NCBI GenBank assembly: GCA_029979005.1
Contig: JAPOIJ010000002.1
Span: forward strand, 2,302-66,301
Origin: Planctomycetota bacterium
GTDB taxonomy: Bacteria; Planctomycetota; Planctomycetia; Pirellulales; Pirellulaceae
Direction of reading: 5' to 3'
Length of the DNA: 64,000 nt
Shown: positions 1 through 64,000 of the stretch, piece by piece
How the letters are laid out: each line of letters begins with the position of its first letter
Position numbering within the stretch: position 1 is the stretch's first letter
Notes under the pieces: generated by a model
What the model was told of the DNA's origin: nothing
What the model saw: only the letters and a program-made list of their open reading frames with translations
Database searches by the model: none
Position numbers and translations under genes: made by a program

Positions 1-2
1 GG

Positions 3-293
3 GTGAAACCCGTTGAAGTAAAACACCGAGATGCAATGCGGCTTCAGCTTCCTGATCTTGATGGGGCGATGTTGTCTCAGGTGGTTGAAGGGGCTCCCGC
101 TTTTGTCGCAGGTATTCGTTCGTTTGACATCATTCGTCAATGGGATGATGTTGAGGTGAAAAATTTTAAGCACCTTTATCGATTAGCCGAAATGACTCGC
201 CCTGATACGCGTGTAAATGTCAAATTCATTCGTGACGGAAAAGAATTGGTGACACAAGTCGTTGTTGGGAATCGCCCCGAAAATATCCGGTAG
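3..293 (+). CDS. C-terminal PDZ domain of a probable HtrA/DegP-like serine protease (5' partial, begins before the window)
   Basis: PDZ-like text: GAMLSQVVEGAPAFVAGIRSFDIIRQWDDVEV...VNVKFIRDGKELVTQVVVG. No protease domain is visible in the window. Confidence 0.7.
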   Translation: MKPVEVKHRDAMRLQLPDLDGAMLSQVVEGAPAFVAGIRSFDIIRQWDDVEVKNFKHLYRLAEMTRPDTRVNVKFIRDGKELVTQVVVGNRPENIR

Positions 294-632
294 GCGGTCT
301 ACCGCAGGTTAGTTTTCGTGCAATTGGGGCATCGTTGGATCTTCGCATCAATCGATTGCCTCATCAGGGCGTTCGTTAAGGTTTTCCCAGTTGTAAAGGT
401 TTGTTTTTACGATAACTTTTCGCAGACCCGAGTTGTCGCCTTGGTTGCGTTAGGTATATGAGTTGATTGAATAATTCCCATGGGTAGCAGGTGAGTTCGG
501 TACGATAATTATTCAGTGAAGGCGGCAAGCATATAGCAACTCAATTTGTCACAGAACCTATTGATTTTGCAATTAACGGCAAGCGTTTTTGTTGATCATC
601 TTAATTGACTTTACAAGGAAGTAACGTCATTC

Positions 633-2558
633 ATGCCCAGGCAGTATCCTAATCGTGGAAACTCAAACACGGATATTTCTCGTGCGACCTCTGTGAATCG
701 TCGTGGGCTCTTCAAGTCGGCAGTGGCGGCGGGAACGGCATTAACGGGTAGCCAGTCCCTGAAGGCAGACGGCCCATTAGGCAAGCTTGTGAAAATTGGC
801 CAACGCACAAGGTCTGGTCAATCAACTCTAAAGCAGCGTGCGGCGAGCGATTATGCGCAGAGCCTTCAAGCCTATGGTGGAAGGTTGGCTAATCCGATCC
901 GCGATTTATTTCTAACCAGTCGCGATTCTGATTCTGTTCATTTTGGCGTCGTTGTGATTGGTTCAGGATATGGTGCTTCGATTGCTGCGGCACGAATTTC
1001 GCAACGGTTAGGAGATCAATACCGGATATGTATTCTTGAGCGAGGAAAAGAGTGGGTTCCTGGAACTTTCCCCGATACATTTGCATCCGTATCGGCGAAT
1101 GCGAGCAATGTGTTTGCAGGACCGACCAAAGGCCAGCGAGCGAGACCGCTGGGGGTTTTTAACTTGATGATGAATGATGAGGTGAATATTCTCTCGGGGA
1201 ATGGTCTAGGGGGAGGTTCATTAATTAACGCCAGTATCGCGTTGCGACCCAATTCAGAAGTATTTCAACAACAGCGTTGGCCTTCCGCCTTACACAACGC
1301 GGAGGTTCTTAGTCCTTATTACGATCGAGTTGCCTCGGCATTGAGCTTGAGCCGGACTCCGTTTGATCAAACACCCAAGGTGCGTGTACGGCGTCGGGCA
1401 GCGGAGCAAATAAGTCACCGACCCGGTTTTTTTGATCGGTCAAACATTTCGGTGATGTATGACTATCGTTATCTGGATAAGAATTTTAGAAACTCTGTCG
1501 GGATGATACAGCGACCGTGTACCCTGTGTGGAGATTGCACTAACGGGTGTAATGTTGGCGCAAAAAACACGCTCGCAATGAACTATCTTCCTGTTGCTAA
1601 GCACAATGGAACTGAGATTTATACACAGGTCGAGGTGAATTCGATAGAAAAATGCGAGGGCTTCTACCGGGTTCACATGACGTACATCGAGGAGCGGAAT
1701 GGCCAGGTGGCTCGAACGCCGCTGCAAGTTAATTCAGAACTGGTCGTTGTGGGGGCGGGGAGTCCGGCAAGTGCTGCAATCTTGTTGGATTCACAAGATG
1801 AGAGCTTGCAGTTTTCTCCGAGTCTTGGGAGGCATTGGTCTGGCAACGGTGATGCGATTGGTTTTGTCACGGGTTTACCAGCGGGAACCAGCATTGGCGG
1901 TTTTGGAGCGTTTCCCGGTCAGGGCAAACGGGTTGGCCCAACGGTGCAAACAACGCTTAATTTTTGTGACGATGAAGATTTTCGAAAACATTTACTGATT
2001 CAAGACTCCTCAATTCCAAGAGGAGCACTGAATCTGTTTTCAGCATTGTTGCGCGATCCTGAGTTGGATCGCTCGATGGTCATGTTGGGGATGGGGCATG
2101 ACGAAGGTGCGGGACGTCTTGTCAAGAAAATGGGGCGTTGGCAAATTAAATGGGAAGGGCTGAAGTCCAGCGCCTATCGTCAGCGAGTGTTCCGCCAATT
2201 TGAAAAATTGGCCAATGCCCATGGTGGACGTTATAAACGGCTCAAAGCGTTCGGGGATAACCTGGTCACCGTTCACCCGCTGGGAGGGTGCGGGATGTCG
2301 GATGTGCCTACCGAGGGGGCAGTCAATCATCTCGGGCAGGTCTTTGATTATCAGAATGGTGGATATTTGGACGCGGACACGGGTGAGTTGGCAGTCCATC
2401 GAGGGTTGTATGTGTCTGACGGTTCGGTGATTCCTACGGCTCTCGGGGTTAACCCCTATATGACGATTGGTGCAATTTCCGAGCGAATTGCGAATCATAT
2501 CGTTAACAATCCCGAGCATTCCCACCTGTTTTCCGATTCGTCGTTTTCTACATCTTAA
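633..2558 (+). CDS. GMC-family FAD oxidoreductase, cholesterol oxidase (ChoD)-like, with Tat signal
   Basis: Twin-arginine NRRGLFK; FAD-binding VVIGSGYGASIAA; GNGLGGGSLINA; CTLCGDCTNGC..GAKN; C-terminal TVHPLGGC and DGSVIPTALGVNP motifs. Confidence 0.85.
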   Translation: MPRQYPNRGNSNTDISRATSVNRRGLFKSAVAAGTALTGSQSLKADGPLGKLVKIGQRTRSGQSTLKQRAASDYAQSLQAYGGRLANPIRDLFLTSRDSDSVHFGVVVIGSGYGASIAAARISQRLGDQYRICILERGKEWVPGTFPDTFASVSANASNVFAGPTKGQRARPLGVFNLMMNDEVNILSGNGLGGGSLINASIALRPNSEVFQQQRWPSALHNAEVLSPYYDRVASALSLSRTPFDQTPKVRVRRRAAEQISHRPGFFDRSNISVMYDYRYLDKNFRNSVGMIQRPCTLCGDCTNGCNVGAKNTLAMNYLPVAKHNGTEIYTQVEVNSIEKCEGFYRVHMTYIEERNGQVARTPLQVNSELVVVGAGSPASAAILLDSQDESLQFSPSLGRHWSGNGDAIGFVTGLPAGTSIGGFGAFPGQGKRVGPTVQTTLNFCDDEDFRKHLLIQDSSIPRGALNLFSALLRDPELDRSMVMLGMGHDEGAGRLVKKMGRWQIKWEGLKSSAYRQRVFRQFEKLANAHGGRYKRLKAFGDNLVTVHPLGGCGMSDVPTEGAVNHLGQVFDYQNGGYLDADTGELAVHRGLYVSDGSVIPTALGVNPYMTIGAISERIANHIVNNPEHSHLFSDSSFSTS

Positions 2559-2661
2559 GAGCAGATTGTAAAAACCATTGGGGATCGTTGATCTGAATCT
2601 GTTTCAGGTCGCTCCGCGCGAGTCACGGGGGCCTGTCGGCCAAGTAAATTTGTATTACGGT

Positions 2662-2690
2662 TTGACGAAAGCCCGCGGGGTGAGTAAAAA
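2662..2690 (+). promoter_or_regulatory. Putative sigma-70 promoter for SRP RNA/dnaX
   Basis: TTGACG, 17 nt spacer, TAAAAA, about 20 nt upstream of the SRP RNA stem. The -10 element is imperfect. Confidence 0.4.
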
Positions 2691-2709
2691 ATAGGGTAAA
2701 TCTGTTGGT

Positions 2710-2799
2710 GAGTGAGCTCCGCGAGGGGGAGCCGTGAATTGGGTCAGGCCTGAAATATGGAGCAGCCCTAAGCGGGGTACTCTTGTGCGGGGCTCTCTC
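2710..2799 (+). ncRNA. ffs: Signal recognition particle RNA (bacterial small SRP, 4.5S)
   Basis: Helix-8 signature CCGTGAA..GGGTCAGG-CC...GG-AGCAGCCC; closing stem GAGCTCCGC (2714-2722) pairs with GCGGGGCTC (2787-2795); T9 run at 2809-2817; the ffs-dnaX-ybaB-recR order is established in many bacteria. Confidence 0.88.
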
Positions 2800-2997
2800 G
2801 TCCGCAGATTTTTTTTTGCCAGCGTTGCGAAATCGAATTTTTCGGTAATTTTCACAGCGCCAACGGCGTGTTTTTTCGGACACGTTGCAAAGAGTCGCAT
2901 TTCAGCTAGATCGGGACCTACTCGTTGGCCAAGTGAATCGGTTAGAATTGGGGCTCGCCAACGACGCGAGCTCATTTCTACGGCCAATGGTTTTGTG

Positions 2998-4911
2998 ATG
3001 AATTCACCTTCGCCCACCGATGACGGACAATATAAAGTTGTCGCACTTAAATACCGCCCCCAATTGTTTGGAGAGTTGGTTGGGCAAAGTCACATTGCGA
3101 CCGCATTATCGAATGCGATTGACAAGAATCGCGTTGGTCATGCGTATCTGTTCACAGGTGCCCGCGGGGTTGGGAAAACCTCGTCAGCGCGAATTTTTGC
3201 AAAGTGTCTTAATTGTGTTGAGGGGCCAACAAAAACTCCTTGCGGGAAATGTGGTATTTGCGAAGCCGTTTCTGCTGGTGACGATGTTGATGTTCTGGAA
3301 ATTGACGGTGCGAGCAACCGGGGAATCGACGAGATTCGTTTGTTGCGATCCAATGCATCCGTTCGCCCCAGTCGTTGTAGGTATAAAATCTATATCATCG
3401 ACGAAGTGCACATGTTAACGATGCAAGCTTTTAATGCGCTGCTTAAGACGCTTGAAGAACCTCCGCCGCATGTCAAATTTATCTTTTGCACGACAGATCC
3501 TCAGAAGATACCGATTACGGTTTTATCGCGTTGTCAACGATTTGATTTTTCACCTGTTCAGACGAATGAAATCTCCAACCGCCTGTCCGAGATCGCAGCG
3601 AATGAGGGGGTGACTGCCGACGAACAAGCGTTGGCTTTGTTGGCTCGCCGTGCTAATGGATCTATGCGAGACAGTCAGTCATTACTTGAGCAACTTTTCT
3701 CGTTTTGCGGGAACTCTATTTCAGTGCAAGAAGTTCATGAGCTACTTGGCACTGCGGATATGGGCAGAATCGCTGAGATCTCAACTGCGATGGTAAATGC
3801 AGATCCCATGACTGCACTGAATTTAATCCATCATGGAATTACCGACGGTGTCGATGCTGGGCAAATGGCGGATCAGTTGCTGGGGTATTTCAGAGACATG
3901 ATGGTCGCGAGTGTCGATTGCAGTCCTGATACTTTTTTGAATTGCAGTGAAGCGGATCTTGAGCATTTGAAAACACTTTCCGATGCGATTGGTCTGGAAA
4001 CAATACTTACGATCGTACAGTTGCTTGATTCGGCAGTGGTTCGGATGCAGTCAAGCCTGCACGGACGGACGTTGCTGGAAGCGGCTGTGGTACGGGTTTG
4101 TAATCTCGAAAAACTGGAAGCCATTGCTGATTTGGTCGATCAGTTATCAGACCCCAAAAACAGCAAGGGTGCTGCAGTAAAGGCGCCGCGACAACGCGTT
4201 GAAATGAGACGAGTCGAAACCTCCGGGACGGTTGGTCAGGCGGCTCTAAAAAAAAACGAAATAGCACCTGATCCGGCTCCACAGTCGACAACGAGTGTGG
4301 CTGGCGAAACAGTGGCTCAAGATGATTCTGCAGCAAAACCGCCGGGCGGAGAGGTGTTGGAAGATGCGGGGATTGCCAAGGTAGGTAATGCTAACGTTTC
4401 TCCCGAACCAAAGGCGACGGGCATTCCGGAGATTCCGAGTGGAAGTCACGTTGCCAATGACTTGCCGAAAGCAGGCGGTGAAATAGTTTCCCCAACGGAT
4501 TCTCATTCGACGGATGCAGATGTTAGCTCGATCGAAGCGCGTTGGAAAACTGTTCTCGAAACGATGGGGGATATGACTGCCGAAATGGCCTCCAATTATG
4601 AATCGGTCGAACTTAAAGGGGCGGATCAGCTTTTGGTCACCTTGCGGGACAAGGCGAGTCGAGATCTCTGTATGAAGCCGGATCGTCGCAGTCGTTTTGA
4701 AGAAGCATTTGAAAAGGTAACCGATCGAACGGTTCGTGTTGAGTTTTTGGTTTCTCAAAACGTGATTGAAAGTCCGGCTCCGAAGCCTAAACTTACCCGT
4801 GCACAGCAGGTAAGGAAATTGCAAGATGTCGAATTGGTGAAACAGGCCATGGAATTATTTGATGCAGAAATAACAGGGTTTCGTGAACCTATGCCGTCGA
4901 AAAAGCGTTGA
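2998..4911 (+). CDS. dnaX: DNA polymerase III subunit gamma/tau
   Basis: YKVVALKYRPQ, Walker A GARGVGKT, zinc module C..C, IIDEVHML, SRCQRF. Start set at ATG 2998 because the longer ORF from 2734 overlaps the SRP RNA. Confidence 0.97.
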   Translation: MNSPSPTDDGQYKVVALKYRPQLFGELVGQSHIATALSNAIDKNRVGHAYLFTGARGVGKTSSARIFAKCLNCVEGPTKTPCGKCGICEAVSAGDDVDVLEIDGASNRGIDEIRLLRSNASVRPSRCRYKIYIIDEVHMLTMQAFNALLKTLEEPPPHVKFIFCTTDPQKIPITVLSRCQRFDFSPVQTNEISNRLSEIAANEGVTADEQALALLARRANGSMRDSQSLLEQLFSFCGNSISVQEVHELLGTADMGRIAEISTAMVNADPMTALNLIHHGITDGVDAGQMADQLLGYFRDMMVASVDCSPDTFLNCSEADLEHLKTLSDAIGLETILTIVQLLDSAVVRMQSSLHGRTLLEAAVVRVCNLEKLEAIADLVDQLSDPKNSKGAAVKAPRQRVEMRRVETSGTVGQAALKKNEIAPDPAPQSTTSVAGETVAQDDSAAKPPGGEVLEDAGIAKVGNANVSPEPKATGIPEIPSGSHVANDLPKAGGEIVSPTDSHSTDADVSSIEARWKTVLETMGDMTAEMASNYESVELKGADQLLVTLRDKASRDLCMKPDRRSRFEEAFEKVTDRTVRVEFLVSQNVIESPAPKPKLTRAQQVRKLQDVELVKQAMELFDAEITGFREPMPSKKR

Positions 4912-4975
4912 GTTTAGTTGAGTTAAGCGGTTAATCGAGCGATCCGCGGTTATTAATTTTTTGTTGGAGAACGAG

Positions 4976-5371
4976 ATGTTAAAAGGGTTAGGGAACATCG
5001 CTGCGTTGATGAAGCAGGCGCGGACTATGGGTCCCCGGATGCAGGAGCAAATGGAGGAACTGAAATCAAAAACAGTTCACGGTTCATCTGGCGGTGGCAT
5101 GATTAAGGTGCAGGCAAATGGGATTGGTCAAATATTGAGTGTTGCCATTGATCCTGCTCTTTCTCAGCAAAACGATGTCGAGATGATCCAGGATTTGCTT
5201 CCCGCTGCCATTAACGACGCGTTGGAGAAGCAACAGCAATTAAGACTAGAGGTAATGCAGTCAGTAACCGAGGATTTGCCTCTGCCCGGAAATATGGAAG
5301 ACATGCTGAAGCAATTTATGGGTGGAGATGATGGTGGCGATTCATCCGATTTGACTTCACCAAAAATTTGA
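4976..5371 (+). CDS. ybaB: YbaB/EbfC nucleoid-associated protein
   Basis: GSSGGGMIKVQANG..I.IDP..L..DVEMIQDL..AAINDA; lies between dnaX and recR. Confidence 0.92.
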   Translation: MLKGLGNIAALMKQARTMGPRMQEQMEELKSKTVHGSSGGGMIKVQANGIGQILSVAIDPALSQQNDVEMIQDLLPAAINDALEKQQQLRLEVMQSVTEDLPLPGNMEDMLKQFMGGDDGGDSSDLTSPKI

Positions 5372-5490
5372 TGGACTGACAAGGGGATCCAGCGAACTCA
5401 ATCACTGGGGGATTTACATTTGCCGGGACGGATGTTGGCAAACGGCAATTGTTCCGCACATTAATCAGGGAAGGTAGAGAACACGAGATC

Positions 5491-6090
5491 ATGGCCGAAC
5501 TATCTGACTCAGTCTCAAACATGATTGATCAACTTGCAAGGTTGCCGGGAATTGGCCGGAAATCGGCGGAGCGTCTGGCGTACCACATTTTACGAGTGCC
5601 AGAATCGGAGGCTTTCGCGTTAGCCGATTCGATTCGTACGGTTCGCGAGAACGTCCGGTACTGTGAGATTTGTTTCAATCTTGCTGAAAGCGAGATGTGT
5701 AATATTTGCCGCGATCCAGCGCGTGATCAAAAGTTGATCTGTGTAGTACAGCAACCTCGAGACCTCATGGCTCTTGAGCAGTCGGGAACCTATCGCGGAC
5801 TGTATCATGTGCTGCTTGGTCGGATTGCACCGTTGGAAAACATCGGCCCCGATCAACTGACCATTGACCAGCTAATGGGGCGGGTGTCTCAGGGTACTTT
5901 TGAGGAGGTGATCATGGCCACTAATCCGACTGTTGAAGGGGATGGTACGGCGCTTCATATTTCGAATTTACTTTCAGAATTTGACATTAGATTGACGCGG
6001 CTCGCACGTGGGATCACGACTGGCAGTATTCTGGAATACACCAATAAGGAAATCTTGGCGGATGCTCTGTCTGGACGGCAACCGCTGTGA
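5491..6090 (+). CDS. recR: Recombination mediator RecR
   Basis: LPGIGRKSAERLAYH, C4 zinc finger, Toprim ATNPTVEGDGTA, TRLARGI. Confidence 0.97.
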   Translation: MAELSDSVSNMIDQLARLPGIGRKSAERLAYHILRVPESEAFALADSIRTVRENVRYCEICFNLAESEMCNICRDPARDQKLICVVQQPRDLMALEQSGTYRGLYHVLLGRIAPLENIGPDQLTIDQLMGRVSQGTFEEVIMATNPTVEGDGTALHISNLLSEFDIRLTRLARGITTGSILEYTNKEILADALSGRQPL

Positions 6091-6474
6091 AATAAAGCCC
6101 CTGCTGCTGAAGTGCCTCTAATAAAATTAGCGTGAACAGTCAGGCGGGTAGGCGTGTCTGCCCGGGAGAGCGTCAACTGTTACTGACAAAAGACGGAGTC
6201 ATTGTCAGAAAATGAATGGTTTTGCGGGCGACCGCGTCGGCGAAAACGTTTTTTTTGCCTTGGATTCGTATTTCTGGGGCTTTTTGACGGTAAACTAGAC
6301 AGTCTGAGTCGGCGGGCGAACTGCGTCTGCCGGTTGAACAACTTGCGAGTTAATTCGGCGTTGGCCTGAGGCAACTCCCGTTGGTTCGAGGCCGAATACG
6401 TCTTAACGTGGTTTGGTAGATTCGGTAAAAGTAGATCGCACGCTGGCGTCGGTTTAGTTTTTCAGAAAAGTTGT

Positions 6475-7980
6475 ATGAAAATATCGTTCGGTCAAAATCT
6501 ATCGCAAAAGCAAACCCAAAAACTGGCTCCTCGGATGATCCAGTCGATGGAGATTTTGCAGATGGCGCAAGCCGCGTTGGATGAAAAGATCGAACAGGAA
6601 TTGATTGAGAATCCTGCGCTCGAGCGAGCGGATGAGTCGACGACGAATGAGGACGCATCCAAAAACACGTTGGATGTTGAGAAGGAAACCAAGGATGTCG
6701 AACAGAAGGAATTGGTTGTCGATGAAGACAAGGGCGGCGAGGATGATTTTGAGCGGTTGTTAAATCTCGACAAGGACATTCCCGATCATTTTGACGAAAG
6801 CACACGCCCTTCCTCAAATCGGATTCAGGAGAGTGGAGATCGACAGCACGATTTGATTGCGAACATTGTTGATCGTGGCGAGACGCTTCAGAATCACTTG
6901 AATGCACAGTTACACGAGATGGATCTGGCTCCTGATCTGCTGAAGATGTGTGAGAGAATCGTTTCGTCTCTTTCGGCGAAAGACGGTGGCTATTTAAAAG
7001 TCTCGCTCAATGACCTTTTGCCGCCAAATAGTGGCCCAGACGATCTTGAGTTGGCGGAAGAGGCATTAGCTCATGTTCAGCAATTGGATCCCGCCGGTGT
7101 TGGAGCGCGAGATCTTTGTGAATGCTTATTGCTTCAGCTTACATCTGATATCACGAATCTGAAAAATGTTAGAACACTGATCGTCAACCACCTCGAAGAT
7201 CTGCAGCATAACCGCATGCCTCAGATCGAGAAGGCAACTGGTTTGACGATTGAAGAAATCAAAGATGCCTGGGATGAATTAAAAAGGCTTGACCCAAGAC
7301 CGGCCAGCCGGTTTGCTGACGACTTTGTGCCTACGGTGACACCGGATATGTGGCTTGAAGTAGGTGAAGATGGTGAGTACACCGTCAAAATGGAGGAGGG
7401 GCCGACACGTAATCTTTACATTAGCAATTACTATAGGCAGCGCTTGACCAATGGTCAGGCTACTGCCGAAGAAAAGGAATTCATTAAGAGGAAAGTGACT
7501 GCCGCACACTGGTTGATCGAATCCATTGAACAGCGGCGAAATACGTTAACTCGGGTTGCTCAGGAAATTGTAAATCATCAAAAAGCTTACTTTGATGACG
7601 GTCCTGAATTTTTGCGCCCGCTCAAGATGGAGCAAATTGCCGAGAAGGTAGGCGTTGCCGTCACCACGGTTAGTCGTGCTGTAGATCAGAAGTGGATTGA
7701 GACTCATCGTGGCATCCTGCCGTTGCGGATGTTCTTTATGGGGGGAACGACAACCGACGATGGTGAAGACGTTGCCTGGAATAAGATCCGTATTGAACTT
7801 CAAAAATTGATTGACGGCGAAGATAAGTCAAAACCGTACAGTGACGAAGAAATCATGCAGCTTCTGAAAAATCAAGGTTTCGCAGTCGCTCGCCGAACGG
7901 TGTCCAAGTATCGCGAAAAGCTTTCGATTCCAAGTTCTCGCCAGCGGCGAGATTGGACTAAAAAGAAGAAAGACAAATAG
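6475..7980 (+). CDS. rpoN: RNA polymerase sigma-54 factor
   Basis: Q-rich region I (QKLAPRMIQSMEILQM), DPAGVGARDLCECLLLQL, HTH TTVSRAV, RpoN box ARRTVSKYRE. Confidence 0.97.
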   Translation: MKISFGQNLSQKQTQKLAPRMIQSMEILQMAQAALDEKIEQELIENPALERADESTTNEDASKNTLDVEKETKDVEQKELVVDEDKGGEDDFERLLNLDKDIPDHFDESTRPSSNRIQESGDRQHDLIANIVDRGETLQNHLNAQLHEMDLAPDLLKMCERIVSSLSAKDGGYLKVSLNDLLPPNSGPDDLELAEEALAHVQQLDPAGVGARDLCECLLLQLTSDITNLKNVRTLIVNHLEDLQHNRMPQIEKATGLTIEEIKDAWDELKRLDPRPASRFADDFVPTVTPDMWLEVGEDGEYTVKMEEGPTRNLYISNYYRQRLTNGQATAEEKEFIKRKVTAAHWLIESIEQRRNTLTRVAQEIVNHQKAYFDDGPEFLRPLKMEQIAEKVGVAVTTVSRAVDQKWIETHRGILPLRMFFMGGTTTDDGEDVAWNKIRIELQKLIDGEDKSKPYSDEEIMQLLKNQGFAVARRTVSKYREKLSIPSSRQRRDWTKKKKDK

Positions 7981-8207
7981 GGCTGTCCCCAGTATTTGCG
8001 TGAGTGAACGAACTCACCAGTTGGCGCGTTTTTCGGATGTGAGATCTTCTCACTCGCGTGATGAGGCTCGCAGTTTCTATCGATTCAGGTGGAAATATTT
8101 CGAAAAACTGATTGTAACTTGCTAATTTTTGGTCTCGAAGTGAGAATGGAAACGGGGCAAATTAGGTCTCGCTATCGTAAACTTACTGAACACCTCGAAA
8201 TGCTTGA

Positions 8208-9224
8208 ATGTCTTCTGATCGTAAATTTTCGGCCGCTGAAACCGAGTCCATGATTCGAGGAATAGGTGGTCTGGATCGTCCTCAAGTGAGTGATCAAAAC
8301 GATGTCATCGATACGATGATGTTGGTGAAGACTCCGGAGAATATTTCATTTCAATATGAGATCTCAGGGCCATTCTATCGATTTGTCGCTTATCTTACGG
8401 ATCTGATATTCGCATTTGGTGGTTACTTTGCCGCCGTAGGGATACTTTACTTCCTCTTGGTCGTTTTCGGTCTATTAATTGGGAATGCACTCAATACGTT
8501 TACATTTTTTGAAGTGCTTGCCGGGATCGGTTTCGGTCTGATTATGGTCGGTTTCTTTATCGTTTATTGGTTCTACGGAGCCTATATGGAAACTCGGTTC
8601 AACGGGCAGACCCTTGGGAAACGGTTGTGTGGGATCCGTGTGATTTCAGTTGACGGGCATGCGATTGACGGTGTTCAGGCAACGCTGCGGAACTTTTTTC
8701 GATTTCTAGACGTCATGCCGATCGTTCCACTTCAGATGTTACTTGGCCTGGAATCGCAAGTTCTGTTTGCGCTTCCAACGTTTCTGATTGGCTTAGTGGT
8801 GATGTCGCTCAATCGGAAGTTTCAAAGAGTAGGAGATCTGGTGGCAGGTACCGTGGTTATTTTTGAAGAAAAAAAATACCGTCCCGATCTGATTGAATTC
8901 GAAGATGAGCGTGTTCCGCGATTAGCTGAATTAATCCCTGCGGATTTTGTCGCATCTCAAGGCTTGACTCAGGTGGTTGCCGAATTTGCGGAACAGCGGG
9001 TGTATCTTGTCCCGCAACGATCGGCAGATATTGCAAAACACGTGGCTGTGCCCCTGATGGATCGCTTTGGAATTGCGGCGGACACGGATCCGGATTTGTT
9101 TATGTGTTCTTTGTATCATCGTTTGTTTGTGACTCAGGAAGCGGGCGAGTCCCAAGTGGTAACCGAAAACGGAGCCGTTGAGTTGAGTTTGCCGGTTTCG
9201 GTTGGGGAGGGAATCGAACGATGA
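8208..9224 (+). CDS. RDD family membrane protein
   Basis: RFVAYLTDLI, GQTLGKRLCGIRVI, RNFFRFLD, QRVGDLVAGTVV; C-terminal soluble extension. Confidence 0.9.
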   Translation: MSSDRKFSAAETESMIRGIGGLDRPQVSDQNDVIDTMMLVKTPENISFQYEISGPFYRFVAYLTDLIFAFGGYFAAVGILYFLLVVFGLLIGNALNTFTFFEVLAGIGFGLIMVGFFIVYWFYGAYMETRFNGQTLGKRLCGIRVISVDGHAIDGVQATLRNFFRFLDVMPIVPLQMLLGLESQVLFALPTFLIGLVVMSLNRKFQRVGDLVAGTVVIFEEKKYRPDLIEFEDERVPRLAELIPADFVASQGLTQVVAEFAEQRVYLVPQRSADIAKHVAVPLMDRFGIAADTDPDLFMCSLYHRLFVTQEAGESQVVTENGAVELSLPVSVGEGIER

Positions 9225-10219
9225 AAGTAGCAGAGCTAATTAAACTTCGATCGCCGTATTGGGAGGAATTAGAGGACTTGTCGATACAGATGGGAGGGAG
9301 ATTAGGTAAGGCTGACCCCGATCGTGTTAGTCGGTTTGCAACGTTATACCGTGCTGCCTGTGCTGATTTGGCTTTGGCTGAATCGTATCAACTACCACCT
9401 CAAACAGTAGAGTACTTGCATCGGCTTGTAGGTAGAGCTCACAACCAGCTTTATCGCAGTCAGGGTTATCAATTCAATAGTTGGACCAAGCGTATTTTTA
9501 CCGACACACCTCGTCTGATATTTAATGACGTTTGTATCCAGATTGTGACAATCATCTTTTGGGGATTGTTCTTAATTGCAGCCTACCTGTCCTATAACAC
9601 GACGGTTTGGCCCGGGTTTTCTGAAGCTGTGGTGGGCGTTGAGGGCCTCGACCAGTTGCGCGAAAGTTACGGGCAGTTCGGTGGTAACCGAGGTGTCGGT
9701 AGCAACACTTTCATGATGGGTTATTATATTCATAACAACGCCACGATTGGCCTGCAGTGTTTTGTGATGATGCTCTTGGTGATTCCCGGTTTTGTTGTGC
9801 TTTCCTATAACGCGATCTACCTTGGCGCGGTCTTTGGAGTAATGTTTCGACCAGATTCCGGTGCGGCGAGCGAGAACTTCCAAAACTTCGTCACTGCACA
9901 CGGACCGTTTGAGTTGACGGCGATTATTCTTGCTGCGGGTGCTGGTTTGAAAATTGGGCTTAGTTGGATAATGTCTGACGGCCTTAATAGAAAAGATTCG
10001 CTTTTGAAAACCGCTCGCGAGTCACTGCCAATCGTCATGTGTGCCGTTGTGCTTTTTGTCCTGGCAGCGATGATTGAAGGCTTTATCTCACCGCATGGCG
10101 ATTTCCCTTGGTGGGGCAAGGGAACGGTTGCGGTTGGTTCTAGTTGTCTGTTGATGATTTATTTTGTGGTGTTGGGGTATCCTGCCGCTTGGCCGGGAGG
10201 TGAAGACGATGGATTTTAG
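9221..10219 (+). CDS. Stage II sporulation protein M (DUF95) family membrane protein
   Basis: LYRAACADLALA, YYIHNNATIG, PHG-like AHGPFELTAI, AAMIEGFISP; ATGA overlap with the RDD gene. Confidence 0.88.
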   Translation: MKVAELIKLRSPYWEELEDLSIQMGGRLGKADPDRVSRFATLYRAACADLALAESYQLPPQTVEYLHRLVGRAHNQLYRSQGYQFNSWTKRIFTDTPRLIFNDVCIQIVTIIFWGLFLIAAYLSYNTTVWPGFSEAVVGVEGLDQLRESYGQFGGNRGVGSNTFMMGYYIHNNATIGLQCFVMMLLVIPGFVVLSYNAIYLGAVFGVMFRPDSGAASENFQNFVTAHGPFELTAIILAAGAGLKIGLSWIMSDGLNRKDSLLKTARESLPIVMCAVVLFVLAAMIEGFISPHGDFPWWGKGTVAVGSSCLLMIYFVVLGYPAAWPGGEDDGF

Positions 10220-11105
10220 TAAGACGTTTATTTCTATTCGTACACGCACCGCTCTCCAGATTTACGATTTAGCCATTTTAGTCTGTGTTGAGTATTTCAA
10301 GCCACTGCTTGCGTTGTTAGCCATTGGAGCGTTCCCGTTTATTTTGTTGGACTGTTTACTGATTGGTTGGTTGGCAACTGATTATAAAGATTTTAGATAT
10401 TTTTATTGGGTGATGTTTTTGTTGGTCGTGAGTCAGGCTCAATTCGCGACGGTATTCATGACCCATTATTTGGGACAGGCGATGTTCTTTGGTCGCCCAA
10501 AAATATCCACGACAGTGAAAGATGTATTGCGGGCAGGGTTTTACTTTCACTGGCTGCATGGTGGTGTACGGATGGTAGTACCCGTTTTGATTTGTTGTTT
10601 TTTTCTGTCTCGTTCGATGGCCTTGGGCGCGTTCGATCGATACCTTTATCTGTTTCTCTATCTGCCGGGCTTGGTGGTATGCGGTTTGAGTTTTCGCATG
10701 TTTCGACCGTTTGTTAGCGAAATTTTGCTACTAGAGAAAACCCCACTAAAATCGAACAACGAAAATGTGGTTTGTTTCCATCGCCGTTCCATCTCACTTC
10801 ATTACAGGCAAGGTGCCGTGGAGGGGATTTTCGGGCAGGGGTTTGCAAGTTTTCTGCTCGGCCTTTTTCTGGGATTGGGGGTTTATGCCGGACTTTTGCA
10901 GTTGGATAAAATCTTGAATATTCAAGCGAATTCTGAGTGGAGCTATGCTGCTTGGTACTGGTTGGTCGCTCTTTGGTTGACTGTTGGTTTTTTGTGTGTC
11001 GCACGATTCTTGTTTTATATTGACACGCGCATTCGGCAGGAGGGCTGGGGCGTGGAATTAAGGATGCGATCGGAGAGTCAACGAATCAGTGAAATGGGGA
11101 TCTAA
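10209..11105 (+). CDS. Conserved multi-pass membrane protein of the MoxR/DUF58 operon
   Basis: Several hydrophobic segments; family-typical C-terminus FLFYIDTRIRQEGWGVELR; overlaps the upstream stop. Confidence 0.75.
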   Translation: MDFSKTFISIRTRTALQIYDLAILVCVEYFKPLLALLAIGAFPFILLDCLLIGWLATDYKDFRYFYWVMFLLVVSQAQFATVFMTHYLGQAMFFGRPKISTTVKDVLRAGFYFHWLHGGVRMVVPVLICCFFLSRSMALGAFDRYLYLFLYLPGLVVCGLSFRMFRPFVSEILLLEKTPLKSNNENVVCFHRRSISLHYRQGAVEGIFGQGFASFLLGLFLGLGVYAGLLQLDKILNIQANSEWSYAAWYWLVALWLTVGFLCVARFLFYIDTRIRQEGWGVELRMRSESQRISEMGI

Positions 11106-11120
11106 GAGAAAAGCATTTGA

Positions 11121-11975
11121 ATGATAGACTTTTTGCAAATAATTGATCCTCGGCGGTTGCCCCTGACTTTCGCTTCGACGAAGCAGAGTGTTTGGTTTCT
11201 GGCGTTTTGCGTTGGGGTTTGTTGTGATTTGGGATTGAATGGTTCCTTGTGTGCGCAAGGCAATTCAAAATTATCATCTAATGATGCACCCTGGTTGGAT
11301 TCAATGTCAGGAGAGGTGTTACCAATTGATTTTGCCGGCCGCGAATCGGCGAGATCCTTGTCTCGGGCCGAAATTCCAGCTGCGAGAGTAGTACCACCGG
11401 CTGCCCCGGCTGCCCCGGTTGCACCCGCCCGCCCGTGGGGGAGCAGTTATTGGGAATGGATTTTGGGGGGATTTAAGGTTGTTGGTTACGTCCTGCTGAT
11501 TTTGGTAATTGGATTAGTGGCCTACTTGGTCTACCGATATTACAACCGGTGGCGAAAAATGGACTCGGAAGAAAATTGGGATGAAAGCCTGGCAACGAGA
11601 ACGGTCGAGCAGAGCATGCGGCAGTTATCATTTGACGTAGATTTTTCAAACGGAGATTTTTGCGACGAAGCGGAGAAGGCCTATCGGAGCGGTGATCTAA
11701 GAAGCGCGATTATTTATCTCTTCAGTTATGTCTTAGTTTCTCTTGATCAGAAGGGGCATATTCGCTTACGGAAGGGGAAGACCAATCGTGAGTACTTACG
11801 AGAAATTCGAGGGCAACACGGTTTGGCAAAATTTTACCAGCGAGTGATGGTGCCATTCGAAGAGACCTTCTTCGGCGATTATCAACTTGAGCAGGAGGAA
11901 TTTGAAAATTGTTGGAGCCAGCTTGGTCAATTTCAGAAAGATGTCGTCCAAGCTCCACGGGTGTCGCATGGCTAA
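11121..11975 (+). CDS. DUF4129 domain membrane protein
   Basis: TM segment followed by AEKAYRSGDLRSAIIYLF..L..L...G.I......TNREYLRE....FEETFFGDY. Confidence 0.8.
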   Translation: MIDFLQIIDPRRLPLTFASTKQSVWFLAFCVGVCCDLGLNGSLCAQGNSKLSSNDAPWLDSMSGEVLPIDFAGRESARSLSRAEIPAARVVPPAAPAAPVAPARPWGSSYWEWILGGFKVVGYVLLILVIGLVAYLVYRYYNRWRKMDSEENWDESLATRTVEQSMRQLSFDVDFSNGDFCDEAEKAYRSGDLRSAIIYLFSYVLVSLDQKGHIRLRKGKTNREYLREIRGQHGLAKFYQRVMVPFEETFFGDYQLEQEEFENCWSQLGQFQKDVVQAPRVSHG

Positions 11976-13128
11976 GTTACCTAAAAATAAAACAATTCGG
12001 CTTAGTCGCGTAATTGTCTTGGTTATTACACTGATATCTGCGTTGGGGTGCGAGCAACCGGAGACCCTCAATACTGAGTACGGAACGATTTTTGGAACAC
12101 AAGGGGCTGACAGTTTAAACGGCACCAAGTATTTCTCGGAGTTGTTCGAAGCCCAGGGCGCGACGGTCAAGCGGAGTACAGTTATCGATCCCAGACTTGA
12201 CCAATATGACACACTGGTTTGGTTTCCCGACAGTATTGGTGTCCCCTCGGCGAAGGCCGTGAGTAGCCTAAGTGAGTGGCTTGAAGGTGGATACGGAAGG
12301 ACCTTGATATTTGTTGCTGGTGGGACCACCTCTACGGAGGATTACTTGAGGGCCGCTATTGAGAAAGTTCCTTCGGAGCAGAAGGAAGAGTATTTGCGCA
12401 GAATTTCGGAAGAAATGATCGGAAGCAACAGATACGACACGCAGACGTTGTTTATGGGTAATTTAACGGAGTGTGACTGGTATGAGTTGACGGAGAAACG
12501 GTTAGGCCGGAAGAAGTCTGTTTCCGGTAAGTTGCTGGAAGAGGGTAGGGATTTCCCGGAAATGGAACTTGATTTCCCTTATGAGATTCAGCCGCGAAAA
12601 GAATGGGAACCGGAGGTGCTCCTGGAAGCTGGTGATGAAGCATTTGTTTATAAGTTGAGTAACCAGGCCGTTCGCGATAATCAAAGTGAGTTAATTTTGG
12701 TGAGCCAGGGGACCGTTTTACTGAATTTCTCGTTAATTGATGAAGATAAGCAGGCTTTGGCTTCGGCGCTTGTAAGTCGTTGTGAAACCAGTCGGGGAGT
12801 ATTGTTTTTAGAAAGTGGTTCCGAAGGAATTGAAGTCCGAGAGTCGGTAGTTTCAAACCATAGCAATTGGAGTTGGATAGCCCAGCCTCCGTTGTGTTAT
12901 ATCGTGCCACATGTGTTGTTTCTTGGAGTATTGTTTTGCTTTGTTTACTTTCCAATTTTTGGAAGACCCAAACGAGTCAAGCCGCGAAATATTTCGACTT
13001 TTAGAAATCATATTAACGCGACAGCAGAGTTGTTGTCGCGTAGTAATCAGCCAAACCGAGCAGTGAATGCGATTAGGAATTACCAGCGAGCGGTTTCCAA
13101 TGAGGCCAATCGAAAAAAAGCTGATTGA
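11968..13128 (+). CDS. DUF4350-like exported/membrane protein
   Basis: Lipoprotein-like SALGCEQP, SLNGTKYFSELFEAQG, C-terminal TM plus PIFGRP and HINATAELL; expected position just before MoxR. Confidence 0.7.
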   Translation: MAKLPKNKTIRLSRVIVLVITLISALGCEQPETLNTEYGTIFGTQGADSLNGTKYFSELFEAQGATVKRSTVIDPRLDQYDTLVWFPDSIGVPSAKAVSSLSEWLEGGYGRTLIFVAGGTTSTEDYLRAAIEKVPSEQKEEYLRRISEEMIGSNRYDTQTLFMGNLTECDWYELTEKRLGRKKSVSGKLLEEGRDFPEMELDFPYEIQPRKEWEPEVLLEAGDEAFVYKLSNQAVRDNQSELILVSQGTVLLNFSLIDEDKQALASALVSRCETSRGVLFLESGSEGIEVRESVVSNHSNWSWIAQPPLCYIVPHVLFLGVLFCFVYFPIFGRPKRVKPRNISTFRNHINATAELLSRSNQPNRAVNAIRNYQRAVSNEANRKKAD

Positions 13129-13165
13129 CTGTGTTTGTAGACCGTGACTAATTAAAGAAATAATT

Positions 13166-14377
13166 ATGAGTACATCAAATGATCCGGATGCGTCGCTTGT
13201 CAAATTTCGGTGTGGCAAATGTGACAAAATTTTGAAAGTGAAGGCGGAGTCTAGCGGCGGGAAAGCCAAATGTCCCAGTTGCGGCGAGATCGTTCGGGTT
13301 CCCGACGCTCAATCTTCCGACTCGGGAGGAGGCGGTGCTGTCGAGGTGATTGAAGCAGGGCAAGTCGTGTCACCGCCAGATCCAATGGGCAAGGGAGTTT
13401 CTTTGAAGAGTGAGGAGGGGGGAACTGCGGCTCAGGGTATTTATCGTCGAATTACCAACGAGATTGAGAAGGTTTTTGTTGGACAGGACGAGTTGGTGCA
13501 GGGAGCGTTAGTGGCGTTGTTTTCAAACGGCCACGTTTTGATTGAAAGTGTTCCTGGTCTGGGGAAAACACTATTTGTTCGAACCTTAGGGAAAGTACTG
13601 GGGTGTGATTTTGGTCGTATTCAGTTCACGGCTGATTTAATGCCCTCAGACATCACAGGCGCTCCGGTGTTCAATATGAAATCCCAGGAATTCGAATTCC
13701 GCCCCGGGCCAGTTTTTACTCAACTCCTTTTGGCTGATGAAATTAATCGCTCACCGGCCAAAACGCATGCTGCATTATTGGAAATCATGCAAGAGCGGCG
13801 CGTGACAATTGATGGCAACACGTATTCGTTGGAGTTGCCGTTCCTTGTCGTGGCGACACAGAATCCGATTGAGTCTGAGGGTACCTACAATTTGCCGGAA
13901 GCTCAGTTGGATCGTTTTATGTTTAAACTGTCCGCTAAGTACCCGACCGAGGAACAAGAGGCTGAGATTCTCATTCGCCACGGTGGACAGGAAGATCTGA
14001 CTCGCCAGTTGGCTGAAAATATCAATCAGGTAACGACTCCTGAAGAGATTTTAAGTTTGACCGCCGAAAGTGGTACTGTTCGGGTTGATGAATTATTGGT
14101 GGGTTACATAAACAAAATCGTTCGGCTGACTCGAACTTGGCCGCAGTTTTATTTAGGGGCTTCGCCGCGAGCAGGTATAAGTCTGATGCAGGGTGCGCGG
14201 ACGCTCGCTATGTTTCATGGCCGTGACTATGCCGTGCCTGACGATGTGATTGAAATTGCGTTGCCGGTATTGCGCCACCGAGTTCAGCTAACCGCAGAGG
14301 CGGAAGTGGAAGGTCAAAGTGTTGACCAGATACTAAGTGATTTGATTCGGACGATTGAGGTTCCCCGACTCAAATAG
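13166..14377 (+). CDS. MoxR family AAA+ ATPase with N-terminal zinc ribbon
   Basis: HVLIESVPGLGKT, RIQFTADLMPSDITG, LLADEINRS, ATQNPIESEGTYNLPEAQLDRF, GASPRA; N-terminal CGKC-x17-CPSC. Confidence 0.95.
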   Translation: MSTSNDPDASLVKFRCGKCDKILKVKAESSGGKAKCPSCGEIVRVPDAQSSDSGGGGAVEVIEAGQVVSPPDPMGKGVSLKSEEGGTAAQGIYRRITNEIEKVFVGQDELVQGALVALFSNGHVLIESVPGLGKTLFVRTLGKVLGCDFGRIQFTADLMPSDITGAPVFNMKSQEFEFRPGPVFTQLLLADEINRSPAKTHAALLEIMQERRVTIDGNTYSLELPFLVVATQNPIESEGTYNLPEAQLDRFMFKLSAKYPTEEQEAEILIRHGGQEDLTRQLAENINQVTTPEEILSLTAESGTVRVDELLVGYINKIVRLTRTWPQFYLGASPRAGISLMQGARTLAMFHGRDYAVPDDVIEIALPVLRHRVQLTAEAEVEGQSVDQILSDLIRTIEVPRLK

Positions 14378-14426
14378 ATATTCTCCTGCTCAACGATCCG
14401 ATCGTGTCCGTAGATAAGTAAAGCCT

Positions 14427-15920
14427 GTGTTATCAACTCTTCAATTCGTGTGCGAATACCTGATTAACAGCCCTATCCTGCTGTTGTTAATCATGTCGTT
14501 CCCCTTGTGGCTACTCGCGCGAAAGTCGGGAGTTTACCCTTCAAAGCGGCTGATGCTTCTGTTTTTAGCGCCCTCTTTAATGTCATTCTTTCTGATCCCA
14601 ATCACGGATGAAGGGGGCATTGAAGCGAATTCGGTTGGCTTGTTTTTCTTGATGAATGGATCACTCCGCCAGATATTGCTTTTCGCAATTTTATTGATGG
14701 ACGTGTCGCTCCTCGGAATTGCATTTTTTGATCTTATGAAGATGGTTCCGCCGTCTGTTTTTTCAGGTACTCGCAAGGTTCAGAGAATCGCATCTCAGGG
14801 CAAGCGGCAAAAAGTCGAGATTGAAATCATAAACCACTCCCAAAGGTCGTGTGTAGTTGCCATACGTGACGATCTGCCTGATTCTTTTGTTGCGGAGCCA
14901 GGGCGGTTTGATGCGGCCATTGCCGAACGCAGTCGACTTCAGTTTGAATATGAACTGACCGGACGGCGTCGAGGCCGCGTCGTTTTGGAATGTATTCATT
15001 TGATGGTTGGCAGTCCGCTTAAATTATGGCAGGGGTTTTACCGTTTGCCGAGCGAATCAGTTGTAGATGTTTATCCTGATATGAAGCAAATTGCTGAATA
15101 TGATTTGCTGGCTCGAACAAATCGTCTGAGCCTCATGGGGCTGCGTCGAACTCGGAAGATTGGACAGGATAATGAATTTGAACGCTTGCGTGATTATACG
15201 CAGGATGACAATTACAAGCACATCGACTGGCGGACGACGGCTCGGCGTAACAAGTTAACTGTTCGGGATTTTCAGGCGAATCAAAGCCAGAGAATTGTAT
15301 TTATGGTCGATTGCGGCCGGATGATGACCGGTACGGCTGGAGAAATTAGCCTACTGGATCATTCGCTCAACGCGATGCTCATGCTCAGCTACATTGCGTT
15401 GCGACAGGGTGATTCAGTTGGGATGTTGAGTTTTAGTGACCGAATTCATAATTTTACACCCGCGAAGAATGGCGTAAAACACATCAACCGCTTGCTGAAT
15501 GCGTCTTACGATCAGCAGGCCAGATATGTTGAGTCGCGGTACGATGACGCATTTCTATATTTGCGGTCGCACTGTTCGAAGCGATCATTGGTGATTTTAG
15601 TGACCAATGTGATTGATGAAATCAACTCGCACCAGATAAACCAGTATTTAACTGCTTTGACAGGTCGTCATTTGCCATTAGGAGTTTTTCTGCGTGACCG
15701 GGAGATGTTTTCAGCCGTGGAAGAATTCGAGTCGCGCGGTCAACCTGGAAAGAAACAAATTTACGAAGCTGCTGCCGCTGTAGATATTTTGAATTGGCGA
15801 AGGCAAGTGATACGAGACCTTCGTCATCAGGGAACACTTGCCATGGACTTATTTCCAGAAGATCTCACTTCCGAATTGATCAACCAGTATTTGCAGATCA
15901 AAGCGCGGCACTTGCTGTGA
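14427..15920 (+). CDS. DUF58 domain (VWA-like) membrane protein
   Basis: EFERLRDYTQDDNYKHIDWRTTAR, VFMVDCGRMM, GDSVG; N-terminal TM helices; follows MoxR. Confidence 0.9.
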   Translation: MLSTLQFVCEYLINSPILLLLIMSFPLWLLARKSGVYPSKRLMLLFLAPSLMSFFLIPITDEGGIEANSVGLFFLMNGSLRQILLFAILLMDVSLLGIAFFDLMKMVPPSVFSGTRKVQRIASQGKRQKVEIEIINHSQRSCVVAIRDDLPDSFVAEPGRFDAAIAERSRLQFEYELTGRRRGRVVLECIHLMVGSPLKLWQGFYRLPSESVVDVYPDMKQIAEYDLLARTNRLSLMGLRRTRKIGQDNEFERLRDYTQDDNYKHIDWRTTARRNKLTVRDFQANQSQRIVFMVDCGRMMTGTAGEISLLDHSLNAMLMLSYIALRQGDSVGMLSFSDRIHNFTPAKNGVKHINRLLNASYDQQARYVESRYDDAFLYLRSHCSKRSLVILVTNVIDEINSHQINQYLTALTGRHLPLGVFLRDREMFSAVEEFESRGQPGKKQIYEAAAAVDILNWRRQVIRDLRHQGTLAMDLFPEDLTSELINQYLQIKARHLL

Positions 15921-15959
15921 GCTTCTTTTGCAAGTTAGGTGATTCAGTCTGTTCGGCAA

Positions 15960-17171
15960 TCAGTTCAACCGATTTAAGAGATGTGCGAGTTTGGCGGTTG
16001 GCTCTGAATTGAGACAATCGAGAGTCTCTTTAAGTTTCTTACGTTGTTCTTCGGTGACCGGATAAGTCTGGGAATTATTGGGAGTTGCCGATACCAGCTG
16101 TGCTCCGATGGTTTTTATTAACTCTCGAACTCCCTCGTTGGTTTTTACAGAAGTCTTGACGGTAGCAATCGGATTTGTTGATTCGTCGTTAAACGGTTGG
16201 CTGGAAGGAAGTAGGTCGGTTTTATTCAGTACAATTAAATCGGGCTCGGTTTCAGCAATGAATTCCGCTCTCTCAGGTTGCGGCGTCTCGTTTACGTCGA
16301 AAACGCAAATCGTTAAATCTGCTTTTGAGATTTGCTCTTTTGCCTGCGCAATTCCTTGAACTTCGATTGGGTTGTCAGAGTCTCGTATCCCTGCGGTATC
16401 TTTAAGCGTGACTGGCCAGCCGTCGATAGCGAGTGCCTGCGAAACGACATCGCGGGTGGTGCCGGGAATGTCGTGAACAATCGCCCGTTGAAAGCCCGCC
16501 ATCGCATTCACAAGGCTGCTTTTACCAACGTTGGGCTGACCGCAAAGGACTACGATTCGCGGGGTGGTAAGGTGTTTCCCGAAATCTGACCAGCTAAGCA
16601 TAGACTGCAGCTGCGCAGCGGCGATTCCACGTTCATTGGCAGCAAGTAAGTCTCGGATTTGTTGAATTTGTTTGGGAAGTTGCGTCACTAACCTCAATAA
16701 GTAGGAGGCCGTTTTGGAGGTTTGAGCCTGAGTTAACGCCAATTGAGTGCTAACGCTCCAGAAATCTTGGAATTGAATCGAAAATTCAGTCGCAGAGACT
16801 TCCGCAAACCCTCTTTCTGTAAGTGAGTGAATGACAGCTTGGCTGGCCGTTGATCCGCCATGGCAGTGAATTTCGAAATGCTGTTCGCCGCGTTTGGAAA
16901 CAACGAGGTCTTCCCCTGTGGATTTCCAGATTCCATAGGCGATGTCTTGATGTCTTCGAGAGGTGAGCGGGGCACCATTGGGGGTCAGTAAACACTCGTC
17001 AATTGTGGCTCCGGCTAATTCGCCGAACACGGAAACAACGGCAACAGCGCCGCGTCCGGTTGGCGTAATTTGGCTGCAAATGTTACAGGAAGGTGGGGAG
17101 TTCAATGGAGTTGACGTATTTTGTGTAAAGGAATTTGGGTTATGTATTGTTAAGTTTTTTTCCGATCGCAC
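15960..17171 (-). CDS. MnmE/TrmE-like GTPase, short variant lacking the C-terminal CxGK
   Basis: TPTGRGAVAVV, EIHCHGG, G1 GQPNVGKSSL, G2 PGTTRD, G3 DTAGIR, G4 NKTD; ends LLNRLN with no FCIGK. Confidence 0.85.
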   Translation of the reverse strand: MRSEKNLTIHNPNSFTQNTSTPLNSPPSCNICSQITPTGRGAVAVVSVFGELAGATIDECLLTPNGAPLTSRRHQDIAYGIWKSTGEDLVVSKRGEQHFEIHCHGGSTASQAVIHSLTERGFAEVSATEFSIQFQDFWSVSTQLALTQAQTSKTASYLLRLVTQLPKQIQQIRDLLAANERGIAAAQLQSMLSWSDFGKHLTTPRIVVLCGQPNVGKSSLVNAMAGFQRAIVHDIPGTTRDVVSQALAIDGWPVTLKDTAGIRDSDNPIEVQGIAQAKEQISKADLTICVFDVNETPQPERAEFIAETEPDLIVLNKTDLLPSSQPFNDESTNPIATVKTSVKTNEGVRELIKTIGAQLVSATPNNSQTYPVTEEQRKKLKETLDCLNSEPTAKLAHLLNRLN

Positions 17172-17922
17172 GTGCTCCTTGCAGCACTAAATCGGGAATG
17201 TATCGCCAGTCTTGATGCAATTGTTCGGAGAAATATTTGAGTCCGCCTCCAGTTGCAAAGGTAACCGGGGGCTCAGTAGAGATTTTTGCCATTTGTTTAA
17301 CGATTTCTAGAATGGCATATTTCTGCGAATGGTAAACGCCTTTTTGGATTGCGTCACTAGTTGATTTTCCAATTACCGAGTCGAAGCCTTGACTGGAAAG
17401 TGATTTCCCTGAATTTAAACCCAAGTCTGGCAAGGCATCGGTAAAAGTGTTGAGTCGTTTGAAGTTAGATTCGGCTCCGGGAAAGATAACCCCCCCCTGA
17501 AAAATACCTTGAGAATCCACCCAGTCGATTGTCACCGCTGTGCCTGCGTCGACGACGATGACTGGTCCTTGAGTGTGATTCAATTGCCATGCCATCCAGG
17601 CTGAGATTAATCGATCTCGCCCCAGTAACTGTCGCGATTCGATATTAGATAGAAGGTCAACATCACTCTCCTCAATAAGATAGGAGCGGTCGCTGGGTCG
17701 GTGTCGTTCGATCCAATCCAGGAGCGTTAATTCTTTTTTTTGGTGGACGCTTGAAATCGACCAGAAGAACGAGCCATTGTTCAACGGCAGTTGTTGAAGT
17801 TCCTGATTCAAGTCGGAGTCGCAGTTTAGCGTCAATTGAGTCTGCCAGTTATCGGTCATGTCAGGGCTGTCGACCGCAATCTTGATCGAACTATTTCCGA
17901 TATCAACTGCAATCAATCGCAT
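17140..17922 (-). CDS. coaX: Type III pantothenate kinase
   Basis: IAVDIGNSSIK, GRDRL, VVDAGTAVTID, GGVIFPG. Confidence 0.92.
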   Translation of the reverse strand: MRLIAVDIGNSSIKIAVDSPDMTDNWQTQLTLNCDSDLNQELQQLPLNNGSFFWSISSVHQKKELTLLDWIERHRPSDRSYLIEESDVDLLSNIESRQLLGRDRLISAWMAWQLNHTQGPVIVVDAGTAVTIDWVDSQGIFQGGVIFPGAESNFKRLNTFTDALPDLGLNSGKSLSSQGFDSVIGKSTSDAIQKGVYHSQKYAILEIVKQMAKISTEPPVTFATGGGLKYFSEQLHQDWRYIPDLVLQGARAIGKKLNNT

Positions 17923-18914
17923 GACGAATGTTGCTCCAAAACTTGGTCGATTCGATTCATTAGTCGAGGCAAACCGTCACCGGTTACTGCGGAAATCAGG
18001 AATACTTCACCCTCTGTTTCGCTTCTGAGCGTTGCTGCCACCTCCTCAGCCGGCGGCAGTTCGGATTTCGTCACGACGATGATTTCTGGCCGTGTTTTTA
18101 ATTGAGGGTTGTATTCCTCAAGTTCGCGCCGGATCGCCCAGTAGTTTTCCGTGGGTTCGGTTTGATCGAGGGGCATGGGTTCTACTAGATGAACGAGGAT
18201 TCCGGCTCGCTCGATATGCTTCAGGAAGTCGTGCCCAAGACCAACTCCTTCCGAAGCGCCTTCGATCAAACCGGGGATATCTGCCACAATGAAGGAGCGG
18301 TCTGCGTCAATTTGTACCTGTCCCAAATTGGGAAATTTCGTAGTGAAGGGATAGTCGGCGATTTCCGGCTTTGCGCTCGAGAGCCGGCTTAACAGAGTGC
18401 TTTTACCCGCATTAGGCTTTCCAATTAAGCCAACATCCGCAATCACTTTTAATTCAAGCTTAAGGGTTCTTGCTTCACCGGCTCCACCCTGCGTTGCTTG
18501 CCGCGGCGCTTGATTCGTGGAAGATTTGAAGCGGGTGTTCCCTCTGCCGCCACGTCCACCGCGTGCAGCGATAACTGAATCCCCATCAACCGCGAGATCT
18601 TTAATAATCAAATCCGTCTCGGCATCGATTACGATAGTGCCCGCCGGGACGAAAATCGTTATATCGTCGGCACAGGCACCGTGTCGGTTTGCTCCTTCGC
18701 CATTGTTTCCATTTTTGCCCCGAATGTGATGACGATTGGAGAGGGCGACAAGGCTGTTGACTCCATGTTTTGCGACAAGAATAACACTGCCACCGTCTCC
18801 GCCGTCGCCGCCATTGGGGCCTCCGCGAGGCACGTATTTTTCGCGTCGAAAACTCATGCATCCGTGTCCGCCCCGTCCACCCATTACTTCGATTTGAACT
18901 TGGTCAACGAACAT
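17913..18914 (-). CDS. obgE: GTPase ObgE/CgtA
   Basis: MFVDQV, FRREKYVPRGGPNGGDGG, GKPNAGKSTL, DYPFTT, DIPGLIEGA. Confidence 0.97.
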   Translation of the reverse strand: MFVDQVQIEVMGGRGGHGCMSFRREKYVPRGGPNGGDGGDGGSVILVAKHGVNSLVALSNRHHIRGKNGNNGEGANRHGACADDITIFVPAGTIVIDAETDLIIKDLAVDGDSVIAARGGRGGRGNTRFKSSTNQAPRQATQGGAGEARTLKLELKVIADVGLIGKPNAGKSTLLSRLSSAKPEIADYPFTTKFPNLGQVQIDADRSFIVADIPGLIEGASEGVGLGHDFLKHIERAGILVHLVEPMPLDQTEPTENYWAIRRELEEYNPQLKTRPEIIVVTKSELPPAEEVAATLRSETEGEVFLISAVTGDGLPRLMNRIDQVLEQHSSCD

Positions 18915-18974
18915 AGTATTCCAGAAATGGTTGGATTTGGTGGTGCGATGGTGTAGCCCGGTTTCGGGGATTGC

Positions 18975-19012
18975 AAAAATAAAGGATGCCAGATTATGGC
19001 ATCCTTTTTCTT
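18975..19012 (-). terminator. Intrinsic terminator downstream of rpmA (possibly bidirectional)
   Basis: Inverted repeat AAAGGATGCC-agattat-GGCATCCTTT (18981-19007) with A/T tracts on both sides. Confidence 0.7.
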
Positions 19013-19086
19013 ATTTCATTGAGGTTACGGGAATCGTCAGTGGGTGCATTCAGATTTTACACCAACCGTCGTAGGATCCCCCGTCC

Positions 19087-19338
19087 TTAATTGGTTTCGG
19101 CAACGACGTTAATCCGTCGTCCCTTGCGATCAAACATGACGTTTCCGTCGACGAGCGCGAAGAGTGTGTAGTCATTTCCTTGGCCAACACCCTTTCCCGG
19201 GTGCCATTTATTTCCAACTTGTCGAATAAGGATGTTTCCTGCAACGACGCGTTCTCCGCCAAACTTTTTGACCCCTCGGCGTTGAGCGTTGGAATCACGC
19301 CCGTTTCGACTGGAGCCTTGTCCCTTTTTATGGGCCAT
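19087..19338 (-). CDS. rpmA: 50S ribosomal protein L27
   Basis: [28 protein letters not shown]...GNILIRQ. Confidence 0.98.
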
Positions 19339-19453
19339 TGAACTGCTTTCTTTGTTCTCAAATACTCATTTTAAATTTCGGCGATTCGATCGCCGAGCGG
19401 CGCGATTCCCGAAAAATCAGGTGCCTGGGTCCGATAAAATCGGAAGGGAGATT

Positions 19454-20731
19454 TTAGCGGTAAATCCACATATGATCAAGGCTTTTAATGAAGCGGATTC
19501 CGTCAAAGTCTTTTTCCCAGAACTGGGGTTCCAAAACTAACGTGTAGCTGTCATTTCCCTGTTTAAATGACCACTTTTTGCCCGGAATCAGCGTTGTTAA
19601 CGGGGTGTTGGCGTCTAAGGTAATTCCAGCATTTTCGAAAGATTTCAGAATTGAAGGGGGCAGTTTCCCCTGATCCAGTTGGGGAGCGATTGAGGAGTTA
19701 AAGTCCTCTAAGCTAATTTGAGCATCGGTTTCGGTCACTAAAACATCCCGTTTGGCCTCTTCATTTTTGAAATAGCCTCGGAAGATTGGTCCAGGTAAAT
19801 CGTATCGTTGGGTTACCAGGGCCTGCATCGCGGGGTCGTCAATTAGTGGAATGCCAAATTTTACAAAGTCAGATGCCTCATTAACTGAATCACCCGGACG
19901 CCAAAAGTTGAGTTGCAGCGTTTTCAGTTTCGACGGTGCGGAAACTGGGTCTGAGAGGCGGAACGCATTGGTAAGGCCTTGGACAAATACACTTACAAAG
20001 TCAATTCGCGGGTCGACGTTCTCCCAAATGGCAACTCCCCAGACACCTCGGTCGGTATCGTTTTTAGCGGTCGGGATTTTGGCTTGCGACATCTGGTGAC
20101 TGTCAAACAAAACTTGGTTGGGGTCTTCCTTTTGTCGAATTTGTTCTAAAGCAATGGGGGAGATCGTGTCCCGATATGAGACTTTTTGGTATCCATTGTC
20201 TACCGGAACCCATCCTTCTAGTGTGAAACGCGGAAGGAATTTTTTCTCTTGCGAGTCGATTGATTTATCGAAGTCGATTTCCTTTGTAATGTGATCGAAT
20301 TTTGGGTTTTGTTTCACATCACTAATCGTCATGGTTTGGCCAGTGTCTCGAATTCGGTAGACCATGTACCAATAATTTCGCGTGGCAGCTTTACCATTAC
20401 CAGTTGGGATTCGCAGTCTGGCTTGCCTTAGTCCGGTGAATGAAAATTCGTATTGCCAGACATTATTTCGGAACATAACGACACTGCGAGATTGACCGAA
20501 AAGTGTCTTTTTCTGTGCAATCGTTTTCGGGTCGAATTTGGTTGCGTTCAAGTCAGGCATTACCATGGGCAGTGAGAACATATCCCGTGGATCCAGGTTC
20601 TCCGGCACTGTCTTGAGCACGCCTTTGGCAAGCGGGCGAGGCGCGTCGGTTTGCGCGTCCGTATAATTAGTCAATGAGGCGAAAGCCACAAGAGACATTG
20701 CGAATCCAAAAATTAAGCGGTGACTCTGCAT
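19454..20731 (-). CDS. Hypothetical exported protein
   Basis: Long clean ORF; signal peptide MQSHRLIFGFAMSLVAFASLTNYTDAQ; no family recognised. Confidence 0.7.
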   Translation of the reverse strand: MQSHRLIFGFAMSLVAFASLTNYTDAQTDAPRPLAKGVLKTVPENLDPRDMFSLPMVMPDLNATKFDPKTIAQKKTLFGQSRSVVMFRNNVWQYEFSFTGLRQARLRIPTGNGKAATRNYWYMVYRIRDTGQTMTISDVKQNPKFDHITKEIDFDKSIDSQEKKFLPRFTLEGWVPVDNGYQKVSYRDTISPIALEQIRQKEDPNQVLFDSHQMSQAKIPTAKNDTDRGVWGVAIWENVDPRIDFVSVFVQGLTNAFRLSDPVSAPSKLKTLQLNFWRPGDSVNEASDFVKFGIPLIDDPAMQALVTQRYDLPGPIFRGYFKNEEAKRDVLVTETDAQISLEDFNSSIAPQLDQGKLPPSILKSFENAGITLDANTPLTTLIPGKKWSFKQGNDSYTLVLEPQFWEKDFDGIRFIKSLDHMWIYR

Positions 20732-21179
20732 AATAAGTTGCCAGTCAAAGGGAGTGAATAAGGTTTGCAAGGGTTTACCAAAGCGTAGCCTTGAGCCCTC
20801 GAAACAGGATGAAATTGCCGTCAAATTCTACGTTTTAAGTATAGTTGCCCGTTTTTCACAGGGTCAAGTTTAAGATGAATTGATGACGTTAAAAGTCCAT
20901 AATCAACTATTGCGGTTGTGACGATTAGCCCAATGTTTTGAGTTGCAACGTCCCCCGCCCGCGTGATTCGCACTGCCATTTCCTGAATTCACAGGATTGG
21001 GCATTCGAAGATCGATAGCTGATTGCGGGTGTTTTTTAATTGAAACCTAGCCAAATGTCCCTAAAAACACGCTTTTATTGGGCTTTTTTAAGTAAAGCCG
21101 ACTCACAAAGAGGCGTATCTAGGAGATGGTAACCGGCTTCTCCGTCGAACTATTTTTCGACAAAACTGGGTAGGATCAA

Positions 21180-21779
21180 TCAGTCAAAAATTCCTTTCCC
21201 GAATTCTCCGGGTGATGTGCCTGATGATTCTTGTTCGGTGTTATTTCGCTGATTGTGCGGAGTAGGCGGAATATCGGTTCCCTGATCCTGTCGGATCCCT
21301 TCTGGTTGAGGGTTCGTTTGCTTTTGATGTGCGTTGTCATGCAGCGGTTTGGCAACGGTTTCCTCATTGAAGTCCTCATCGTATCGGGAGCGGTATCCTG
21401 GTTTCGAGGCGAGTTCAGTCTCGATATTCAGCTCTTTGATTACGCGATTTTGGATCATCTCACGGCATCTGGCATTAACTGGGTGCGCAATGTCGGCGTA
21501 GAGCTTAGCTCGTCCACCGGAATCATGTTCAATGTGGTCTGAATTCAATTGACTTCCACAATGATTGCAGAAGCTCGCTCTGAGGTGATTTTTGGTTCTG
21601 CACTTATAGCAATTCGATGTAAGCTTGCGGCTTGGCATCGCGACAAAAGGCCCATTGTTACCCTCGATGATTTTCAAATCTCGAACGACGAAACAATCGT
21701 CAAACGTGACACTGCAAAATCCTCTTAAGCGATCTTCGGCGCTTTCAATTAATTTAATTCTGACTTCCGTAATCTCCAT
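21180..21779 (-). CDS. spoVG: SpoVG family nucleic-acid-binding protein with zinc-ribbon insertion
   Basis: MEITEVRIKL..LRGFCSVTFDDCFVVRDLKIIEGNNGPFVAMPSRK, YADIAHPVN..R; insertion CYKC-x10-CNHC. Confidence 0.92.
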   Translation of the reverse strand: MEITEVRIKLIESAEDRLRGFCSVTFDDCFVVRDLKIIEGNNGPFVAMPSRKLTSNCYKCRTKNHLRASFCNHCGSQLNSDHIEHDSGGRAKLYADIAHPVNARCREMIQNRVIKELNIETELASKPGYRSRYDEDFNEETVAKPLHDNAHQKQTNPQPEGIRQDQGTDIPPTPHNQRNNTEQESSGTSPGEFGKGIFD

Positions 21780-21818
21780 TACGTGCTCCTTCGCGTGTTC
21801 CTCGTGTTGTTGGTTTAA

Positions 21819-22769
21819 TCAGGAGGCGATCCGTGTCAGTGTTTGAGTGAAAAAGACTCGAGTGTCAGGGAACCTCGCAGCAAGATATTGGGTCGCATGT
21901 CTTGCTGTACGAGTATTGGGGAAAACGCCGAAGTAACTCGATCCACTTCCACTCATTTGATGGCCGAGGCAATTCAGGCGGGAGAACTCTCTCTTTAAAT
22001 TTAGAAAAGTTTGGGTGATGATGGGACTGATTGGCTCAGCAAATTCTTGCAGTCGATTAAACATGGTGGTTCCCAGCGTATGCGGGTCAAGCCGCTGGAA
22101 GCTACTCATGAATTTACTGGAACCGAGAGGGCGGGTTGGGATGGTAACGCGGTTAAAAATAGATGCGGTAGGAATTCCAAAATCCGGTTTGGCGATGACA
22201 ACTGGTATGCCACAAGCCGATCGAATGGGTTCAATTTTTTCGCCGCGCCCACGACAAATCGCGGTGCCACCGTATAAGAAAAATGGAACATCACTGCCTA
22301 GTTCAGCAGCAACCTGCGATAACTGTTCACGATTCCAGTTAAGTCCCCAAAGTTGATTGCCAGCGAGTAACGCTGCTGCTGCGTTGCTGGACGCTCCTCC
22401 CAGGCCAGCGGCTGATGGGATTTGTTTTTCCAGCTCAACTGAAATACCGTCTTGGCAGCACTTGCCATGCGTTTGTTCGCGAGCAGTCTCGCGAAGCAGG
22501 GTCAGCGCTCGGATGATTAGGTTTCTCTGGTCATTGGGAATTGCGTCTTTTTCTTTCGGAAGGCTTCCAAGTTCCGGCGAGCGAATGCAAAGGCTAAAGT
22601 TCTCGTCCGGGCGACGGGTGAACCCGATTTGGTCAAAAATAGAAACAGTGGACATGACGGTTTCAAGTTCATGAAATCCATCAGGTCGGCGGTTCAGGAG
22701 TTCTAAGAACCAATTGATTTTGGCCGGCGCCGCAATCTCGATTTTGTTAATACTAGAACGCAAGAGCAT
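21819..22769 (-). CDS. ispE: 4-diphosphocytidyl-2-C-methyl-D-erythritol kinase
   Basis: APAKINWFL..RPDGFHELETVM, KQIPSAAGLGGASSNAAA, LGSDVPFF, MSGSGSS. Confidence 0.95.
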   Translation of the reverse strand: MLLRSSINKIEIAAPAKINWFLELLNRRPDGFHELETVMSTVSIFDQIGFTRRPDENFSLCIRSPELGSLPKEKDAIPNDQRNLIIRALTLLRETAREQTHGKCCQDGISVELEKQIPSAAGLGGASSNAAAALLAGNQLWGLNWNREQLSQVAAELGSDVPFFLYGGTAICRGRGEKIEPIRSACGIPVVIAKPDFGIPTASIFNRVTIPTRPLGSSKFMSSFQRLDPHTLGTTMFNRLQEFAEPISPIITQTFLNLKREFSRLNCLGHQMSGSGSSYFGVFPNTRTARHATQYLAARFPDTRVFFTQTLTRIAS

Positions 22770-23200
22770 GGTTTTTTGAACGAGCCAGTGGGTTTGTTGT
22801 GCGGTGAGTGACTTGCCTGAACAGTTGTATTTAAATCAAGAGCCGCTACGCAACGAATCCGAACTATCACTTGCCGGCGTGCGGAAATTATTTGGATGAT
22901 TATTCGAAGTCTTCCCCCATGTTTATAAAGGGTTGCATAAGCATAACCAAGCTACTTGATAAACTTTATTGAGATATCTTTGGCTAATTTAGCAAGCGTG
23001 TTCTGCCCCTTGAATTCGAAGTTAGCGAATTAGTCCTTGCGGTGAACGGTGTTCCCTTCACGTTGTTGGCTTAATATCATGTGTGCGTGGCAAAGAAATG
23101 TAAGTTACGGCTAAAGAGGTAATTCACGTTGTGTTTTGGTTCGCCGTAGTTGGGCGACCGAGGTTGTGGTGGCATGTTTTAATCCGGTGGGATTTCTGAT

Positions 23201-24250
23201 TTGATGGAAGACAAAAAAAAAGAAGTTTCGAATGTTCTCAAGCAGGTTTCGGCCAAAGCATTGCTGTTGCGATCCATTTTTGGTGGTTTTTTGATGGGGC
23301 TGGCCAACCTTGTTCCAGGAATTAGCGGTGGGACGATGCTTTTAGCGTCGGGAGTTTATCCGGCCTTTATTGAAGCCTTGGCAGATTTGACTCGTTTTCG
23401 ATTTCGCTTTCGTTCAATTATCGTAATGGGCGCAGTCGTCGCGTCGGCGGGAATTGGGATTCTGTTGCTTGCCGGTACGCTAAAAGAGTTGGTCGTTCAT
23501 CAGCGTTGGGTGATGTACAGCATCTTTATTGGGTTGACCCTTGGTGGAATCCCAATTGTCTGGAAACTGGCACGTCCTGTAACTCCTGCACTGGTGGGAT
23601 CTGCGTTACTCTCTTTTTGCGCAATGGTTGTTTTGGCAATTTTGCAGTCAAAAGGAATTGTTGGGCAAAGCAGTTCAAATGTCTTGACGCTGTTTATTGC
23701 AGGTTTAGCGGGTGCAAGTGCGATGATTCTCCCCGGATTGTCGGGTGGATATTTGCTTCTACTGCTCGGCCAGTATGTGCCAATTCTTGGCGCAATTGAT
23801 CAGTTTAAAGATGCGCTGTCGAGCCGAGATTTTGGCGCTGCGGTCTCACCAGGATTGTCGGTTTTGTTACCCGTCGGATTGGGAGTTGTTGCCGGAGTGC
23901 TGATGGTGGGGAACTTACTGGAATGGCTGCTCCGGAAATATCGAAAGGCGACGCTTGGTATGCTTCTCGGATTGCTGCTAGGCTCGACCGTAGGCCTGTG
24001 GCCCTTTCAGGAAGGCGTACGACCAGTTCCGGGTGACACCATCAAAGGGGCGGTGGTGACCCTTGAAAACCAAGATGAAATTGAACCGGAGGACTGGAAT
24101 GTGAACTGGGTGCAGCCAGGGTTCGGGCAGATCGTGATCTCGCTGTTGCTAATCAGCGGTGGCGTGGTAGCGACTGTGGGCGTCGCGAAAGTTGGAGCGT
24201 ATCTTGATTCGAGCTCCGGCCATTCTCAAAACGAAGCCTCCGGTCAATAG
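23201..24250 (+). CDS. DUF368 family membrane protein (PopT-like polyprenyl-phosphate transporter)
   Basis: Duplicated motifs GLANLVPGISGGT and AMILPGLSGGYLLLLLGQY; multiple TM helices. Confidence 0.9.
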   Translation: MMEDKKKEVSNVLKQVSAKALLLRSIFGGFLMGLANLVPGISGGTMLLASGVYPAFIEALADLTRFRFRFRSIIVMGAVVASAGIGILLLAGTLKELVVHQRWVMYSIFIGLTLGGIPIVWKLARPVTPALVGSALLSFCAMVVLAILQSKGIVGQSSSNVLTLFIAGLAGASAMILPGLSGGYLLLLLGQYVPILGAIDQFKDALSSRDFGAAVSPGLSVLLPVGLGVVAGVLMVGNLLEWLLRKYRKATLGMLLGLLLGSTVGLWPFQEGVRPVPGDTIKGAVVTLENQDEIEPEDWNVNWVQPGFGQIVISLLLISGGVVATVGVAKVGAYLDSSSGHSQNEASGQ

Positions 24251-24323
24251 ACCGAAGGAGTCGTTGGAATGGAGCACGGGCAGGCATCGCAAGGTAAATG
24301 AGAAGATGCCTGATTAAACCCGC

Positions 24324-24674
24324 TTACTTTTTGATTTTCTTAATTGAAGTTTCTTCATTTTTATCAATGTCGAAAACTTTATTTAGTCGCATCAGTTTAA
24401 AGACTTCCTCGACGTTTTCACCGATAGTACAGAGTCGCAATTTTACTTTTGCTTCTTTGCACTTTTTGCCAAACAGGACCAGCTTTCCGATCATTGCCGA
24501 AGACATAAAGCCAACGTTTTGGAAATTTAATATGATACGAGAGTTGCTGGTGTTGTTGATCAGTTCACCGAGTTCTTGGCCGAGGCTACTGATTCTCGAA
24601 TCATCGATGATTCTAACATCCTGAAAGTAAACGATAAGGACGTTGTCGCCTTCGAAGCGGTTGATCAATGTCAC
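24324..24674 (-). CDS. STAS domain anti-sigma factor antagonist
   Basis: IILNFQNVGFMSSAMIGKL, VEEVFKLMRLNKVF. Confidence 0.9.
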   Translation of the reverse strand: MTLINRFEGDNVLIVYFQDVRIIDDSRISSLGQELGELINNTSNSRIILNFQNVGFMSSAMIGKLVLFGKKCKEAKVKLRLCTIGENVEEVFKLMRLNKVFDIDKNEETSIKKIKK

Positions 24675-24819
24675 GATTTCTTCCTTCTTGGTATTCAGGC
24701 CGTTTGTAATTTCGAGCTGATTTTAATGGATACCGGATTGTACGGTTTTTGTGTGGGTTGTAAAGCAAATCTAAATCCACTGAAGTATATAGCTTCGAAC
24801 TTTAAGTTGGGCAAGTTAA

Positions 24820-25776
24820 ATGCAAATACTAATATTTGAATGGTTGACCGGAGGTGGGCTCTGGATAGATGGAGTTTCCCTCCATTGCGGGTCCGCCGTT
24901 CGGTTGCAGGGGATGCGAATGCTTCAGGCAATTGCTCATGATTTTCTTATTGGGGGGATCGAAGTGATTTTGCCGATTGACAATCGGGTCGTTAGTGAAT
25001 TTCCCGGGGCTGCCGGGCTGACGCTACACCCGATTGGTGAGCGAGTTGACTTGAGAGAAACCTTGTTCAATTTAGCGGAAGATGCTGATCGGATTTTACT
25101 GATTGCTCCGGAAACAGGAGGGTGTTTGTTGGAGTGTTTAAAGTGGCTGGAGCCCTTTCATGACAAACTGGTGAGCCCAAGCGAGGAGTTTGTGAGGATC
25201 GCTTCGAACAAGCGGGCCTCGTTTGAATATTTACAATCCCAAGGATTTAGTCGAGTTTCGAGGGGAATGGAATTTGTTGATTTTTCCAGAGGTTCGATGG
25301 ACAATTTCGATTTCCCAATGGTTATCAAGCCGAGTGATGGCGTCGGGGGAGAGGGAGTGCAGCTGGTTCACGAGCGGGGAGAGTTGGAGCGGTTGGAGGG
25401 CGAGTTAAAGGGGGCGGAGTACTGGATTGAACCATTTTATGAAGGGCTCCCCGTTAGTGTTTCAGTAATCTGTCACGGAGATAGATTCACGTTTCTACCA
25501 GCGACAGAGCAGGTTTTTGATCAGAAACCGTTTGGAGAGTTTGTCAGTTCGCGGTTTCCCATCGATAAGGTTCTGGAACGCAGGGCCCGTCGGTTGGCCG
25601 AAAAGACGATTCGGTTGTTGCCGCCGACTCAGGGATATATCGGTCTAGATATGGTGCTGGGGGCGGAGACTGACTGGTTGATCGAAATCAACCCGCGCCT
25701 GACCATGTCCTATTTGGAATTAAGGAAAGTGTGTTCCTTTAACTTAGCCGTGCGGATGTTGAGTCCGGGAGGCTAA
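24820..25776 (+). CDS. ATP-grasp ligase, MfnD (tyramine-glutamate ligase)-like
   Basis: N-terminal ILIFEWLTGGG, LIAPETGG.L, VIKPSDGVGG, GYIGLDMV, IEINPRLTMSY. Confidence 0.75.
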   Translation: MQILIFEWLTGGGLWIDGVSLHCGSAVRLQGMRMLQAIAHDFLIGGIEVILPIDNRVVSEFPGAAGLTLHPIGERVDLRETLFNLAEDADRILLIAPETGGCLLECLKWLEPFHDKLVSPSEEFVRIASNKRASFEYLQSQGFSRVSRGMEFVDFSRGSMDNFDFPMVIKPSDGVGGEGVQLVHERGELERLEGELKGAEYWIEPFYEGLPVSVSVICHGDRFTFLPATEQVFDQKPFGEFVSSRFPIDKVLERRARRLAEKTIRLLPPTQGYIGLDMVLGAETDWLIEINPRLTMSYLELRKVCSFNLAVRMLSPGG

Positions 25777-25815
25777 CTTATTTTTGTGAATCCCACGTGA
25801 GTTAGCAGTGGCTAA

Positions 25816-28800
25816 CTAGGCTCCTGCTTTTTCAAGTGCAATTTGTTTAATTCCGCGAAGGTCAAGTTTTCCGGTGCCGAGAATAGGCAGGTGATCAACT
25901 TCGATAAATCCTGCAGTCATGGGAATAAAGATATTGGGCAATCCCGCGTCTTTCAGTGACTGCTGCATTTCCTCTACGGTCTTCGTAGTTTTTGTGTGGA
26001 GGACGATTAATCGTTCTCCCTTTTTTTCATCCGGTACAGCCGTTACGGCGACCAACAAATGGTCATCGGAGTCATCAGCAGGTGTCGAGTCAAGAAACTC
26101 TGAGAGGACTTCTTCAATTTTCAGGTGAGGTACCATCTCACCGCCGATTTTTGAAAATCGACTCATCCGCCCAGTGATTTTGATGAAGCCATCGTCATCA
26201 ATGATGGCGACATCACCGGTCTTGTACCATCGTCCATCGAGTACTTCGGCGGTTTCTTTGGGTTTGTTGAGGTAACCTTTCATTACGCTGGGTCCGCAGA
26301 TCCACAGCATTCCTGCTTGGTTGGGGCCGAGGACTTCGCCTGAATCGAGATCAGTTACACGAGCTGCCAAATTCGGCATCGGCCTGCCGACCGTACCTTC
26401 TTTTGCGTCGATCTGAAAATCTTTTTTAGTTTGACGTGAGTAGGGAATGTTAACTGCTGCAACCGGTGAGAGTTCGGTCGTGCCGTATCCCTCTACCGGC
26501 CGCACACCGAATTTATTTTCAAACTCTTCACATAATTCAGGAGGGAGGCGTTCCGCTCCGGCGATGACCATGTTCAGCGAATTAAATTGATCTGGAGTGC
26601 ACCGTCGCATATAGGAGCGTAGGAAGGTCGGAGTAGCCACGATAATAGTGGCCGCAAATTTCTGGGCAATTTTGCCAACAATTTTAGCGTCGAGTGGATT
26701 GAAATGATAAACGCCTCGCGAGTCTGTTGTCATAGGGACCCAGAGTGTTACGGTATAACCCATCGAATGGAAAAATGGTAAGACACCGATCAATGTATCA
26801 TCGGGAACCAGGGAGCCGACACGTTCGATTCCAAGGACGTTACTCATGATGTTTTTGTGAGTCAGCATCACACCCTTGGGGACTCCGGTCGATCCCGAAG
26901 TAAATACAATGGTTAAAGTATCGTCAGGTTTGATTTGATTGAGCCCAAGACTCATGTCGATGAGTGCACCGGGGAGCACGAAGCTTTGCAATGCGCCAAC
27001 CAGTTTATCTAGCCCACTGACTTTTTCTTTGAGGTCATCGAGATAAAAGATATTGCAGTCAAAGTCAAAATTGAATTTTTCGGCAACCTTTCGAGTGGTC
27101 AAGACAGTTCTTATTTCCGCTTCTTTAACGCAGTGATTGATGAGATCGTTTGAAAGCGAGTAATTCAGGTTGATTGCAACACGCTTGTCGAGCGCCAAGG
27201 AAAGGTTGACAATCGCACCGCCGACGGATGGCGGAATAAGGACTCCCACATTTTCTTCTTGATTGTCGAGCACGTGTTTTTTCAACAGGCGTCTCAGGAT
27301 CAACGCGCGGGTTAGCAGTTTCCCTCCGGTTTCTTCCTGATTGGTGGAGTCACCGATTTTTGAGCGAAACTTGTTGCGTTTACAGGCTTTAATAAATGCA
27401 GAAGGGGCAGAGACAAATTTTCCAGCGGGATTATCCATGGTAGTTGCACTAAGCTCTTGAACAGATTGACGGATTGCAAACATCGTATCAGCTTTTTCAA
27501 TCGGTTTGCCAATGTGGACCGAAAGAGGGCGACGAAATGAACGTGGCCACTTTTTTATACTCTTTCCCTGCGAGAAACTAAATATGCTTCCCCAGAGTTG
27601 GTCGAAGTAAACGGGAATGACCGGGGTTTTGTTTTCTTTCAAATTAATGATTTTTGTTAGTCCCGGCTTGAAATTTTTTATTTGACAATCCCGGGAGATG
27701 CCGCCTTCGGGGAACAGTCCCACGACCTCGCCTTCATCGATGATTTGTTTTGCCAGTTTAAGTCCATTGCGAATGGATCTTGGGCCACCGGCGATCAGGA
27801 TGATTCCGCAGAACGCTGCCCATTTCTGGAGGGCCCAATGCGAGAAATTACCGGCCCACGCAATAATGCGAGGTAGACGGGGGACCAAAACGAGAAGGAT
27901 CGCCCCGTCGAGCCAGGAGGAGTGGTTGGCGACCACTACGGCGCCGCCCCGCTTCGGTAGATTTTCAATCCCGTTGATCCTTACCCGGTAAATTATTTTG
28001 AACGCGAGAAAGAACAAGAGTCGGACAGTGGGTTTAATTAAACGGTAAAGTGAATATGCAATTACGGGGATAGTCAGAACGCACATCACCAAAAATATTT
28101 GGCGGGAGCTAAGCAGTGGCAGTGGGCGGATTTGCCGTTGAACTTTGAAAATTTGACGCTGAAATGCGGTTGCCTCTTGTTCGTTGAAGCTGGAATTGTC
28201 GGGGCTGAATTCGGCGACATAATCCTCTAGGCGAAGCGGTTGGGAGACGGTTTCTCGGCGTTCTGAGTCCTTGGCGATTAAAAGTGTTAGGGTCGCCTGA
28301 CGCAGAGGAGCAGGAGCCTCGCTGACAAATTTCTCGATTCCAGGTCGATCGCTAATCGGTGTCTTTTCAAAGCGGTCAATCGTTTCTTCGAGTTGTTTTG
28401 TTTGTGCTTCACTCAAACTTTTTGCCGTAAGTTGAGCGGGTAATTGAGCAATCGTACCTGGTTCGGTTGATTGCGTACAAAACAACATCACGCCAAAGAA
28501 GAGCAGAATACTGCTGAAGGCAAGGCAGTTGGTGGCAGCGAGGATGGAGCCGCGTTTTTCAATAGGACTGTTGTGTTGTAGGTAAGATGCCAGTGGAACG
28601 TCGAAAACACCTGCGCTAAATCCAAGGCCAGCAAGGAAGATAAAGGTCAGGATCTTGTCGAAGTTGTACGGATCTCCATTAATAAAATCCGGAGGGGTCA
28701 ACCATAATAGAAATGAGAAAATCGCAACTCCCGTTGCCCCGATTGGCACCAGGCCAAGTTCGATTCTGCCAGCAGATATTAGTCCGGCGGCAACACTCCC

Positions 28801-29679
28801 AAATCCAATCCCTAGAACGACTGCAATCAGAAGAGGGGTTCGGTCAGACTCAACAATGCCGCCACTCTCCGTTGCAAAAACATCGATATTGAGTTGGGCT
28901 AACGCGGCGACTGCCCAGAAAAAAGAAATGCCTAACGCAATTCGGAAAAGGGTGCGATATGAAAATAGCTGAATAAGATCTTTAATTGTCTCCCCGACTA
29001 AGGTAATCGGGAATTTGGCTTTTGCATTTGCTGCTGGTAACGACCAAACTAAAAAGCTCAAAAGTGTACCAATTACGGCAATGCCAATGAGGACACCTGC
29101 TGCTAAGCCAATATGGTCCTGTCCGCGGTGTGTGATATCGGAGAGTGCTCCGCCGAGAGCCATGCCAATAACGGTGGCAGAAAGTGTCGCAAGATTGAAT
29201 ACTCCATTGCCAGCCGCAATTGTTTTTTCATTCAGAAGCTCCGGAATGGTACCGACTTTGGCTGGTGAAAAAAGCGCACTCTGAAGTCCCATTAAGAAAA
29301 CAGCCGCGAGCAAAACCCAGAAAAATGGGTCAATCCCCGAAGCAGGATCCGGATCTCCCAGCAAGCTGACCGCAATGATTCCGGTAATCATGATTGCAAT
29401 TTCTGCAAGTTTGCAACCGATGATGACGGTTCGTTTTTTGAACCTGTCGGCAAGCCAGCCAGCGACTGACGCAAATAAGATGTAGGGAACGATGAAAAAA
29501 GAAGAGCCGATAATCAGAAGCGTCCCCTGGTCTTCCGGGGAAAACTGATTTTTGCCGACGCCAATTACAAACCAGCGAAACACATTGTCATTGATTGAAG
29601 TTAGCCATTGAGTCCATAAAAGTCCCTGGAAGCTGGAAGACCAAATTCCGTGAGAGGAAGGTTCGGTAGGCTGACTCAT
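25816..29679 (-). CDS. LplT-Aas fusion: MFS transporter + acyltransferase + acyl-ACP synthetase
   Basis: MFS part (TQWLTSINDNVFR, GWLADRFKK), PlsC-type NHSSWLD and FPEGG, AMP-binding FTSGSTGVPKGV, EGYGTTE, WYKTGD, RFSKIGGEMV. Start at 29679 preferred; the ORF extends to 29718. Confidence 0.93.
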   Translation of the reverse strand: MSQPTEPSSHGIWSSSFQGLLWTQWLTSINDNVFRWFVIGVGKNQFSPEDQGTLLIIGSSFFIVPYILFASVAGWLADRFKKRTVIIGCKLAEIAIMITGIIAVSLLGDPDPASGIDPFFWVLLAAVFLMGLQSALFSPAKVGTIPELLNEKTIAAGNGVFNLATLSATVIGMALGGALSDITHRGQDHIGLAAGVLIGIAVIGTLLSFLVWSLPAANAKAKFPITLVGETIKDLIQLFSYRTLFRIALGISFFWAVAALAQLNIDVFATESGGIVESDRTPLLIAVVLGIGFGSVAAGLISAGRIELGLVPIGATGVAIFSFLLWLTPPDFINGDPYNFDKILTFIFLAGLGFSAGVFDVPLASYLQHNSPIEKRGSILAATNCLAFSSILLFFGVMLFCTQSTEPGTIAQLPAQLTAKSLSEAQTKQLEETIDRFEKTPISDRPGIEKFVSEAPAPLRQATLTLLIAKDSERRETVSQPLRLEDYVAEFSPDNSSFNEQEATAFQRQIFKVQRQIRPLPLLSSRQIFLVMCVLTIPVIAYSLYRLIKPTVRLLFFLAFKIIYRVRINGIENLPKRGGAVVVANHSSWLDGAILLVLVPRLPRIIAWAGNFSHWALQKWAAFCGIILIAGGPRSIRNGLKLAKQIIDEGEVVGLFPEGGISRDCQIKNFKPGLTKIINLKENKTPVIPVYFDQLWGSIFSFSQGKSIKKWPRSFRRPLSVHIGKPIEKADTMFAIRQSVQELSATTMDNPAGKFVSAPSAFIKACKRNKFRSKIGDSTNQEETGGKLLTRALILRRLLKKHVLDNQEENVGVLIPPSVGGAIVNLSLALDKRVAINLNYSLSNDLINHCVKEAEIRTVLTTRKVAEKFNFDFDCNIFYLDDLKEKVSGLDKLVGALQSFVLPGALIDMSLGLNQIKPDDTLTIVFTSGSTGVPKGVMLTHKNIMSNVLGIERVGSLVPDDTLIGVLPFFHSMGYTVTLWVPMTTDSRGVYHFNPLDAKIVGKIAQKFAATIIVATPTFLRSYMRRCTPDQFNSLNMVIAGAERLPPELCEEFENKFGVRPVEGYGTTELSPVAAVNIPYSRQTKKDFQIDAKEGTVGRPMPNLAARVTDLDSGEVLGPNQAGMLWICGPSVMKGYLNKPKETAEVLDGRWYKTGDVAIIDDDGFIKITGRMSRFSKIGGEMVPHLKIEEVLSEFLDSTPADDSDDHLLVAVTAVPDEKKGERLIVLHTKTTKTVEEMQQSLKDAGLPNIFIPMTAGFIEVDHLPILGTGKLDLRGIKQIALEKAGA

Positions 29680-30072
29680 GGATTTGCCGAGATTTCGTTT
29701 GAAATGTTCAATCGCCACTCAGGATAAAAACCTGAGCTAGTCAAATGTAAGTACTTAACGTTCAGTTTAAAAGACGGATTGGCGGCTCGAAACCCAAATC
29801 GTTGGAATAGCCGAACCAATCGTTAGACGTGGAATAAACTCTGTTTTCTTACAGACTTTTAGGGCGCTCAAGCGGTTGTTTTCAATAGAACCCAAAAAAA
29901 CGGAACTGATTCTTTTCAGGGTAGATATTTGTCGGTCCCTGATTCAAGAAGAAAACAAAAGAAAAACGATAGGATAACAAGGTTTATTTGCTCTTACTGG
30001 GGATAAAGCTCGCTCATGGAAGAATCATGGGGAATTCGCGATTGCGAAACGCAGCTCTTTTCCCAACCTTAA

Positions 30073-30426
30073 ATGGAAAAAATAATGCGACGTACCTCAA
30101 TCATGACACTGGGACTGGTACTGATATTTATCGGGATTCAGTTGAACTTGGTTGATACCTACGTCTTAACGCCCCGATTCTCAAATCTTCTCGCTGATCA
30201 TGCGACGGTAGAGCGAGAGGTAGCGGCAGTGAGTCCAGCACCGGAAGCTCGCTCGAGCAACTACTATCGTGCTTCCTATTCCAATAATAATCGAACCGAG
30301 ATTAAGCCGGCAAAATCTGGCTTAGGGGTTCAGAAGAAGATCACCACACCAACGTGGCTTTGTTGGCCCATTTTGTTTTTAGGAACGGTTGTTTTCCTGA
30401 ATGGATTTTCCATCAGGCGAGAATGA
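30073..30426 (+). CDS. Hypothetical membrane protein with two TM helices
   Basis: Hydrophobic N- and C-terminal segments (LGLVLIFIGIQL; WLCWPILFLGTVVFL). Confidence 0.65.
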   Translation: MEKIMRRTSIMTLGLVLIFIGIQLNLVDTYVLTPRFSNLLADHATVEREVAAVSPAPEARSSNYYRASYSNNNRTEIKPAKSGLGVQKKITTPTWLCWPILFLGTVVFLNGFSIRRE

Positions 30427-30806
30427 TCCGTTTTGAACTCAGTAATGAAAGCGAATCTGAATCCGGCTCCAGCGTTGGTAGATTTGAATTGGCTTAGTTA
30501 TCGAGAAAGGGTCCGCAAATTGGAAACAAAAACGCTAGTTTGATACGTAGACGGATGAGATTCTGGTCAATCATTCGGGGACGTATCAGCTAGTGTTTTT
30601 TACTTTAAGAAAGACGGCAGGAGTTGCTTGGAAAGGAAATACGCTGGTTTCCTTTTGGCAATGTTAGTTAAAGGCATTCGGGCGGGTTTCGAGCAAGAAT
30701 GACTCGAAAAGGTGCTGATTTGTTTTTGACGCATTGGATTGGCGAGGTATGATAATTATGCCAAACGACAGTATTTTTTGCTTGTTTTGATTTTTGAGAA
30801 GATGTG

Positions 30807-31160
30807 ATGTCTGAATTTGAATGCATTGCCACAGAAATTCTCGAAAAGGCAACCATTGTCAAGTTTGTCGATCAACGAATAACGGATCCTGCTCGGATTG
30901 AGTCACTCGGCCGTGAGTTGCTCTCATTGTTGGACGCGACGAGTGAGACGGGAATTGTATTGAATTTTGACGGAGTCAGTTTTTTCTCCAGCGCTGCGAT
31001 TAATAAATTAATCAAGTTGGAGAGCGAGAGCAAAAAGAATGGACTGCAATTGAGGTTGAGTAACTTGCGTCCGGAAGTGCGAGATTTGTTTAGCTATACA
31101 AATCTCGATTCATTGTTTCAGATTAAAGATGATCAAATTGATGCAATTGAGTCGCTCTAG
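30807..31160 (+). CDS. STAS domain anti-sigma factor antagonist
   Basis: IVLNFDGVSFFSSAAINKLI, RPEVRDLFSYTNLDSLF; directly upstream of an RsbW-like gene. Confidence 0.9.
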   Translation: MSEFECIATEILEKATIVKFVDQRITDPARIESLGRELLSLLDATSETGIVLNFDGVSFFSSAAINKLIKLESESKKNGLQLRLSNLRPEVRDLFSYTNLDSLFQIKDDQIDAIESL

Positions 31161-31232
31161 GTTGAGTGTGCTTTGAGGACGGTAGGGAGTACTCTAACGA
31201 GTTTGGGAATAGATCGAAGATTCAGGTTAATC

Positions 31233-31664
31233 ATGGAAAGTACAACTCAGCATTGGCGCTACGATGATCACATTCCAAGTGAGCCAGATTGCTGCGCAAC
31301 AATCGTTGGTATGGTCCTTGAGCAGCTCGAAAAAAATGGGTGGGGTAACAAAGATACCTTCGGTATTCACATGGCCATGGAAGAGGCGGTGATGAATGCA
31401 ATTGACCACGGGAATAATCGTAGTCCAGACAAAACCGTCCATCTCGTGATTGAAATATGTGGCGATCGATTTTATTCAAAAATTACGGATCAAGGGGACG
31501 GCTTCGATCCGTCAAAGGTTCCTGACCCAACGGACGAAGAGAATCTTGAAAAGGATTGCGGTCGCGGTGTGATGCTCATTCGGAATTTTGTTGACGTCGT
31601 ACTTTATAACGACAAAGGAAATTCACTTGAGCTGACCAAGAAAAACTCAGAGGCCAATGCATGA
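31233..31664 (+). CDS. RsbW/SpoIIAB-like anti-sigma factor kinase (HATPase_c_2)
   Basis: EEAVMNAIDHGN, ITDQGDGFDP, GRGVMLIRNFVD.V.YN.KGN. Confidence 0.92.
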   Translation: MESTTQHWRYDDHIPSEPDCCATIVGMVLEQLEKNGWGNKDTFGIHMAMEEAVMNAIDHGNNRSPDKTVHLVIEICGDRFYSKITDQGDGFDPSKVPDPTDEENLEKDCGRGVMLIRNFVDVVLYNDKGNSLELTKKNSEANA

Positions 31665-31730
31665 CAATCACGCGCCCTTCAGCGCGTGGTTGCCATTGAA
31701 AAAATCCATAGGCCGGTTGCCCCGTGCCAG

Positions 31731-33305
31731 TTAGTTGTTTGCGGTTGAAAATATTGACGCAGGCAAGTTTTCAAAATTAACTAAGTTTGCCCCGGCGGGA
31801 TTGGCTGCCCAGGCATATCTCACTGCTTTCGGTTCCCGTACTTCTTTGCAACTTACGATAATCGTATCGTTGTGAATTTTTGCGTCAGCCCAATGCCAGG
31901 TTTGGTTATCGCCGGTGATTTCGAAACGTTGGAGTGGCTTTCCGTCGCTGGATTTCAAACCGGCACCCGTGTGATCAAATTCAATTATCATTTTTTCGGC
32001 CTCTACACGAGAAGATTTGTAGAGTGGGCCGCTGACTGTCATCGGTTTCTTGTAGTCATTGTTTAGCGCCCAACGAGCCAGCCTTAAGCCGACTGTCTTT
32101 TTGTTTTTTGGATGAATATCCTTGGCCTCTCCGACATCATTGATGGTCGCCATGCCTGTGCCCGCCAATTCCAGAGTTTTTCTTTGTTGATCCTGGACGG
32201 TAGCCCAATCGCTCCGCTGACCGGGGGCGGTCGTGACTGATTGGAAATTTGCTAATTGAACGAAGTAAAAGGGGAATTCATCGTTCCAGCGGGTGCGCCA
32301 GTCTTGGATCATCAGCGTAAACATTTCCTGATAAATTTCAGCGAGCCCTGGTTTAGCGTTCGCTTCGCCTTGATACCAGATTGCCCCCCGCATCGTGTAG
32401 CCAACGAAAGGATGGATCATGCCATTGTAAAGAACTGTGGGATTGCGCTCATTTTCATAGGTGGGTTTTATAGGTTGAGGGCGCCGGGGAAGGCGGGCCC
32501 GCTCGGAATTCGGTTTGTTCTTGTTTTGGCTCCGAACCGCAGCGGCCTTTTTTTCCCAGTTGGCCATCGCGGCATCGTATTTTTTCTTGGCCGCAGCGGA
32601 GTCAAATGATTTAGCTTCGCGGTCAAGTTCGGCGATCATTTTTTTTCCGTGCGAATTAGAAAGCATGGCTTCTCTGCTCGTGTAGCATTCTGATCGTTTG
32701 CCGCCCCAGCAAGACTGGATTATGCCAACGGGAATTCCTGTTTCCTGATTAATTTGTTTTGCAAAGTAATACGCGACGGCCGAAAATTTCCCAGACGTTT
32801 CGGGAGACGAAAGATTCCAGGTGCCTTCAATGTTTGTCTGGGGTTGGGCAGCGGGAGTGTTGGTGGCAAGAAAAAATCGAACGGCCGGGTTGTTGGATTT
32901 TGGCAAGTCCGTTTTCGCATCGAGTGAATTTTGAAGCTTAAAAGCCATGTTAGATTGCCCACTCGCAAACCAAACTTCACCAATCAAAATGTTCTTGAGT
33001 TCAACACGGTCATTGCCATTTTCAATGACCATGTTCATTCCCCGCCCATTGGCTTTCATTGCCGGTAACGTGATTTCCCAATTCCCGTTTTCATTGGATT
33101 TCGTGGAAACTGTATTTCCATGGAATACGACGTCAACCTGAGTATTGGCTTCTGCCCATCCCCAGATAGATACAGGTTTGTTCCGTTGGAGCACCATTTG
33201 GTTGCTGAAGAAAGATGGTAATTTCAATTCCGCCAATAATTCAGTGTTTGGCGAAAGGAAGCAAATTAAGCAAGCGGTGATGACAGATAACTGGTGTAGT
33301 CGCAT
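31731..33305 (-). CDS. Sialate O-acetylesterase (SASA family), exported
   Basis: Signal peptide, MVLQRNKP..IWG, GEVWFASGQSNM, GAIWYQGEAN, DIHPKNK, VRYAW. Confidence 0.9.
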   Translation of the reverse strand: MRLHQLSVITACLICFLSPNTELLAELKLPSFFSNQMVLQRNKPVSIWGWAEANTQVDVVFHGNTVSTKSNENGNWEITLPAMKANGRGMNMVIENGNDRVELKNILIGEVWFASGQSNMAFKLQNSLDAKTDLPKSNNPAVRFFLATNTPAAQPQTNIEGTWNLSSPETSGKFSAVAYYFAKQINQETGIPVGIIQSCWGGKRSECYTSREAMLSNSHGKKMIAELDREAKSFDSAAAKKKYDAAMANWEKKAAAVRSQNKNKPNSERARLPRRPQPIKPTYENERNPTVLYNGMIHPFVGYTMRGAIWYQGEANAKPGLAEIYQEMFTLMIQDWRTRWNDEFPFYFVQLANFQSVTTAPGQRSDWATVQDQQRKTLELAGTGMATINDVGEAKDIHPKNKKTVGLRLARWALNNDYKKPMTVSGPLYKSSRVEAEKMIIEFDHTGAGLKSSDGKPLQRFEITGDNQTWHWADAKIHNDTIIVSCKEVREPKAVRYAWAANPAGANLVNFENLPASIFSTANN

Positions 33306-33347
33306 GGGTGCCCTCGGTTGGAGTTGGTTTAGCCCCCCATTGTGCCG

Positions 33348-34115
33348 TTAATTGTTATCGAATTCAAGCAAAACAGGGCAATGGTCGGAATGGAAAACTT
33401 GTTTTAGATGCGATACGTTTTGAATTGACGATTGAATAGGTGAGCTGACAAATTGGTAGTCGATCCGCCACGCCCCTCGGTCGGTTCTGGCGGGGTTGGT
33501 AGGGGGCCACCAGGTAAAACTTCGCCCGTCGGGGTTCTGATTGCGGTAGGTGTCAACAAGGCCATGGTCGAGCCATTGTTGGAGCCAGGTGCGTTCGTCT
33601 TGACGAAAACCAGACGGACTCGTATCCGCTAAAGCTTCAGGGACATCCAGAATTGAGTGCGCGATATTGAAGTCTCCTGTCACAACGACTCGAGGTTGTT
33701 CCGCTCTTATACGGTTAACCCAGAGTGAGAGCTCTCTGAGAAAGTCTAATTTAAAGTCGTGGCGATGCTGGCCCGCGTTTCCATTGGGAACATAACAATT
33801 TATTATTGACAGGTTTTCAAAATCGGTACGAAGGATTCGGCCCTCCACGTCATATTTGTCGAGTCCCATTCCATAGTCTACGAAACTGGGTTTGATTTTA
33901 GAAAACGTAGCAACACCACTGTAGCCTTTCCGCTTAGCCGAATGCCAATAATGATGGTAGCCAATGCTGTCGAGTAATAAGACCGGGACACTTCCTGAGT
34001 GAGCTTTTGTTTCTTGAATGCAAATGACGTCATAGTCGTGATCCTCAATCCAGTCGATTAGCCCTTTTTTGATGGCTGAGCGGATGCCGTTGATGTTGTA
34101 AGTTACGATCTTCAT
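33348..34115 (-). CDS. xth: Exodeoxyribonuclease III / AP endonuclease
   Basis: MKIVTYNINGIRSA, IQETK, KGYSGVA, EGRI, YVPNG, GDFNIAH, WRIDY, SDHCPV. Confidence 0.95.
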   Translation of the reverse strand: MKIVTYNINGIRSAIKKGLIDWIEDHDYDVICIQETKAHSGSVPVLLLDSIGYHHYWHSAKRKGYSGVATFSKIKPSFVDYGMGLDKYDVEGRILRTDFENLSIINCYVPNGNAGQHRHDFKLDFLRELSLWVNRIRAEQPRVVVTGDFNIAHSILDVPEALADTSPSGFRQDERTWLQQWLDHGLVDTYRNQNPDGRSFTWWPPTNPARTDRGAWRIDYQFVSSPIQSSIQNVSHLKQVFHSDHCPVLLEFDNN

Positions 34116-34142
34116 AGTCAAAAAATAGAAAGGGATTGGTCT

Positions 34143-35225
34143 TTACCGACGAGCAACGGAATTTCCAGAGACACGTTGGATTAATGATCGCATTTCAAGA
34201 ATACTAATAGTTGACATGACTCTTGCAGCTGGAAAGTTGGTCTGCTCAATGATTGAGTCGATTAACGTTGGAGTTGTCTCAATTGTATTTAAGATGTTTC
34301 GTTCCTGATCCGTAAGACGAAGCTCTGCTGGATTGCGGATTTGTTCCCCTTGTTGCGTGCGGATTGGCGTGGCAAGTGGGCCAAGTTCGTCGAGCACATC
34401 GTCTACCGAGTTTACCAGTTTTGCTCCATCCTGAATTAATTTGTGGCATCCTTTGGACATGCGACTATCAATTGGGCCAGGCACAGCAAACACTTCTCTC
34501 CCCTGCTCCATCGCCAGTCTGGCTGATATTAATGCACCACTTCTTTGTGCGGCTTCCACAACGACAACTCCTAAACTTAATCCCGAGACGATTCGATTTC
34601 GCTTGGGGAAAGATCCGCTGCGAGGTGGTGTGTCGGGCGGTGATTCTGAAATGACAGCACCATCATGAATGATTGCGTTGGCAAGAGACGCATGCTCAGC
34701 GGGGTACAGTTTCAAGTGACCCCCTCCCAAAACGGCAATTGTTCTTCCGCCAGCCTCAATCGCTGCTTGGTGGGCTGCGGCGTCGACGCCCCGTGCTAAT
34801 CCAGAAATGATCGTGAACCCCGCCATGGAGAGTCCGCGGGCGAGTTGAGACGCAACTTTGATTCCATAGCGTGTCGCATGTCTTGAGCCAACAATCGCAA
34901 TGCTTAGGTTGTCAGTCGGTAGGATTTTTCCACGGGTGTAAAGGATCGCGGGCGGGTCGTATATTTCCGAAAGAAGTCTTGGATAATTTTCTTCGTATCG
35001 CTCGATCACGTCAATTTTATTTGTCTGACATGTCTTAATGATTGAATTGATTGTTGTTAAATCGCGACTCTTCAAAATCTCACTAATTATCTTGGGGCCG
35101 AGCCCTGAAAGTTGCCCCAGTTCAGTAGCGGTTGCATTGAGCACTCTGGATGCAGAGCCAAAATGTTGGACTAACTCAGAGTAAATGATCGGCCCGATAC
35201 CGGGGATGCGAGTTAGACGGAGCAT
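34143..35225 (-). CDS. dprA: DNA-protecting protein DprA (Smf)
   Basis: YPRLLSEIYDPP, AIVGSRHAT, ISGLARGVDAAAH, FPKRNRIVSGLS, EAAQRSGALISA, GREVFAVPG. Confidence 0.96.
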   Translation of the reverse strand: MLRLTRIPGIGPIIYSELVQHFGSASRVLNATATELGQLSGLGPKIISEILKSRDLTTINSIIKTCQTNKIDVIERYEENYPRLLSEIYDPPAILYTRGKILPTDNLSIAIVGSRHATRYGIKVASQLARGLSMAGFTIISGLARGVDAAAHQAAIEAGGRTIAVLGGGHLKLYPAEHASLANAIIHDGAVISESPPDTPPRSGSFPKRNRIVSGLSLGVVVVEAAQRSGALISARLAMEQGREVFAVPGPIDSRMSKGCHKLIQDGAKLVNSVDDVLDELGPLATPIRTQQGEQIRNPAELRLTDQERNILNTIETTPTLIDSIIEQTNFPAARVMSTISILEMRSLIQRVSGNSVARR

Positions 35226-35438
35226 CGCCCGAACACTTTCTTGCCGCGAAGAGAGGGGGGTATAATCGATCGAATTCTCCTCAAGTTTGAGTCATTTCAG
35301 ATCGCTAGAGTCAGTTTAGTATTGTCTTGTGCCTACTACGAAACAAGTCGCGGAGAGAAATTCAATCGCATATCCACAAATTACTTGGTATTCCTCGCCT
35401 CGGAGATGGTAGCACTTTTATGGACTGAGACTGGAACC

Positions 35439-37529
35439 CTAGTTTCCGGCAACATAAACCTTAAGCGATTTCAGCGGCAGGTCGCATGCTTGCTCGCTTG
35501 CGAGAACAGGACCATCGAAGTTGGGGTAGATGTCCCGGGGAGAATCGGCAGAGGTGTCAATGAAGAGTTTCCATCGTCTGGACTTGGCGAGTTCTGGAAT
35601 GACAAATTGCGCTGACTCGTGGCTTGAATTAAACATCAGCAGGACATCGCGTCCCAATGTGTCCGAGCCCCGATGTTCGAGTGGAGCGGCGAGTAGGCAC
35701 AGGATAGGCAGCGAGTCAACCTGCCAGTCGATGTTTGTACCATGCGGGTTATACCAGCTGACGTCGGGCCAGGAATCTTGACTGTCGGGAACTCCGGTTA
35801 AGAAATGGTGACGACGAACCGTTGGTTGTTGACGTCGAAATTCGATTAACGATCGGCAGAATCTAACGAGCTCTGCGTTTTTAGAAACTAAATTCCAATT
35901 TAGCCAAGAGATCTCGTTATCTTGGCAATAGGCGTTGTTGTTTCCTTGTTGAGTTCTTTGGAATTCGTCACCCGCGACCAGCATTGGCACACCCTGACTA
36001 AGCATGAGTGTGGTCAGCATGTTTTTTATTTGGCGAATCCGGAGTTGATTAACTCGTGGGTCTTCGGTTGGCCCTTCAACGCCAAAATTTTCACTATAGT
36101 TGTTGTTGTCGCCGTCACGGTTGTCTTCACCATTAGCGAGGTTTTGTTTTTCGCAGTAACTCACAAGATCGTTAAGGGTGAATCCGTCGTGCGATGTCAC
36201 AAAGTTGATACTGCAACAGGGAGGCCGACCTCCAGGTTGGTAAAGGTCGGCCGAACCAGCTAGGCGGGTCGCAAGTGGTCCCCGCGTCCCCTGATCCCCC
36301 CGCCAGTAGCCACGAATGTCATCTCGATAACGACCATTCCATTCAGCCCACCGATCATCCCCAAAAGAACCAACCTGGTAGGCGCCTGCAGCGTCCCAGG
36401 CTTCTGCAATGATCTTGGTATCTGCTAAAAGTGGGTCTTCACCAATCGCTTCGACAAGGGGTGGATTGGGGACTAGCTCGCCATTGCGATCGCGACTGAG
36501 AATTGATGCTAGATCAAATCGAAACCCATCGACGTGGTAGTTATGCACCCAGTGACGGAGGCAATGAAAGATCATTTCCCGAACAATGGGGTGGTTGCCG
36601 TTTATCGTGTTTCCGCAACCGGAGTAATTTTTGTAATTTCGCTGATCATTTTCCAGCATGTAGTAAACCGGATTCTCCAGTCCTTTAAAGCTTAGAACTG
36701 GGCCACGGTTGTTTCCTTCACAAGTATGGTTGAAGACGACATCGAGAATGACTTCAATGCCTGCTTCGTGCAATGACTTTACCATTTGTTTGAATTCAAC
36801 AACTTGGGAACCCGGTTTTGATCCCGCAGCATAACCTCGATGAGGGGCGAAGAATGCGAGAGGGTCATAGCCCCAGTAGTTGGGTTGTTCAGAATCGGTG
36901 CCGTCCATCGAGAGGATGGGAAATTCGTGAACGGGCATCAGTTCAACAGCGGTAACTCCTAATGACTGTAGGTAGGGTATTTTCTCGATGACTCCCAAAT
37001 AGGTTCCCGGATGCGATACACCACTGGAAGGATGTTGAGTAAAACCTTTTACGTGCATTTCATAAATGACGGACTCGGAAAGATCCCGTCGGAGATGGCG
37101 ATCTCCGCCCCAGTCGAAGTGGTCGTCGACAACGACACATTTGGGAGGCCGGATAATTCCGTCATGGCTGTGCTGAAACGTTCCAGCGAGTGCTTTTGCA
37201 TAAGGATCGATTAATCGCGCGTTGGGATGGAATCGAAGACCACGGTCCGGGTCGTTGGGCCCATTTGCCTGGAAATGATAAAGTTGGCCAAACGAGATCT
37301 GAGGAACGAAAATACTCCAGATGTCCCCCCACCGATCGCTGGCGGGGTCAAACGTGATGATTTCTGTCGGTTCGGTGTCTTCAACCGATTGGTAGAGCAG
37401 CAATCTCATTTCACTGGCGTGACGACTAAAGATGACAAACTGGACCCCGTCGTCATGAACGACCGCACCGTAAGGTAATTGGTGCGTGAATTGAAATTTT
37501 GGTAGAGGTTGCCGCATAGGAGTAAACAT
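35439..37529 (-). CDS. glgX: Glycogen debranching enzyme (isoamylase, GH13)
   Basis: IYEMHVKGFT, NYWGYDP, DVVFNHT, DGFRFDLA, IAEAWD, NFVTSHDGFTL, NAYCQDNEISW. Confidence 0.95.
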   Translation of the reverse strand: MFTPMRQPLPKFQFTHQLPYGAVVHDDGVQFVIFSRHASEMRLLLYQSVEDTEPTEIITFDPASDRWGDIWSIFVPQISFGQLYHFQANGPNDPDRGLRFHPNARLIDPYAKALAGTFQHSHDGIIRPPKCVVVDDHFDWGGDRHLRRDLSESVIYEMHVKGFTQHPSSGVSHPGTYLGVIEKIPYLQSLGVTAVELMPVHEFPILSMDGTDSEQPNYWGYDPLAFFAPHRGYAAGSKPGSQVVEFKQMVKSLHEAGIEVILDVVFNHTCEGNNRGPVLSFKGLENPVYYMLENDQRNYKNYSGCGNTINGNHPIVREMIFHCLRHWVHNYHVDGFRFDLASILSRDRNGELVPNPPLVEAIGEDPLLADTKIIAEAWDAAGAYQVGSFGDDRWAEWNGRYRDDIRGYWRGDQGTRGPLATRLAGSADLYQPGGRPPCCSINFVTSHDGFTLNDLVSYCEKQNLANGEDNRDGDNNNYSENFGVEGPTEDPRVNQLRIRQIKNMLTTLMLSQGVPMLVAGDEFQRTQQGNNNAYCQDNEISWLNWNLVSKNAELVRFCRSLIEFRRQQPTVRRHHFLTGVPDSQDSWPDVSWYNPHGTNIDWQVDSLPILCLLAAPLEHRGSDTLGRDVLLMFNSSHESAQFVIPELAKSRRWKLFIDTSADSPRDIYPNFDGPVLASEQACDLPLKSLKVYVAGN

Positions 37530-37833
37530 AGGTCGATTTTGACTCTCGTGGCAATCCCACCCTTTTTTTTCAAGCGTTTCTGCGGGGGTAGTGTCAGCTT
37601 AAGGGCGTATTAAACGCGCCGTCGACGGTTACATGGGGAGAATTTTTTCCGCGATTTCATGTAAATATTTCATTGGTTTTTTTGAAATGTCGCGCAGATT
37701 CACGTTGCGGGTAGTTTCAGTTGTTTAATTCGGCATGGTTGCCGGATTCAAGCCAATCGAGGAAACTATAGGCCAGTTATTTATCCGAAAAACAACCCAA
37801 CTCGCTGAGTTGGCCAGACTGATCCGCGAGCTA

Positions 37834-38907
37834 ATGACAGGCGTTTCCTATAAAGATTCCGGCGTTGACCTCGAAGTATACAACGAGGCGATGAAACGAC
37901 TTCCGAGGTTGATGCATCGGACCTTCTCGCCTCGTGTTCGGCAGCTCGATGGCGGATTTGCCGGACTGTTCCAATTGGACTTTGAAAGCAAGCTTTTTCG
38001 AAGAAATTATCAGGACCCCATGTTGGTTGCGTGTACCGACGGTGTCGGGACCAAGCTAAAACTGGCTCAGATGCTTAACAGCCACCGAACGGTGGGCATT
38101 GATTTGGTGGCGATGTGCGTTAACGACGCAATTTGTTGTGGGGCTGAGCCGCTGTTTTTCCTTGATTATGTGGCGATGTCCCACGATGACCCCGTTGCGC
38201 TTGAGCAAATTGTCAGTGGTATCAGCGACGGTTGTTTGGCTGCTGATTGTGCATTGTTGGGGGGGGAGACGGCGATCATGCCCGATCTCTACCAGCCGGG
38301 GGATTACGATTTGGCGGGCTTTTGTGTTGGTGTGGTCGAGCGAAATCATGTGATTGACGGCCATGCTATCACTGACGGAGATGTTGTGATTGGAGTTGCA
38401 TCGAGTGGTGTGCATTCCAACGGCTTTAGTCTCGTTCGTAAAATTGCATTCGATGTTGGGAAGAAAAAACCGGAAGATTTAATGGATGGTACCGATCTCT
38501 CAATAGGCGAGGTATTGATGGAACCAACCTTGATCTATACCAAAGCCATTCGCGATGTGCTGAGTCATTACAAAGTCAAGAACGTGGTTCACGGAATCGC
38601 GCATATTACAGGTGGTGGTCTCGAAGAAAATATCGAGCGAATCACCCCGGAGGGCATAGAGATTGATATCGATGGCCAAGCCTGGGAGCGTCCACCGGTG
38701 TTTGAATGGCTTCAAAAACTTGGGAAAGTAGAAACCGAGGAAATGTTCCGCGTGTTCAATATGGGGATTGGATTGGCAATGATCGTAAGTCCTTATTATG
38801 CCGATTCAATTCAGCGATCATTGAGTAAGCACGGACATGAGAACTGGGTAATCGGCACGGTTAAAGCAGGTGAGAAGCGAGTCACCGTGCACGACAAAAT
38901 GTTGTAA
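37834..38907 (+). CDS. purM: Phosphoribosylformylglycinamidine cyclo-ligase
   Basis: [66 protein letters not shown]. Confidence 0.97.
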
Positions 38908-38986
38908 TGGACTTGCGGTTCGGCACGTTTCTGCCGATGAAGTTGGCGCGCATTTCTCAACGGTTAGTCCGCTGTTTTCAGTCTGA

Positions 38987-41575
38987 TCACTTCGAAGCTT
39001 CGATAACTTCCTGAATTCTATCGAGGATCTTCATTGCCTCGGCTGGACCGAAAAGAGTATCGATCATGATCGCAGGCTCTTCCGGATAGTTCGGAGGATA
39101 AATCACGTTTACTGGAATAATGGAGCGGTTAACCCGCAATAAATCTAACGCGATTTCAGGTCTTCGTTTGGTGTCGTCAACTGAAATGAATTCAAAGTTT
39201 AGTTCTGCTAATTTCTTGAGAACGTCTGGATTCGAAAAGACACGCTTTTCGTTTACTTTGCAAGTCGGTCACCAATCAGCCGTGTAGTCAACCCAAATCG
39301 GACGGCCATTGTTCTTTAAGGTGTACTCGACTTTTCCCGGATTCCATTCTTGCCAACCGAGTCCGGCTACGTTTTGAGCACCGGTGGAAATCTGGTTTTT
39401 TGATTCCTCGACTGCTCCATAGCACATCCAAATTCCAATCGAGGCAATCACCAGAGGCAAGAGATAGCCAAAGGTCAATCGTTTTGAGAATTTAACACTT
39501 GATTCACTCCACTGTCCGTAGCAGTAGGCAGCAAGTGCGATGACTACGAGTGCCATCACGAGCCAGCTGAGTCCACTGACTCCTGTCTGTCCACCAAAGG
39601 CCTGCATAAAGAAAGCCACGGTTGCAAAAAGTGTGAATGCCATCGTCGCTTTGAAGGTTTCCATCCAAGGCCCGGGTTTGGGAAGTTTGTAAATTAGAGC
39701 CGGGAAGAACGAAAGCACGACGTAGGGTGATGAAATGCCCAATGCAAAAATGGTGAAAAGGAACATGGACGGCAGTGGATCCTGGGCCAGTGTATAGCTC
39801 ATCGCAGCACCTAAAAATGGACCCGAGCAGGGGGTTGCGATTAAAGTAGTGAGCACACCGGAAAGGAAGGAGCCAGTGTAACCTTTTTTCTGTCCACCAT
39901 CGACGCTCGAAAGGGATGTTCCAATCTCAAAAACACCCGCCATGTTTAATCCAAGAAGAAATAGCATGACGATAATGCCGCAGACGAAATATGGGTTGCC
40001 CATTTGAGCGCCCCAGTTAATTGCCTGACCAAACGAAAGCTTGACGAAAAGAACGGCTCCTCCGAGGATCCACATGGAAACAACCAGCCCAAACGCAAAG
40101 GCGATTCCGTGTTTGCGAATTTTCGCGGGTTCGCTGCCGGCCTGCATTACAAAGCCCATTACTTTTAGTCCGAGGACTGGAAATACACACGGCATGAGGT
40201 TGAGCAGCATCCCGCCAAAAAATGCTCCGAAGAGTGCGGTAATGAAGGTGGTTTTTCCAAGCGAACTAGTGCCTCCCGAGCCGACGGGGAATTTGTCAAG
40301 ATCTTCAAACAAGATGACTTTTTGTTTTTCGTCAGGGTCATAAAGGGTCTTCATGATTGCAATTTGTTCAGGCGAATCAGTAAGCAGGACGACTGGCTCG
40401 TCCTCCGTTTTGATTTCCTCGTCCCGTGCATCATCAGATGGGATTGAGCCCCCTGAAATCTCGTGCGGTTTGTTCGCGTTTTCAGCAGCTTCGTAAGAAG
40501 AGTCACTCCAGATCAGCGGGGCGGCGGCGACTTTTCCAAGGTTGAGCAATGCTGAGAATGCGATTCCAGTGGGTGGATCACAATGCGTTTCGTCACAGGT
40601 TTGAAGACCAAGAATTCCGCTAAACTGAAAAGGTTGCGTGGTTTTTGCGTTGCGAGGAATGGTGACGTAAAAACTAAGCGTGACGGGGTCGTAGTAGGCG
40701 AACATGGATTCCCCGAACGCTTCGCCAGCCTCCGGTTCTTCGGAGAGTTCCGGCCCCACGACACTCCAGCTGTTGGTTTCCGTCAGGCCCAGAATCATGG
40801 ACTTAATCTGGGTTTTTTCAAGGGAGTAAGAATAGACGTGCCAATCAATTGACGGTGTGATTGTGATTTCTAAGCGAGCCACGTCACCTGGTCGAAGTGG
40901 TTTGTCGGTGCCGGAGTTTCGAATGATTTGTCCACGAATGTTCGCGTGTGCACCACGAATCTTCCGGTCTTCGATTTTCAGTTCCGGCTGAATGAAATCC
41001 GGTGTGATTTTAAGGTCGTCATTAACGCCGTTGAACTTACTTTCGAGGTTGAATTCGAACTGTTTGCAATTGCCATTCGTTTCGCAGGTTTGCCCGCTGA
41101 TGACCAAATTAATCACTAATTTATCTGGGTTGATTTCAGTTGCAATTTCAAATGGAGCGGACCAAGAGACGCTGTTTTCAAATTCTTCACAGGGATTGTC
41201 AAATCCTTCTTCATTGACGATGTGCGGTTCTCTGTCCGGGCGGAACTTGCCGAGTAATTTGAAATCATCAGACTCACCTACACTAATACTCGTGGGGATA
41301 GGGCCATTTGTATCTTTCATTGAGAAGACATGCCAATTGGGAATGATATCGGCAGTGACTGTCAAAATCCCTTGGCGCGTGCCCGTGAGTATTTGAAAGC
41401 TGGTAGTGGCAGAAACTGGATCACTCGACTGAATGCTTCCAAACGGATCTAACTGATCTTGGAGAAAGAGGCCTTGCTCTTGTCCCCGGCAGGAGTTGTT
41501 TTTTTCTAAGCCGCAAAGAGCGAATGCTAAAAAGGCGAAGCAGAGAATGTAGTGACGGTTCAATAGTGACTGCAT
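38987..41575 (-). CDS. dsbD: DsbD-family thiol:disulfide interchange protein, probable selenoprotein (in-frame UGA at 39269-39271, 862 aa)
   Basis: Signal peptide; two N-terminal DsbD domains (QTCETNGNC, QTCDETHC); TM domain with LMPCVFPVL and ATPCSGPFL; thioredoxin domain VDYTADW-TGA-PTCKVNEKRVF continuing 93 codons to TGA 38987-38989 (translated by hand). Confidence 0.88.
39233..39251 (-). promoter_or_regulatory. Putative bacterial SECIS element
   Basis: Perfect 7-bp stem CGAAAAG/CTTTTCG with loop CGTGT, spanning +18 to +36 after the UGA; G is the second loop base and is followed by U. Confidence 0.65.
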
Positions 41576-41864
41576 TGAAAATGTCTTCCTGTGTTCAAAA
41601 CTTAAAACGAATTTTTGTAAGTCTTAAGTTGTTTTAGTCTGATCGTCTGCAACAGTTTAATTAATCGAATGTCACGATGAGAGTCTTACCCACCGGGGGG
41701 AAATTCTGTACTGGATTCGCCATTGAAACCGCTCCGACATCGTACCAAAAATTGCTGGACCGCTCCATCAATCTGATTCTACGTTGTGCGGATTTATTCA
41801 CTCGAAAGCTTCCCGTTTAAAAATTGTGTGACGAGAGACACATCTTTTCAGAGAATCCGATGCC

Positions 41865-42536
41865 TTATTTCTTTTTGGGTGTCGGCTTGGAAGCAGCATT
41901 AGATTTTTTGTCGGTTGGTTCAAAAAATCCGGCGAATTTCGCTGTCGTCTTTTTGCCGGAAATTGGCAGGCATGTCGTCTCGTCACATACTTGCCCGTCG
42001 ACCTCAAGTTGGATCGTCAATTCTTTGGCAGCGAGTGTTTCGTTTAGTTTTATTGGGATGAAAAACTGGACCACTCCGGAATGTTTCTCTAACCGCTTGC
42101 CAAAATCGGGATCGCTTTCAATGATTTTTGGCTTTTGATCCGGCGCAAAGGACTTCTTACCGGTTAATGAAAAATGAGGCGAGGGAGTGACTTTGATCGT
42201 TGTTTTTACGAAAGGCTCGGGTTGAGTGAGCGAGTAGATATAGCTGTTGTTGGGGAGTTCGAACTTGACAATCAAAAAACCCTCAGCGGATCCCTTTTTG
42301 AGATGAAATCGTGATGAGAGTCGAAAGGGTTTTTCAGCGTCCTCAGTCGTCCGCTCTTTAATCGGGCTGGTCGAGGTTTCCTGGGGCGCGAGCCTTACCT
42401 TGGTGTAAGGTGAGGCTGTCGTATTCAAAGGGATTGCTTGGGTTGAACTTGTGACAGGCCCAGGAGTCTGGCAATAGAACAGAACGATCGCGGTTAACGC
42501 GAAAGCGATAGGAGATATCAATGATTGAAACTGCAT
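41865..42536 (-). CDS. Stand-alone DsbD N-terminal-domain protein, exported
   Basis: Signal peptide, VKFELP..SYIYSL, EKHSGVVQF..PI, QVCDETTCLP Cys pair; upstream of dsbD on the same strand. Confidence 0.8.
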   Translation of the reverse strand: MQFQSLISPIAFALTAIVLFYCQTPGPVTSSTQAIPLNTTASPYTKVRLAPQETSTSPIKERTTEDAEKPFRLSSRFHLKKGSAEGFLIVKFELPNNSYIYSLTQPEPFVKTTIKVTPSPHFSLTGKKSFAPDQKPKIIESDPDFGKRLEKHSGVVQFFIPIKLNETLAAKELTIQLEVDGQVCDETTCLPISGKKTTAKFAGFFEPTDKKSNAASKPTPKKK

Positions 42537-42910
42537 CTGATCATCCTTGACCGTGGCGAAAACCGCCTAATATGCATGAATTGAACCGCCGATTCTGGCG
42601 GCGGAGAGTACCAAGGAGCAAGTCGTTATCTCAATGGCATTTTTGACTGAATTCAAAAATTCCCGGAATTGGCGGCGTTAAATTGAATTCTGCTATCACC
42701 TTTGATTAAAAATTTTGAACTAAGAAGAACGAATCGATGGGCTCTCCCTTTTTTTGCCGTCGGAAGTTGCTCTAAATTACCGAGATCTACTCATCAGTCA
42801 TCTATGAAGTTGGCGAGTCTTGGGTGTAAATTAGTTCGGCAGCGACGGCAAACATTGACGTAGCGATCAAGAGAGCAGCCGGTAAATGACCCAATGTCAT
42901 CGAGGGGTAA

Positions 42911-43264
42911 ATGATTATTTTTCTTACAGCGGATCTGATGATGGCCTCTACGGCGAGTTCACATGCTCGGCAAAACAATGTGACTCTGCAAACAGCGACC
43001 AGTGCTGAGGCGGCAATGGCGTTGGTCAAGGAAGCCCGCCCCCATCTGTTTTTGGTGGACTTACAAGTGCCAGGGTTGGGGATCACAGAATTGGGCGATG
43101 CGGTGCGAGGCCTACCCGATGCTCTTTGTCCAATGACGATAGCCTATGCTCAGCATGTCAATTTGGAGTCCTTGGACGAGGCACGTCGAGCTGGATTTGA
43201 CCAGGTTTTAACTCGTGGTCAGTTTAATCAGCAAGTTGGTACCATTATTGCTGACGCGAAGTGA
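42911..43264 (+). CDS. Atypical single-domain receiver (CheY-like) protein
   Basis: IIFLTADLM, ARPHLFLVDL, IAYAQHV, ARRAGFDQVLTRG; receiver-like pattern. Confidence 0.65.
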   Translation: MIIFLTADLMMASTASSHARQNNVTLQTATSAEAAMALVKEARPHLFLVDLQVPGLGITELGDAVRGLPDALCPMTIAYAQHVNLESLDEARRAGFDQVLTRGQFNQQVGTIIADAK

Positions 43265-43292
43265 TGCGGACTGCAGGAATCCGTTGGTGCAG

Positions 43293-44195
43293 TCAACTAT
43301 TTTGGTCGAAGAGACTGTCATTGTAAGCGAATACAGAAACTCCGAGTTTTTCCGCGACACGAATCGTTTCGTTCTGCTCAAGTATAATCGTGCGATCGGC
43401 TTCGATTGCAAGAACGCTTCCACCCTCGTGGGCAATGGTTTCAATGGTACCAACTCCAATGGTCGGTACATCGAACCGCATGTCTTGGTTCGGTTTGGAT
43501 ACCTTAACCACCGTAAACCCACCGGAGCAAAGGTTCCCGGCTCTGGCAATACACTGATCGGTTCCTTCGATGGCTTCGACAGCCAACACTGCTTGATTTT
43601 TAACGACGACGGTTTGCCCAATATCTAAGGCTCCCATTGCTTTGGCCATTTGCCAGCCGAATCGAATGTCCTTTAATTGGCTGTTGTTGGGTTGGTTCTT
43701 TGTCAGCGGCCCTGCTTTCACCAGTAACTCCGGAGCAAAATCAGTTGCGGGGGAAAATGTGATTCCTTCTGATTTGTACAATTCAACGACTGTGCTGAGG
43801 AGAGTGTCGTCCCGACGATCTTTCGATTTTGAAAGAATGATTGGGTAGAAATGTCGCCAAAATACCAAATCAGGAAAGTGCGTTATCAAGCTGGATTTTT
43901 TTTGAAACAGAAGCGTTTTGAATATTTTGCCAGCCATGGTGGCGTGTGCCACCCCCGCTTTGCGGAAAAAACGGCACTGGCCACCCATACGTGCCATGCC
44001 AAATACACGATAAGACGTGCAAATATCTTTTAACACAGGGTCGGCATGGTCTTTAATTCCCGTGCAGTGAACTTCGTAGCCCTGAGCCATTAGCGTCCGT
44101 GCGATGCAGACAGGGAAATGCCCCCAGCCTGCGACCAAGCCGATTTTTTTGGTTGCGAGGTTAGCTAAATTGGTATCTTGAGTTACTGTGGCCAT
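43293..44195 (-). CDS. lpxI: LpxI family UDP-2,3-diacylglucosamine diphosphatase
   Basis: IGLVAGWGHFP, LDIGQTVVV, LAVEAIEGTD, KPNQDMRFDVPTIG. Confidence 0.92.
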   Translation of the reverse strand: MATVTQDTNLANLATKKIGLVAGWGHFPVCIARTLMAQGYEVHCTGIKDHADPVLKDICTSYRVFGMARMGGQCRFFRKAGVAHATMAGKIFKTLLFQKKSSLITHFPDLVFWRHFYPIILSKSKDRRDDTLLSTVVELYKSEGITFSPATDFAPELLVKAGPLTKNQPNNSQLKDIRFGWQMAKAMGALDIGQTVVVKNQAVLAVEAIEGTDQCIARAGNLCSGGFTVVKVSKPNQDMRFDVPTIGVGTIETIAHEGGSVLAIEADRTIILEQNETIRVAEKLGVSVFAYNDSLFDQNS

Positions 44196-44221
44196 GGGGA
44201 ATTTTTAGGCGGAGATAAAGA

Positions 44222-45268
44222 CTAGGCAGCTCGTGATCCGTTGTCTTCAGAATCATTTAATTGATCAAGTTGCTTGGATAGCTTTTTGACCGTTCGCCGG
44301 AGTTCTGGAAGTTTGGAAGTAACCGCCTGAATTTGCATTTCTGTTCTTGCTGGCCTCGCGGGAATTCCGAAAATTCGCTGATTGCTTTCAACATCGTGCA
44401 TTAAGCCAGACTTTGCACCGATCGAAACATGCGAACCGATATTCAGGTGGTCGGCCAGCCCAACTTGTCCGCCCATAATAACGTAGTCGCCTGTTGAACA
44501 ACTTCCAGCAATACCAACTTGCGAGCAAAGCAGGTTGTGTTCTCCAATCATGCAATTATGCCCTACCATCACCAAATTATCGATTTTGGTTCCTGCGCCG
44601 ATTAGGGTTGAATCGTAGGTGCCACGATCGATGGTCGTGTTTGCTCCAATTTCCACGTCTTCGGCAATGATCACATTGCCAATTTGGGCGGAGAGAACAT
44701 GACGTCCTGTGTTGGACTGGTAGCCAAATCCAAAAGCCCCCAGCACCACACCGGCGTGAAGAATGGAACGGTCGCCCACGATCGTATTTTCATAGAGTAC
44801 CGAATTGGGAAAGACCTGAACATCTTCACCTAAGATGCAGTTTTCCATGATCGTGACGTTGGGGTAAATGATTGTGCCCGAGCCAATCTGGACGTTATCC
44901 ATGATGACTGCCCCGGGATGGACGCAGGCTTGCTCGTGAATCATGGCGCTGGGACTGACGATTGCCTGATCGCTGACACCTGTCTGAGTACGTTTTACCG
45001 TTGGTTTAAATCGCTCGGCAATCTCAACAAAAGCCTGGGTAACATCTTCCACGATCAGGCAAGCCTTTTCGGGGGGATCGACGTCGAATCCAATAACGGC
45101 TGCAAGTGCGGGGCTCTTTAAGAAGTCTTCGTAATATTTGGGGCTGGAGACGAACGTAATATCGTGCGCTGTCGCTCGCGAGATTGATGCTGCCCCAGAA
45201 ATTTCGAGGTCTGGGTTCTTTGTTAAACGCCCACCAATTATTTTGGTGAGCTCGCCTAAAAGCATCAT
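44222..45268 (-). CDS. lpxD: UDP-3-O-(3-hydroxyacyl)glucosamine N-acyltransferase
   Basis: Hexapeptide repeats, GAFGFGY, VEIGANTTIDRG, KIDNLVMVGHN, SQVGIAGS. Confidence 0.96.
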   Translation of the reverse strand: MMLLGELTKIIGGRLTKNPDLEISGAASISRATAHDITFVSSPKYYEDFLKSPALAAVIGFDVDPPEKACLIVEDVTQAFVEIAERFKPTVKRTQTGVSDQAIVSPSAMIHEQACVHPGAVIMDNVQIGSGTIIYPNVTIMENCILGEDVQVFPNSVLYENTIVGDRSILHAGVVLGAFGFGYQSNTGRHVLSAQIGNVIIAEDVEIGANTTIDRGTYDSTLIGAGTKIDNLVMVGHNCMIGEHNLLCSQVGIAGSCSTGDYVIMGGQVGLADHLNIGSHVSIGAKSGLMHDVESNQRIFGIPARPARTEMQIQAVTSKLPELRRTVKKLSKQLDQLNDSEDNGSRAA

Positions 45269-45471
45269 GATTCAGGCATCCTTTCCTAAGAATCCAGCAC
45301 AAGTTTCTAAACCGAGAATGAAGCGTTCAATGTAAGCCAAATGCGTCTTCTATGGCTATACTAATTTCTGATAGCAAGCCTCAAAAATGTTCGACTCGGT
45401 TCGTTGAAAGGTCTTGGGGGTGGCGTTTGTCTTTTGGAGTAATGGAATCCCGCTTATTGCCGTGTCTTCCT

Positions 45472-45509
45472 AATAAAAAAGCGAGCACTCCGATGAATCG
45501 AAGGCTCGC
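45472..45509 (-). terminator. Intrinsic terminator after the DUF1501 gene
   Basis: Minus strand GCGAGCCTTCGATTCATCGGAGTGCTCGC hairpin followed by TTTTTTATT, about 40 nt after the stop. Confidence 0.65.
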
Positions 45510-45548
45510 TGATTAGTTTTTTTTAGACGATTTAAGATTCGCCTGTTT

Positions 45549-46817
45549 TTACGAAACCAACTCTTTAATGACCTTGCCGCCGTTGGCGATTTTCATTGGT
45601 CGGCCACTTTGGCTGGTAAAGGTTGTTTCGAGTGATATTCCAAGTGAGTGGCAAACGGTCGCCATCAGATCTTCTGAGGATTGTGAAGGCCCGACAACAC
45701 TGGTGCCGTCCTCATTGGTCGCACCAACAGCGATACCGGAATTCATGCCTGCACCTCCGACAACTGCACTCCAGCTTCTTGCCCAGTGGTCACGTCCGGT
45801 GTTGCCGTTAATCCGGGGGGTTCGACTGAATTCTCCCATCCAGATCACTGCAACATCGTCGAGCATGTCACGTGCTGCCAAGTCTTCCATTAAGGCACTC
45901 ATTCCACGATCAAGCTCAGGGAGTTTATTGTTTTGGAGAGTTTGGAAGATGTTTTGGTGGTTATCCCAACCGCCAAGGCCAACTTCTACGAAAGGCACGC
46001 CCGACTCGACCAAACGGCGAGCCATCAAGCAGCCCCGTCCGAAATTAGTCTGACCGTAGCGTTCCTGAACGGATTCGGGCTCCTGCATGACCTTAAACGC
46101 TTTCATTTGTTCGCTGGTCATGAGGCTGAGAGTCTTGCTGAGAACCTTTGCGTGCTCGCCAGCGGCAATTCCACGGTTGGAATCAATGAAACCAGACTCC
46201 ATCATTTTGAGAGCCTGCATTCGCTGAGTCAGTCGATCCGGTTCGATTCCCATGTCTAGGTTGCGAACTTGTCCGTTTGAATTGACGGAGAACGGAGCCC
46301 ATGCCATGCCGAGAAATCCCGGGCCTTCGCTGTTACCGCCGACGGAAACAAAAGGTGGAATTTCAAGATCTTCTCGAGTTGACGAAAGTTCGTGGGCAAT
46401 CACAGAGCCATAACTCGGGTGCTTCACGTTTGGATTTGGCACGTAGCCGGTGTGCATGTAGTAACGGCCACGCATGTGGTCCGCTTCACGGGTGCTCATT
46501 GATCGCACGATTGAGAGCTTATCCATGTTCTTTGCCATCATGGGCATGTGCTCACAAATCTGCACATCTCCCGCGGTTGAAATTGGACGGAATGGCCCGC
46601 CGTTGTTGGAGCCGGGTTTGAGATCCCAAATGTCCATGGTAGACGGTCCGCCGCCCATCCAGAGTAAGATTGCAGCCTTCTTATTTTTCTTGAGTTGTTT
46701 CGTACTTGCCTTGAGTGTATTGCCCAGCGCAAGTGCGGTACCGGTCATCGCGGAGGCACCTGCGAGGTGACGCATGAAGTGGCGTCGGTTCATGCCCTGG
46801 GGTGTTTTGAAGTTCAT
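45549..46817 (-). CDS. DUF1501 domain protein with Tat signal
   Basis: MNRRHFM, LLWMGGGPSTMDIWDLKP, FGRGCLMARRLVESGVPFVEV..GGWDNH, MGEFSRTPRIN..GRDHW. Confidence 0.93.
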   Translation of the reverse strand: MNFKTPQGMNRRHFMRHLAGASAMTGTALALGNTLKASTKQLKKNKKAAILLWMGGGPSTMDIWDLKPGSNNGGPFRPISTAGDVQICEHMPMMAKNMDKLSIVRSMSTREADHMRGRYYMHTGYVPNPNVKHPSYGSVIAHELSSTREDLEIPPFVSVGGNSEGPGFLGMAWAPFSVNSNGQVRNLDMGIEPDRLTQRMQALKMMESGFIDSNRGIAAGEHAKVLSKTLSLMTSEQMKAFKVMQEPESVQERYGQTNFGRGCLMARRLVESGVPFVEVGLGGWDNHQNIFQTLQNNKLPELDRGMSALMEDLAARDMLDDVAVIWMGEFSRTPRINGNTGRDHWARSWSAVVGGAGMNSGIAVGATNEDGTSVVGPSQSSEDLMATVCHSLGISLETTFTSQSGRPMKIANGGKVIKELVS

Positions 46818-46919
46818 GGCGTCGTCCTTTGTGAAAAAATCAGTTGCTGTCTTAGTTTAATCGAATTGAAAGGCGTTGGGTGAGCCAAATGAAATTTTCT
46901 AGGCTCGCCGGAGGGATGT

Positions 46920-48626
46920 TTAGTGATTAAAAATGAACTCGTTCGTGTTAAGTATTACCCACCAAACGTCTCGAAGTGCCTCTTTCGGGTCTCCGTTTCT
47001 AGCTTTCAGGAACTGTTTAGCTAGGTTCTTTTCGTCGTTTTTAGGTTTTCTAGTCAGGCCAGCTATGAATAGCTGCTCAACAGATTGCGAATAGTTTTTG
47101 CCTGATTTCGCAAGGTTGTCGATCAGACTTCCTTTCTTGGTGTCGATGGCCTGTTTGACCATGTCTCCATTGAACAGCATCAATACCTGTGGAATCGTGC
47201 CATTGAAACTCGTCGATTCCTGACCTTCGTCTGTGCCAAAGGCTTGATTGAATTGGCCAAGCCATGTGTTTTTCTTGCGCTCCCGCTCTTCGTAACTTCC
47301 TTGCAATTCGATCGCTTCGGTGGCGACCATCATCGATTCGTAAAGTTGTTCGGCTTCCATTTGGCGAAGATAGAAATGTGAAAATTTCGGTGATTCACCA
47401 AGTAGCGGATCGTCACTTTGGTTGCTCGATGTACGCTTGCTCGAGAGACTGTAGGGTTTGCTTAAAGCAACCCAGGAGATGAGTTTCCGGAAGTCAAATT
47501 CAGCACGTCGAAATTCTTCCGAGAGGAACTCAAGTAATTCGGGGTTGGAAGGAATGTTGTGCGGTCCAAGGTCATCAACGGGAGCCGTAAATCCATAACC
47601 TAGGAAGTGTGCCCACATTCGATTAACGATGGAACGTGTCATGAAAGGCGAGGCAACCATCATCTTGGCAAGTTCGACTCGTCGGTTCACGACGTTAACT
47701 AGTCCGCTTCGTTCAATTTCGCTGCCGTCAACAAACACCGGATAGGCAACCTTGCTGAGGCCATTTCGCATTTCGAAAAAGATCTCTGACTTGCCTTGGC
47801 TTTCACCTCGAAAGTCCTGATCGGCCAGTTGAGCGACTCCGCCATCTCTCGGGCGGGCTCCACCCGGGAAGGCTCGTACCTGGCGAAAGAATGCATTCAT
47901 TTCCCAGTACTTTTGTTGCTTCCAGTCGTTAAACGGGTGGTTGTGACACTGGGTGCACTGAACCTGCAGGCCGAGAAAAATCTTTGTCGTTGCTGCCGTA
48001 GCGAGCGATGCCTTTTCCTCGTTTACCTTGTCGATGAGGAAGTTGGTCGCGCCATTGAATTTCTCATCACCCGGGGTCGTTGAACCGGTAGCCGTGACCA
48101 ATTCGTACACCATTTTGTCGTAGGGTTTCTCGCGAGCGAACGAATCCCGCAAATACTTTTGCATTCCGGGTCGGCTAATCATCGAATTGTTATCGTTTCC
48201 GCCAGTGCGACCAATTAATAGATTGGTCCAAACCGTCGTCCAGTTCCTTGCGAATTCTTCCGTGTAGGAATCATCGTAAAGTAGTTTTTCAACTAGTTTT
48301 TTCTTTTTATCGGAGTCGCGAGACTCCATGAATTCCATTGCCTCATCGTATGAAGGAACGCGTCCGATGATGTCTAGGTAAACACGTCGACACCACTCTC
48401 CGTCGGTTGCTTCTTTTGAAGGCTTTAGCTCATAGTCCGTCCAGACTTGCTCCACCAGTTTATTGATTTGGAGAACCGTCGAATCGGTATCGGAATTGGA
48501 TGGCGTCCTAAAAGAAACCTGAGAAGTTTGAGCGGGCAAGCTTGGAGCGAAGCTGAGAATCAAAATTGCCGAACAAAAAAAGCTCGCTGTGGTTAACCAA
48601 TTGTTCGTCTCGAACTGCTTGCCCAT
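46920..48626 (-). CDS. DUF1549/DUF1553 (PSCyt2/PSD1) domain exported protein
   Basis: EWCRRVYLDIIGRVP, FLGLQVQCTQCHNHPF, VNRMWAHFLGYG, NPELLEFL, LNTNEFIFNH. Confidence 0.93.
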   Translation of the reverse strand: MGKQFETNNWLTTASFFCSAILILSFAPSLPAQTSQVSFRTPSNSDTDSTVLQINKLVEQVWTDYELKPSKEATDGEWCRRVYLDIIGRVPSYDEAMEFMESRDSDKKKKLVEKLLYDDSYTEEFARNWTTVWTNLLIGRTGGNDNNSMISRPGMQKYLRDSFAREKPYDKMVYELVTATGSTTPGDEKFNGATNFLIDKVNEEKASLATAATTKIFLGLQVQCTQCHNHPFNDWKQQKYWEMNAFFRQVRAFPGGARPRDGGVAQLADQDFRGESQGKSEIFFEMRNGLSKVAYPVFVDGSEIERSGLVNVVNRRVELAKMMVASPFMTRSIVNRMWAHFLGYGFTAPVDDLGPHNIPSNPELLEFLSEEFRRAEFDFRKLISWVALSKPYSLSSKRTSSNQSDDPLLGESPKFSHFYLRQMEAEQLYESMMVATEAIELQGSYEERERKKNTWLGQFNQAFGTDEGQESTSFNGTIPQVLMLFNGDMVKQAIDTKKGSLIDNLAKSGKNYSQSVEQLFIAGLTRKPKNDEKNLAKQFLKARNGDPKEALRDVWWVILNTNEFIFNH

Positions 48627-48851
48627 TGATTGTCCCTGGTGGTGGATTTGTGTTGTAAGGCCAGCAAAGGTCCGCTTTTATTCCAAACGGAAACCCTCAC
48701 TAAAAATATTACGTTATTTTAGACTAAGCTCTGTTTTCCGTTCAACTTGAGTGTTTTAAAATTGAACATTTGTATCGTTTTGGTGTATCGAAATCGAACA
48801 ATTTGGGGAAGCCTTAGCTCTCTCGTTTTTGTCGTTCTGCCTCAATATCCA

Positions 48852-48894
48852 AGAAAAATGGCCTAGACTGCTCGAAAAAGTGAGCAGTCTAGGC
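48852..48894 (-). terminator. Strong intrinsic terminator in the intergenic region
   Basis: Perfect 13-bp inverted repeat GCCTAGACTGCTC (48861-48873) / GAGCAGTCTAGGC (48882-48894), followed on the minus strand by CATTTTTCTT. Confidence 0.75.
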
Positions 48895-48955
48895 ACTGCC
48901 TCGTCTCTTTTCGCCAAAAGCAGGAGTTAAACAACTCTTGGCGAACCACTTCCAA
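48852..48955 (-). ncRNA. Candidate sigma-54-dependent small RNA or attenuated leader (about 100 nt)
   Basis: Lies between a consensus sigma-54 promoter and a terminator; internal stem TTCGCCAA..GAGTT/AACTC..TTGGCGAA. Ends are inferred. Confidence 0.45.
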
Positions 48956-48965
48956 TTCACAGTAA

Positions 48966-48981
48966 AGCAATCTATGTGCCA
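48966..48981 (-). promoter_or_regulatory. Sigma-54 (-24/-12) promoter
   Basis: Minus strand reads TGGCAC-ATAGA-TTGCT, an exact match to TGGCAC-N5-TTGCW, in a 646 bp intergenic region. Confidence 0.72.
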
Positions 48982-49272
48982 AATTTAACTAGACTGCCTG
49001 GGTGTATATTGGAAGTAGTAAATGGTTTGTTTTTAAGTCGATTGTCGCCGAACAGGTTAAAAACCATATTTTTCGGTCGTTTTATAGCTGGCGACGTTCG
49101 CGGTCTCACAAAATTTCTATTTGTGTTTCATGGAAAGATACTACATAAGACGGCTCTCAGCGCGTCGAAAATCAAAAATATAAGGTTGTAACCATGAATT
49201 TATAGGATTGAAGGTCTTGTTGGTTGCTACCGTGTTGGTTTGTGGGACAAACCTTTCGTCTAATACTAGGCT

Positions 49273-49779
49273 TTAAGAGATTTTCTTGAGTCCGAGTGAT
49301 CTGCGTTTCGTATTCACCATCGCGATTGCTTGAGGGTTGCGTTTGATGAATTTTACTAACTGGGAGGTTGAGCAACCGAGAGTCTGCGCTGCTGCGGCGG
49401 GGTTAAAACCTTCGAAATGGAGAAAATCGAGTGCTTCAGCCAGTAATGCTGGAAAATCAGAGTGTTTGTTGCTGACCTCTATTTTCTTGTTCTTTAGACG
49501 AGAGTTCCAAAGTTCGCTCGGCGTTGATTTTTCTGTTTTGTCCAGTCGAAAGGCAATGGCCAGATTGGTTTTTAATCTGCTCATTGCCACGGTTTTGTTT
49601 TTGTTTTGGCTTCTTGCCTCGCTGGCTTGGCCGATAATTCCCGTGGGTGTGTGTGTAATTACGATGGCGGTTTCAACTTTGTTTCGGTGTTGTCCACCCG
49701 GTCCACTTCCCCGGGTGCGCTGGACCGTGCAATCCTTGAGGAGCGATAGATCGGATTGGCTTGCGGGATGTTGGCACAC
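49273..49779 (-). CDS. Peptide chain release factor-like protein (GGQ domain with C-terminal HTH-like module)
   Basis: RGSGPGGQHRNKVETAIVITHTPTGI...SEARSQNKNK; no codon-recognition domain; C-terminal AAAQTLGCSTSQLVKF. Confidence 0.88.
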   Translation of the reverse strand: MCQHPASQSDLSLLKDCTVQRTRGSGPGGQHRNKVETAIVITHTPTGIIGQASEARSQNKNKTVAMSRLKTNLAIAFRLDKTEKSTPSELWNSRLKNKKIEVSNKHSDFPALLAEALDFLHFEGFNPAAAAQTLGCSTSQLVKFIKRNPQAIAMVNTKRRSLGLKKIS

Positions 49780-49802
49780 GCTACTTATTCGCTCGATAAT
49801 TT

Positions 49803-49847
49803 AGGGTTCGCATTCTTAAGGGTTCGCATTCTTAAGGGTTTGCATTC
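49803..49847. repeat. 16-bp tandem repeat, about 2.8 copies
   Basis: AGGGTTCGCATTCTTA at 49803 and 49819, then AGGGTTTGCATTC at 49835. Confidence 0.9.
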
Positions 49848-50093
49848 GGGTCGAGGTTTACTGGTACGCACCGCTCATCGACAAAGCTATCAAGAGTTTA
49901 AAGGCTTTGAAGAGTCTGGGGCGGATTTGGAAAACTGGATTCTGCCCAGTCGGCATTGGTAATGTTGGATTTCAGTTTTCTAAGTTTACAAAGCTGAATT
50001 CTAGCCTTAAACAGGTGGGGTTTGCTCAATTAAAAGTCTACAATAATGTTCGGAATCTAGTTTGATTAGTCAGCACGAAAGGCTGAGCTCAAC

Positions 50094-51893
50094 ATGGCGC
50101 TTGAAAAAATTGGCCCGTACGAATTCAAAGGTGTTCTAGGTCGTGGCGGAATGGGGTCGGTATTCCGTGGGGTTCACGAAGATACTGGCGAGGTGCACGC
50201 GGTCAAAGTCCTGGCTCCCAACTATGCGAACGACGAGCATTTTCGCGGCAGGTTTGAGGCTGAAATTGAATCGCTCTTAAAGCTGAACCACCGAAATATT
50301 GTCCGGATTTTAAGTTTCGGACAAGAAGACGGGATGTTGTTCTTTTCCATGGAGTTGGTCGAGGGCAATAGCCTTTTTCAGATGCAGAAAAGTGGTTATC
50401 GGTTTGACTGGCGATCTGTATTGCGGGTTGTAAAAGACGTCAGTGCCGGTTTGAGGCACGCTCATGATCGGGGAATTATCCACCGGGATCTTAAGCCGGG
50501 TAATTTGTTGATGACCTACGACGAGAATTCGCAACCTGATTTCGTAAAGATTACCGATTTTGGAATTGCGAAACGGTTCGGTTCATCTCAGAACACTGGG
50601 CAAAATGTTTTGGGGACGATGGATTTCATGAGTCCGGAGCAAGCAAAGGGTGAGTTGGTCACGATTCGGAGTGATCTCTACAGTCTTGGTTCGGTGATGT
50701 ACGCACTGCTGTCAGGTAAGCCTCCATTTCGAACGAATTCAGTAGAAGGGTCATTGAGCAATCTCTTGCGGGCGCCCGTTCCGAGTATTTCGGCTTCGTT
50801 ACCTGAGGTGCCGGCTGAGATCGATCAATTGATACGTCGTCTAATGGCGAAGCGACCGGAGGATCGAATTCCGACTTCACTGGCGTTAGCGCATCAAATC
50901 GAAGAGGTCGAGTCGATTTTACGGGAGAGCAGTGAAGCGAGAACGACCCATCGTCCTGAGGGAAAAAGGCATGTCGATACTTTCGATGTTGGAATTCCAG
51001 CAACGCGTGAAAATACGGGACGGGCTGATGAGAAGAACGCAATTGGAAAAGCCAGTGTTGTAAATTCTGATATGCAAACGGTTGAGTTCACGGATCATAA
51101 GAGCCAGCAAATTGATACCATGCCCGTGCGGGAGGATTATTTTGAAACCGTTACGGAAAAGACCAGAGAGCAACCTTATGTAGCCGACTTTGAGCCAAGA
51201 GAAAGCAAAGGCTTTTGGCGGTTGCTCTTAGCTTTTTTGTTTGTGATTGCGATCAGCGTCTATGGCGTTTGGCAAGCTTACAAACCGCCAAGTGCTGAAG
51301 AACTTTATACGGCAATCGAGCTTGGGGCGAACAAACCGGATTCGGTGATGATTGAAATCAACCAATTTCTCGAGCTTTATCCTGACGAGGAACGTGCTGA
51401 GCAAGTTGCGGAATTGGGGCGTGTGGGGGAAGCAATCAAGCTTTACAAAAGCCGTCGAAATTTTTTGACTGCCAAAGGTTCATCTCGACTGACTGACATT
51501 GAACAGCGGTTTCTGCGTATTGTCGAAAGAGCGGACAAAAATCCAATCGAGGCAAACAAAGAAATGGATGTTTTCGTCAATTTTCTTAGCGGCGTTGAAT
51601 TAGAACCGCGTGACCAGGAATGTTTCGAAGCAGCTGTCGCTTACCGAATTAAAATTAAACACGATGCGTTGAGTGAGTTGCGCGGAAATCTGAATCGTAT
51701 TCGATCTGTGCTCGACACTGCGCTGCAGACGACAGATGTCGACGAACAGATCAGACTGTATAGGTCAATTATCAGTTATTCAAAAGACATTGATTGGGGG
51801 CGGTTCCCAGATTCACGGCAAGGAACCGACATGGTTCAAAAGGCGCAACGAATGTTGTTGCAACTTGAGTCGAGCCATCCTGAGTCCTTTTAG
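50094..51893 (+). CDS. Membrane-anchored Hanks-type Ser/Thr protein kinase
   Basis: LGRGGMGSVF, AVKVL, HRDLKPGN, DFGIAK, FMSPEQ, SDLYSLG; one TM helix (FWRLLLAFLFVIAISVYGVW) and a helical C-terminal domain. Confidence 0.95.
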   Translation: MALEKIGPYEFKGVLGRGGMGSVFRGVHEDTGEVHAVKVLAPNYANDEHFRGRFEAEIESLLKLNHRNIVRILSFGQEDGMLFFSMELVEGNSLFQMQKSGYRFDWRSVLRVVKDVSAGLRHAHDRGIIHRDLKPGNLLMTYDENSQPDFVKITDFGIAKRFGSSQNTGQNVLGTMDFMSPEQAKGELVTIRSDLYSLGSVMYALLSGKPPFRTNSVEGSLSNLLRAPVPSISASLPEVPAEIDQLIRRLMAKRPEDRIPTSLALAHQIEEVESILRESSEARTTHRPEGKRHVDTFDVGIPATRENTGRADEKNAIGKASVVNSDMQTVEFTDHKSQQIDTMPVREDYFETVTEKTREQPYVADFEPRESKGFWRLLLAFLFVIAISVYGVWQAYKPPSAEELYTAIELGANKPDSVMIEINQFLELYPDEERAEQVAELGRVGEAIKLYKSRRNFLTAKGSSRLTDIEQRFLRIVERADKNPIEANKEMDVFVNFLSGVELEPRDQECFEAAVAYRIKIKHDALSELRGNLNRIRSVLDTALQTTDVDEQIRLYRSIISYSKDIDWGRFPDSRQGTDMVQKAQRMLLQLESSHPESF

Positions 51894-52159
51894 TACAGAC
51901 CATTTGCCAGTTGATTTAATCGCAATTCTCGAATGTAAACTCTTGAGTCGCCAGGAGCGACGAACTCGAAAAAACGAACGAAACAGTGGTTGGTTTTAAT
52001 AAGCCTCTTTTACACAAAGGTACGGTGATTTTACAATCCAGTGATTTCTTTCTCGGGTATCATGTGTGTTGGAATTCAGCGTTCTGATCTGCAGTTGTTT
52101 CGCCACCGGTTGATAATATTAAATATTCTATGTCTCGCAGTTGAGCCAAGTGAAAATCA

Positions 52160-53035
52160 ATGAGCATTGAGGACCTGTCAGAGATCCACCGTCCCATTAC
52201 TTCTTTATTTCCAAGTTTAAAGGACGACGATTTTGAACGTTATTGTCTGTCCAGTGAGGATGTCGATTTCTTTCACGACCAGGGTTACCTGTCCGGAATC
52301 CAATTGCTGGATACGACACAAATCGAAGTGTTAAAGCAGGAGTTGTCCGAGTTCTTTAATCCGGAGCATGCCGGAAGCAATTTGTGGCACGAATATCACA
52401 CCAATGAATCAGAGGACCCGGATCGAGTGCTTTTTCATGCATTAGGTGCGTGGCGGCTGCGATCTGGTTTTCATGACTTGCTCTGGAACCCTGCGTATTT
52501 GATCCCAGCGAGTCAATTGCTCGGCGGTGGAGTTCGATTTTGGCATGACCAATTGTTTTGTAAGCCGGCGAAGCACGGTGGAAATGTGGCGTGGCACCAA
52601 GATTATTCCTATTGGACGCGAACTCAACCAATGGCCCATCTTACTTGTTGGACGGGATTGGACCGGGCGACTCAAGAGAATGGTTGTTTACAGTACATTC
52701 CGGGAAGTCATCGGTGGGACTTGCTTCCCATCACCGGTTTGGCCGGGGATATGACAGCGATTCAAAACGTACTCACAGATGCACAGTGGGGGGCATTTCA
52801 AAACCCGGTTTCAATTGAGCTCGAACCGGGGCAATGCACGTTTCATCATCCGTTAATGGTGCACGGTTCTTTTGATAATAGGACGGAGCAGCCGCGTCGG
52901 GCGGTCGTTCTAAACTTGATCCGTGATGGAGTCGAATCGCATACCGATGATGAGTTGTTAGCGGGAGTGCCTGTCATCCCTAGTGGACAAAAGATGGAGG
53001 GGCAGTTCTTTCCACTGCTCTATTCTGCGTCATAA
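52160..53035 (+). CDS. Phytanoyl-CoA dioxygenase (PhyH) family 2OG-Fe(II) oxygenase
   Basis: [15 protein letters not shown] (HxD), [26 protein letters not shown]. Confidence 0.9.
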
Positions 53036-53038
53036 AAA

Positions 53039-54196
53039 GTGCTGGTTGAAATCTATTTGAGTGATTTGAAAAAACAACGCGAGGCGAAACAGTTGAACGA
53101 TCCTATTTCCAATTCCGACAGTCAAGTGGCCGTGAATTTAGCAAGTCGGAGTTACGCTATCGATATTAAGCCTGGCTTGTTAAACCAGCTCTCGAATGCA
53201 TTAGCCGGTTTTGTTTCGGACGATCACGTGATTTTAGTGACAGATGACAATGTCGCTGAGTTGTACCTCGAGACGGTTGTTTCGCAGATTTCAGAGATTG
53301 CTCAACGGGTGGATGTGATTCGTGTTAGTCCAGGAGAAGAGTCTAAATCGATCTCGGTGTGTGATGAATTGTGGCAGCAGATGGTCAATTTCAAGACCGA
53401 CCGTCAGTCTGTGGTCGTAGCCTTGGGAGGCGGAGTCGTCGGAGATCTAGCCGGTTTCTTGGCTGCCTCATTTGCCCGGGGAATCCGTTTTATTCAAATT
53501 CCGACTACGCTCTTGGCACAGGTTGACAGTAGCGTTGGCGGAAAAGTGGGTGTTAATTTACCGGGTGCCAAAAATATGGTTGGCGCTTTTTGGCAACCAG
53601 AGTTAGTCCTGATAGACCCGCTGGTTTTGGAAACGCTGGATGAAGCCAATTTTCGTGCCGGGCTCGCCGAAGTAATTAAATACGGCTTGATTATGGATGT
53701 TGATTTTTTCGAGTCGCTCGAGGCATCGGTTGACTTGATTGGGAAGCGGGATCCTGCTGCGCTCACGCAGAGCATTGCTCGCTGTTGCCAGTGCAAAGCA
53801 GCAATTGTAGAGGAAGACGAACGAGAAACTTCCGGCCGCAGAGCGATTTTAAACTACGGCCATACTTACGGGCATGCTATTGAGGCAGTCTTTGGTTTTG
53901 GGCGCTTTCTCCATGGTGAGGCAATCTCGATCGGGATGACTTGTGCCGCTCGCTTGGCGCGTGAACTCGGAATGGTGCAAGATTCTTTCGTGGCTCGGCA
54001 AACCGAGTTGTTTCAAAGGATGAAGCTTCCCATCGATTGCCCCGCGGAGCGCCATGATGAACTGATCGCATCGATGAAACACGATAAGAAAGTTGCGAGG
54101 GGCGAGTTGAAGTTGATCCTTCCAGTGCGCATCGGCGAGGTCGTGGTGGTGGCAGCGCCGGAAGACAAACTGATTCTCGACAGCTTAAAAAACTGA
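53039..54196 (+). CDS. aroB: 3-dehydroquinate synthase
   Basis: GEESKS, ALGGGVVGDLAGF, PTTLLAQVDSSVGGKVG, KNMVGAFWQP, LNYGHTYGHAIE, HGEAI, HDKK. The start may lie further downstream. Confidence 0.96.
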   Translation: MLVEIYLSDLKKQREAKQLNDPISNSDSQVAVNLASRSYAIDIKPGLLNQLSNALAGFVSDDHVILVTDDNVAELYLETVVSQISEIAQRVDVIRVSPGEESKSISVCDELWQQMVNFKTDRQSVVVALGGGVVGDLAGFLAASFARGIRFIQIPTTLLAQVDSSVGGKVGVNLPGAKNMVGAFWQPELVLIDPLVLETLDEANFRAGLAEVIKYGLIMDVDFFESLEASVDLIGKRDPAALTQSIARCCQCKAAIVEEDERETSGRRAILNYGHTYGHAIEAVFGFGRFLHGEAISIGMTCAARLARELGMVQDSFVARQTELFQRMKLPIDCPAERHDELIASMKHDKKVARGELKLILPVRIGEVVVVAAPEDKLILDSLKN

Positions 54197-54243
54197 CCGC
54201 CGCCGTTTTCGGCCAGCTCAAGTTTTCCTTATCTTGGTTTAAG

Positions 54244-55506
54244 CTAGATCGACTTACTTGAGTCTACTGATTCCGCGATGAAGGGGCGGTAGTCCAGCCT
54301 TTTGTATTCAGGGGCCGCGCTCAAATCGTATTCGATCTGACGCCAGCGAATTCTTCGGCAGCAAAGTGACTTGATGGAAGATGCCCCATAGATCAGTTGG
54401 CACAAGGGAACCAAAAGCAAAAGTTTTATGGTTCGCCTAAAGTTGGTGTTGCCAATCGTTTCGCCACGCAGTTGAGCGCTTTTTGAAGCTACATTCCGCG
54501 AGACAAAATAGGCCCACGTGGAGAGGCCACCGCTGAGTAATAAGGCTAATGTGCTGGCGGCTAAAGCAGTCGCGTTTCCGAATAGGATCGCCATGATTAA
54601 AATGACAAAATTGGCCAGCATGAGGGCGTTGCTGAAGCAAGCGTGGATCACGGAAAGAAAAAAAGTGTCCTCGTAAAGTCGAGACCAGGTCAACATGCGA
54701 GTCACCCATCGATTTGCATACGAGGCTGAGCAGTGTTCGCGGTTGATCATGATGAGGGATGGTGCGAACTCAATTCTAAGGCCTTGATCTTGAATTGCTT
54801 TTTTCAGAGGACCGTCATCCACAATCGAATTGGACCAAGTTGAAATTAAATTAGCAGACTCCAATGTGGAACGCCTCATTGCAAAGCTGCCGGCCCAGGG
54901 GTTGGCAAAGTACACTGAAAAGACGAGTGCTCCAGCATTCCAGACACTGCGGATTAATGAACCGGTTCCGGTTGGAACGGGAGGTTCAAACCATTGGTTA
55001 CCGGTAACTCCCCCGATTTCATTGTCGTGAAGAGGCCCGGTTAGTTCGGCCAGCCAAGTTGGATGAGGCGCGACATCAGCATCCAGAAACGCGACAAATC
55101 TTGTTTCCTCTGTGATGTGCTCCAGGGCTTGTACGATCGAATGGCATTTGAGGCTGCAAGTTTCTCGTGGTGATTTCATGCCGTGGATTACGAGGCGATC
55201 GTCCTGGTCAAATTTCGCTTTAATTCGAGTTGCTACCTTCCACACGGGGTCGTCCTCGTGGTCGACGACCAGATGGATTTGATAGTTGGCGTAATCTTGC
55301 TGGAGGACGCCAGTGAGTGCAGTTTCAAAAGTGGGGTCACAACCGCGTACAGACATAATGACTGCCGTCATCGATTGGTTGGCAGTTGTCGCAGTCTTGC
55401 TGATTTTCTTTGAGAACCAGCGTTCGAATGAAATTGCAATCGAAAGCTGAATCAGAGCAGCTGCAAAAATAATCTGGCCGGCGATCATCGCGGAAAAGGT
55501 GAGCAT
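54244..55506 (-). CDS. GT-A glycosyltransferase, GT21/ceramide glucosyltransferase- or HpnI-like
   Basis: N-terminal TM, IMSVRGCDP, FLDADV, WAGSFAMR, VDD, C-terminal TM helices and IRWRQIEY. Confidence 0.75.
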   Translation of the reverse strand: MLTFSAMIAGQIIFAAALIQLSIAISFERWFSKKISKTATTANQSMTAVIMSVRGCDPTFETALTGVLQQDYANYQIHLVVDHEDDPVWKVATRIKAKFDQDDRLVIHGMKSPRETCSLKCHSIVQALEHITEETRFVAFLDADVAPHPTWLAELTGPLHDNEIGGVTGNQWFEPPVPTGTGSLIRSVWNAGALVFSVYFANPWAGSFAMRRSTLESANLISTWSNSIVDDGPLKKAIQDQGLRIEFAPSLIMINREHCSASYANRWVTRMLTWSRLYEDTFFLSVIHACFSNALMLANFVILIMAILFGNATALAASTLALLLSGGLSTWAYFVSRNVASKSAQLRGETIGNTNFRRTIKLLLLVPLCQLIYGASSIKSLCCRRIRWRQIEYDLSAAPEYKRLDYRPFIAESVDSSKSI

Positions 55507-55509
55507 GGG

Positions 55510-56442
55510 TTATCTCACCAATAGGTCAAACACGAGTCGGGCAAATCGTGGCGCATCAGCCCAGAAACCCGGGTTGATAAGCTTGGGCAACTCTTTTTTA
55601 AAGCCTTCCCGCGTCATTTTCCAATTGGCGGTTGAGCCTGAAATAATATGGCTACCCCCTGCTAGTCGTCGATTCTCTTTCGCCTCGGCACCCGAGACAT
55701 AGCATTCCCAGCGATTGAGAGACGCATGTGAGTAATCGTGAGACTGGTGGATTGCGGTTACTGTTTTTGACAGATTGACGACCGGAATTTTATTTTGTTT
55801 TGCCGAGTGAATCATCCAGTTGTCCCAGTTTCCCCGCCCCACGGCAAACGGTGGAATGTCCTCGTAAAGCTGACGGTTGAAAATGAAATATTCTTTGCAC
55901 GCATTAGAGGATCGGATTCCTAGGTTTTGGCAATCTTTTAGCAATCGCTCGACCTGAACCGACTGATTGAAATCAATTGCGTGGTCAACATTTAGGTCAG
56001 TGCGTTGACCAAACGCGACGAACTGGCGGAAGTGAGTTTCAGTTGCGAGTTGATGGATCGACGTCAAGAAGTTGTTTGTGAGAATGACGTCACAGTTGCA
56101 GTAGGCCAGATAGTCGGTGGTTGATTCTTGATGGGCAAGTTGAAATGCCGAATCGAGTAATGGCGTGCCGTATTCATTGCATCGCAAACCACTGGCGTGA
56201 CGGACGCCAAGTTCCGCTGCTGTTTCTTTAATTCCGGCTTCATCCCCCAGTAGCAATACTTCGACGTCGGGTTTTAGGTTAGCCCAGGATTGAATCGCAT
56301 TCCTTTGAATCAGATCGGTCTTTTCACCGAAGGGTTTAGGCAGTGCGAAAATTGTAACCGTGGGTATTGCTGTTTCTGGAAGTTCACGGGCATCGGTGCC
56401 GGATTCCTTCGAGAATGCAGGTTGAGGGTTGGGAACGAGCAT
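55510..56442 (-). CDS. Putative GT-A glycosyltransferase
   Basis: FALPKPF, QRNAIQSW, YCNCDVIL, FAVGRGNWDNW, HQSHDYSH. Confidence 0.65.
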   Translation of the reverse strand: MLVPNPQPAFSKESGTDARELPETAIPTVTIFALPKPFGEKTDLIQRNAIQSWANLKPDVEVLLLGDEAGIKETAAELGVRHASGLRCNEYGTPLLDSAFQLAHQESTTDYLAYCNCDVILTNNFLTSIHQLATETHFRQFVAFGQRTDLNVDHAIDFNQSVQVERLLKDCQNLGIRSSNACKEYFIFNRQLYEDIPPFAVGRGNWDNWMIHSAKQNKIPVVNLSKTVTAIHQSHDYSHASLNRWECYVSGAEAKENRRLAGGSHIISGSTANWKMTREGFKKELPKLINPGFWADAPRFARLVFDLLVR

Positions 56443-56464
56443 GGATTAAACCGCGGTTGGAACG

Positions 56465-57520
56465 CTAAGCGAATAGCGACCGCGCCTTTCGATAATTAAC
56501 AACCCATTTTCGAATCCAATACACAGCCGTTAAATCCCACCATCGCTTGAGGCTGAATTCAGGGCGCTCAGGTCGCCACCCCGCCCATGCTGTTTGATCC
56601 AGACTCTCATAGAATTTTTCGCGAAGCGGATGGAAAGGTTGGAATTTCCATGGTTTAAATTCTGTCGTAAAGTGAATCAGCGCAGGGCGGTCTCGCATTT
56701 GCGCAAATTCGACAGGATTGATTGGACAATGGTTGTCATCCGGGAATTCAAAAACATGCGCTCCTTGATTCCACCGTGGCGGGAGTTGCCCCCACTGCCC
56801 TGCGAATACTACGTTAAGTGCGTACTGATCCCAGCACCAAACATAATTTGAATTTTCACGAAGGCAATTAAGTAGTTTTTGGTCGATCGACTCTCTTCGC
56901 CAACGATTTAAATTGAGCACCATAACGCCACTGTTGAAGTAGGGGGCTGAGCCATCTAGGTTTAACTGTCGCCAATTAGGGATCGGTGAGATGGCAGCGA
57001 GATGGGGTATGGCTTTTTTAAGTGTTCCCAGTTTGGCCTGAGCCTCGTAAGCGTCAACGAATGGGCATGCAATATCGACCGCTGCAAGACAGTAGTTTTC
57101 TCCGACGTCAAAATTCCAAAGTTCAGTCAGGTCACATTGGACAAGAACATCAGAATCCAGATAGATCACTTTCTCAATCGTTTCAGGTAGAAGTCGAGCA
57201 GCGAATAGTCGAAAGTAAGCGGTGTGGGTGATGTGATGTGAGACACTGAGGTCGCTGAATTCTTTGAGGTTCGGGCGCAAAACGTGAATGGAAATTGGGA
57301 GGTCGACCAGTGTTTCTCGCAGTCCCATCCAGTTGGCTTCGGAGATTCCACCATCCATCAGAATGACGTGAAGGTGATTGCCGTTTTTGAGTGATGAAGC
57401 GGCAGTGTAAAGAGTGACCGCAAGGGGTTTTACATAATTGTCGTCTGACGCGCAGAGGACAATCGGATCCTCAACGGGAATGTTGGCCAGTGTTTCAGAT
57501 TGGAGGAGTTCTTGGATCAT
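56465..57520 (-). CDS. Glycosyltransferase family 8
   Basis: CASDDNYV, TAYFRL, KVIYLDSDVLV, YFNSGVMVLNL, DQYALN, IHFT...KPW. Confidence 0.92.
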   Translation of the reverse strand: MIQELLQSETLANIPVEDPIVLCASDDNYVKPLAVTLYTAASSLKNGNHLHVILMDGGISEANWMGLRETLVDLPISIHVLRPNLKEFSDLSVSHHITHTAYFRLFAARLLPETIEKVIYLDSDVLVQCDLTELWNFDVGENYCLAAVDIACPFVDAYEAQAKLGTLKKAIPHLAAISPIPNWRQLNLDGSAPYFNSGVMVLNLNRWRRESIDQKLLNCLRENSNYVWCWDQYALNVVFAGQWGQLPPRWNQGAHVFEFPDDNHCPINPVEFAQMRDRPALIHFTTEFKPWKFQPFHPLREKFYESLDQTAWAGWRPERPEFSLKRWWDLTAVYWIRKWVVNYRKARSLFA

Positions 57521-57620
57521 TCAGGGTGTCGGTTTTGAATTGTCTTTTCAACTCTGTGGTTGGGGGATATATGAGATCTTTATCGCTAACGTTGGGCAGT
57601 TTATTATTGCACGGAATAGA

Positions 57621-59027
57621 CTAGTTTGTGGTATTCGTTGGCGAATCGGCATTCGTATTGAGCGACCTTGGTTCGATAATCGGGTATGAATCGTCCAGTT
57701 TGTTTTTCCGTTTGCCCATTTTTTCCATTAAACCGAGCATCTTCTGACGAACGCGTACAATCGGGCCTGCAATCGGGTGTTTTTCGATTTGTTCGAATAT
57801 TTGGTGGGCTTCCTCTAATTCAGCGCGGAGTTGCGATTGCTCCGATTGAAGATGGGAGATTTCTCTACGAGAGTGAGCGAGTTGCGATTGAATTTCGATC
57901 AGTTGTTTTTGCTTAAATTCAGTGGCGTCTGGAAAGATTTGCCAATGGGAAAACAGGGGTGTTGATGTTTCGGCGGGCTTTAAAATGGCATTTGGAAAAG
58001 AGAGAGAATTCTCCTCCAATCTTTGCGAGTCATTTATTTGTTGCGCTGTTATCACCAACATTTGCTCGACGAGATCGACAAACCGGTCTGTGGCCTTGGT
58101 AGCATTTTGTAACGCGTCGCAAAGTTGTGTCTGTTGGTAGAAGAGATGCTCGGGTGTCGGTTGGGCTAGTTGGGCAACGATCGATGGAATTTGATGGGCA
58201 GCTGAGATTGTCCAGCCTGCGTTTACGTATCGCGGGCAGTTGTGATAATCCAGTAATGCCGTCGGGATACCAAGACGCATGGATTCGAGCATGGCCGTGG
58301 AGGCGGTTGTGATCACTGCGTCTACTTGAGTGAGCGTTTGGTTTAATTCTTTGCCAGTGAGGTCGTTTAATTCGTTGGTGACATTCAGTTCGTTCTCCAG
58401 GCCTCCGGTCAGTCTCCAGATAATTTTTACGTCTAGCGAATCTGTTGTAGTTGAGTGGTCTGCCAAGTCGAGCTTTGGATTATCGGTGGCCCATTTTTTG
58501 AAGTCTTGCAGGCTTTGTTTAACGGCATCGATTTGGGTAGGAGTGAATCCAGGAGTTTTGGCTGTCATTACCAGAATTCGAAACTCTCGATCGGTGCGGG
58601 GAGAGTTGGGCTGCGCGGGGATAGCGTCAAGGCGAGGGATTCCTACTACTTCTGTTTTCCCTGTATTGCCCCACTGGTTGAGAATATGGGCTTGGGAATT
58701 ACCAATGCAGGCTGCCTTATGAGCTAGTATTGGTCGCATGGTGTACGGGCAAGCTACTTCGTCGGGCAGGTTGTCCCATGCATTCCGCCATTCGAGGATA
58801 CCATCGATCAAATACAGCGTTGCTACATTATTACGTTTCAATTCCGTGCAGCACTCTCGAAATCGGTCAAAGTGCTCGGAGTAAAAAATTGCGAGATCGC
58901 CGGGCTTGGCTCGCTCCATAACCTCCGATGGAGCGGCAATCTCGATGTTTAGCCGTTCTTTGAAGGGGGCGGCATGGTGGGAGACCTCGGAAGGTTTGCC
59001 GACAAAATATACCGAGGGTTCATGCAT
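57621..59027 (-). CDS. Hypothetical protein, possible GT-B fold with C-terminal coiled coil
   Basis: Clean 468 aa ORF in the glycosyltransferase cluster; VVGIPRLD, DAVITTASTAMLESMRLGIP; heptad-rich C-terminus. Confidence 0.55.
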   Translation of the reverse strand: MHEPSVYFVGKPSEVSHHAAPFKERLNIEIAAPSEVMERAKPGDLAIFYSEHFDRFRECCTELKRNNVATLYLIDGILEWRNAWDNLPDEVACPYTMRPILAHKAACIGNSQAHILNQWGNTGKTEVVGIPRLDAIPAQPNSPRTDREFRILVMTAKTPGFTPTQIDAVKQSLQDFKKWATDNPKLDLADHSTTTDSLDVKIIWRLTGGLENELNVTNELNDLTGKELNQTLTQVDAVITTASTAMLESMRLGIPTALLDYHNCPRYVNAGWTISAAHQIPSIVAQLAQPTPEHLFYQQTQLCDALQNATKATDRFVDLVEQMLVITAQQINDSQRLEENSLSFPNAILKPAETSTPLFSHWQIFPDATEFKQKQLIEIQSQLAHSRREISHLQSEQSQLRAELEEAHQIFEQIEKHPIAGPIVRVRQKMLGLMEKMGKRKNKLDDSYPIIEPRSLNTNADSPTNTTN

Positions 59028-59091
59028 GATTAATAAAGAAAAGAGTGGGAATTGAATTTTTCGGAATTGAAATTTACGGAAATCGTTTGAC

Positions 59092-60036
59092 TTAATCGAG
59101 TTTTAAAAAAAGACCGTCTTTCCGGGAGCAGAGTCGGAAAAGAGTTTCTTCATCGGTGCTGATCGGGAGCGAATGGACGCTGCCGTCTCCGAACGCAAAA
59201 TTAACGACCCCGACATGTCCACTACCGAAGATTGGGTATTCGCCGGGAGACAAAACCAGAGTACGGCTTGTTGCTAATCCCATTGCAATTCCTCCAATGC
59301 GCATGAATGTCTCTGGTTCATCGCCATTGTAGATCGAACCGTCACCCCAGCCTTGTGATTTTAATTCCCCGTAGGTGCTGACGTATTTTTCGCCGATGAA
59401 AATTGTGTTAGATAAACCATCTGTGATTTCAGCATGTCCATATCGGCCTCGTTCGGTACCTGTAAGCTTTCCATTGACAACAGGGTTTTGACTTGCCAGA
59501 CCTGAGTTGAAAACGCCGTCAACAGGGTCTTGGAACTTCGCCCAGACATCGAAAGGGAAGAAACGAGGAGTGCCGGCGTTTCCTGCGTAGTCTCCAATTG
59601 CTCCGGGAGGGCCTTTGGATTCACTAATGCTTACATTAGCTCGTCTTGGCCGTGCCGGACATAGCATGACTGGCATCGTTTTTTTAACCAGTTCCGGATC
59701 TTGAAATTGGTATTTTTCTTGAATCTTGAACTGGTCAAAGAGATTGTTCATTTCCAGGAACGGCATGAGGTAAACCGGCCAGGTTAAGAATTCATCTGCA
59801 GCCCGCGAAGGCGGGTAGAGTTGTTTAGCAGATTCGTAGTTATGAATAGCGAGGGCAACCTGATGGAGATTGTTTTGGCAGGCCGTTCGTCGTGCTGCTT
59901 CACGTACCATTTGAACCGCTGGTAGGAGCATTCCGATTAAGGTGCCGATAATTGCGATGACGACTAATAGTTCGACCAATGTGAAGCCGTGTTTGCGGTT
60001 CATACGTGGGCTCGGAGATAACGGGGAATCGCTCAT
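59092..60036 (-). CDS. DUF1559 family prepilin-type protein (planctomycete-typical)
   Basis: [41 protein letters not shown]; [11 protein letters not shown]; H-X9-DG motif [12 protein letters not shown]. Confidence 0.95.
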
Positions 60037-60144
60037 GATCTATTATGACGCACGTTAAGAAGGACTGTTCCCATAAGGATAGGAATTTGATCGAAATTCC
60101 AATCCCAGAAGGTTGCAGGTTTTCGAGGTTAAGGCGATCGAACC

Positions 60145-61545
60145 CTATTTTTTGCGGCTTAACGCGTTATTTAGCTCGGAATAAACTTCTTGATCCGAAA
60201 ATCCCGTTTGAGACAGTTTTGCGGCAGCGTTTTGAAGAGAGCTTCGCTTAGACGGAGTTTGGGCAATTTCGACCAGACAGTTGACCCAGTCTTCGGGGGA
60301 GTCGCAGATTATCAAAGACTCGCCTGATCCGGCCGGAAATCCTTCCATGCCAATGGTGGTTGTGACCAGCGGTTTGCCGAAAAACACTGCCTCGCAATTT
60401 TTAATTTTTAGACCTGTGCCGAACTCAACCGGATTAATCGCGACATCAATTTGGTGGTAAAAATCAGCCAGCTCACTGACACAGCCGAGACTTGAAATAT
60501 TGTTGTATTCTTGAAAAAGATCTGGAAAGGATTGGGAGATTTCATGGCAGATCACGCCGGCAATGACTAATCGAATCTCGCATTGTTCGGAAATGGGATT
60601 CCATGATTGTTTGATGAAATTAGTGAATGATTGAAGATTAGATGCATTGGCTGAGGCGAGGTAGCCAACGGTGAGGATCTCGGAGGTCTCACGGTGTTTT
60701 AAGGGAGGCTTAATTCGACTTGGGGCGTGTCCGCAAACCAACACGTTGCGCTCCGGCGCCAAGTCACGAAATACGAGTGCTTCCTCATCTTGAATCGCAA
60801 GAATTGTATCGAAGAGTTGGACCGCTTGAGTTTCTTCTTCTCGGCTGATGTTGATCCAGTGAACCAGCCCCCGTTCCTGGAATTGTTTATTGCGTAGGTG
60901 GAGGACATCGTGAGTGTCGAGAAGGCAATGGATTTGTTTTCTTTGGCTGGCAGTCAAGGCTTCTAAGAGATAACTCAGTTTAACGTATTCGATAATGATC
61001 GAATCTGGTGCGAACGAGTTGATCGAATCCCGGAAGGCTTTGATTGCCCAAGGCCATCGATAATCAGCGAGAGTCGTTGATAATCCAGTTGGGTTATTTG
61101 CGTCTTGACTGGGATCTTGTGCGCGTGACGATTGATGATGTTCGGTTTGCTTGGTTCCAAAACGATTTTTAATCGCTTTCAAGTGCCAGCCGAATTTTTG
61201 GTGAAATTGACGAGGTGGATCGCTGGATCGTTGAAACTCAATGTCGAGTTTTTGTCTACAAATAATTTCCTCGTCTTCTTCCGTGATTTTTGATTCGCCT
61301 TGATTGGATTCTGTTGCTGGACATAGGAAGAAAATTCGGATTCGGTATCCTGATTGACTTAAAAAATCTACTAAGCTGGCAATTCGTTGCTCGGCGCCGG
61401 TCGTTCGTCGCCAGAACGGCAAATCAGTTGCGAGCAATATGCGGTGCGGAGTCAAGAGAATACCGAAGTGTGAGAAAGTGAGTTGAAGAGTGCGTGGGTG
61501 TTTCGCCGGTAACCAAAGTTTATCGAGGCGTGCTGTGGTTAACAA
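60145..61545 (-). CDS. Glycosyltransferase family 4 (GT-B); start uncertain
   Basis: LDTHDVLH, DVAINPVEFGTGLKIKNCEAVFFGKPLVTT..GMEG. Confidence 0.82.
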   Translation of the reverse strand: MLTTARLDKLWLPAKHPRTLQLTFSHFGILLTPHRILLATDLPFWRRTTGAEQRIASLVDFLSQSGYRIRIFFLCPATESNQGESKITEEDEEIICRQKLDIEFQRSSDPPRQFHQKFGWHLKAIKNRFGTKQTEHHQSSRAQDPSQDANNPTGLSTTLADYRWPWAIKAFRDSINSFAPDSIIIEYVKLSYLLEALTASQRKQIHCLLDTHDVLHLRNKQFQERGLVHWINISREEETQAVQLFDTILAIQDEEALVFRDLAPERNVLVCGHAPSRIKPPLKHRETSEILTVGYLASANASNLQSFTNFIKQSWNPISEQCEIRLVIAGVICHEISQSFPDLFQEYNNISSLGCVSELADFYHQIDVAINPVEFGTGLKIKNCEAVFFGKPLVTTTIGMEGFPAGSGESLIICDSPEDWVNCLVEIAQTPSKRSSLQNAAAKLSQTGFSDQEVYSELNNALSRKK

Positions 61546-61641
61546 CTTTATTCCGAAATTGACAAGGCGGGTTGTTAAAGAAGGGGTTCAATAGAAAATA
61601 GAAATTTCAACATTGAGCGTTTCACTACGAGGTAGAGAACT

Positions 61642-62676
61642 TTGAAATCATATCAACCCGACACGAACCGTTACGATGGCCGCATGGTTTACAGACGATG
61701 TGGTCGGTCAGGACTGAAGTTACCAGCGGTAACGCTTGGCTGTTGGCATAATTTTGGCGGTGATGCTCCGACTGAGAATCAGCGCCAGATGATCTATACG
61801 GCGTTTGATGCCGGTATTACCCATTTCGATTTGGCGAATAATTACGGTCCTCCCTACGGAAGTGCTGAGAAAAATGTTGGTCAAATATTGAAGGACCTGC
61901 CAAGAGATGAAATTTTGATTTCTTCAAAGGCCGGTTACGATATGTGGCCCGGGCCTTACGGTGAATGGGGATCGCGTAAATACTTACTGGCCAGCCTCGA
62001 CCAATCATTGCAGCGGGTCGGGGTCGATTATTTTGATATTTTCTATAGCCATCGCTTCGATCCCGAGACGCCTTTGGAGGAAACACTGGGGGCATTGAAC
62101 ACGGCGGTACAACAAGGCAAAGCGTTGTACGTTGGGATTTCCAGTTACTCAACTCAGCAAACTAAGGAAGCAGTGGAGATTTGCCGGTCTAACGGTTGGG
62201 AGCGACTGTTGATTCACCAACCGAATTATTCTTTATTCAACCGCTGGATCGAGGACCGGCTCGCGGCTGCTTGTGAGGAGAACGGGATGGGGATGATTGC
62301 GTTCTGTCCACTCTATCAGGGCCTGCTTACGGATAAATATTTATCTGAAATACCGGATGGTTCTCGCGCTGTGAATTCTCCCGGTACTCTGCGACCTGAG
62401 GAGTTGCGAGATGAGGTTTTGGAGGTGGTTTCAGGTTTGAATACAGTTGCATTAAATCGAGGGCAATCGCTTGCTCAGATGGCTCTGGCGTGGATATTGA
62501 GGTTGCCGCAAATTACAAGTGTGCTTTGCGGAGCGAGTCGCCCTGAGCAAATATTAGAAAACTGTGCCGCGCTAGAGAATTTGCATTTCTCTGATGAAGA
62601 AATTAGAGAGATCGATGACTTAACGAACACGGTTGAGTTGCCTGCTTCGCTTTGGGCAAAGGAAAATGATAGCTAG
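61642..62676 (+). CDS. Aldo/keto reductase, YghZ/MgrA-like
   Basis: YRRCGRSGLKLPAVTLG.W, GITHFDLANNYGPPYGSAE, ISSKAGY, YFDIFYSHR, IHQPNYS. Confidence 0.92.
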   Translation: MKSYQPDTNRYDGRMVYRRCGRSGLKLPAVTLGCWHNFGGDAPTENQRQMIYTAFDAGITHFDLANNYGPPYGSAEKNVGQILKDLPRDEILISSKAGYDMWPGPYGEWGSRKYLLASLDQSLQRVGVDYFDIFYSHRFDPETPLEETLGALNTAVQQGKALYVGISSYSTQQTKEAVEICRSNGWERLLIHQPNYSLFNRWIEDRLAAACEENGMGMIAFCPLYQGLLTDKYLSEIPDGSRAVNSPGTLRPEELRDEVLEVVSGLNTVALNRGQSLAQMALAWILRLPQITSVLCGASRPEQILENCAALENLHFSDEEIREIDDLTNTVELPASLWAKENDS

Positions 62677-62737
62677 ATCGGTAGACCCCATTCAACTCGT
62701 TTTGAATATGAGCCTTTATTGATTCCTTGGAGGTAAC

Positions 62738-63094
62738 ATGGAAGAGAAGCCAATGGTGCGGTTGTTGGTTGCTGAAACTGAGGTTGATGCGGGTTTTTAC
62801 AAAGCAGCACTCGAGGGAAATGGAATCACCGTTTTTGTCAGTGGTATGGCGGGATCGGCATTCGGAGCAGCATTAGATGGCCCTGATGAGATTGAAATAA
62901 TCGTCTATCAAAAGGACCTAGAAGCCTCGCGGGCGATCATTGCGGAGTTGGACGCGGAGCCAGACGAAGAAATTCCCGCTTGGAATTGTACGTGCGGTGT
63001 CGAAGTTGACGAAGGATTTGGTGTTTGTTGGTCTTGCGGTGGGGAGTACGATGCTGGTGCGAATTCGCATAATAGCGACAACACTCCAGACTGA
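62738..63094 (+). CDS. DUF2007 (putative signal-transducing) protein with C-terminal zinc finger
   Basis: A...K.ALEGNGI.VFV, EIIVYQKDLEASRAII; C-terminal WNCTCG-x7-VCWSCG. Confidence 0.7.
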   Translation: MEEKPMVRLLVAETEVDAGFYKAALEGNGITVFVSGMAGSAFGAALDGPDEIEIIVYQKDLEASRAIIAELDAEPDEEIPAWNCTCGVEVDEGFGVCWSCGGEYDAGANSHNSDNTPD

Positions 63095-63128
63095 GAAAAT
63101 GACTTTTAACTTTTTGATTGTTGAATGA

Positions 63129-64000
63129 ATGGCAAAGAAAAAACCTAAACGACGAACAGGCTTTCCGCCTGCGGTTGAGACGCAAACAGCCCCCAAAACA
63201 ATTAGCAGTACTGGCCAGCGTCCGATGCGTTGGGGCTTAATAGTGTTGTTTTTAGCTATTTCTGTCGGCGGTACCTATCTTGCTGTATGGCTTCGGCAAA
63301 ACGATAACTCGCCCCGTTATACATTTAAGATAATTAAGAAATATCCCCATGATGAGAAAGCGTTTACGCAGGGGCTTTTATTCCATGATGGGTTTTTGTG
63401 GGAAAGTACGGGACGCTATGGAGAATCAACGGTTCGGAAGATAGATCTTGAATCTGGTGAGATCCTTCAACGACATGAACTTGATAATAATTTGTTCGGC
63501 GAGGGGATGGTGCAGTATGGAAATCGCCTAATTCAGCTAACTTGGAAAGCTGGAAAGGCTTTGGTCTATGACATGGACTTAAACCCAATTGAAGAATTTA
63601 GTTACCCGGGGGAAGGGTGGGGACTGGCGACCAACGGTAATGAATTAATTCTGAGTGACGGCAGTTCAGTTTTGAAATTTATTGACCCCGATACTTTTGA
63701 AATTAAAAAATCTCTTCGTGTTTTACGTGAGGGTGGTGTCTATGTGGGGCAGCTTAACGAATTGGAGTATGCCGGCGGGAAGATCTATGCCAATCGATAT
63801 CAGACCGATGTCGTTTATGAAATCGATATTAACACTGGAAATGTCGTTGGCATCATTGACCTTGCGGGGTTGTGGCCAATGAGAGAACGCCCTGCCGACG
63901 GTGTTCTTAACGGGATTGCCGTCACTCAGGACATGCCACCGAGAATGTTGGTAACGGGAAAGCTGTGTCCGTTTATCTATGAGATTGAATTGGTTCGAAT
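63129..64000 (+). CDS. Glutaminyl-peptide cyclotransferase (3' partial; absent from the ORF track because no stop lies in the window)
   Basis: Hand translation from ATG 63129: MAKKKPKRR..TM..YPHDEKAFTQGLLFHDGFLWESTGRYGES, FGEG, QLTWK, EGWGL, LNELEY, VLNGIA, VTGKL. Confidence 0.92.
   Translation, partial: MAKKKPKRRTGFPPAVETQTAPKTISSTGQRPMRWGLIVLFLAISVGGTYLAVWLRQNDNSPRYTFKIIKKYPHDEKAFTQGLLFHDGFLWESTGRYGESTVRKIDLESGEILQRHELDNNLFGEGMVQYGNRLIQLTWKAGKALVYDMDLNPIEEFSYPGEGWGLATNGNELILSDGSSVLKFIDPDTFEIKKSLRVLREGGVYVGQLNELEYAGGKIYANRYQTDVVYEIDINTGNVVGIIDLAGLWPMRERPADGVLNGIAVTQDMPPRMLVTGKLCPFIYEIELVR

Follow-up and report, generated by a model that had tools for sequence, protein, structure and literature searches.

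The dnaX locus and its product

The window, i.e. the whole 64-kb stretch of DNA that was analysed (GC content 48%), carries a dnaX gene in the order dnaX-ybaB-recR. The dnaX coding sequence occupies positions 2998..4911 of the forward strand (stop codon included) and encodes a tau protein of 637 aa (69 kDa), an assignment based on the open reading frame and its translation, on Pfam, and on matches of the product to the E. coli gamma/tau PDB chains (E about 2e-81). A longer, mechanically listed reading frame starting at GTG 2734 was rejected because it overlaps the SRP RNA (2708-2806), and ATG 2998 (or GTG 2995) is therefore taken as the real start. A T9 run at 2809-2817 comes directly after the SRP RNA. 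A mechanically listed antisense frame at 4246-4824 (reverse strand) was dismissed as an artefact of the listing.

Pfam matches above the cut-offs were obtained in the dnaX product for DNA_pol3_delta2 (PF13177, residues 30-187), DNAX_ATPase_lid (PF22608, residues 191-238) and DNA_pol3_gamma3 (PF12169, domain III, residues 242-383), indicating that the AAA+ module, the lid and domain III are present. These clamp-loader domains I-III (residues 30-383; 3085..4146, forward strand), which would be common to tau and a predicted gamma, are near-invariant in alignment A1. Two further regions belong to tau only: a variable low-complexity linker (4258..4518, forward strand), which is almost unconserved in alignment A1 except for the residues KKN over the A run described below, and a C-terminal domain (residues 508-637; 4519..4908, forward strand), which is conserved in alignments A1 and A2. 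Sequence searches of Pfam and the PDB gave no match for residues 508-637. An AlphaFold model of this region (pLDDT 74.8) was matched by Foldseek to the C-terminal domain of E. coli tau (2aya, 5fku_E and 5fkv_E) with a probability of 0.99-1.0 and TM scores of only 0.41-0.45. On this structural prediction, the region probably, if tentatively, corresponds to domain V of E. coli tau, through which the polymerase alpha subunit is bound.

An A9 run with close stop codons in both shifted frames

The codons CTA AAA AAA AAC (4246-4257; codons 417-420 counted from ATG 2998) contain an A9 homopolymer at 4248..4256 of the forward strand, the proposed slippage site. The run lies 34 codons past the end of domain III (residue 383), ahead of the variable linker and at two thirds of the coding sequence (codon 418 of 637), in agreement with the sequence-only reading, which had placed it after the clamp-loader domains and before a low-complexity linker. 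Two in-phase heptamers occur within this region, A_AAA_AAA (4248-4254) and A_AAA_AAC (4251-4257), while A_AAA_AAG is absent from the window.

Beyond the run, the zero frame is open for a further 217 codons, to 4911. The -1 frame encodes K R N S T and is then closed, after these five codons, by a TGA at 4269..4271 (forward strand); a product ending here, from an A10 mRNA or a -1 ribosomal shift, would measure 424 aa (46 kDa, ...KKKRNST). The +1 frame encodes T K and is closed after these two codons by a TAG at 4262..4264 (forward strand), at which the products of A8 and A11 mRNAs would end (421 and 422 aa; ...KKTK and ...KKKTK, respectively). The positions that had been claimed for the run, its codons and both stops were all confirmed on the sequence, and the claimed gamma of about 424 aa has the right length for an A10 mRNA or a -1 shift, the A8 and A11 forms being those just given.

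Three A/T runs of at least nine bases occur in the window, of which the dnaX A9 alone lies deep inside a gene, and several A8 runs are also present. A second coding A9 (23213-23221) spans codons 4-6 of another reading frame; the coding sequence of the window is thus not strictly free of other A9 runs.

Conservation of the run across Planctomycetota

A set of 78 Planctomycetota dnaX loci covering the site, retrieved by N-terminal peptide patterns only, bears genome labels of Pirellulaceae, Thermoguttaceae, Planctomycetaceae, Gemmataceae, Isosphaeraceae and Ca. Kuenenia. An A9 (37 loci) or A10 (23 loci) was found at the equivalent site in 60 of the 78, at a consistent position 338-404 codons downstream of the Walker A motif. 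The length distribution is bimodal, as A7 or A8 was found at the site in none of the 78 loci and the remaining 18 carry no run. Furthermore, no other A/T run of at least nine bases was present across 339 kb of Planctomycetota dnaX loci (60% GC).

Among close relatives (78-94% protein identity), the A9 or A10 is kept while the codon contributing the first A varies (CTA, TTA, GAA or TCA). Additionally, the -1 stop is maintained through exchanges between TGA and TAG that alter the zero-frame amino acid, and both stops and the run are preserved through compensating changes. The sequence-only reading had named conservation of the run in Planctomycetota dnaX as a check and its breakage by synonymous changes in close relatives as evidence against recoding; a run is present at the same position in 60 of 78 loci, and no such breakage was seen at 78-94% identity.

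At the corresponding site, the 18 run-less genomes show neither an A run of at least six bases nor an in-phase heptamer followed closely by a -1 stop. The run is dispensable in some lineages, as judged from its loss in these 18 of 78 genomes. One of them (L023) carries a C9 tract without close stops. In two other genomes, L053 and L159, the tract is an A10 and the tau C-terminal domain lies in the -1 frame, so that tau itself would need recoding there if the assemblies are correct. A scan of metagenomes yielded more distant dnaX genes (33-61% identity), and the same tract with stops in both frames within about seven codons was seen in approximately 20 of roughly 77 that cover the site, a rough view of other phyla only, since the scan returned mostly distant dnaX and, of the six patterns behind it, QAALKKNE covers the run.

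Selection on the nucleotides of the run and on shifted-frame stops

Across the 60 loci, the run encodes 22 different peptides and is found in each of the three codon phases; the constraint therefore acts on the nucleotides. The partial first codon of the run specifies ten different amino acids and always ends in A, while A-ending codons account for just 14% of the total in this gene set. Outside the site, Lys is encoded by AAA in 42% and by AAG in 58% of cases in the same genes.

Of the 60 loci, 92% have a -1-frame stop codon within seven codons compared to 16.5% at control positions (p 2e-37), and 77% have a +1-frame stop at this distance compared to 19% (p 6e-22); the loci are phylogenetically related and these p-values overstate their independence, while the flanks have diverged and the type and position of the stops differ between loci. 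In many bacterial genomes, selection against slippage-prone runs is evident from a length of nine (Baranov 2005, PMC1088944). Taken together, the comparative data argue that the A9 of the window is a real, selected recoding site.

Frameshift stimulators

Predicted folding around the run showed no tendency towards structure, with mean z-scores over 61 sites of -0.13 upstream and 0.01 downstream. In the window, the 60 nt downstream of the run gave z = -1.7, with a weak hairpin beginning about 20 nt away, and neither GGAG nor GAGG occurs as a Shine-Dalgarno-like (SD-like) motif upstream. SD-like motifs were present at 9 of 61 sites against a background of 11%, i.e. not enriched, and among seven close relatives neither conserved structure nor covariation was detected (consensus -2.9 kcal/mol). 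An Rfam scan of 2400-5200 with E values up to 10 returned the SRP RNA only and no DnaX frameshift element. The earlier description of a weak hairpin and no clear SD motif at the site thus holds, and extends to the wider set of 61 sites in that neither feature is enriched. No tRNA genes were found in the 64-kb window.

RNA and DNA contigs over the run

Contigs from 13 public Logan runs (RNA, DNA or unstated kind) were inspected over the region 4050-4450, including five metatranscriptome runs (X18 and X25-X28) and seven of unstated kind (X31-X36 and X5). All RNA- and DNA-derived contigs covering the run read A9 without indels, a reading that counts neither for nor against slippage since assembled contigs drop minority variants. 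Flanking SNPs distinguish strains among these contigs while the run stays A9. The contigs of X27 and X28 have gaps that include the run, and that of X25 has a gap preceding it, at a depth of only 4-10, which is too low for interpretation. RNA runs matched to the Ca. Kuenenia relative (L079) shared only 4-25% of sampled words, too little to be of use.

Proposed mechanism and rival explanations

We propose, with a probability of roughly two in three, that the A9 is a selected recoding signal through which two DnaX proteins arise from one gene and that slippage of RNA polymerase is the most likely mechanism. The sequence-only reading had likewise suggested tau/gamma recoding with a leaning towards transcriptional slippage, and the comparative tests (a length of at least nine, the codon phases, stops in both frames and the lack of stimulators) are in keeping with it. 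In such a scheme the host, a marine Pirellulaceae-like planctomycete, would make both DnaX forms from its single dnaX. RNA polymerase would slip on the nine A:T pairs, yielding mRNAs with A8, A9, A10, A11 and so on. The A9 and A12 mRNAs would be translated into full-length tau (637 or 638 aa), whereas the A10 mRNA would lead ribosomes into the -1 frame and to the TGA at 4269-4271, and the A8 and A11 mRNAs into the +1 frame and to the TAG at 4262-4264. The resulting short forms would constitute gamma, retaining domains I-III and lacking the linker and the tau C-terminal domain. We infer the occurrence of slippage, its efficiency and the use of gamma by the clamp loader.

An improbable alternative is that most gamma stems from -1 ribosomal frameshifting at A_AAA_AAA or A_AAA_AAC, as in E. 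coli, with termination at the TGA. Both heptamers have the phase that this requires, closure within seven codons is slightly more frequent in the -1 than in the +1 frame, and some relatives carry an in-phase A_AAA_AAG owing to a G after the run. However, runs shorter than nine are missing although a ribosomal slippery heptamer would need only seven bases, and the +1 frame, too, is closed far above expectation. The absence of SD-like or hairpin enrichment, of conserved structure and of an Rfam DnaX element likewise speaks against it, and both heptamers are far less shift-prone than A_AAA_AAG in E. coli (PMC5009743). Ribosomal -1 frameshifting may nonetheless add to polymerase slippage, as any A9 holds an in-phase A_AAA_AAA.

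Explanations that dispense with programmed recoding fare less well. Were the run merely to encode a conserved Lys-Lys(-Lys/Asn) useful to tau, e.g. as a basic patch where the linker begins, no second product would be expected; the near-invariance of K418, K419 and N420 in an otherwise variable linker is compatible with this, but selection on the protein would not fix AAA in place of AAG, the commoner Lys codon elsewhere, nor force an A-ending preceding codon across ten amino acids, permit three phases or place stops in both other frames, and we consider it very improbable. Even harder to credit is a hypermutable tract acting at the level of DNA, in which replication slippage or phase variation would switch dnaX between tau and truncated forms. 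Long homopolymers are mutable in DNA, and the A10 of L053 and L159 is out of frame for tau; yet dnaX is an essential replication gene, the A9 or A10 length is stable phylum-wide, and the contigs of the 13 public runs that cover the site all retain A9 between strain-distinguishing flanks. As for a chance homopolymer with chance stops nearby, the 48% GC of the window, its one other A9 and its several A8 runs speak in its favour, but a run at one site in 60 of 78 loci, set against zero others in 339 kb, and a stop proximity of p about 1e-37 and 1e-22, even if overstated by relatedness, already refute this reading, and its likelihood is negligible.

Comparison with known dnaX systems

In E. coli, gamma is produced by -1 programmed ribosomal frameshifting at A_AAA_AAG, aided by an SD-like sequence about 10 nt upstream and a downstream stem-loop. 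The planctomycete site shares with it the gene, the location with respect to domains I-III (in E. coli, gamma ends close to residue 430), an in-phase A-rich heptamer with a close -1 stop, and the predicted outcome, a gamma without the tau C-terminal domains. In contrast to E. coli, the site in the window has no A_AAA_AAG, SD-like stimulator, conserved hairpin or Rfam match, the planctomycete run is never shorter than nine, and its +1 frame is closed as well.

The closest parallel is dnaX of Thermus thermophilus, for which programmed transcriptional slippage has been shown experimentally, with an efficiency of about 50% (Larsen et al. 2000, cited from PMC1088944 and PMC5009743). Both genes comprise a single tau reading frame with a sense-strand A9 after the clamp-loader domains, both have close stops in the two non-zero frames, such that every mRNA with an indel that is not a multiple of three would give gamma, and ribosomal stimulators are not needed. 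The two differ in that Thermus belongs to the Deinococcota, its run lies at seven-eighths of the coding sequence (PMC1088944) as opposed to two thirds here, and its mechanism is experimental, whereas that proposed for Planctomycetota is drawn from comparative data only.

A further type is the two-ORF, 'reversed' dnaX with an A10, in which tau needs recoding and transcriptional realignment was predicted (Antonov et al. 2013, PMC3711429). The poly-A tract occupies the same site in the gene, and L053 and L159 resemble this type, with the zero-frame stop directly after the run that characterises it. That stop is absent from the dnaX of the window, which is an uninterrupted 637-aa frame with tau as the standard and gamma as the putative recoded product. 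In Caulobacter crescentus, tau and a shorter gamma also come from one gene, but the latter is released from DnaX by ClpXP proteolysis (PMC5009743; bioRxiv 10.1101/2022.11.10.516041), a post-translational route without a slippery nucleotide signal. By analogy, proteolysis of this type is a possible candidate route in the 18 run-less planctomycete genomes.

The reason why bacteria keep two DnaX forms is still debated. To our knowledge, only three routes to them have been demonstrated, in one or a few model organisms each, and our search of the literature yielded no account of dnaX slippage in Planctomycetes. The locus and the comparative data presented here would extend a Thermus-type mechanism to an entire phylum that has been little studied. 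Comparative evidence is hard to obtain when the slippage product is truncated (Baranov et al. 2005, PMC1088944), and evidence of this kind is supplied here by the length threshold, the independence of codon phase and the stops in both shifted frames. With respect to annotation, a gamma product should be added to planctomycete dnaX, and A10 dnaX genes that appear 'frameshifted' in MAGs should not automatically be dismissed as pseudogenes or assembly errors. A broader conjecture, which we judge rather unlikely, is that the A9/A10 tract represents the main and possibly ancestral gamma route in Planctomycetota and several other phyla, in which case the E. coli cassette would be a derived special case and the essential tau of L053 and L159 would depend on slippage. 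Such a dependence of tau on slippage of RNA polymerase, if true, would mean that programmed slippage is highly efficient in Planctomycetota.

The dnaX A run and its predicted products

The dnaX gene (2998–4911, forward strand) encodes a 637-aa DnaX in which Pfam identifies DNA_pol3_delta2 (residues 30–187), the ATPase lid (191–238) and gamma/tau domain III (242–383), and whose first 300 residues align with structures of E. coli gamma/tau (E ~2e-81). The gene lies in the classical cluster order of SRP RNA, T9, dnaX, ybaB (4976–5371) and recR (5491–6090); the small SRP RNA (2708–2806; Rfam RF00169, 44.5 bits, full length), just 5' of dnaX, is directly followed by a T9 (2809–2817) that is probably its terminator T-tract. 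GTG 2734, the start of a mechanically called 725-aa ORF, was rejected as the dnaX start because this ORF passes through the SRP RNA.

Codons 417–420 (CTA AAA AAA AAC, 4246–4257) contain an A9 run on the forward strand (4248–4256), which is followed by a TGA stop in the −1 frame (4269–4271, after KRNST) and a TAG stop in the +1 frame (4262–4264, after TK); every coordinate assigned to these features by the sequence-only reading proved exact when the sequence was re-checked. According to the proposed mechanism, RNA polymerase would slip on the run to generate mRNAs of varied A length, and those of shifted length would meet an early stop in the −1 or +1 frame and so yield gamma, the short form of DnaX. 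Products were computed per run length by simulating mRNAs: A9 gives tau (637 aa, 69 kDa), while A10 would give 424 aa (46 kDa, ending in KKKRNST), in agreement with the gamma of about 424 aa previously proposed to accompany the 637-aa tau. Simulated A8 and A11 mRNAs would encode 421 aa (ending in KKTK) and 422 aa, respectively, and A12 would encode tau with one additional Lys.

The C-terminal 130 residues of DnaX are conserved in alignments and found no match at the sequence level; their structure model (pLDDT 74.8) matches the E. coli tau C-terminal domain (2aya, 5fku_E and 5fkv_E; probability 0.99–1.0, TM 0.41–0.45) and also DnaA domain I-like folds. Based on this model, the region is the probable equivalent of domain V, in which case gamma would lack polymerase binding, and the short forms may, by analogy with E. 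coli, be clamp-loader subunits unable to bind polymerase.

Conservation of the run in Planctomycetota

In a protein alignment of 24 relatives (53–95% identity), K418, K419 and N420 are near-invariant amid an otherwise unalignable linker. Eighty Planctomycetota dnaX loci were retrieved from a one-genome-per-species collection using the peptide patterns RIFAKCLN and DVLEIDGA, both distant from the A-run site. The conservation that the sequence-only reading had named as a check was observed in 60 of the 78 loci extending to the site, with the run located 338–404 codons past the Walker A motif. Carriers are labelled Pirellulaceae, Mariniblastus, Lacipirellula, Bythopirellula, Thermoguttaceae, Planctomyces, Planctomicrobium, Gemmata, Limnoglobus, Isosphaeraceae and Ca. 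Kuenenia. The run is A9 in 37 carriers and A10 in 23; A7 or A8 occurs at the site in none of the 78 loci, and no A run of at least six bases was found in the other 18. The 339 kb of dnaX loci (mean GC 60%) hold no further A/T runs of at least nine bases and just six of length eight. In one locus without the A run (L023), a C9 tract (PPP) occupies the corresponding place, ~360 codons past Walker A, with no close shifted-frame stops (40 and 128 codons away).

Among the 60 carriers the run is found in all three codon phases and encodes 22 different peptides (e.g. AKKK, AKKN, EKKN, QKKT, LKKN and KKK). The codon of the first A specifies ten different amino acids, each time via an A-ending synonym; A-ending codons make up just 14% of the total in these genes, and away from the site AAA accounts for just 42% of Lys codons. 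In the nearest relatives (78–94% identity) the run is unbroken while the flanking codons vary (CTA, TTA, GAA, TCA), and the −1 stop is preserved by TGA/TAG swaps that change the zero-frame residue (e.g. Asp to Ser). Since both features are retained despite these flanking changes, the synonymous disruption in close relatives that had been named as evidence against recoding is not observed. The A run is real and under selection, and we consider it a functional recoding site with a probability of about 0.85.

Polymerase slippage versus ribosomal frameshifting

The run is best read, from comparative sequence evidence, as a Thermus-type programmed transcriptional slippage site making gamma, and polymerase slippage is probably the main mechanism. 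Three findings favour this over ribosomal frameshifting and support the lean of the sequence-only reading, namely a minimum of nine bases, closure of both shifted frames and a lack of stimulators. A ribosomal shift requires only a heptamer, and across the 78 loci the run is either at least nine bases long or missing, with no intermediate lengths. Selection against slippage-prone runs appears at length nine in many bacterial genomes (PMC1088944). A −1 frame stop lies within seven codons in 92% of the 60 genes versus 16.5% at same-gene control positions (p 2e-37), and a +1 frame stop in 77% versus 19% (p 6e-22), p-values that overstate independence as the genes share ancestry; stops in both frames within ten codons occur in 82% versus 5% expected. 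The same layout has been described in T. thermophilus dnaX, in which gamma results from every mRNA whose indel is not a multiple of three (PMC5009743; PMC1088944).

E. coli-type dnaX frameshift stimulators are absent at the planctomycete site. Folding is not enriched near the run at 61 sites (mean z −0.13 for 45 nt upstream and 0.01 for 60 nt downstream), and SD-like motifs are at background (9/61 sites versus 11%), in keeping with the earlier remark that no clear Shine-Dalgarno is present. The weak hairpin described earlier does exist ~20 nt downstream (z = −1.7), but is not conserved in seven close relatives, which share no common RNA structure (consensus −2.9 kcal/mol, covariation term unfavourable); a scan of the dnaX region for the Rfam DnaX frameshift element gave no match up to E 10. 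Ribosomal frameshifting may nevertheless contribute, because every A9 necessarily holds an in-phase A_AAA_AAA, although this heptamer and A_AAA_AAC are far less shift-prone in E. coli than A_AAA_AAG (PMC5009743).

Transcriptional slippage at the run would be a known type of mechanism, and the run is conserved here over most of a phylum. Three routes to gamma have been described: a ribosomal frameshift, slippage during transcription, as in Thermus, and proteolytic processing, as in Caulobacter (PMC5009743; PMC1088944). No description of dnaX slippage in Planctomycetes was found in the searchable literature; Baranov et al. 2005 purposely omitted slippage cases with truncated products, for which comparative proof is hard (PMC1088944). 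While slippage itself would be unsurprising to a recoding specialist, the phylum-wide pattern (nine-base threshold, phase independence and two closed frames) is clean, directly testable and useful for annotation.

Other homopolymers and wider distribution

Sense-strand A8 runs lie inside five long ORFs of the window (8869–8876, 17734–17741, 32639–32646, 37563–37570 and 43896–43903), and the sole coding A9 besides that of dnaX is at the extreme start of an ORF, as would be expected if slippage in this genome sets in at about nine bases. This second sense-strand A9 (23213–23221) forms codons 4–6 (KKK) of ORF 23204–24250, whose product is a VCA0040-like/undecaprenyl-phosphate translocase-like membrane protein (Pfam 3e-42); if polymerase slips on A9 here, this ORF would be subject to it as well, provided that its actual start is not 3' of the run.

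A second scan covered mainly distant dnaX genes of unknown taxonomy, ~77 of which cover the site. Since ~20 of these have A9 or A10 at the equivalent place and stops within ~7 codons in both shifted frames, the predicted A-run device extends past Planctomycetota. In two relatives' loci, L053 (2729–2738) and L159 (1786–1795), the zero frame closes 25 or 2 codons after an A10, and beyond the run it is the −1 frame that encodes the C-terminal domain of tau. These resemble the 'reversed' two-ORF dnaX of Antonov et al. 2013 (PMC3711429), in which tau needs recoding; either A10 could also be a homopolymer assembly error.

RNA and DNA contigs over the site

Every RNA or DNA contig covering the site carries A9, and SNPs beside the run (4120, 4232, 4320 and 4333) indicate several strains among them. 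This shows that run length is stable at the DNA level; because contigs discard minority variants, they are silent on mRNA heterogeneity. Contigs of two metatranscriptome runs (X27 and X28; depth ~6–8) break within 4162–4366, the A-run stretch being missing, and three other RNA runs span the site as A9. Depth is so low that the break may reflect noise in coverage and not dilution of k-mers by length variants. A search for RNA runs matching a Kuenenia relative was negative.

The nearest database proteins to this DnaX include some labelled 'Planctomycetaceae bacterium', remoter ones being Mariniblastus or Pirellulaceae, and the window sequence is present in public estuary, marine and algae-associated metagenome runs. 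The protein cluster of one relative (P0007, 84% identical) is also filed in EukProt under eukaryote assembly COSAG01..., which suggests a eukaryotic (algal) culture contaminated or accompanied by bacteria of this lineage and fits the 'algae metagenome' runs.

Follow-up and report, generated by a model that had tools for sequence, protein, structure and literature searches.

The DsbD gene and its in-frame TGA codon

The minus strand of the window (the whole 64-kb stretch of DNA that was analysed) carries a gene for a DsbD-type protein whose reading frame contains an internal TGA codon. The DsbD ORF (41575..39272) has 768 codons, ends ...VDYTADW, and is followed by TGA at 39271..39269, past which the same frame stays open for 93 codons (PTCKVNEKRVFSN...EVIEASK) up to a second TGA at 38989..38987. 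Translation through the first TGA gives a product of 862 aa with the module order signal peptide, alpha1, alpha2, a beta domain with eight transmembrane (TM) segments and a gamma (thioredoxin) domain. The features of the locus, all on the minus strand, are:

41865..42536 (-), gene upstream on the same strand; 223-aa secreted product that resembles DsbD_N, with C-x4-C (DsbD_N 23.3 bits, cutoff 25)
38987..41575 (-), complete predicted selenocysteine (Sec)-DsbD gene of 862 codons, followed by its terminal TGA at 38989..38987
41066..41401 (-), possible first alpha-like domain, aa 59-170, Cys164-x5-Cys170 (DsbD_N 12.8 bits, E 0.13, below cutoff)
40565..40891 (-), second alpha-like domain, aa 229-337, Cys327-x4-Cys332 (DsbD_N PF11412, 29 bits, cutoff 25)
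39422..40237 (-), beta (membrane) domain, aa 447-718 (DsbD_TM PF02683, 56.1 bits, cutoff 27.1)
39092..39322 (-), DsbD-gamma thioredoxin-fold domain, aa 752-828 (Thioredoxin_7 PF13899, 52.9 bits, cutoff 27)
39269..39271 (-), in-frame UGA, predicted Sec769, the nucleophilic first residue of the active site U-P-T-C
39260..39262 (-), TGC codon of Cys772, the resolving Cys of UxxC, in an invariant Cys column
39233..39251 (-), putative bacterial SECIS hairpin with arms CGAAAAG (39251..39245) and CUUUUCG (39239..39233) and loop CGUGU (39244..39240)

An earlier note on this DNA had placed the TGA where the first Cys of the active site belongs and had followed the frame to 38987 for a product of 862 aa, and both the translation and the Pfam matches agree with this placement. 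When U was replaced by C in the 862-aa protein, Pfam matched DsbD_N at aa 229-337, DsbD_TM at 448-657 and Thioredoxin_7 at 752-828, the last of which straddles the TGA, and standard gene calls break the gamma domain at this codon. The gamma domain also matches DsbD-gamma chains in the PDB (E about 6e-7), and alignment with relatives identifies C164/C170, C327/C332, C463, C583 and U769/C772 as the conserved redox residues. Within the beta domain, hydropathy predicts eight TM segments, of which TM4 lay under the threshold used and was placed by eye; Cys463 falls in TM1 and Cys583 in TM4, both in invariant columns, and the even number of segments would put both soluble domains on the periplasmic side, as is expected for the DsbD family. 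The alpha-like identity of aa 59-170 is a weak assignment; its Cys164/Cys170 pair is kept in 15-16 of 21 aligned relatives. The small upstream gene occupies the same position in two relatives (loci L001 and L002), so synteny is conserved, and its 223-aa product may be a partner or substrate of DsbD.

Variation at codon 769 and selection on the downstream frame

In alignments with the E. coli DsbD-gamma structures 7aye, 1uc7, 2fwe and 1vrs, the window TGA falls on the first Cys of ADW-C-VAC-K. Across 80 species-representative loci that share 39-98% aa identity, the alternation of TGA with Cys codons for which the earlier note had proposed to look is present: codon 769 is TGA in 77, TGC in two and TGT in one, and neither TAA nor TAG occurs. 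The terminal stop of these same genes varies freely (TAA 40, TAG 26, TGA 10), and among relatives the Cys772 codon is TGC in 47 cases and TGT in 31. Cys-type relatives (P0009, P0011 and P0030) have WC[LPA]TC at the active site. A scan with a DNA motif found at least 119 contigs with the Sec-DsbD motif, and the frame after the TGA was open for 85-114 codons in all 115 of the uncut cases. The 90 codons downstream of the TGA are under purifying selection, with dN/dS values of 0.04-0.16 as compared to 0.02-0.08 before it.

These observations bear on a rival explanation of the TGA, that it is a genuine stop which yields a 768-aa alpha-beta DsbD, with the gamma domain either a decaying remnant or, in a split gene, a separate product with its own internal start. 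In its favor, this is how every public gene caller annotates DsbD, and the protein databases contain fragments that begin MNEKRVF, VNEKRVF or MTCIFNEK. Yet if the TGA were a genuine stop, TAA and TAG would be expected to replace it among relatives with the freedom seen at the terminal stop, and the downstream codons are under the constraint given above. The called internal starts differ between species, and in the window translation from the first of them (TTG 39139) would leave out the active site altogether; without its first strand and nucleophile, a gamma domain would be non-functional. We therefore regard a genuine stop as extremely unlikely.

An error in sequencing or assembly, or a nonsense mutation peculiar to this strain (a pseudogene), has a practically negligible probability. 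Positions 39150-39400 are identical (0 differences over 251 nt) in Logan contigs from four runs that belong to four different studies, at 9-16x word depth, and this agreement between independent assemblies excludes an assembly error. Contigs from at least 53 collection blocks contain the same protein context. In L003, a related contig, there is an indel at this position, but that assembly is error-prone and shows frameshifts throughout. The earlier note had named the raw reads as a check of the base, and had named reads with TGC or TGT, or a TGA in one strain alone, as findings that would speak against a selenoprotein; all four metagenome assemblies carry the TGA sequence, and together with its presence in 77 of 80 species they exclude both findings.

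There is likewise next to no chance that UGA has been reassigned to an amino acid throughout the genome, as in code 4 or code 25, for which nothing speaks beyond the in-frame TGA itself. In the window TGA ends nine other ORFs of at least 250 aa, plus the DsbD gene, so there is no global reassignment, as had been argued in the earlier note. When the window was scanned for further TGA codons flanked on either side by long open frames, only adjacent genes in the same frame, for example ispE/spoVG, were returned.

A putative SECIS hairpin and the selenocysteine machinery

Downstream of the UGA lies a hairpin whose 5' arm begins 17 nt, and whose loop begins 24 nt, past this codon, and whose codons encode the conserved residues N-E-K-R-V-F-S. 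Its 5-nt loop, in which a G at position 2 directly precedes a U, its 7-bp stem and its 24-nt spacing agree with published constraints on bacterial SECIS elements (PMC13188914). The window copy is A-U rich; when the 51 nt that follow the UGA are folded, this hairpin is the sole structure and the energy is -5.5 kcal/mol. The bSECIS model sets its cut-off at -7.5 kcal/mol, a heuristic value rather than a biological requirement, and the window copy is thus less stable than the model asks. A fold of 81 nt reaches -12.7 kcal/mol (z = +0.64 against shuffles), and in relatives with a G-C-richer GAGAAG stem the 51-nt folds are mostly about -6 to -17 kcal/mol.

Comparison among relatives indicates that base pairing in this element is maintained. 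Over 69 distinct sequences, 94.8% of hairpin cells are paired, as against 35-63% when the partners are slid; compensatory changes occur in five of the seven pairs, and the covariation score is 0.444 versus 0.236 (reached in 0 of 500 shuffles), counts that are inflated by common descent of the sequences, so that independent compensatory events are fewer than the cell counts suggest. Several covariations are paired synonymous changes, such as GAA/UUU to GAG/UUC and AAC..UCG to AAU..UCA. Of 118 motif matches, 101 have the loop CGTGT, and hairpins of other sequence stand at the same place in loci L053 and L064 (GAAGCGA-GUC-UCGCUUC) and in a DYTAVW-U subfamily (GAACA-GUU-UGUUC). As for Cys-type loci, L030 and L031 have lost the CGUGU loop and L026 the hairpin. 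No Rfam family matched at the hairpin with E values of up to 10 allowed. The possibility that a lower stem of the SECIS is conserved as well was considered and rejected: GACUU after the UGA pairs with AAGUU or AAGUC in some relatives and is unpaired in the window. From its position, loop and covariation, we regard the hairpin as a putative SECIS-type element.

Full-length SelB is encoded in seven verrucomicrobial assemblies that also carry an orthologous Sec-DsbD (JBNACB01, JALZUH01, CAXLMQ01, JAQXBQ01, CAJJBQ01, CALFVL01 and the Rubritalea chromosome OZ253479.1), and in CALFVL01 the SelB start lies about 330 nt downstream of Sec-DsbD. In the 64-kb window, as the earlier note had stated, there are no sel genes: tblastn with E. 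coli SelA, SelB and SelD found no selA, selB or selD homologue, and ARAGORN found no tRNA gene in the window and no tRNA-Sec in any DsbD locus. The same tblastn queries against all DsbD loci found only a SelB start in L047, and when this fragment was compared with genome contigs there were no Pirellulaceae among the matches listed. When a profile of 13 PVC SelBs was run against the protein collection, the best 120 of 7982 matches all had the composition of high-GC organisms, and none of these 120 was on a Stieleria or Mariniblastus chromosome; the C-terminal part of one SelB, used as a query, matched only itself. Searches of four metagenome runs (X1-X4) with tRNA-Sec references from L097, L100 and L147 gave a few PVC-like fragments, at depths of 2.7-14.4 that do not track those of the Mariniblastus contigs (9.1, 10.7, 16.3 and 11), and no sequence was common to the four runs. 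By these searches, selA, selB, selC and selD were not found for any Pirellulaceae carrier, the uncultured Mariniblastus of the window included. Some Planctomycetes, including a Rhodopirellula, have a complete Sec machinery, and the selenoprotein candidates listed for Planctomycetes P1 and P2 do not include a DsbD (S9 Table, PMC4807772).

That the Sec machinery is not demonstrated in the organism of the window is a point in favor of a read-through that does not involve selenium, in which a near-cognate tRNA (Trp, Cys or Arg), maybe aided by the hairpin, would decode the UGA and produce a full-length DsbD without Sec. Such a process would also account for the conserved hairpin and for a downstream frame that is open and under selection. 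We consider it very unlikely, since recoding falls exactly on the position of the catalytic Cys, at which no residue but Cys or Sec can function, and Cys codons are the sole alternatives found there. In addition, the hairpin has a loop (G-U) and spacing of the SelB type (PMC13188914), the Verrucomicrobiota carriers have SelB, once adjoining the gene, and low-level near-cognate read-through would leave most of the DsbD product inactive.

A predicted selenium-dependent relay, its known relatives and its reach

Considered together, the evidence leads us to propose, with a probability of about 0.9, that this gene encodes a full-length, three-module, 862-aa envelope disulfide reductase of the DsbD type in which Sec takes the place of the N-terminal Cys in the CxxC of the gamma domain (W-U-P-T-C). 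The codon skew at the TGA, the selection downstream of it, the covarying hairpin and the domain matches all agree with the proposal of the earlier note that this is an envelope electron-transfer selenoprotein cut short by gene callers. We infer that Sec is inserted at UGA 39271..39269; this codon would be read by a Sec-tRNA(Sec) delivered by SelB, which would itself be recruited by the hairpin CGAAAAG-CGUGU-CUUUUCG within the coding sequence. That the apparent stop encodes Sec is almost certain, here as in over a hundred related marine Planctomycetota and Verrucomicrobiota, and gene callers therefore shorten the protein.

By analogy to the DsbD electron cascade (PMC3322552), and in particular to E. 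coli DsbD, we infer the direction of electron flow in the window protein. Electrons would pass from cytoplasmic thioredoxin to the membrane Cys pair C463/C583, and from there to the U769-C772 selenenylsulfide of the periplasmic gamma domain, whose selenolate would attack the alpha-like disulfides C327/C332 and C164/C170, which in turn would hand electrons to periplasmic substrates. If this is true, a selenolate sits at the hinge of a transmembrane disulfide cascade. The predicted Sec769 lies at the position of Cys461, the residue that reportedly forms the mixed disulfide between gamma and alpha in PDB 1VRS. Sec is both a better nucleophile and a better leaving group than Cys, so its presence at position 769 would be expected to speed both exchange steps.

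The window protein shares with E. coli DsbD (DipZ) a periplasmic alpha region, an eight-TM beta domain with Cys in TM1 and TM4, and a thioredoxin-like gamma domain with xxC at the same place. It differs from this Cys-only protein in having Sec for Cys461 and in its N-terminal periplasmic region of about 430 aa, which holds two Cys-pair domains instead of one. Its score against NCBIfam PRK00293 (116.8 bits, cut-off 330) places it outside the enterobacterial subfamily, and a PDB sequence search with the N-terminal 341 aa gave no meaningful match to a solved structure. ScsB also has DsbD-like beta and gamma modules behind a longer and different N-terminal periplasmic part, and some Cys-type homologues of the window protein carry the JGI label 'suppressor for copper-sensitivity B'; however, descriptions of ScsB come from Proteobacteria and Chlamydia, and the protein is without Sec (PMC3322552).

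Two known selenoproteins resemble parts of the window protein. The best NCBIfam match, to TsoB (NF045694; aa 437-813, the DsbD-like TM and thioredoxin part), scores 143.9 against a cut-off of 805. TsoB, which resembles a rhodanese/DsbD fusion, is likewise a selenoprotein with a DsbD-like TM and thioredoxin part, but has two Sec residues in UxxxxU (PMC13188914), whereas the window protein has a single Sec in UxxC and no rhodanese match; with its score below the cut-off as well, membership in TsoB was rejected. In the Sec-containing thioredoxin (UxxC, PF00085), which is listed as experimentally verified (PMC13188914 Table 1), the residue that attacks from the UxxC of a thioredoxin fold is likewise Sec. 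This thioredoxin is a soluble, single-domain protein, whereas the predicted Sec of the window lies in a periplasmic module that belongs to an electron relay in the membrane.

A closer likeness is to the UxxC family of 'thiol:disulfide interchange protein' selenoproteins, which Kryukov & Gladyshev reportedly predicted in 2004. The CDD model cd02953 is, we presume, that of DsbD-gamma. The family is catalogued as PF13098 with UxxC (WP_011366075.1; PMC13188914 Table 1), was found in Geobacter and Syntrophus (PMC1794560), and appears in the GOS ocean survey as 'Trx-like 2, cd02953, UxxC, 22 Sec sequences' (PMC2398784 Table 2). On the window protein PF13098 scores 25.0 (cut-off 27), and PF13899 is the better model. 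The published family, whose domain is probably of the DsbD-gamma type, resembles the window protein in a predicted Sec at the first position of UxxC, in its many Cys homologues and in its representation in marine metagenomes, and both are predicted from a Sec/Cys pair plus a SECIS. Compared by description, the named carriers of the published family are Deltaproteobacteria, whereas in the clade of the window Sec is nearly fixed in Pirellulaceae/Mariniblastus and in marine Akkermansiaceae/Verrucomicrobiales, and the window DsbD has two tandem alpha-like domains.

The earlier note had left novelty to be checked. The kind of selenoprotein is already known (PMC13188914; PMC2398784; PMC1794560) and, with UxxC thioredoxin-fold and 'thiol:disulfide interchange protein' selenoproteins already catalogued, no new principle is involved; what is probably new, as predicted from these sequence comparisons, is a large and consistently mis-annotated PVC clade of this kind. 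Its members in the Planctomycetota are Mariniblastus and other Pirellulaceae, Stieleria and Rubripirellula, and in the Verrucomicrobiota Akkermansiaceae, Rubritalea, Roseibacillus, Oceaniferula and Persicirhabdus. Sequences of such bacteria include WTFU01 (Mariniblastus, with a DsbD-gamma region that is 98% identical), OZ253677.1 (Mariniblastus), CBDFNH01, NZ_CP036526.1 (Stieleria marina K23_9) and NZ_JAENIM01 (Persicirhabdus sediminis); for Stieleria the predicted read-through ORF has 959 aa, and its locus L012 has ADW-U-PTCK at the active site. In every public assembly examined, DsbD is cut (768 aa) and the catalytic thioredoxin domain is either lost or left as an orphan ORF of 82-106 aa. 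Because annotation cuts the gene at the TGA, well over a hundred PVC species seem to have an incomplete DsbD.

A broader reading can be offered only tentatively, with the odds somewhat against it as a whole. In a global marine clade of Planctomycetota and Verrucomicrobiota, Sec would be essentially fixed in the DsbD relay (77/80 species), which would make envelope reducing power selenium-dependent; the clade would have been overlooked since pipelines split the gene, the constraint of the SECIS would fix N-E-K-R-V-F-S, and Sec-to-Cys reversions (L026, L030, L031 and the P0011 type) would be escapes from selenium dependence. If so, the envelope housekeeping of common marine heterotrophs is tied to selenium supply. 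Close natural Cys revertants exist, and comparison with them offers a natural way to learn what thiol-disulfide exchange gains from Sec; since two carriers, Stieleria marina K23_9 and Persicirhabdus sediminis KCTC 22039, are in culture, the role of Sec is open to testing.

The active-site codon of a minus-strand DsbD gene

The TGA at 39271..39269, which the earlier note had read as a selenocysteine (Sec) codon in a W-Sec-P-T-C active site, is very probably just that (we put the chance at about nine in ten), a reading supported by comparative codon counts, selection on the downstream part and a covarying hairpin. The features around it are as follows.

41575..39272, minus strand: DsbD open reading frame of 768 codons, ending ...GRPIWVDYTADW
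39271..39269, minus strand: in-frame TGA directly after the 768-codon frame
41865-42536, minus strand: 223-aa secreted DsbD_N-like protein with a C-x4-C pair (DsbD_N 23.3 bits, just below the cut-off)
42911-43264, plus strand: single-domain response-regulator receiver (weak; 23.9 bits, below the cut-off)
43293-44195, minus strand: LpxI (UDP-2,3-diacylglucosamine hydrolase), both domains strong
37735..38907: purM, downstream of DsbD
35439..37529: glgX-type debranching enzyme, downstream of DsbD

Past the TGA the minus-strand frame continues for 93 codons as PTCKVNEKRVFSNPDVLKK...IQEVIEASK to a second TGA at 38989..38987; translation of the window thus agrees in all details with the earlier description of the gene, its 862-aa product included. 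When the TGA is translated as Cys, Pfam places DsbD_N (aa 229-337, 29 bits), DsbD_TM (aa 448-657, 56 bits) and Thioredoxin_7 (aa 752-828, 53 bits) above their cut-offs, the last of these straddling the TGA. A phmmer search of solved structures aligned ADW-(TGA)-PTC-K with ADW-C-VAC-K in the C-terminal thioredoxin (γ) domain of E. coli DsbD (7aye, 1uc7, 2fwe and a 1vrs chain; E ~6e-7), and the TGA therefore occupies the exact site of the first active-site Cys.

Exactly eight Cys/Sec columns are conserved in 21 read-through proteins (C164/C170, C327/C332, C463, C583 and U769/C772), and hydropathy predicts a signal peptide plus eight membrane segments within aa 447-718, the first containing C463 and the fourth C583. 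E. coli DsbD comprises periplasmic α, membrane β and periplasmic γ domains, each with one redox pair (PMC3322552). The window protein has the same α-β-γ order and redox pairs, but differs in an N-terminal periplasmic region of ~430 aa with two α-like Cys-pair domains, of which the second passes Pfam DsbD_N and the first is weak; some relatives among the 21 have just one of the two. Scores fall below the NCBIfam cut-offs both for E. coli-type DsbD (116.8 versus 330) and for TsoB, a rhodanese/DsbD fusion selenoprotein (143.9 versus 805). The 223-aa protein, encoded directly upstream on the same strand in an arrangement kept in two relatives' loci (L001 and L002), may be a stand-alone α-type carrier or substrate. 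The receiver gene and LpxI lie beyond it, and gene order around DsbD is conserved in L001-L003.

An artefact at the TGA is ruled out by Logan contigs from four runs in four studies, which show zero differences over 39150-39400 at 9-16x word depth and so confirm the base in independent assemblies, where the earlier note had asked for raw reads. The segment 38700-39900 is present in at least 20 metagenome runs from 12 studies, and contigs in 53 blocks of the assembly collection encode the neighbouring purM product without a single residue changed, with the DsbD gene beside purM called at 768 aa in the six places listed. From this spread and these purM matches, the window comes from an uncultured marine bacterium of cosmopolitan distribution; among genomes taken one per GTDB species, the closest is the Mariniblastus sp. 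MAG WTFU01000121.1, with 98% identity across the γ region. A close relative (L003 4330-4345, ENA contig_20449; >90% aa identity) has an added G at the Sec codon (TGG-G-TGA); this was rejected as a biological variant, the contig being an error-prone long-read assembly full of frameshifts in which purM and DsbD are broken into many small ORFs.

Reassignment of UGA is likewise excluded because, in the window, nine other ORFs of 250 aa or more end in TGA, which bears out the earlier statement that there is no global code change. A scan for TGA with open frames on both sides flagged position 21821 as a possible second selenoprotein, a candidate rejected on finding only two genes there, whose names are judged from sequence.

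21819..22769, minus strand: ispE-like gene, flagged by the scan
21180..21779, minus strand: spoVG-like gene, in the same frame after the ispE-like gene

TGA and Cys codons among relatives

Most hits of a first protein search were orphan ORFs of 82-106 aa starting just past the active site (MNEKRVFSN..., MTCIFNEKRVFSN...), a sign of the same DsbD gene break in other genomes. DsbD of L001 and L002, too, is called only as far as W-TGA, which an in-frame xxC follows. A scan limited to a single genome for each GTDB species supplied 80 loci for codon comparison, 39-98% identical to the γ region and drawn from Pirellulaceae/Mariniblastus/Stieleria and Akkermansiaceae/Verrucomicrobiales. The active-site codon is TGA in 77 of them (Sec-type), TGC in two and TGT in one (Cys-type), the alternation for which the earlier note had proposed to look, and TAA or TAG in none. 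Were this TGA an ordinary stop, it would be expected to vary as the terminal stops of the same genes do (TAA 40, TAG 26, TGA 10); the mixture at the gene ends and the lack of TAA and TAG at the active site exclude ordinary termination. Every locus uncut by a contig end has 85-114 open codons past the TGA, and dN/dS among closer relatives is 0.04-0.16 for the 90 codons after it versus 0.02-0.08 for the 90 before. These comparisons indicate that the downstream part is translated in the DsbD frame.

A DNA-motif scan (DYTAxW-TGA-xx-TGY-xx-AAY-G) matched at least 119 contigs, with titles that name Planctomycetota or Verrucomicrobiota for nearly all among the matches listed, among them two cultured strains, Stieleria marina K23_9 and Persicirhabdus sediminis KCTC 22039, and the complete chromosomes of a Mariniblastus and of a Rubritalea MAG. 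The few contigs binned as Pseudodesulfovibrio, Vicinamibacteria, Crocinitomicaceae or Oligoflexales are short and probably mis-binned. Protein-collection matches of at least 43% identity nearly all span exactly the 68% of the query before the TGA, and full-length Cys-type proteins are mostly at most 39% identical to it. The exception is a small Cys-type group (P0011 at 55%, P0030 and P0009) that reads VDYTAEW-C-PTC-QVNEKRVFSN, so Sec and Cys forms alternate inside a single subfamily, the usual pattern for selenoproteins. Cys-type members of this subfamily comprise the loci L026, L030 and L031 in addition to these three proteins.

A putative SECIS hairpin

39251..39233, minus strand: putative SECIS hairpin CGAAAAG-CGUGU-CUUUUCG, 7-bp stem and 5-nt loop, 17 nt past the UGA

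The loop of this hairpin begins 24 nt past the UGA. In the model quoted by a 2026 review (PMC13188914), bacterial SECIS elements have a loop of 3-9 nt, a stem of 4-16 bp, a G at loop position 1 or 2 with G or U usually next, a UGA-to-loop distance of 16-37 nt and an energy threshold of -7.5 kcal/mol. The window hairpin has all four structural features; its A-U-rich copy misses the energy threshold, the 51 nt past the UGA folding to -5.5 kcal/mol with the hairpin as sole structure, and an 81-nt fold was no better than shuffles. In a gap-free alignment of 69 distinct Sec-type sequences, whose shared descent inflates the counts such that independent events are clearly fewer, standard pairs fill 94.8% of cells versus 35-63% with the 3' partners slid by 1-3 columns, five of the seven stem pairs show both-sided changes, and the covariation score is 0.444 versus 0.236 for shuffles, with 0 of 500 reaching 0.444. 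Several compensations pair synonymous changes: Glu codons GAA/GAG change with Phe codons UUU/UUC, and Asn codons AAC/AAU with Ser codons UCG/UCA. A G-C to C-G flip of the closing pair is accompanied by Lys to Ser/Gly.

Three observations are free of inflation by descent. Two Sec-DsbD copies on two contigs of one MAG, Mariniblastus sp. g4_MAG_00002 (L053 and L064), have a hairpin at the same position with an unrelated stem, GAAGCGA-GUC-UCGCUUC, that codes for N-E-A-S-L-A-S and not N-E-K-R-V-F-S. A second verrucomicrobial subfamily with active site DYTAVW-U-A[VI/T]C (nine loci in Verrucomicrobiales MAGs: L181, L208, L220, L237, L253, L254, L260, L270 and L292) has 97-98 open codons past the TGA and the hairpin GAACA-GUU-UGUUC, its loop opening with G-U ~23 nt past the UGA. 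Finally, the hairpin is gone altogether from Cys-type L026, and Cys-type L030 and L031 have lost the CGUGU loop and keep a stem remnant with a 7-nt loop, a remnant that makes these two look like a recent Sec-to-Cys conversion and not the ancestral state.

No Rfam family matched the hairpin, a null result that is uninformative because Rfam is not known to hold a general bacterial SECIS model. The stem pairs Glu-Lys codons (GAR AAR) with their near reverse complements, the Phe-Ser codons (UUY UCN), and the γ alignment puts E-K-x-x-F-S of E. coli DsbD at the hairpin's place; these two observations lead us to speculate that the ancestral Cys protein may already have been suited to the evolution of a SECIS there.

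Sec machinery, proposed function and known relatives

As the earlier note had said of the sel genes, the 64-kb window holds no selA, selB or selD; it also holds no tRNA gene. The verrucomicrobial MAG contig CALFVL010000088.1 carries an ORF, beginning MARHFIIGTAGHIDHGKSTL...DRLPEEKERGVTIELGF, that opens ~330 nt past the stop of Sec-DsbD and is cut by the contig end; used as query, it retrieved full-length SelBs, aligned to E. coli SelB residues 1-606. This selB start lies at L047 3417-3925 (Verrucomicrobiales MAG; contig shared with L257), on the same strand as Sec-DsbD and ~330 nt past its stop, with an 82-aa ORF, possibly IF1-like from its sequence, in between; L047 is the only locus where selB adjoins Sec-DsbD. 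Six full-length SelBs occur in assemblies that also have Sec-DsbD (JBNACB01, JALZUH01, CAXLMQ01, JAQXBQ01, CAJJBQ01 and Rubritalea OZ253479.1), the last a single-chromosome MAG carrying both.

The main gap in the Sec case is the machinery of the Planctomycetota carriers, for which, the window's species included, SelB and tRNA-Sec were not found by scans that saturated on conserved motifs or were too specific. The best 120 matches to a PVC (Planctomycetota and Verrucomicrobiota included) SelB profile are all of a composition typical of high-GC organisms, and the depth of tRNA-Sec-like fragments in four metagenomes did not co-vary with that of Mariniblastus contigs. Complete selA/B/C/D sets exist in some Planctomycetes, among them a Rhodopirellula with a very divergent SelB (PMC4807772 and supplement), and similar divergence would explain the failure to find SelB here.

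During translation, SelB and Sec-tRNA(Sec) would bind the hairpin as the ribosome arrives at the UGA, allowing insertion of Sec769. Thioredoxin would reduce C463/C583, which would reduce the U769-C772 selenenylsulfide; the selenolate would then attack the α-domain disulfide(s), and the α domains would reduce periplasmic partners. We take the Sec769 site to be that of Cys461 of E. coli DsbD, which forms the γ-α mixed disulfide of the 1VRS complex. From general selenium chemistry, the gain expected from Sec is quicker attack and quicker resolution of the mixed Se-S bond.

The CDD model cd02953 is presumably that of DsbD-γ. This kind of selenoprotein is already known: a UxxC thiol:disulfide interchange selenoprotein family, predicted since 2004, was seen in Geobacter metallireducens, G. 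uraniumreducens and Syntrophus (PMC1794560) and in the GOS marine survey under cd02953 (PMC2398784), and DsbD is otherwise named in the 2026 review solely for TsoB (PMC13188914). In the literature, we found no description of the known family as a full three-module membrane protein, of near-fixation of Sec throughout a large PVC clade, or of tandem α domains or a near-invariant SECIS in Sec-DsbD, part of which may already be known. What is new is a large mis-annotated clade of a known selenoprotein kind, a finding that is solid, helps annotation and is testable in cultured strains, and that will not surprise a selenoprotein specialist.

A minor observation concerns the start of the window.

2708-2806, plus strand: bacterial small SRP RNA (Rfam RF00169, 44.5 bits, gathering score 40)

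This RNA overlaps the mechanical ORF 2734..4911, so the true start of that gene, dnaX in the earlier note, lies further downstream.

Follow-up and report, generated by a model that had tools for sequence, protein, structure and literature searches.

Architecture of the locus

The window analyzed here is a stretch of 64,000 nucleotides from a contig of a planctomycete of the family Pirellulaceae, and the region of interest is the intergenic space upstream of a DUF1549/1553-DUF1501 gene pair, read on the minus strand. Following a gene for an RF-1-domain protein, it holds a site of the sigma-54 type, a short 5′ motif, two hairpins (P1 and P2) joined by a purine-rich linker, a U-rich tail, a conserved AT-rich block and a candidate sigma-70-like promoter. 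These elements, together with the rpoN gene of the window, are given below with the basis for each in brackets.

49273..49779, minus: gene for an RF-1-domain protein (Pfam)
48966..48981, minus: sigma-54 type promoter TGGCAC-ATAGA-TTGCT, the sole exact match in the window (sequence)
48981..48976, minus: TGGCAC, followed by the spacer ATAGA and by TTGCT at 48970..48966 (sequence)
48980..48979 and 48968..48967, minus: the -24 GG and the -12 GC (sequence)
48955, minus: predicted transcription start, 12 nt past the C of the -12 GC (promoter geometry)
48851..48955, minus: structured RNA, about 105 nt in the window's clade (covariance model match and fold z)
48946..48953, minus: 5′ motif GGAAGUGG, nearly identical to the GAAGAGG motif (invariant columns in a 58-sequence alignment)
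48910..48945, minus: hairpin P1, TTCGCCAAGAG...CTTTTGGCGAA (sequence, folding, compensatory changes)
48895..48909, minus: purine-rich single-stranded linker AAGAGACGAGGCAGU, the family core motif (invariant columns)
48861..48894, minus: hairpin P2, a perfect 13-bp stem (terminator scan, covariation)
48851..48860, minus: U-rich tail CAUUUUUCUU, present in the window's clade only (terminator scan)
48801..48850, minus: degenerate remnant of the P3 terminator region of relatives (aligned by eye with relatives)
48751..48800, minus: AT-rich block TGTTCGATTTCGATACACCAAAACGATACAAATGTTCAATTTTAAAACAC (conserved after the terminator in both subfamilies)
48716..48745, minus: sigma-70-like promoter candidate TTGAAC-18-TAAAAT, proximal to the DUF1549/1553 gene (sequence scan)
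46920..48626, minus: DUF1549 (PSCyt2) and DUF1553 (PSD1) protein, 568 aa, the usual downstream neighbour (Pfam)
45549..46817, minus: DUF1501 protein, 422 aa, second gene of the pair (Pfam; synteny)
6475..7980, plus: rpoN, the sigma-54 factor (Pfam Sigma54_AID, Sigma54_CBD and Sigma54_DBD)

Hairpin P2 consists of GCCTAGACTGCTC, the loop ACTTTTTC and GAGCAGTCTAGGC, followed by CATTTTTCTT at 48860..48851 on the minus strand, and eight of its 13 pairs are G-C in the terminator scan. The RNA is single-copy in the window (covariance model match 48850..48955, minus strand, 87.3 bits, E = 2e-20), as is the AT-rich block. A first-pass annotation made from the letters alone had described most of this arrangement: its TGGCAC-N5-TTGCT at 48981 to 48966 is correct to the base, its first stem-loop is P1 at 48945..48910, its perfect 13-bp hairpin with a T-rich tail is found at 48894..48851 and the tail ends, as it stated, 225 nt before the ATG at 48626. 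Likewise, rpoN lies in the window as it had noted, and its failure to recognise a described RNA family agrees with the Rfam search reported below.

A reading frame from GUG to UAG, of 29 codons with the stop and 28 residues without it, can be traced through the window RNA. We rejected it as a small protein: the length of P1 varies between copies (34, 35, 36, 37, 38, 39 and on to 58 nt) and hence the frame is not conserved.

A conserved promoter of the sigma-54 type

The window site agrees with the sigma-54 consensus TGGCAC-N5-TTGCW, in which the GG lies at -24 and the GC at -12, and the host encodes the factor, with the AID, CBD and DBD domains all present in the rpoN product. Taken by itself in one window, the promoter motif is not significant: an exact TGGCAC-N5-TTGC occurs once as against 0.18 expected and at least once in 17 of 100 shuffles, and when one mismatch is allowed there are three matches as against 3.9 expected. 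Across relatives, the GG and the TGC are invariant and in register (GG-N10-GC) in 85–86 of 86 distinct Pirellulaceae copies with a freely varying spacer, and 72 of the 86 retain the strict form TGGCAY-N5-TTGC. The distance from the C of the -12 GC to GGAAGUGG is 13–14 nt in 69 of 72 copies. When loci are instead collected via the DUF1549/1553 orthologue, the motif, with at most one mismatch, is upstream of the gene in 59 of 72, most of the remainder being loci that lack upstream sequence. From the geometry of this promoter class, in which transcription begins some 11–13 nt beyond the -12 GC, a start near 48955 is predicted.

No conserved upstream enhancer was found in the region from -330 to -28 of 78 copies, where k-mer sharing stays at background level and the commonest 7-mer occurs in 19 of them. 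A scan of the window and of the 152 loci L001–L152 for exact matches to the GAFTGA loop, to ESELFGH and to a Walker A pattern, which a divergent activator could escape, likewise yielded no activator gene. A copy of GCAGTCTAG, which matches the 3′ arm of P2, stands at 48997..48989, just upstream of the -24 element. L001 retains it and L006 retains part of it; it is absent from L002, L003, L004, L005 and L017, and was treated as a chance occurrence.

Structure, covariation and invariant single strands

The window RNA folds with z = -5.4, none of 200 shuffles folding equally well, and the RNA of locus L058 reaches z = -8.8. In the alignment, 96.3% of cells are paired as compared to 81.8% in shuffles, and changes on both sides of a pair number 219 cells as against 54, a count that none of 500 shuffles attains; controls with a slid register pair at 33–51%. 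Compensatory changes are seen at all 13 pairs of P2, of whose cells 97% are paired, and, in P1, at the innermost three of the pairs modelled. Each of 82 distinct P1 segments folds with at least 10 pairs, at a mean of -18.5 kcal/mol as compared to -6.9 for shuffled segments, with GNRA tetraloops in 35 of the 82. Thus, the -24/-12 motif and both hairpins are conserved in relatives, an expectation on which the first-pass annotation had staked its proposal.

Between these helices, the linker contains the invariant columns GAGACGAGG-A in the 58-sequence alignment, and in all about 20 nt of unpaired sequence are invariant across genomes whose downstream proteins are 58–99% identical. We regard the conservation of the whole arrangement in relatives as the decisive evidence and, on comparative sequence grounds, the spot flagged by the first-pass annotation as a genuine structured RNA gene with a sigma-54 promoter that has not been described before.

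Distribution, subfamilies and genomic context

The RNA family is found in about 100 marine and soil planctomycete genomes of the Pirellulales, and a complete chromosome of 6.2 Mb (L073) contains its pattern a single time. About 90% of the copies precede, in the same orientation, a DUF1549/1553-DUF1501 pair, which often adjoins lpxD and lpxI; the promoter lies 111–785 nt from the ATG and the downstream DUF1549/1553 protein is only 45–60% identical across some of the RNA-bearing genomes. Such placement before the same gene pair is also what a cis-acting leader would be expected to show.

Nine copies lack a detectable DUF1549 orthologue, namely six loci with a genuine RNA copy and promoter (L077, L084, L085, L090, L102 and L145) and three loci of a diverged subfamily. 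The next gene is convergent in five of the six, those long enough to read, L077 being a contig of only 1.3 kb. Further, complete units of promoter, RNA and terminator are triplicated in tandem in L030 and duplicated in L135. The RNA has its own promoter and terminator and in some genomes occurs independently of the downstream genes, as a small RNA gene does.

The diverged subfamily is present in the cultured Blastopirellula marina DSM 3645 and Bremerella sp. JC770. It retains the promoter and the core motif where the rest of the RNA has diverged, and each RNA carries two to three copies of a GGGGYCGG-N5-7-GAAGAGGC unit, so that the core AGAGAAGAGGC is repeated two to three times. Its RNAs hold 40 GAMGAGG motifs in 6.2 kb, a density of 6.5 per kb as compared to 0.13 per kb in the remainder of these loci. 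The search pattern itself demanded the first motif in every RNA; the 18 others alone amount to 2.9 per kb. In L166 and L167 these motifs lie in hairpin loops. The window RNA has one full motif unit and the near copy GGAAGUGG, and reads GGCGAAAAGAG where most relatives have a second GGA. One full unit and one near copy make a weak case for a sponge.

Terminators and the region downstream

A GC-rich hairpin followed by a U-tract, the layout of an intrinsic terminator, is provided by P2 in the window and by a third hairpin, P3, in relatives. The first-pass annotation had taken the 13-bp hairpin for the terminator of an RNA of roughly 100 nt, which would hold for the window's clade but not for most relatives, where termination is predicted at P3 and the RNA would be about 165 nt or longer. 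P2 is a conserved structural helix of the family, with a terminator-like role in the window's clade only: this clade has lost P3 and gained a U-tail on P2, at the position of which other clades have GCAAUUAUU, and no terminator-like hairpin was found in it at 48801..48850. P3 stems, 7–18 bp long and differing in sequence, are followed by UUUUAUUUU in at least 52 of 78 copies.

The AT-rich block follows the terminator in both subfamilies, including in copies without a nearby DUF1549 gene. The orientation of its repeats, direct or inverted, depends on the species: the second half is inverted in 20 of 50 copies and direct in 17 of 50. Given these counts, its interpretation as a simple conserved RNA hairpin is unsupported. 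We treat it as an enhancer candidate only. Closer to the gene, a sigma-70-like promoter may lie at 48716..48745, the hexamers of which are, as judged by eye, kept in L002, L004 and L005.

Transcription

In 12 metatranscriptomes, the region from 48300 to at least 48958 is covered at 4–85× and the upstream gene at 2–5×. These figures come from Logan contigs, not reads; the contigs are unstranded and of flat depth, so that a coverage step is invisible in them. The contigs end upstream at 48943, 48958 (two runs), 48993, 48997, 49035, 49058, 49064 and 49114, and the interval 49115–49165 has zero RNA coverage in 12 of 12 runs. The region is therefore transcribed, with coverage running on into the gene, and the contigs do not fix the start site. 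Six of the twelve reach 40–160 nt upstream of the predicted start (48993–49114), and a further upstream promoter or an antisense transcript is a possible source of those extending beyond 48955.

The contigs for the window's species are continuous from the RNA through 48851 into the DUF1549/1553 coding sequence, and a discrete transcript of about 100 nt is not seen among them, an observation that runs against a small RNA. In a species resembling L021, the only contigs, two of 151 and 189 nt at about 3×, cover the RNA and not the gene. No reads were found for an L007-type relative in four metatranscriptomes.

Searches for known families and targets

Searched with the Rfam covariance models, the RNA and its surroundings in the window, in L058 and in L167 yield nothing at gathering score; the highest-scoring hits are unrelated miRNA and snoRNA models far below threshold, and the literature searched holds nothing resembling the family. 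Duplexes between the RNA and 50 gene starts of the window average -14.8 kcal/mol (sd 2.7); the strongest reaches -21.9 kcal/mol, and none stands above background. Pairing of the core with the downstream 5′ UTR was rejected, as CCUCUUC-type sites complementary to it are not enriched in the downstream 5′ UTRs (0.12 as against 0.10 per kb background).

A proposed small RNA gene with read-through, and its alternatives

The first-pass annotation had left a choice between a stand-alone small RNA and a terminating leader. Both are possible, and the evidence leans towards the former: we propose, with a probability of about 0.6, that the locus is a gene for a small structured RNA which depends on sigma-54 and whose terminator is partially read through. 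In this proposal, sigma-54 RNA polymerase would wait as a closed complex at TGGCAC-N5-TTGCT, to be opened by an AAA+ activator whose gene lies elsewhere in the genome, with transcription beginning about 12 nt past the -12 GC. The RNA would consist of the invariant 5′ GGAAGUGG, P1, the invariant purine-rich single strand AGAGACGAGGCAG and P2. It would end at P2 and its U-tract in the window's clade, at about 100 nt, and in most relatives would continue through an AU-rich spacer to the canonical terminator P3, giving about 165 nt, or 220–260 nt in Blastopirellula and Bremerella.

The working parts of such an RNA might be the exposed purine-rich GA(A/C)G(A/U)GG motifs, of which the window RNA displays one to two and RNAs of the diverged subfamily two to three, some of them in hairpin loops. 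We posit that they bind a partner in trans. An RNA-binding protein, titrated as by a sponge RNA, appears likelier in this role than a pyrimidine-rich segment of an mRNA. Some polymerases would pass the terminator into DUF1549/1553-DUF1501, which probably has its own promoter too.

A cis-acting leader is the chief alternative and a distinctly less probable one. Here, the sigma-54 promoter would drive the DUF1549/1553-DUF1501 operon, and the RNA would set passage through the terminator (P2 in the window, P3 in relatives) via a protein or small ligand that binds the invariant purine-rich stretch, in the way of a riboswitch or of protein-mediated antitermination. The co-oriented position of about 90% of the copies before the same pair, despite the divergence of the encoded proteins, and the persistence of promoter and core motif in copies whose remaining RNA has diverged are both consistent with such a leader. 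So are the contigs that cross the terminator uninterrupted and the combination of invariant unpaired nucleotides, covarying helices and a terminator, which is the usual layout of an aptamer with its expression platform. Against it stand the nine genuine copies without DUF1549 downstream, several of which face a convergent gene, and the tandem duplication of complete units, promoter included. Moreover, inspection of the alignments revealed no conserved competitor of the P2 or P3 stem, a long stretch of widely differing length separates the terminator from the ATG, and a sigma-70-like promoter candidate is available close to the gene.

A sigma-54 promoter followed by nothing more than a long structured 5′ UTR, whose hairpins would stabilize the mRNA with neither a separate RNA nor a regulatory decision, is an improbable reading of the locus. 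Continuous coverage from the RNA into the gene and the conservation of the promoter upstream of the gene pair fit this idea, but it leaves unexplained a canonical GC-rich hairpin with a U-tract conserved in mid-UTR, unpaired nucleotides that stay invariant while the proteins vary, the stand-alone and tandem copies and the L021-like species in which the RNA is covered and the gene is not. A last reading combines a chance motif match, which the 17% of shuffles with an exact match would allow in the window alone, with a hairpin serving only as the terminator of the RF-1-like gene, a role which the first-pass annotation had named as fatal to its proposal. It is refuted by the comparative data, as the whole arrangement recurs with covariation in about 100 genomes independently of the upstream gene. 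The 380 nt between the end of the RF-1-like gene and the hairpin and the uncovered interval at 49115–49165 also speak against it.

Comparison with known sigma-54-dependent and structured RNAs

The Qrr1-5 RNAs of Vibrio are small RNAs dependent on sigma-54 and LuxO. Like them, the small RNA proposed here would be about 100 nt in length, would be transcribed from a -24/-12 promoter of its own and would combine a few hairpins with a conserved stretch of single strand and an intrinsic terminator. Its copy number likewise varies among species, as in the tandem copies of L030 and L135. However, there is no similarity in sequence or structure and no Rfam match. The Qrr seed contains pyrimidines and acts with Hfq, whereas the conserved segment here is purine-rich, and qrr1 adjoins the activator gene luxO, whereas the exact-motif scan found no activator gene near this RNA.

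CrcZ and CrcY of Pseudomonas depend on sigma-54 and CbrB and, with CsrB, RsmY and RsmZ, are protein-titrating RNAs. They share with the diverged subfamily a short purine-rich motif that is repeated (here in two to three units) and unpaired or in loops. The motif differs, being GA(A/C)G(A/U)GG rather than the A-rich motif of CrcZ or the GGA bound by CsrA/RsmA, and its repeats are far fewer, with only one to two in the window RNA. GlmY of Enterobacteria depends on sigma-54 and GlrR and acts by protein binding; along with Pxr of Myxococcus it offers a parallel as a sigma-54-driven RNA of 100–200 nt with stem-loops that is restricted to a single lineage, though without homology and in another phylum and genomic context.

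SreA and SreB of Listeria are riboswitch-derived RNAs, that is, terminated leaders that double as small RNAs. The present RNA resembles them as a structured RNA upstream of a gene with a terminator and read-through, and could by the same token act both in cis and in trans. It differs in that no antiterminator pairing was seen by inspection and in having stand-alone copies, and a sigma-54 promoter would be unusual for leaders of this type.

Implications for planctomycete biology

Planctomycetes have large genomes with many sigma-54 activators and dozens of DUF1549/1553-DUF1501 pairs, whose function is enigmatic. The literature searched describes no regulatory RNA and no sigma-54 regulon for Planctomycetota, and we know of none. 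As a more speculative extension, which we hold only tentatively, the RNA could be the first riboregulator described in this phylum: a sigma-54-controlled decoy titrating an RNA-binding translational regulator and thereby controlling a regulon that includes the expanded DUF1549/1553-DUF1501 pairs, with the AT-rich block as an unusual downstream enhancer. The exposed GA(A/C)G(A/U)GG motifs resemble Shine-Dalgarno sequences.

The locus offers a first handle on sigma-54 and RNA-based regulation in Planctomycetota, in the form of a defined sigma-54 promoter, a covarying RNA with a short invariant motif and an association with one DUF1549/1553-DUF1501 pair. Its presence in the cultured Blastopirellula marina DSM 3645 and Bremerella sp. 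JC770 makes it directly testable, and it may thus serve as an entry point both to what sigma-54 senses in planctomycetes and to the purpose of the DUF1549/1553-DUF1501 pair.

Conservation of the RNA and its promoter

The first-pass annotation had read a promoter motif, a stem-loop, a 13-bp hairpin and a T-rich tail on the minus strand, all of which proved exact by sequence reading and a terminator scan. The locus and its neighbours are laid out as follows (L numbers denote homologous loci in other genomes).

Features of the locus and its surroundings
48981..48966 (-), sigma-54-type promoter TGGCAC-ATAGA-TTGCT (sequence reading)
48953..48946 (-), 5′ motif GGAAGTGG, 12 nt after the promoter motif
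48945..48910 (-), stem-loop P1, 36 nt (sequence reading)
48909..48895 (-), purine-rich linker AAGAGACGAGGCAGT (sequence reading)
48894..48861 (-), hairpin P2, perfect 13-bp stem, 8 of 13 pairs G-C (terminator scan)
48860..48851 (-), tail CATTTTTCTT, directly 3′ of P2
48800..48751 (-), AT-rich block, consensus GATACAnCAAAATTGAACAnnTGTTCAATTTTGAAACAC, 40-50 bp, directly 3′ of the terminator
46920..48626 (-), DUF1549+DUF1553 gene, downstream flank of the RNA
45549..46817 (-), DUF1501 gene, followed by lpxD and lpxI
43293..45268 (-), lpxD and lpxI, 3′ of DUF1501
49273..49779 (-), RF-1-domain protein gene (ArfB-like, 168 aa), upstream neighbour of the RNA
50094..51893 (+), Ser/Thr protein kinase gene, divergent from the RF-1-domain gene
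6475..7980 (+), rpoN, within the window

The window is from Mariniblastus, in the family Pirellulaceae, and a DUF1549/1553 protein search gathered 72 related loci (55-99% protein identity), all from metagenome-assembled genomes of Mariniblastus, other Pirellulaceae or less precisely labelled planctomycetes. The -24/-12 motif (at most one mismatch) is present in 59 of the 72, 111-785 nt (median 359) 5′ of the start codon; at the remaining loci the contig mostly has no upstream sequence. From 13-14 nt past the TTGC, the motif-anchored loci share a conserved block comprising GGAAGUGG, a variable hairpin, GGCGGAAYAGAGACGAGGCAGUGCC, a second variable hairpin and GGCC. Scanning 185,579 species genomes for the exact pattern GGAAGTGG-N32-60-AGAGACGAGGCAG recovered at least 80 stretches; among the matches listed, 76 are genuine copies on planctomycete contigs, and the 4 found in other phyla lack both promoter and structure. 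One genuine copy is on a 1.3-kb contig (L077) binned, probably wrongly, as Hyphomonas; a complete 6.2-Mb chromosome (L073) carries a single copy. The window itself holds a single copy by covariance-model search, at 48850..48955(-) (87 bits, E = 2e-20). The initial impression that this is not a described RNA family is borne out by Rfam, whose covariance models match neither the window-type RNA nor the diverged subfamily described below, and the literature searched contained nothing on such an RNA. We conclude that this RNA family is genuine and new, and that its promoter is of sigma-54 type.

Taken by itself in the window, the promoter motif is not significant: the exact form occurs once against 0.18 expected, with at least one in 17% of shuffles, and the one-mismatch form three times against 3.9 expected. 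Its weight comes from the homologous copies, in which it stands in register: among 86 distinct copies the GG and the TGC are each found in 85-86, strict TGGCAY-N5-TTGC in 72 (the others deviating almost solely in the first T of TTGC), and the five spacer positions vary freely. Moreover, the -12 C lies 13 or 14 nt from GGAAGUGG in 69 of 72 copies. Two conserved blocks, a free spacer and a fixed distance to the transcript start together form the signature of a protein-recognised promoter, and this conservation identifies it as one of sigma-54 type with a predicted start at about 48955. A motif scan of the window and loci L001-L152 found no activator gene near the RNA, and no conserved site was found upstream of the promoter among the homologous copies. 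Some sigma-54 activators, such as the chlamydial CtcC of the same PVC superphylum, have no DNA-binding domain; hence, a missing upstream enhancer is no objection. Just 5′ of the -24 element, GCAGTCTAG at 48989..48997 (-) repeats the 3′ arm of P2, probably by chance; L001 retains it, L006 does so in part, and L002-L005 and L017 lack it.

Structure and termination

The window RNA folds far better than its shuffles (z = -5.4). A MAFFT alignment of 58 sequences, unfitted to any structure, gave an RNAalifold consensus of P1 plus P2, in which 96.3% of cells are paired as against 81.8% in shuffles and 219 cells are changed on both sides as against 54, a value reached by 0 of 500 shuffles; with the partners shifted by 1-3 columns, pairing falls to 33-51%. 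Covariation in relatives extends to both hairpins, with compensatory changes in all 13 P2 pairs and the three innermost modelled P1 base pairs. The P1 interior is variable in length, yet each of the 82 distinct versions forms 10 or more pairs (mean -18.5 versus -6.9 kcal/mol for shuffles), and GNRA tetraloops cap 35 of them. The alignment shows no variation in GGAAGU-G, at the 5′ end of the RNA, or in GAGACGAGG-A, within the linker. The comparative evidence thus indicates that the RNA structure is conserved and real. A coding reading is excluded, as P1 changes length by non-multiples of three.

Past P2, most species have GCAAUUAUU, then an AU-rich spacer, then P3, a GC-rich hairpin between an A-tract and UUUUAUUUU. 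P3 is a canonical intrinsic terminator, with perfect 7-18 bp stems of many different sequences in at least 52 of 78 copies; in L058 the three-hairpin fold reaches z = -8.8. The clade comprising the window, L001-L006 and L017 has lost P3 by decay, and its P2 carries a U-tail instead (48801..48860 (-) compared with L007-L016); the RNA would accordingly measure about 100 nt within this clade and about 165 nt outside it. The proposal of a roughly 100 nt RNA terminated by the 13-bp hairpin therefore fits this clade, but not most relatives, where P3 would terminate.

The AT-rich block always lies directly past the terminator, in both subfamilies and in stand-alone copies, even without DUF1549 (L030 3860..3895; L021 3700..3737; past the terminators of L176 and L170). 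It is unique within the window. Of 50 copies, 20 have the second half as an inverted repeat and 17 as a direct one. Candidate roles are those of a downstream enhancer or operator, of a promoter element, or of a segment belonging to a longer form of the RNA.

A diverged subfamily with repeated motifs

More distant orthologous loci retain the promoter and the core GAACAGAGAAGAGG. A second scan, for TGGCAY-N5-TTGC-N39-69-AACWGAGMAGAGG, returned 29 stretches, of which about 22 are genuine; these are all from Pirellulales, including a Lacipirellulaceae genome and the cultured Blastopirellula marina DSM 3645 (L167) and Bremerella sp. JC770 (L166). In 18 of the approximately 22 a DUF1549/1553 orthologue, usually with DUF1501, starts roughly 400-850 nt past the promoter. 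These RNAs run for about 220-260 nt up to a P3-type terminator and display two or three GGGGYCGG-N5-7-GAAGAGGC units spaced about 30 nt apart. GAMGAGG occurs in them 40 times in 6.2 kb, i.e., 6.5 per kb (2.9 per kb without the motif that the search pattern required) versus 0.13 per kb in the remainder of those loci, and in L166 and L167 it sits in hairpin loops. The window RNA has one full unit (GGCGAAAAGAGACGAGGCAG) and a near copy, GGAAGUGG.

Transcription

The RNA region is transcribed. Contigs from 12 metatranscriptomes containing the window's species carry no strand information and give depth as a flat average; hence, they reveal read-through or overlap without showing how extensive it is. 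On the upstream side they end at 48828, 48878, 48926, 48943, 48958 (twice), 48993, 48997, 49035, 49058, 49064 and 49114; 49115-49165 has zero coverage in all 12, and the RF-1-like gene has a depth of 2-5x versus 4-85x for the RNA region. Together these place the start of transcription within 160 nt around the promoter, which is compatible with, though not proof of, a start at 48955. The start near that position is predicted from the promoter geometry; two contigs end at 48958 and six reach further upstream, so that part of the signal stems from upstream sequence or from the opposite strand. These six, likewise unstranded, extend 40-160 nt 5′ of the predicted start (48993-49114), and the signal over 48960..49114 could reflect an additional start site further 5′, transcription of the plus strand, or sparse reads that lengthened the assembled contigs. 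For an L021-like species only the RNA is covered, by two contigs of low depth (151 and 189 nt), one of which spans P3 and the AT-rich block; no contig lies over the DUF1549/1553 gene.

Independent gene or leader

A small RNA gene in its own right, with partial read-through, is the more likely reading, and a leader of DUF1549/1553-DUF1501 the less likely but serious alternative. A leader would account for the approximately 90% of copies that precede this same pair and for the unbroken contigs running from the RNA into the coding sequence in the 12 metatranscriptomes. Against it stand nine copies that have promoter and terminator yet no DUF1549 gene detected downstream, and tandem copies of complete promoter-RNA-terminator units. 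Six of the former, genuine copies with a promoter, belong to one clade (L077, L084, L085, L090, L102, L145), and three to the diverged subfamily (L158, L170, L176). In five of the six the next gene is convergent, the 1.3-kb contig of L077 being too short to judge: in L145 it encodes an HtrA/DegP-like protease (Pfam), in L085, L090 and L102 homologues of that protease (485-513 aa, by N-terminal sequence), and in L084 a protein of 1112 aa whose sole match, to UDPGP, is weak. In the clade with the convergent protease, a Cys/Gly-rich lipoprotein-like gene lies divergently upstream of the RNA; in L176 the next ORF is transposase-like in appearance. As for the tandem copies, a Mariniblastus contig (L030 3071..3900, also carrying L118) has the promoter-RNA-P3 unit triplicated with a period of about 283 nt (copies 94-100% identical; AT-rich block after the last unit only), and L135, from another genome, has two promoter-RNA-terminator units 239 nt apart, the second broken by a run of N. 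Thus, in some lineages the RNA is genomically independent of DUF1549/1553.

An independent gene is also favoured by the conserved terminator after the RNA, by the long and variable promoter-to-ATG distance (111-785 nt) and by a candidate proximal sigma-70-type promoter that might serve DUF1549/1553 itself: TTGAAC-18-TAAAAT at 48745..48716 (-) in the window's clade, and TTTCGGTAACAATAG, which about a dozen further loci, L007, L008, L012 and L072 among them, conserve 60-80 nt 5′ of the ATG.

The RF-1-domain gene and divergent Ser/Thr kinase also lie upstream of the RNA in L083, L094-L099, L111, L117, L120, L122, L129 and L137; this neighbourhood typifies many Mariniblastus-type loci and is absent from more distant ones. 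On the other flank, lpxD follows DUF1501 in L073, L087, L114, L119, L120, L126, L128, L137, L143 and L144 (in the window with lpxI), placing the pair in a conserved core-genome, cell-envelope neighbourhood. Elsewhere in the window, a bacterial small SRP RNA (2708..2806 (+), 44.5 bits, above the gathering score) lies directly upstream of dnaX (ORF called at 2734..4911 (+)); as the called start at 2734 overlaps it, the true dnaX start codon is probably further downstream.

Proposed function

We propose that an AAA+ activator would turn the promoter on and that the RNA would end at its terminator and work via its GA(A/C)G(A/U)GG motifs. These are purine-rich and Shine-Dalgarno-like, invariant and exposed, and repeated in the diverged subfamily; no site complementary to them was found in the downstream UTRs, and none stands out in the window. 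Hence, we speculatively favour decoy-like protein binding over antisense pairing. A fraction of transcripts would continue into DUF1549/1553-DUF1501, which would link the RNA to that gene pair. As sigma-54-dependent small RNAs are known in Proteobacteria, the RNA is ordinary in kind; it is new in sequence, structure, phylum and context, and the family is testable in cultured strains.
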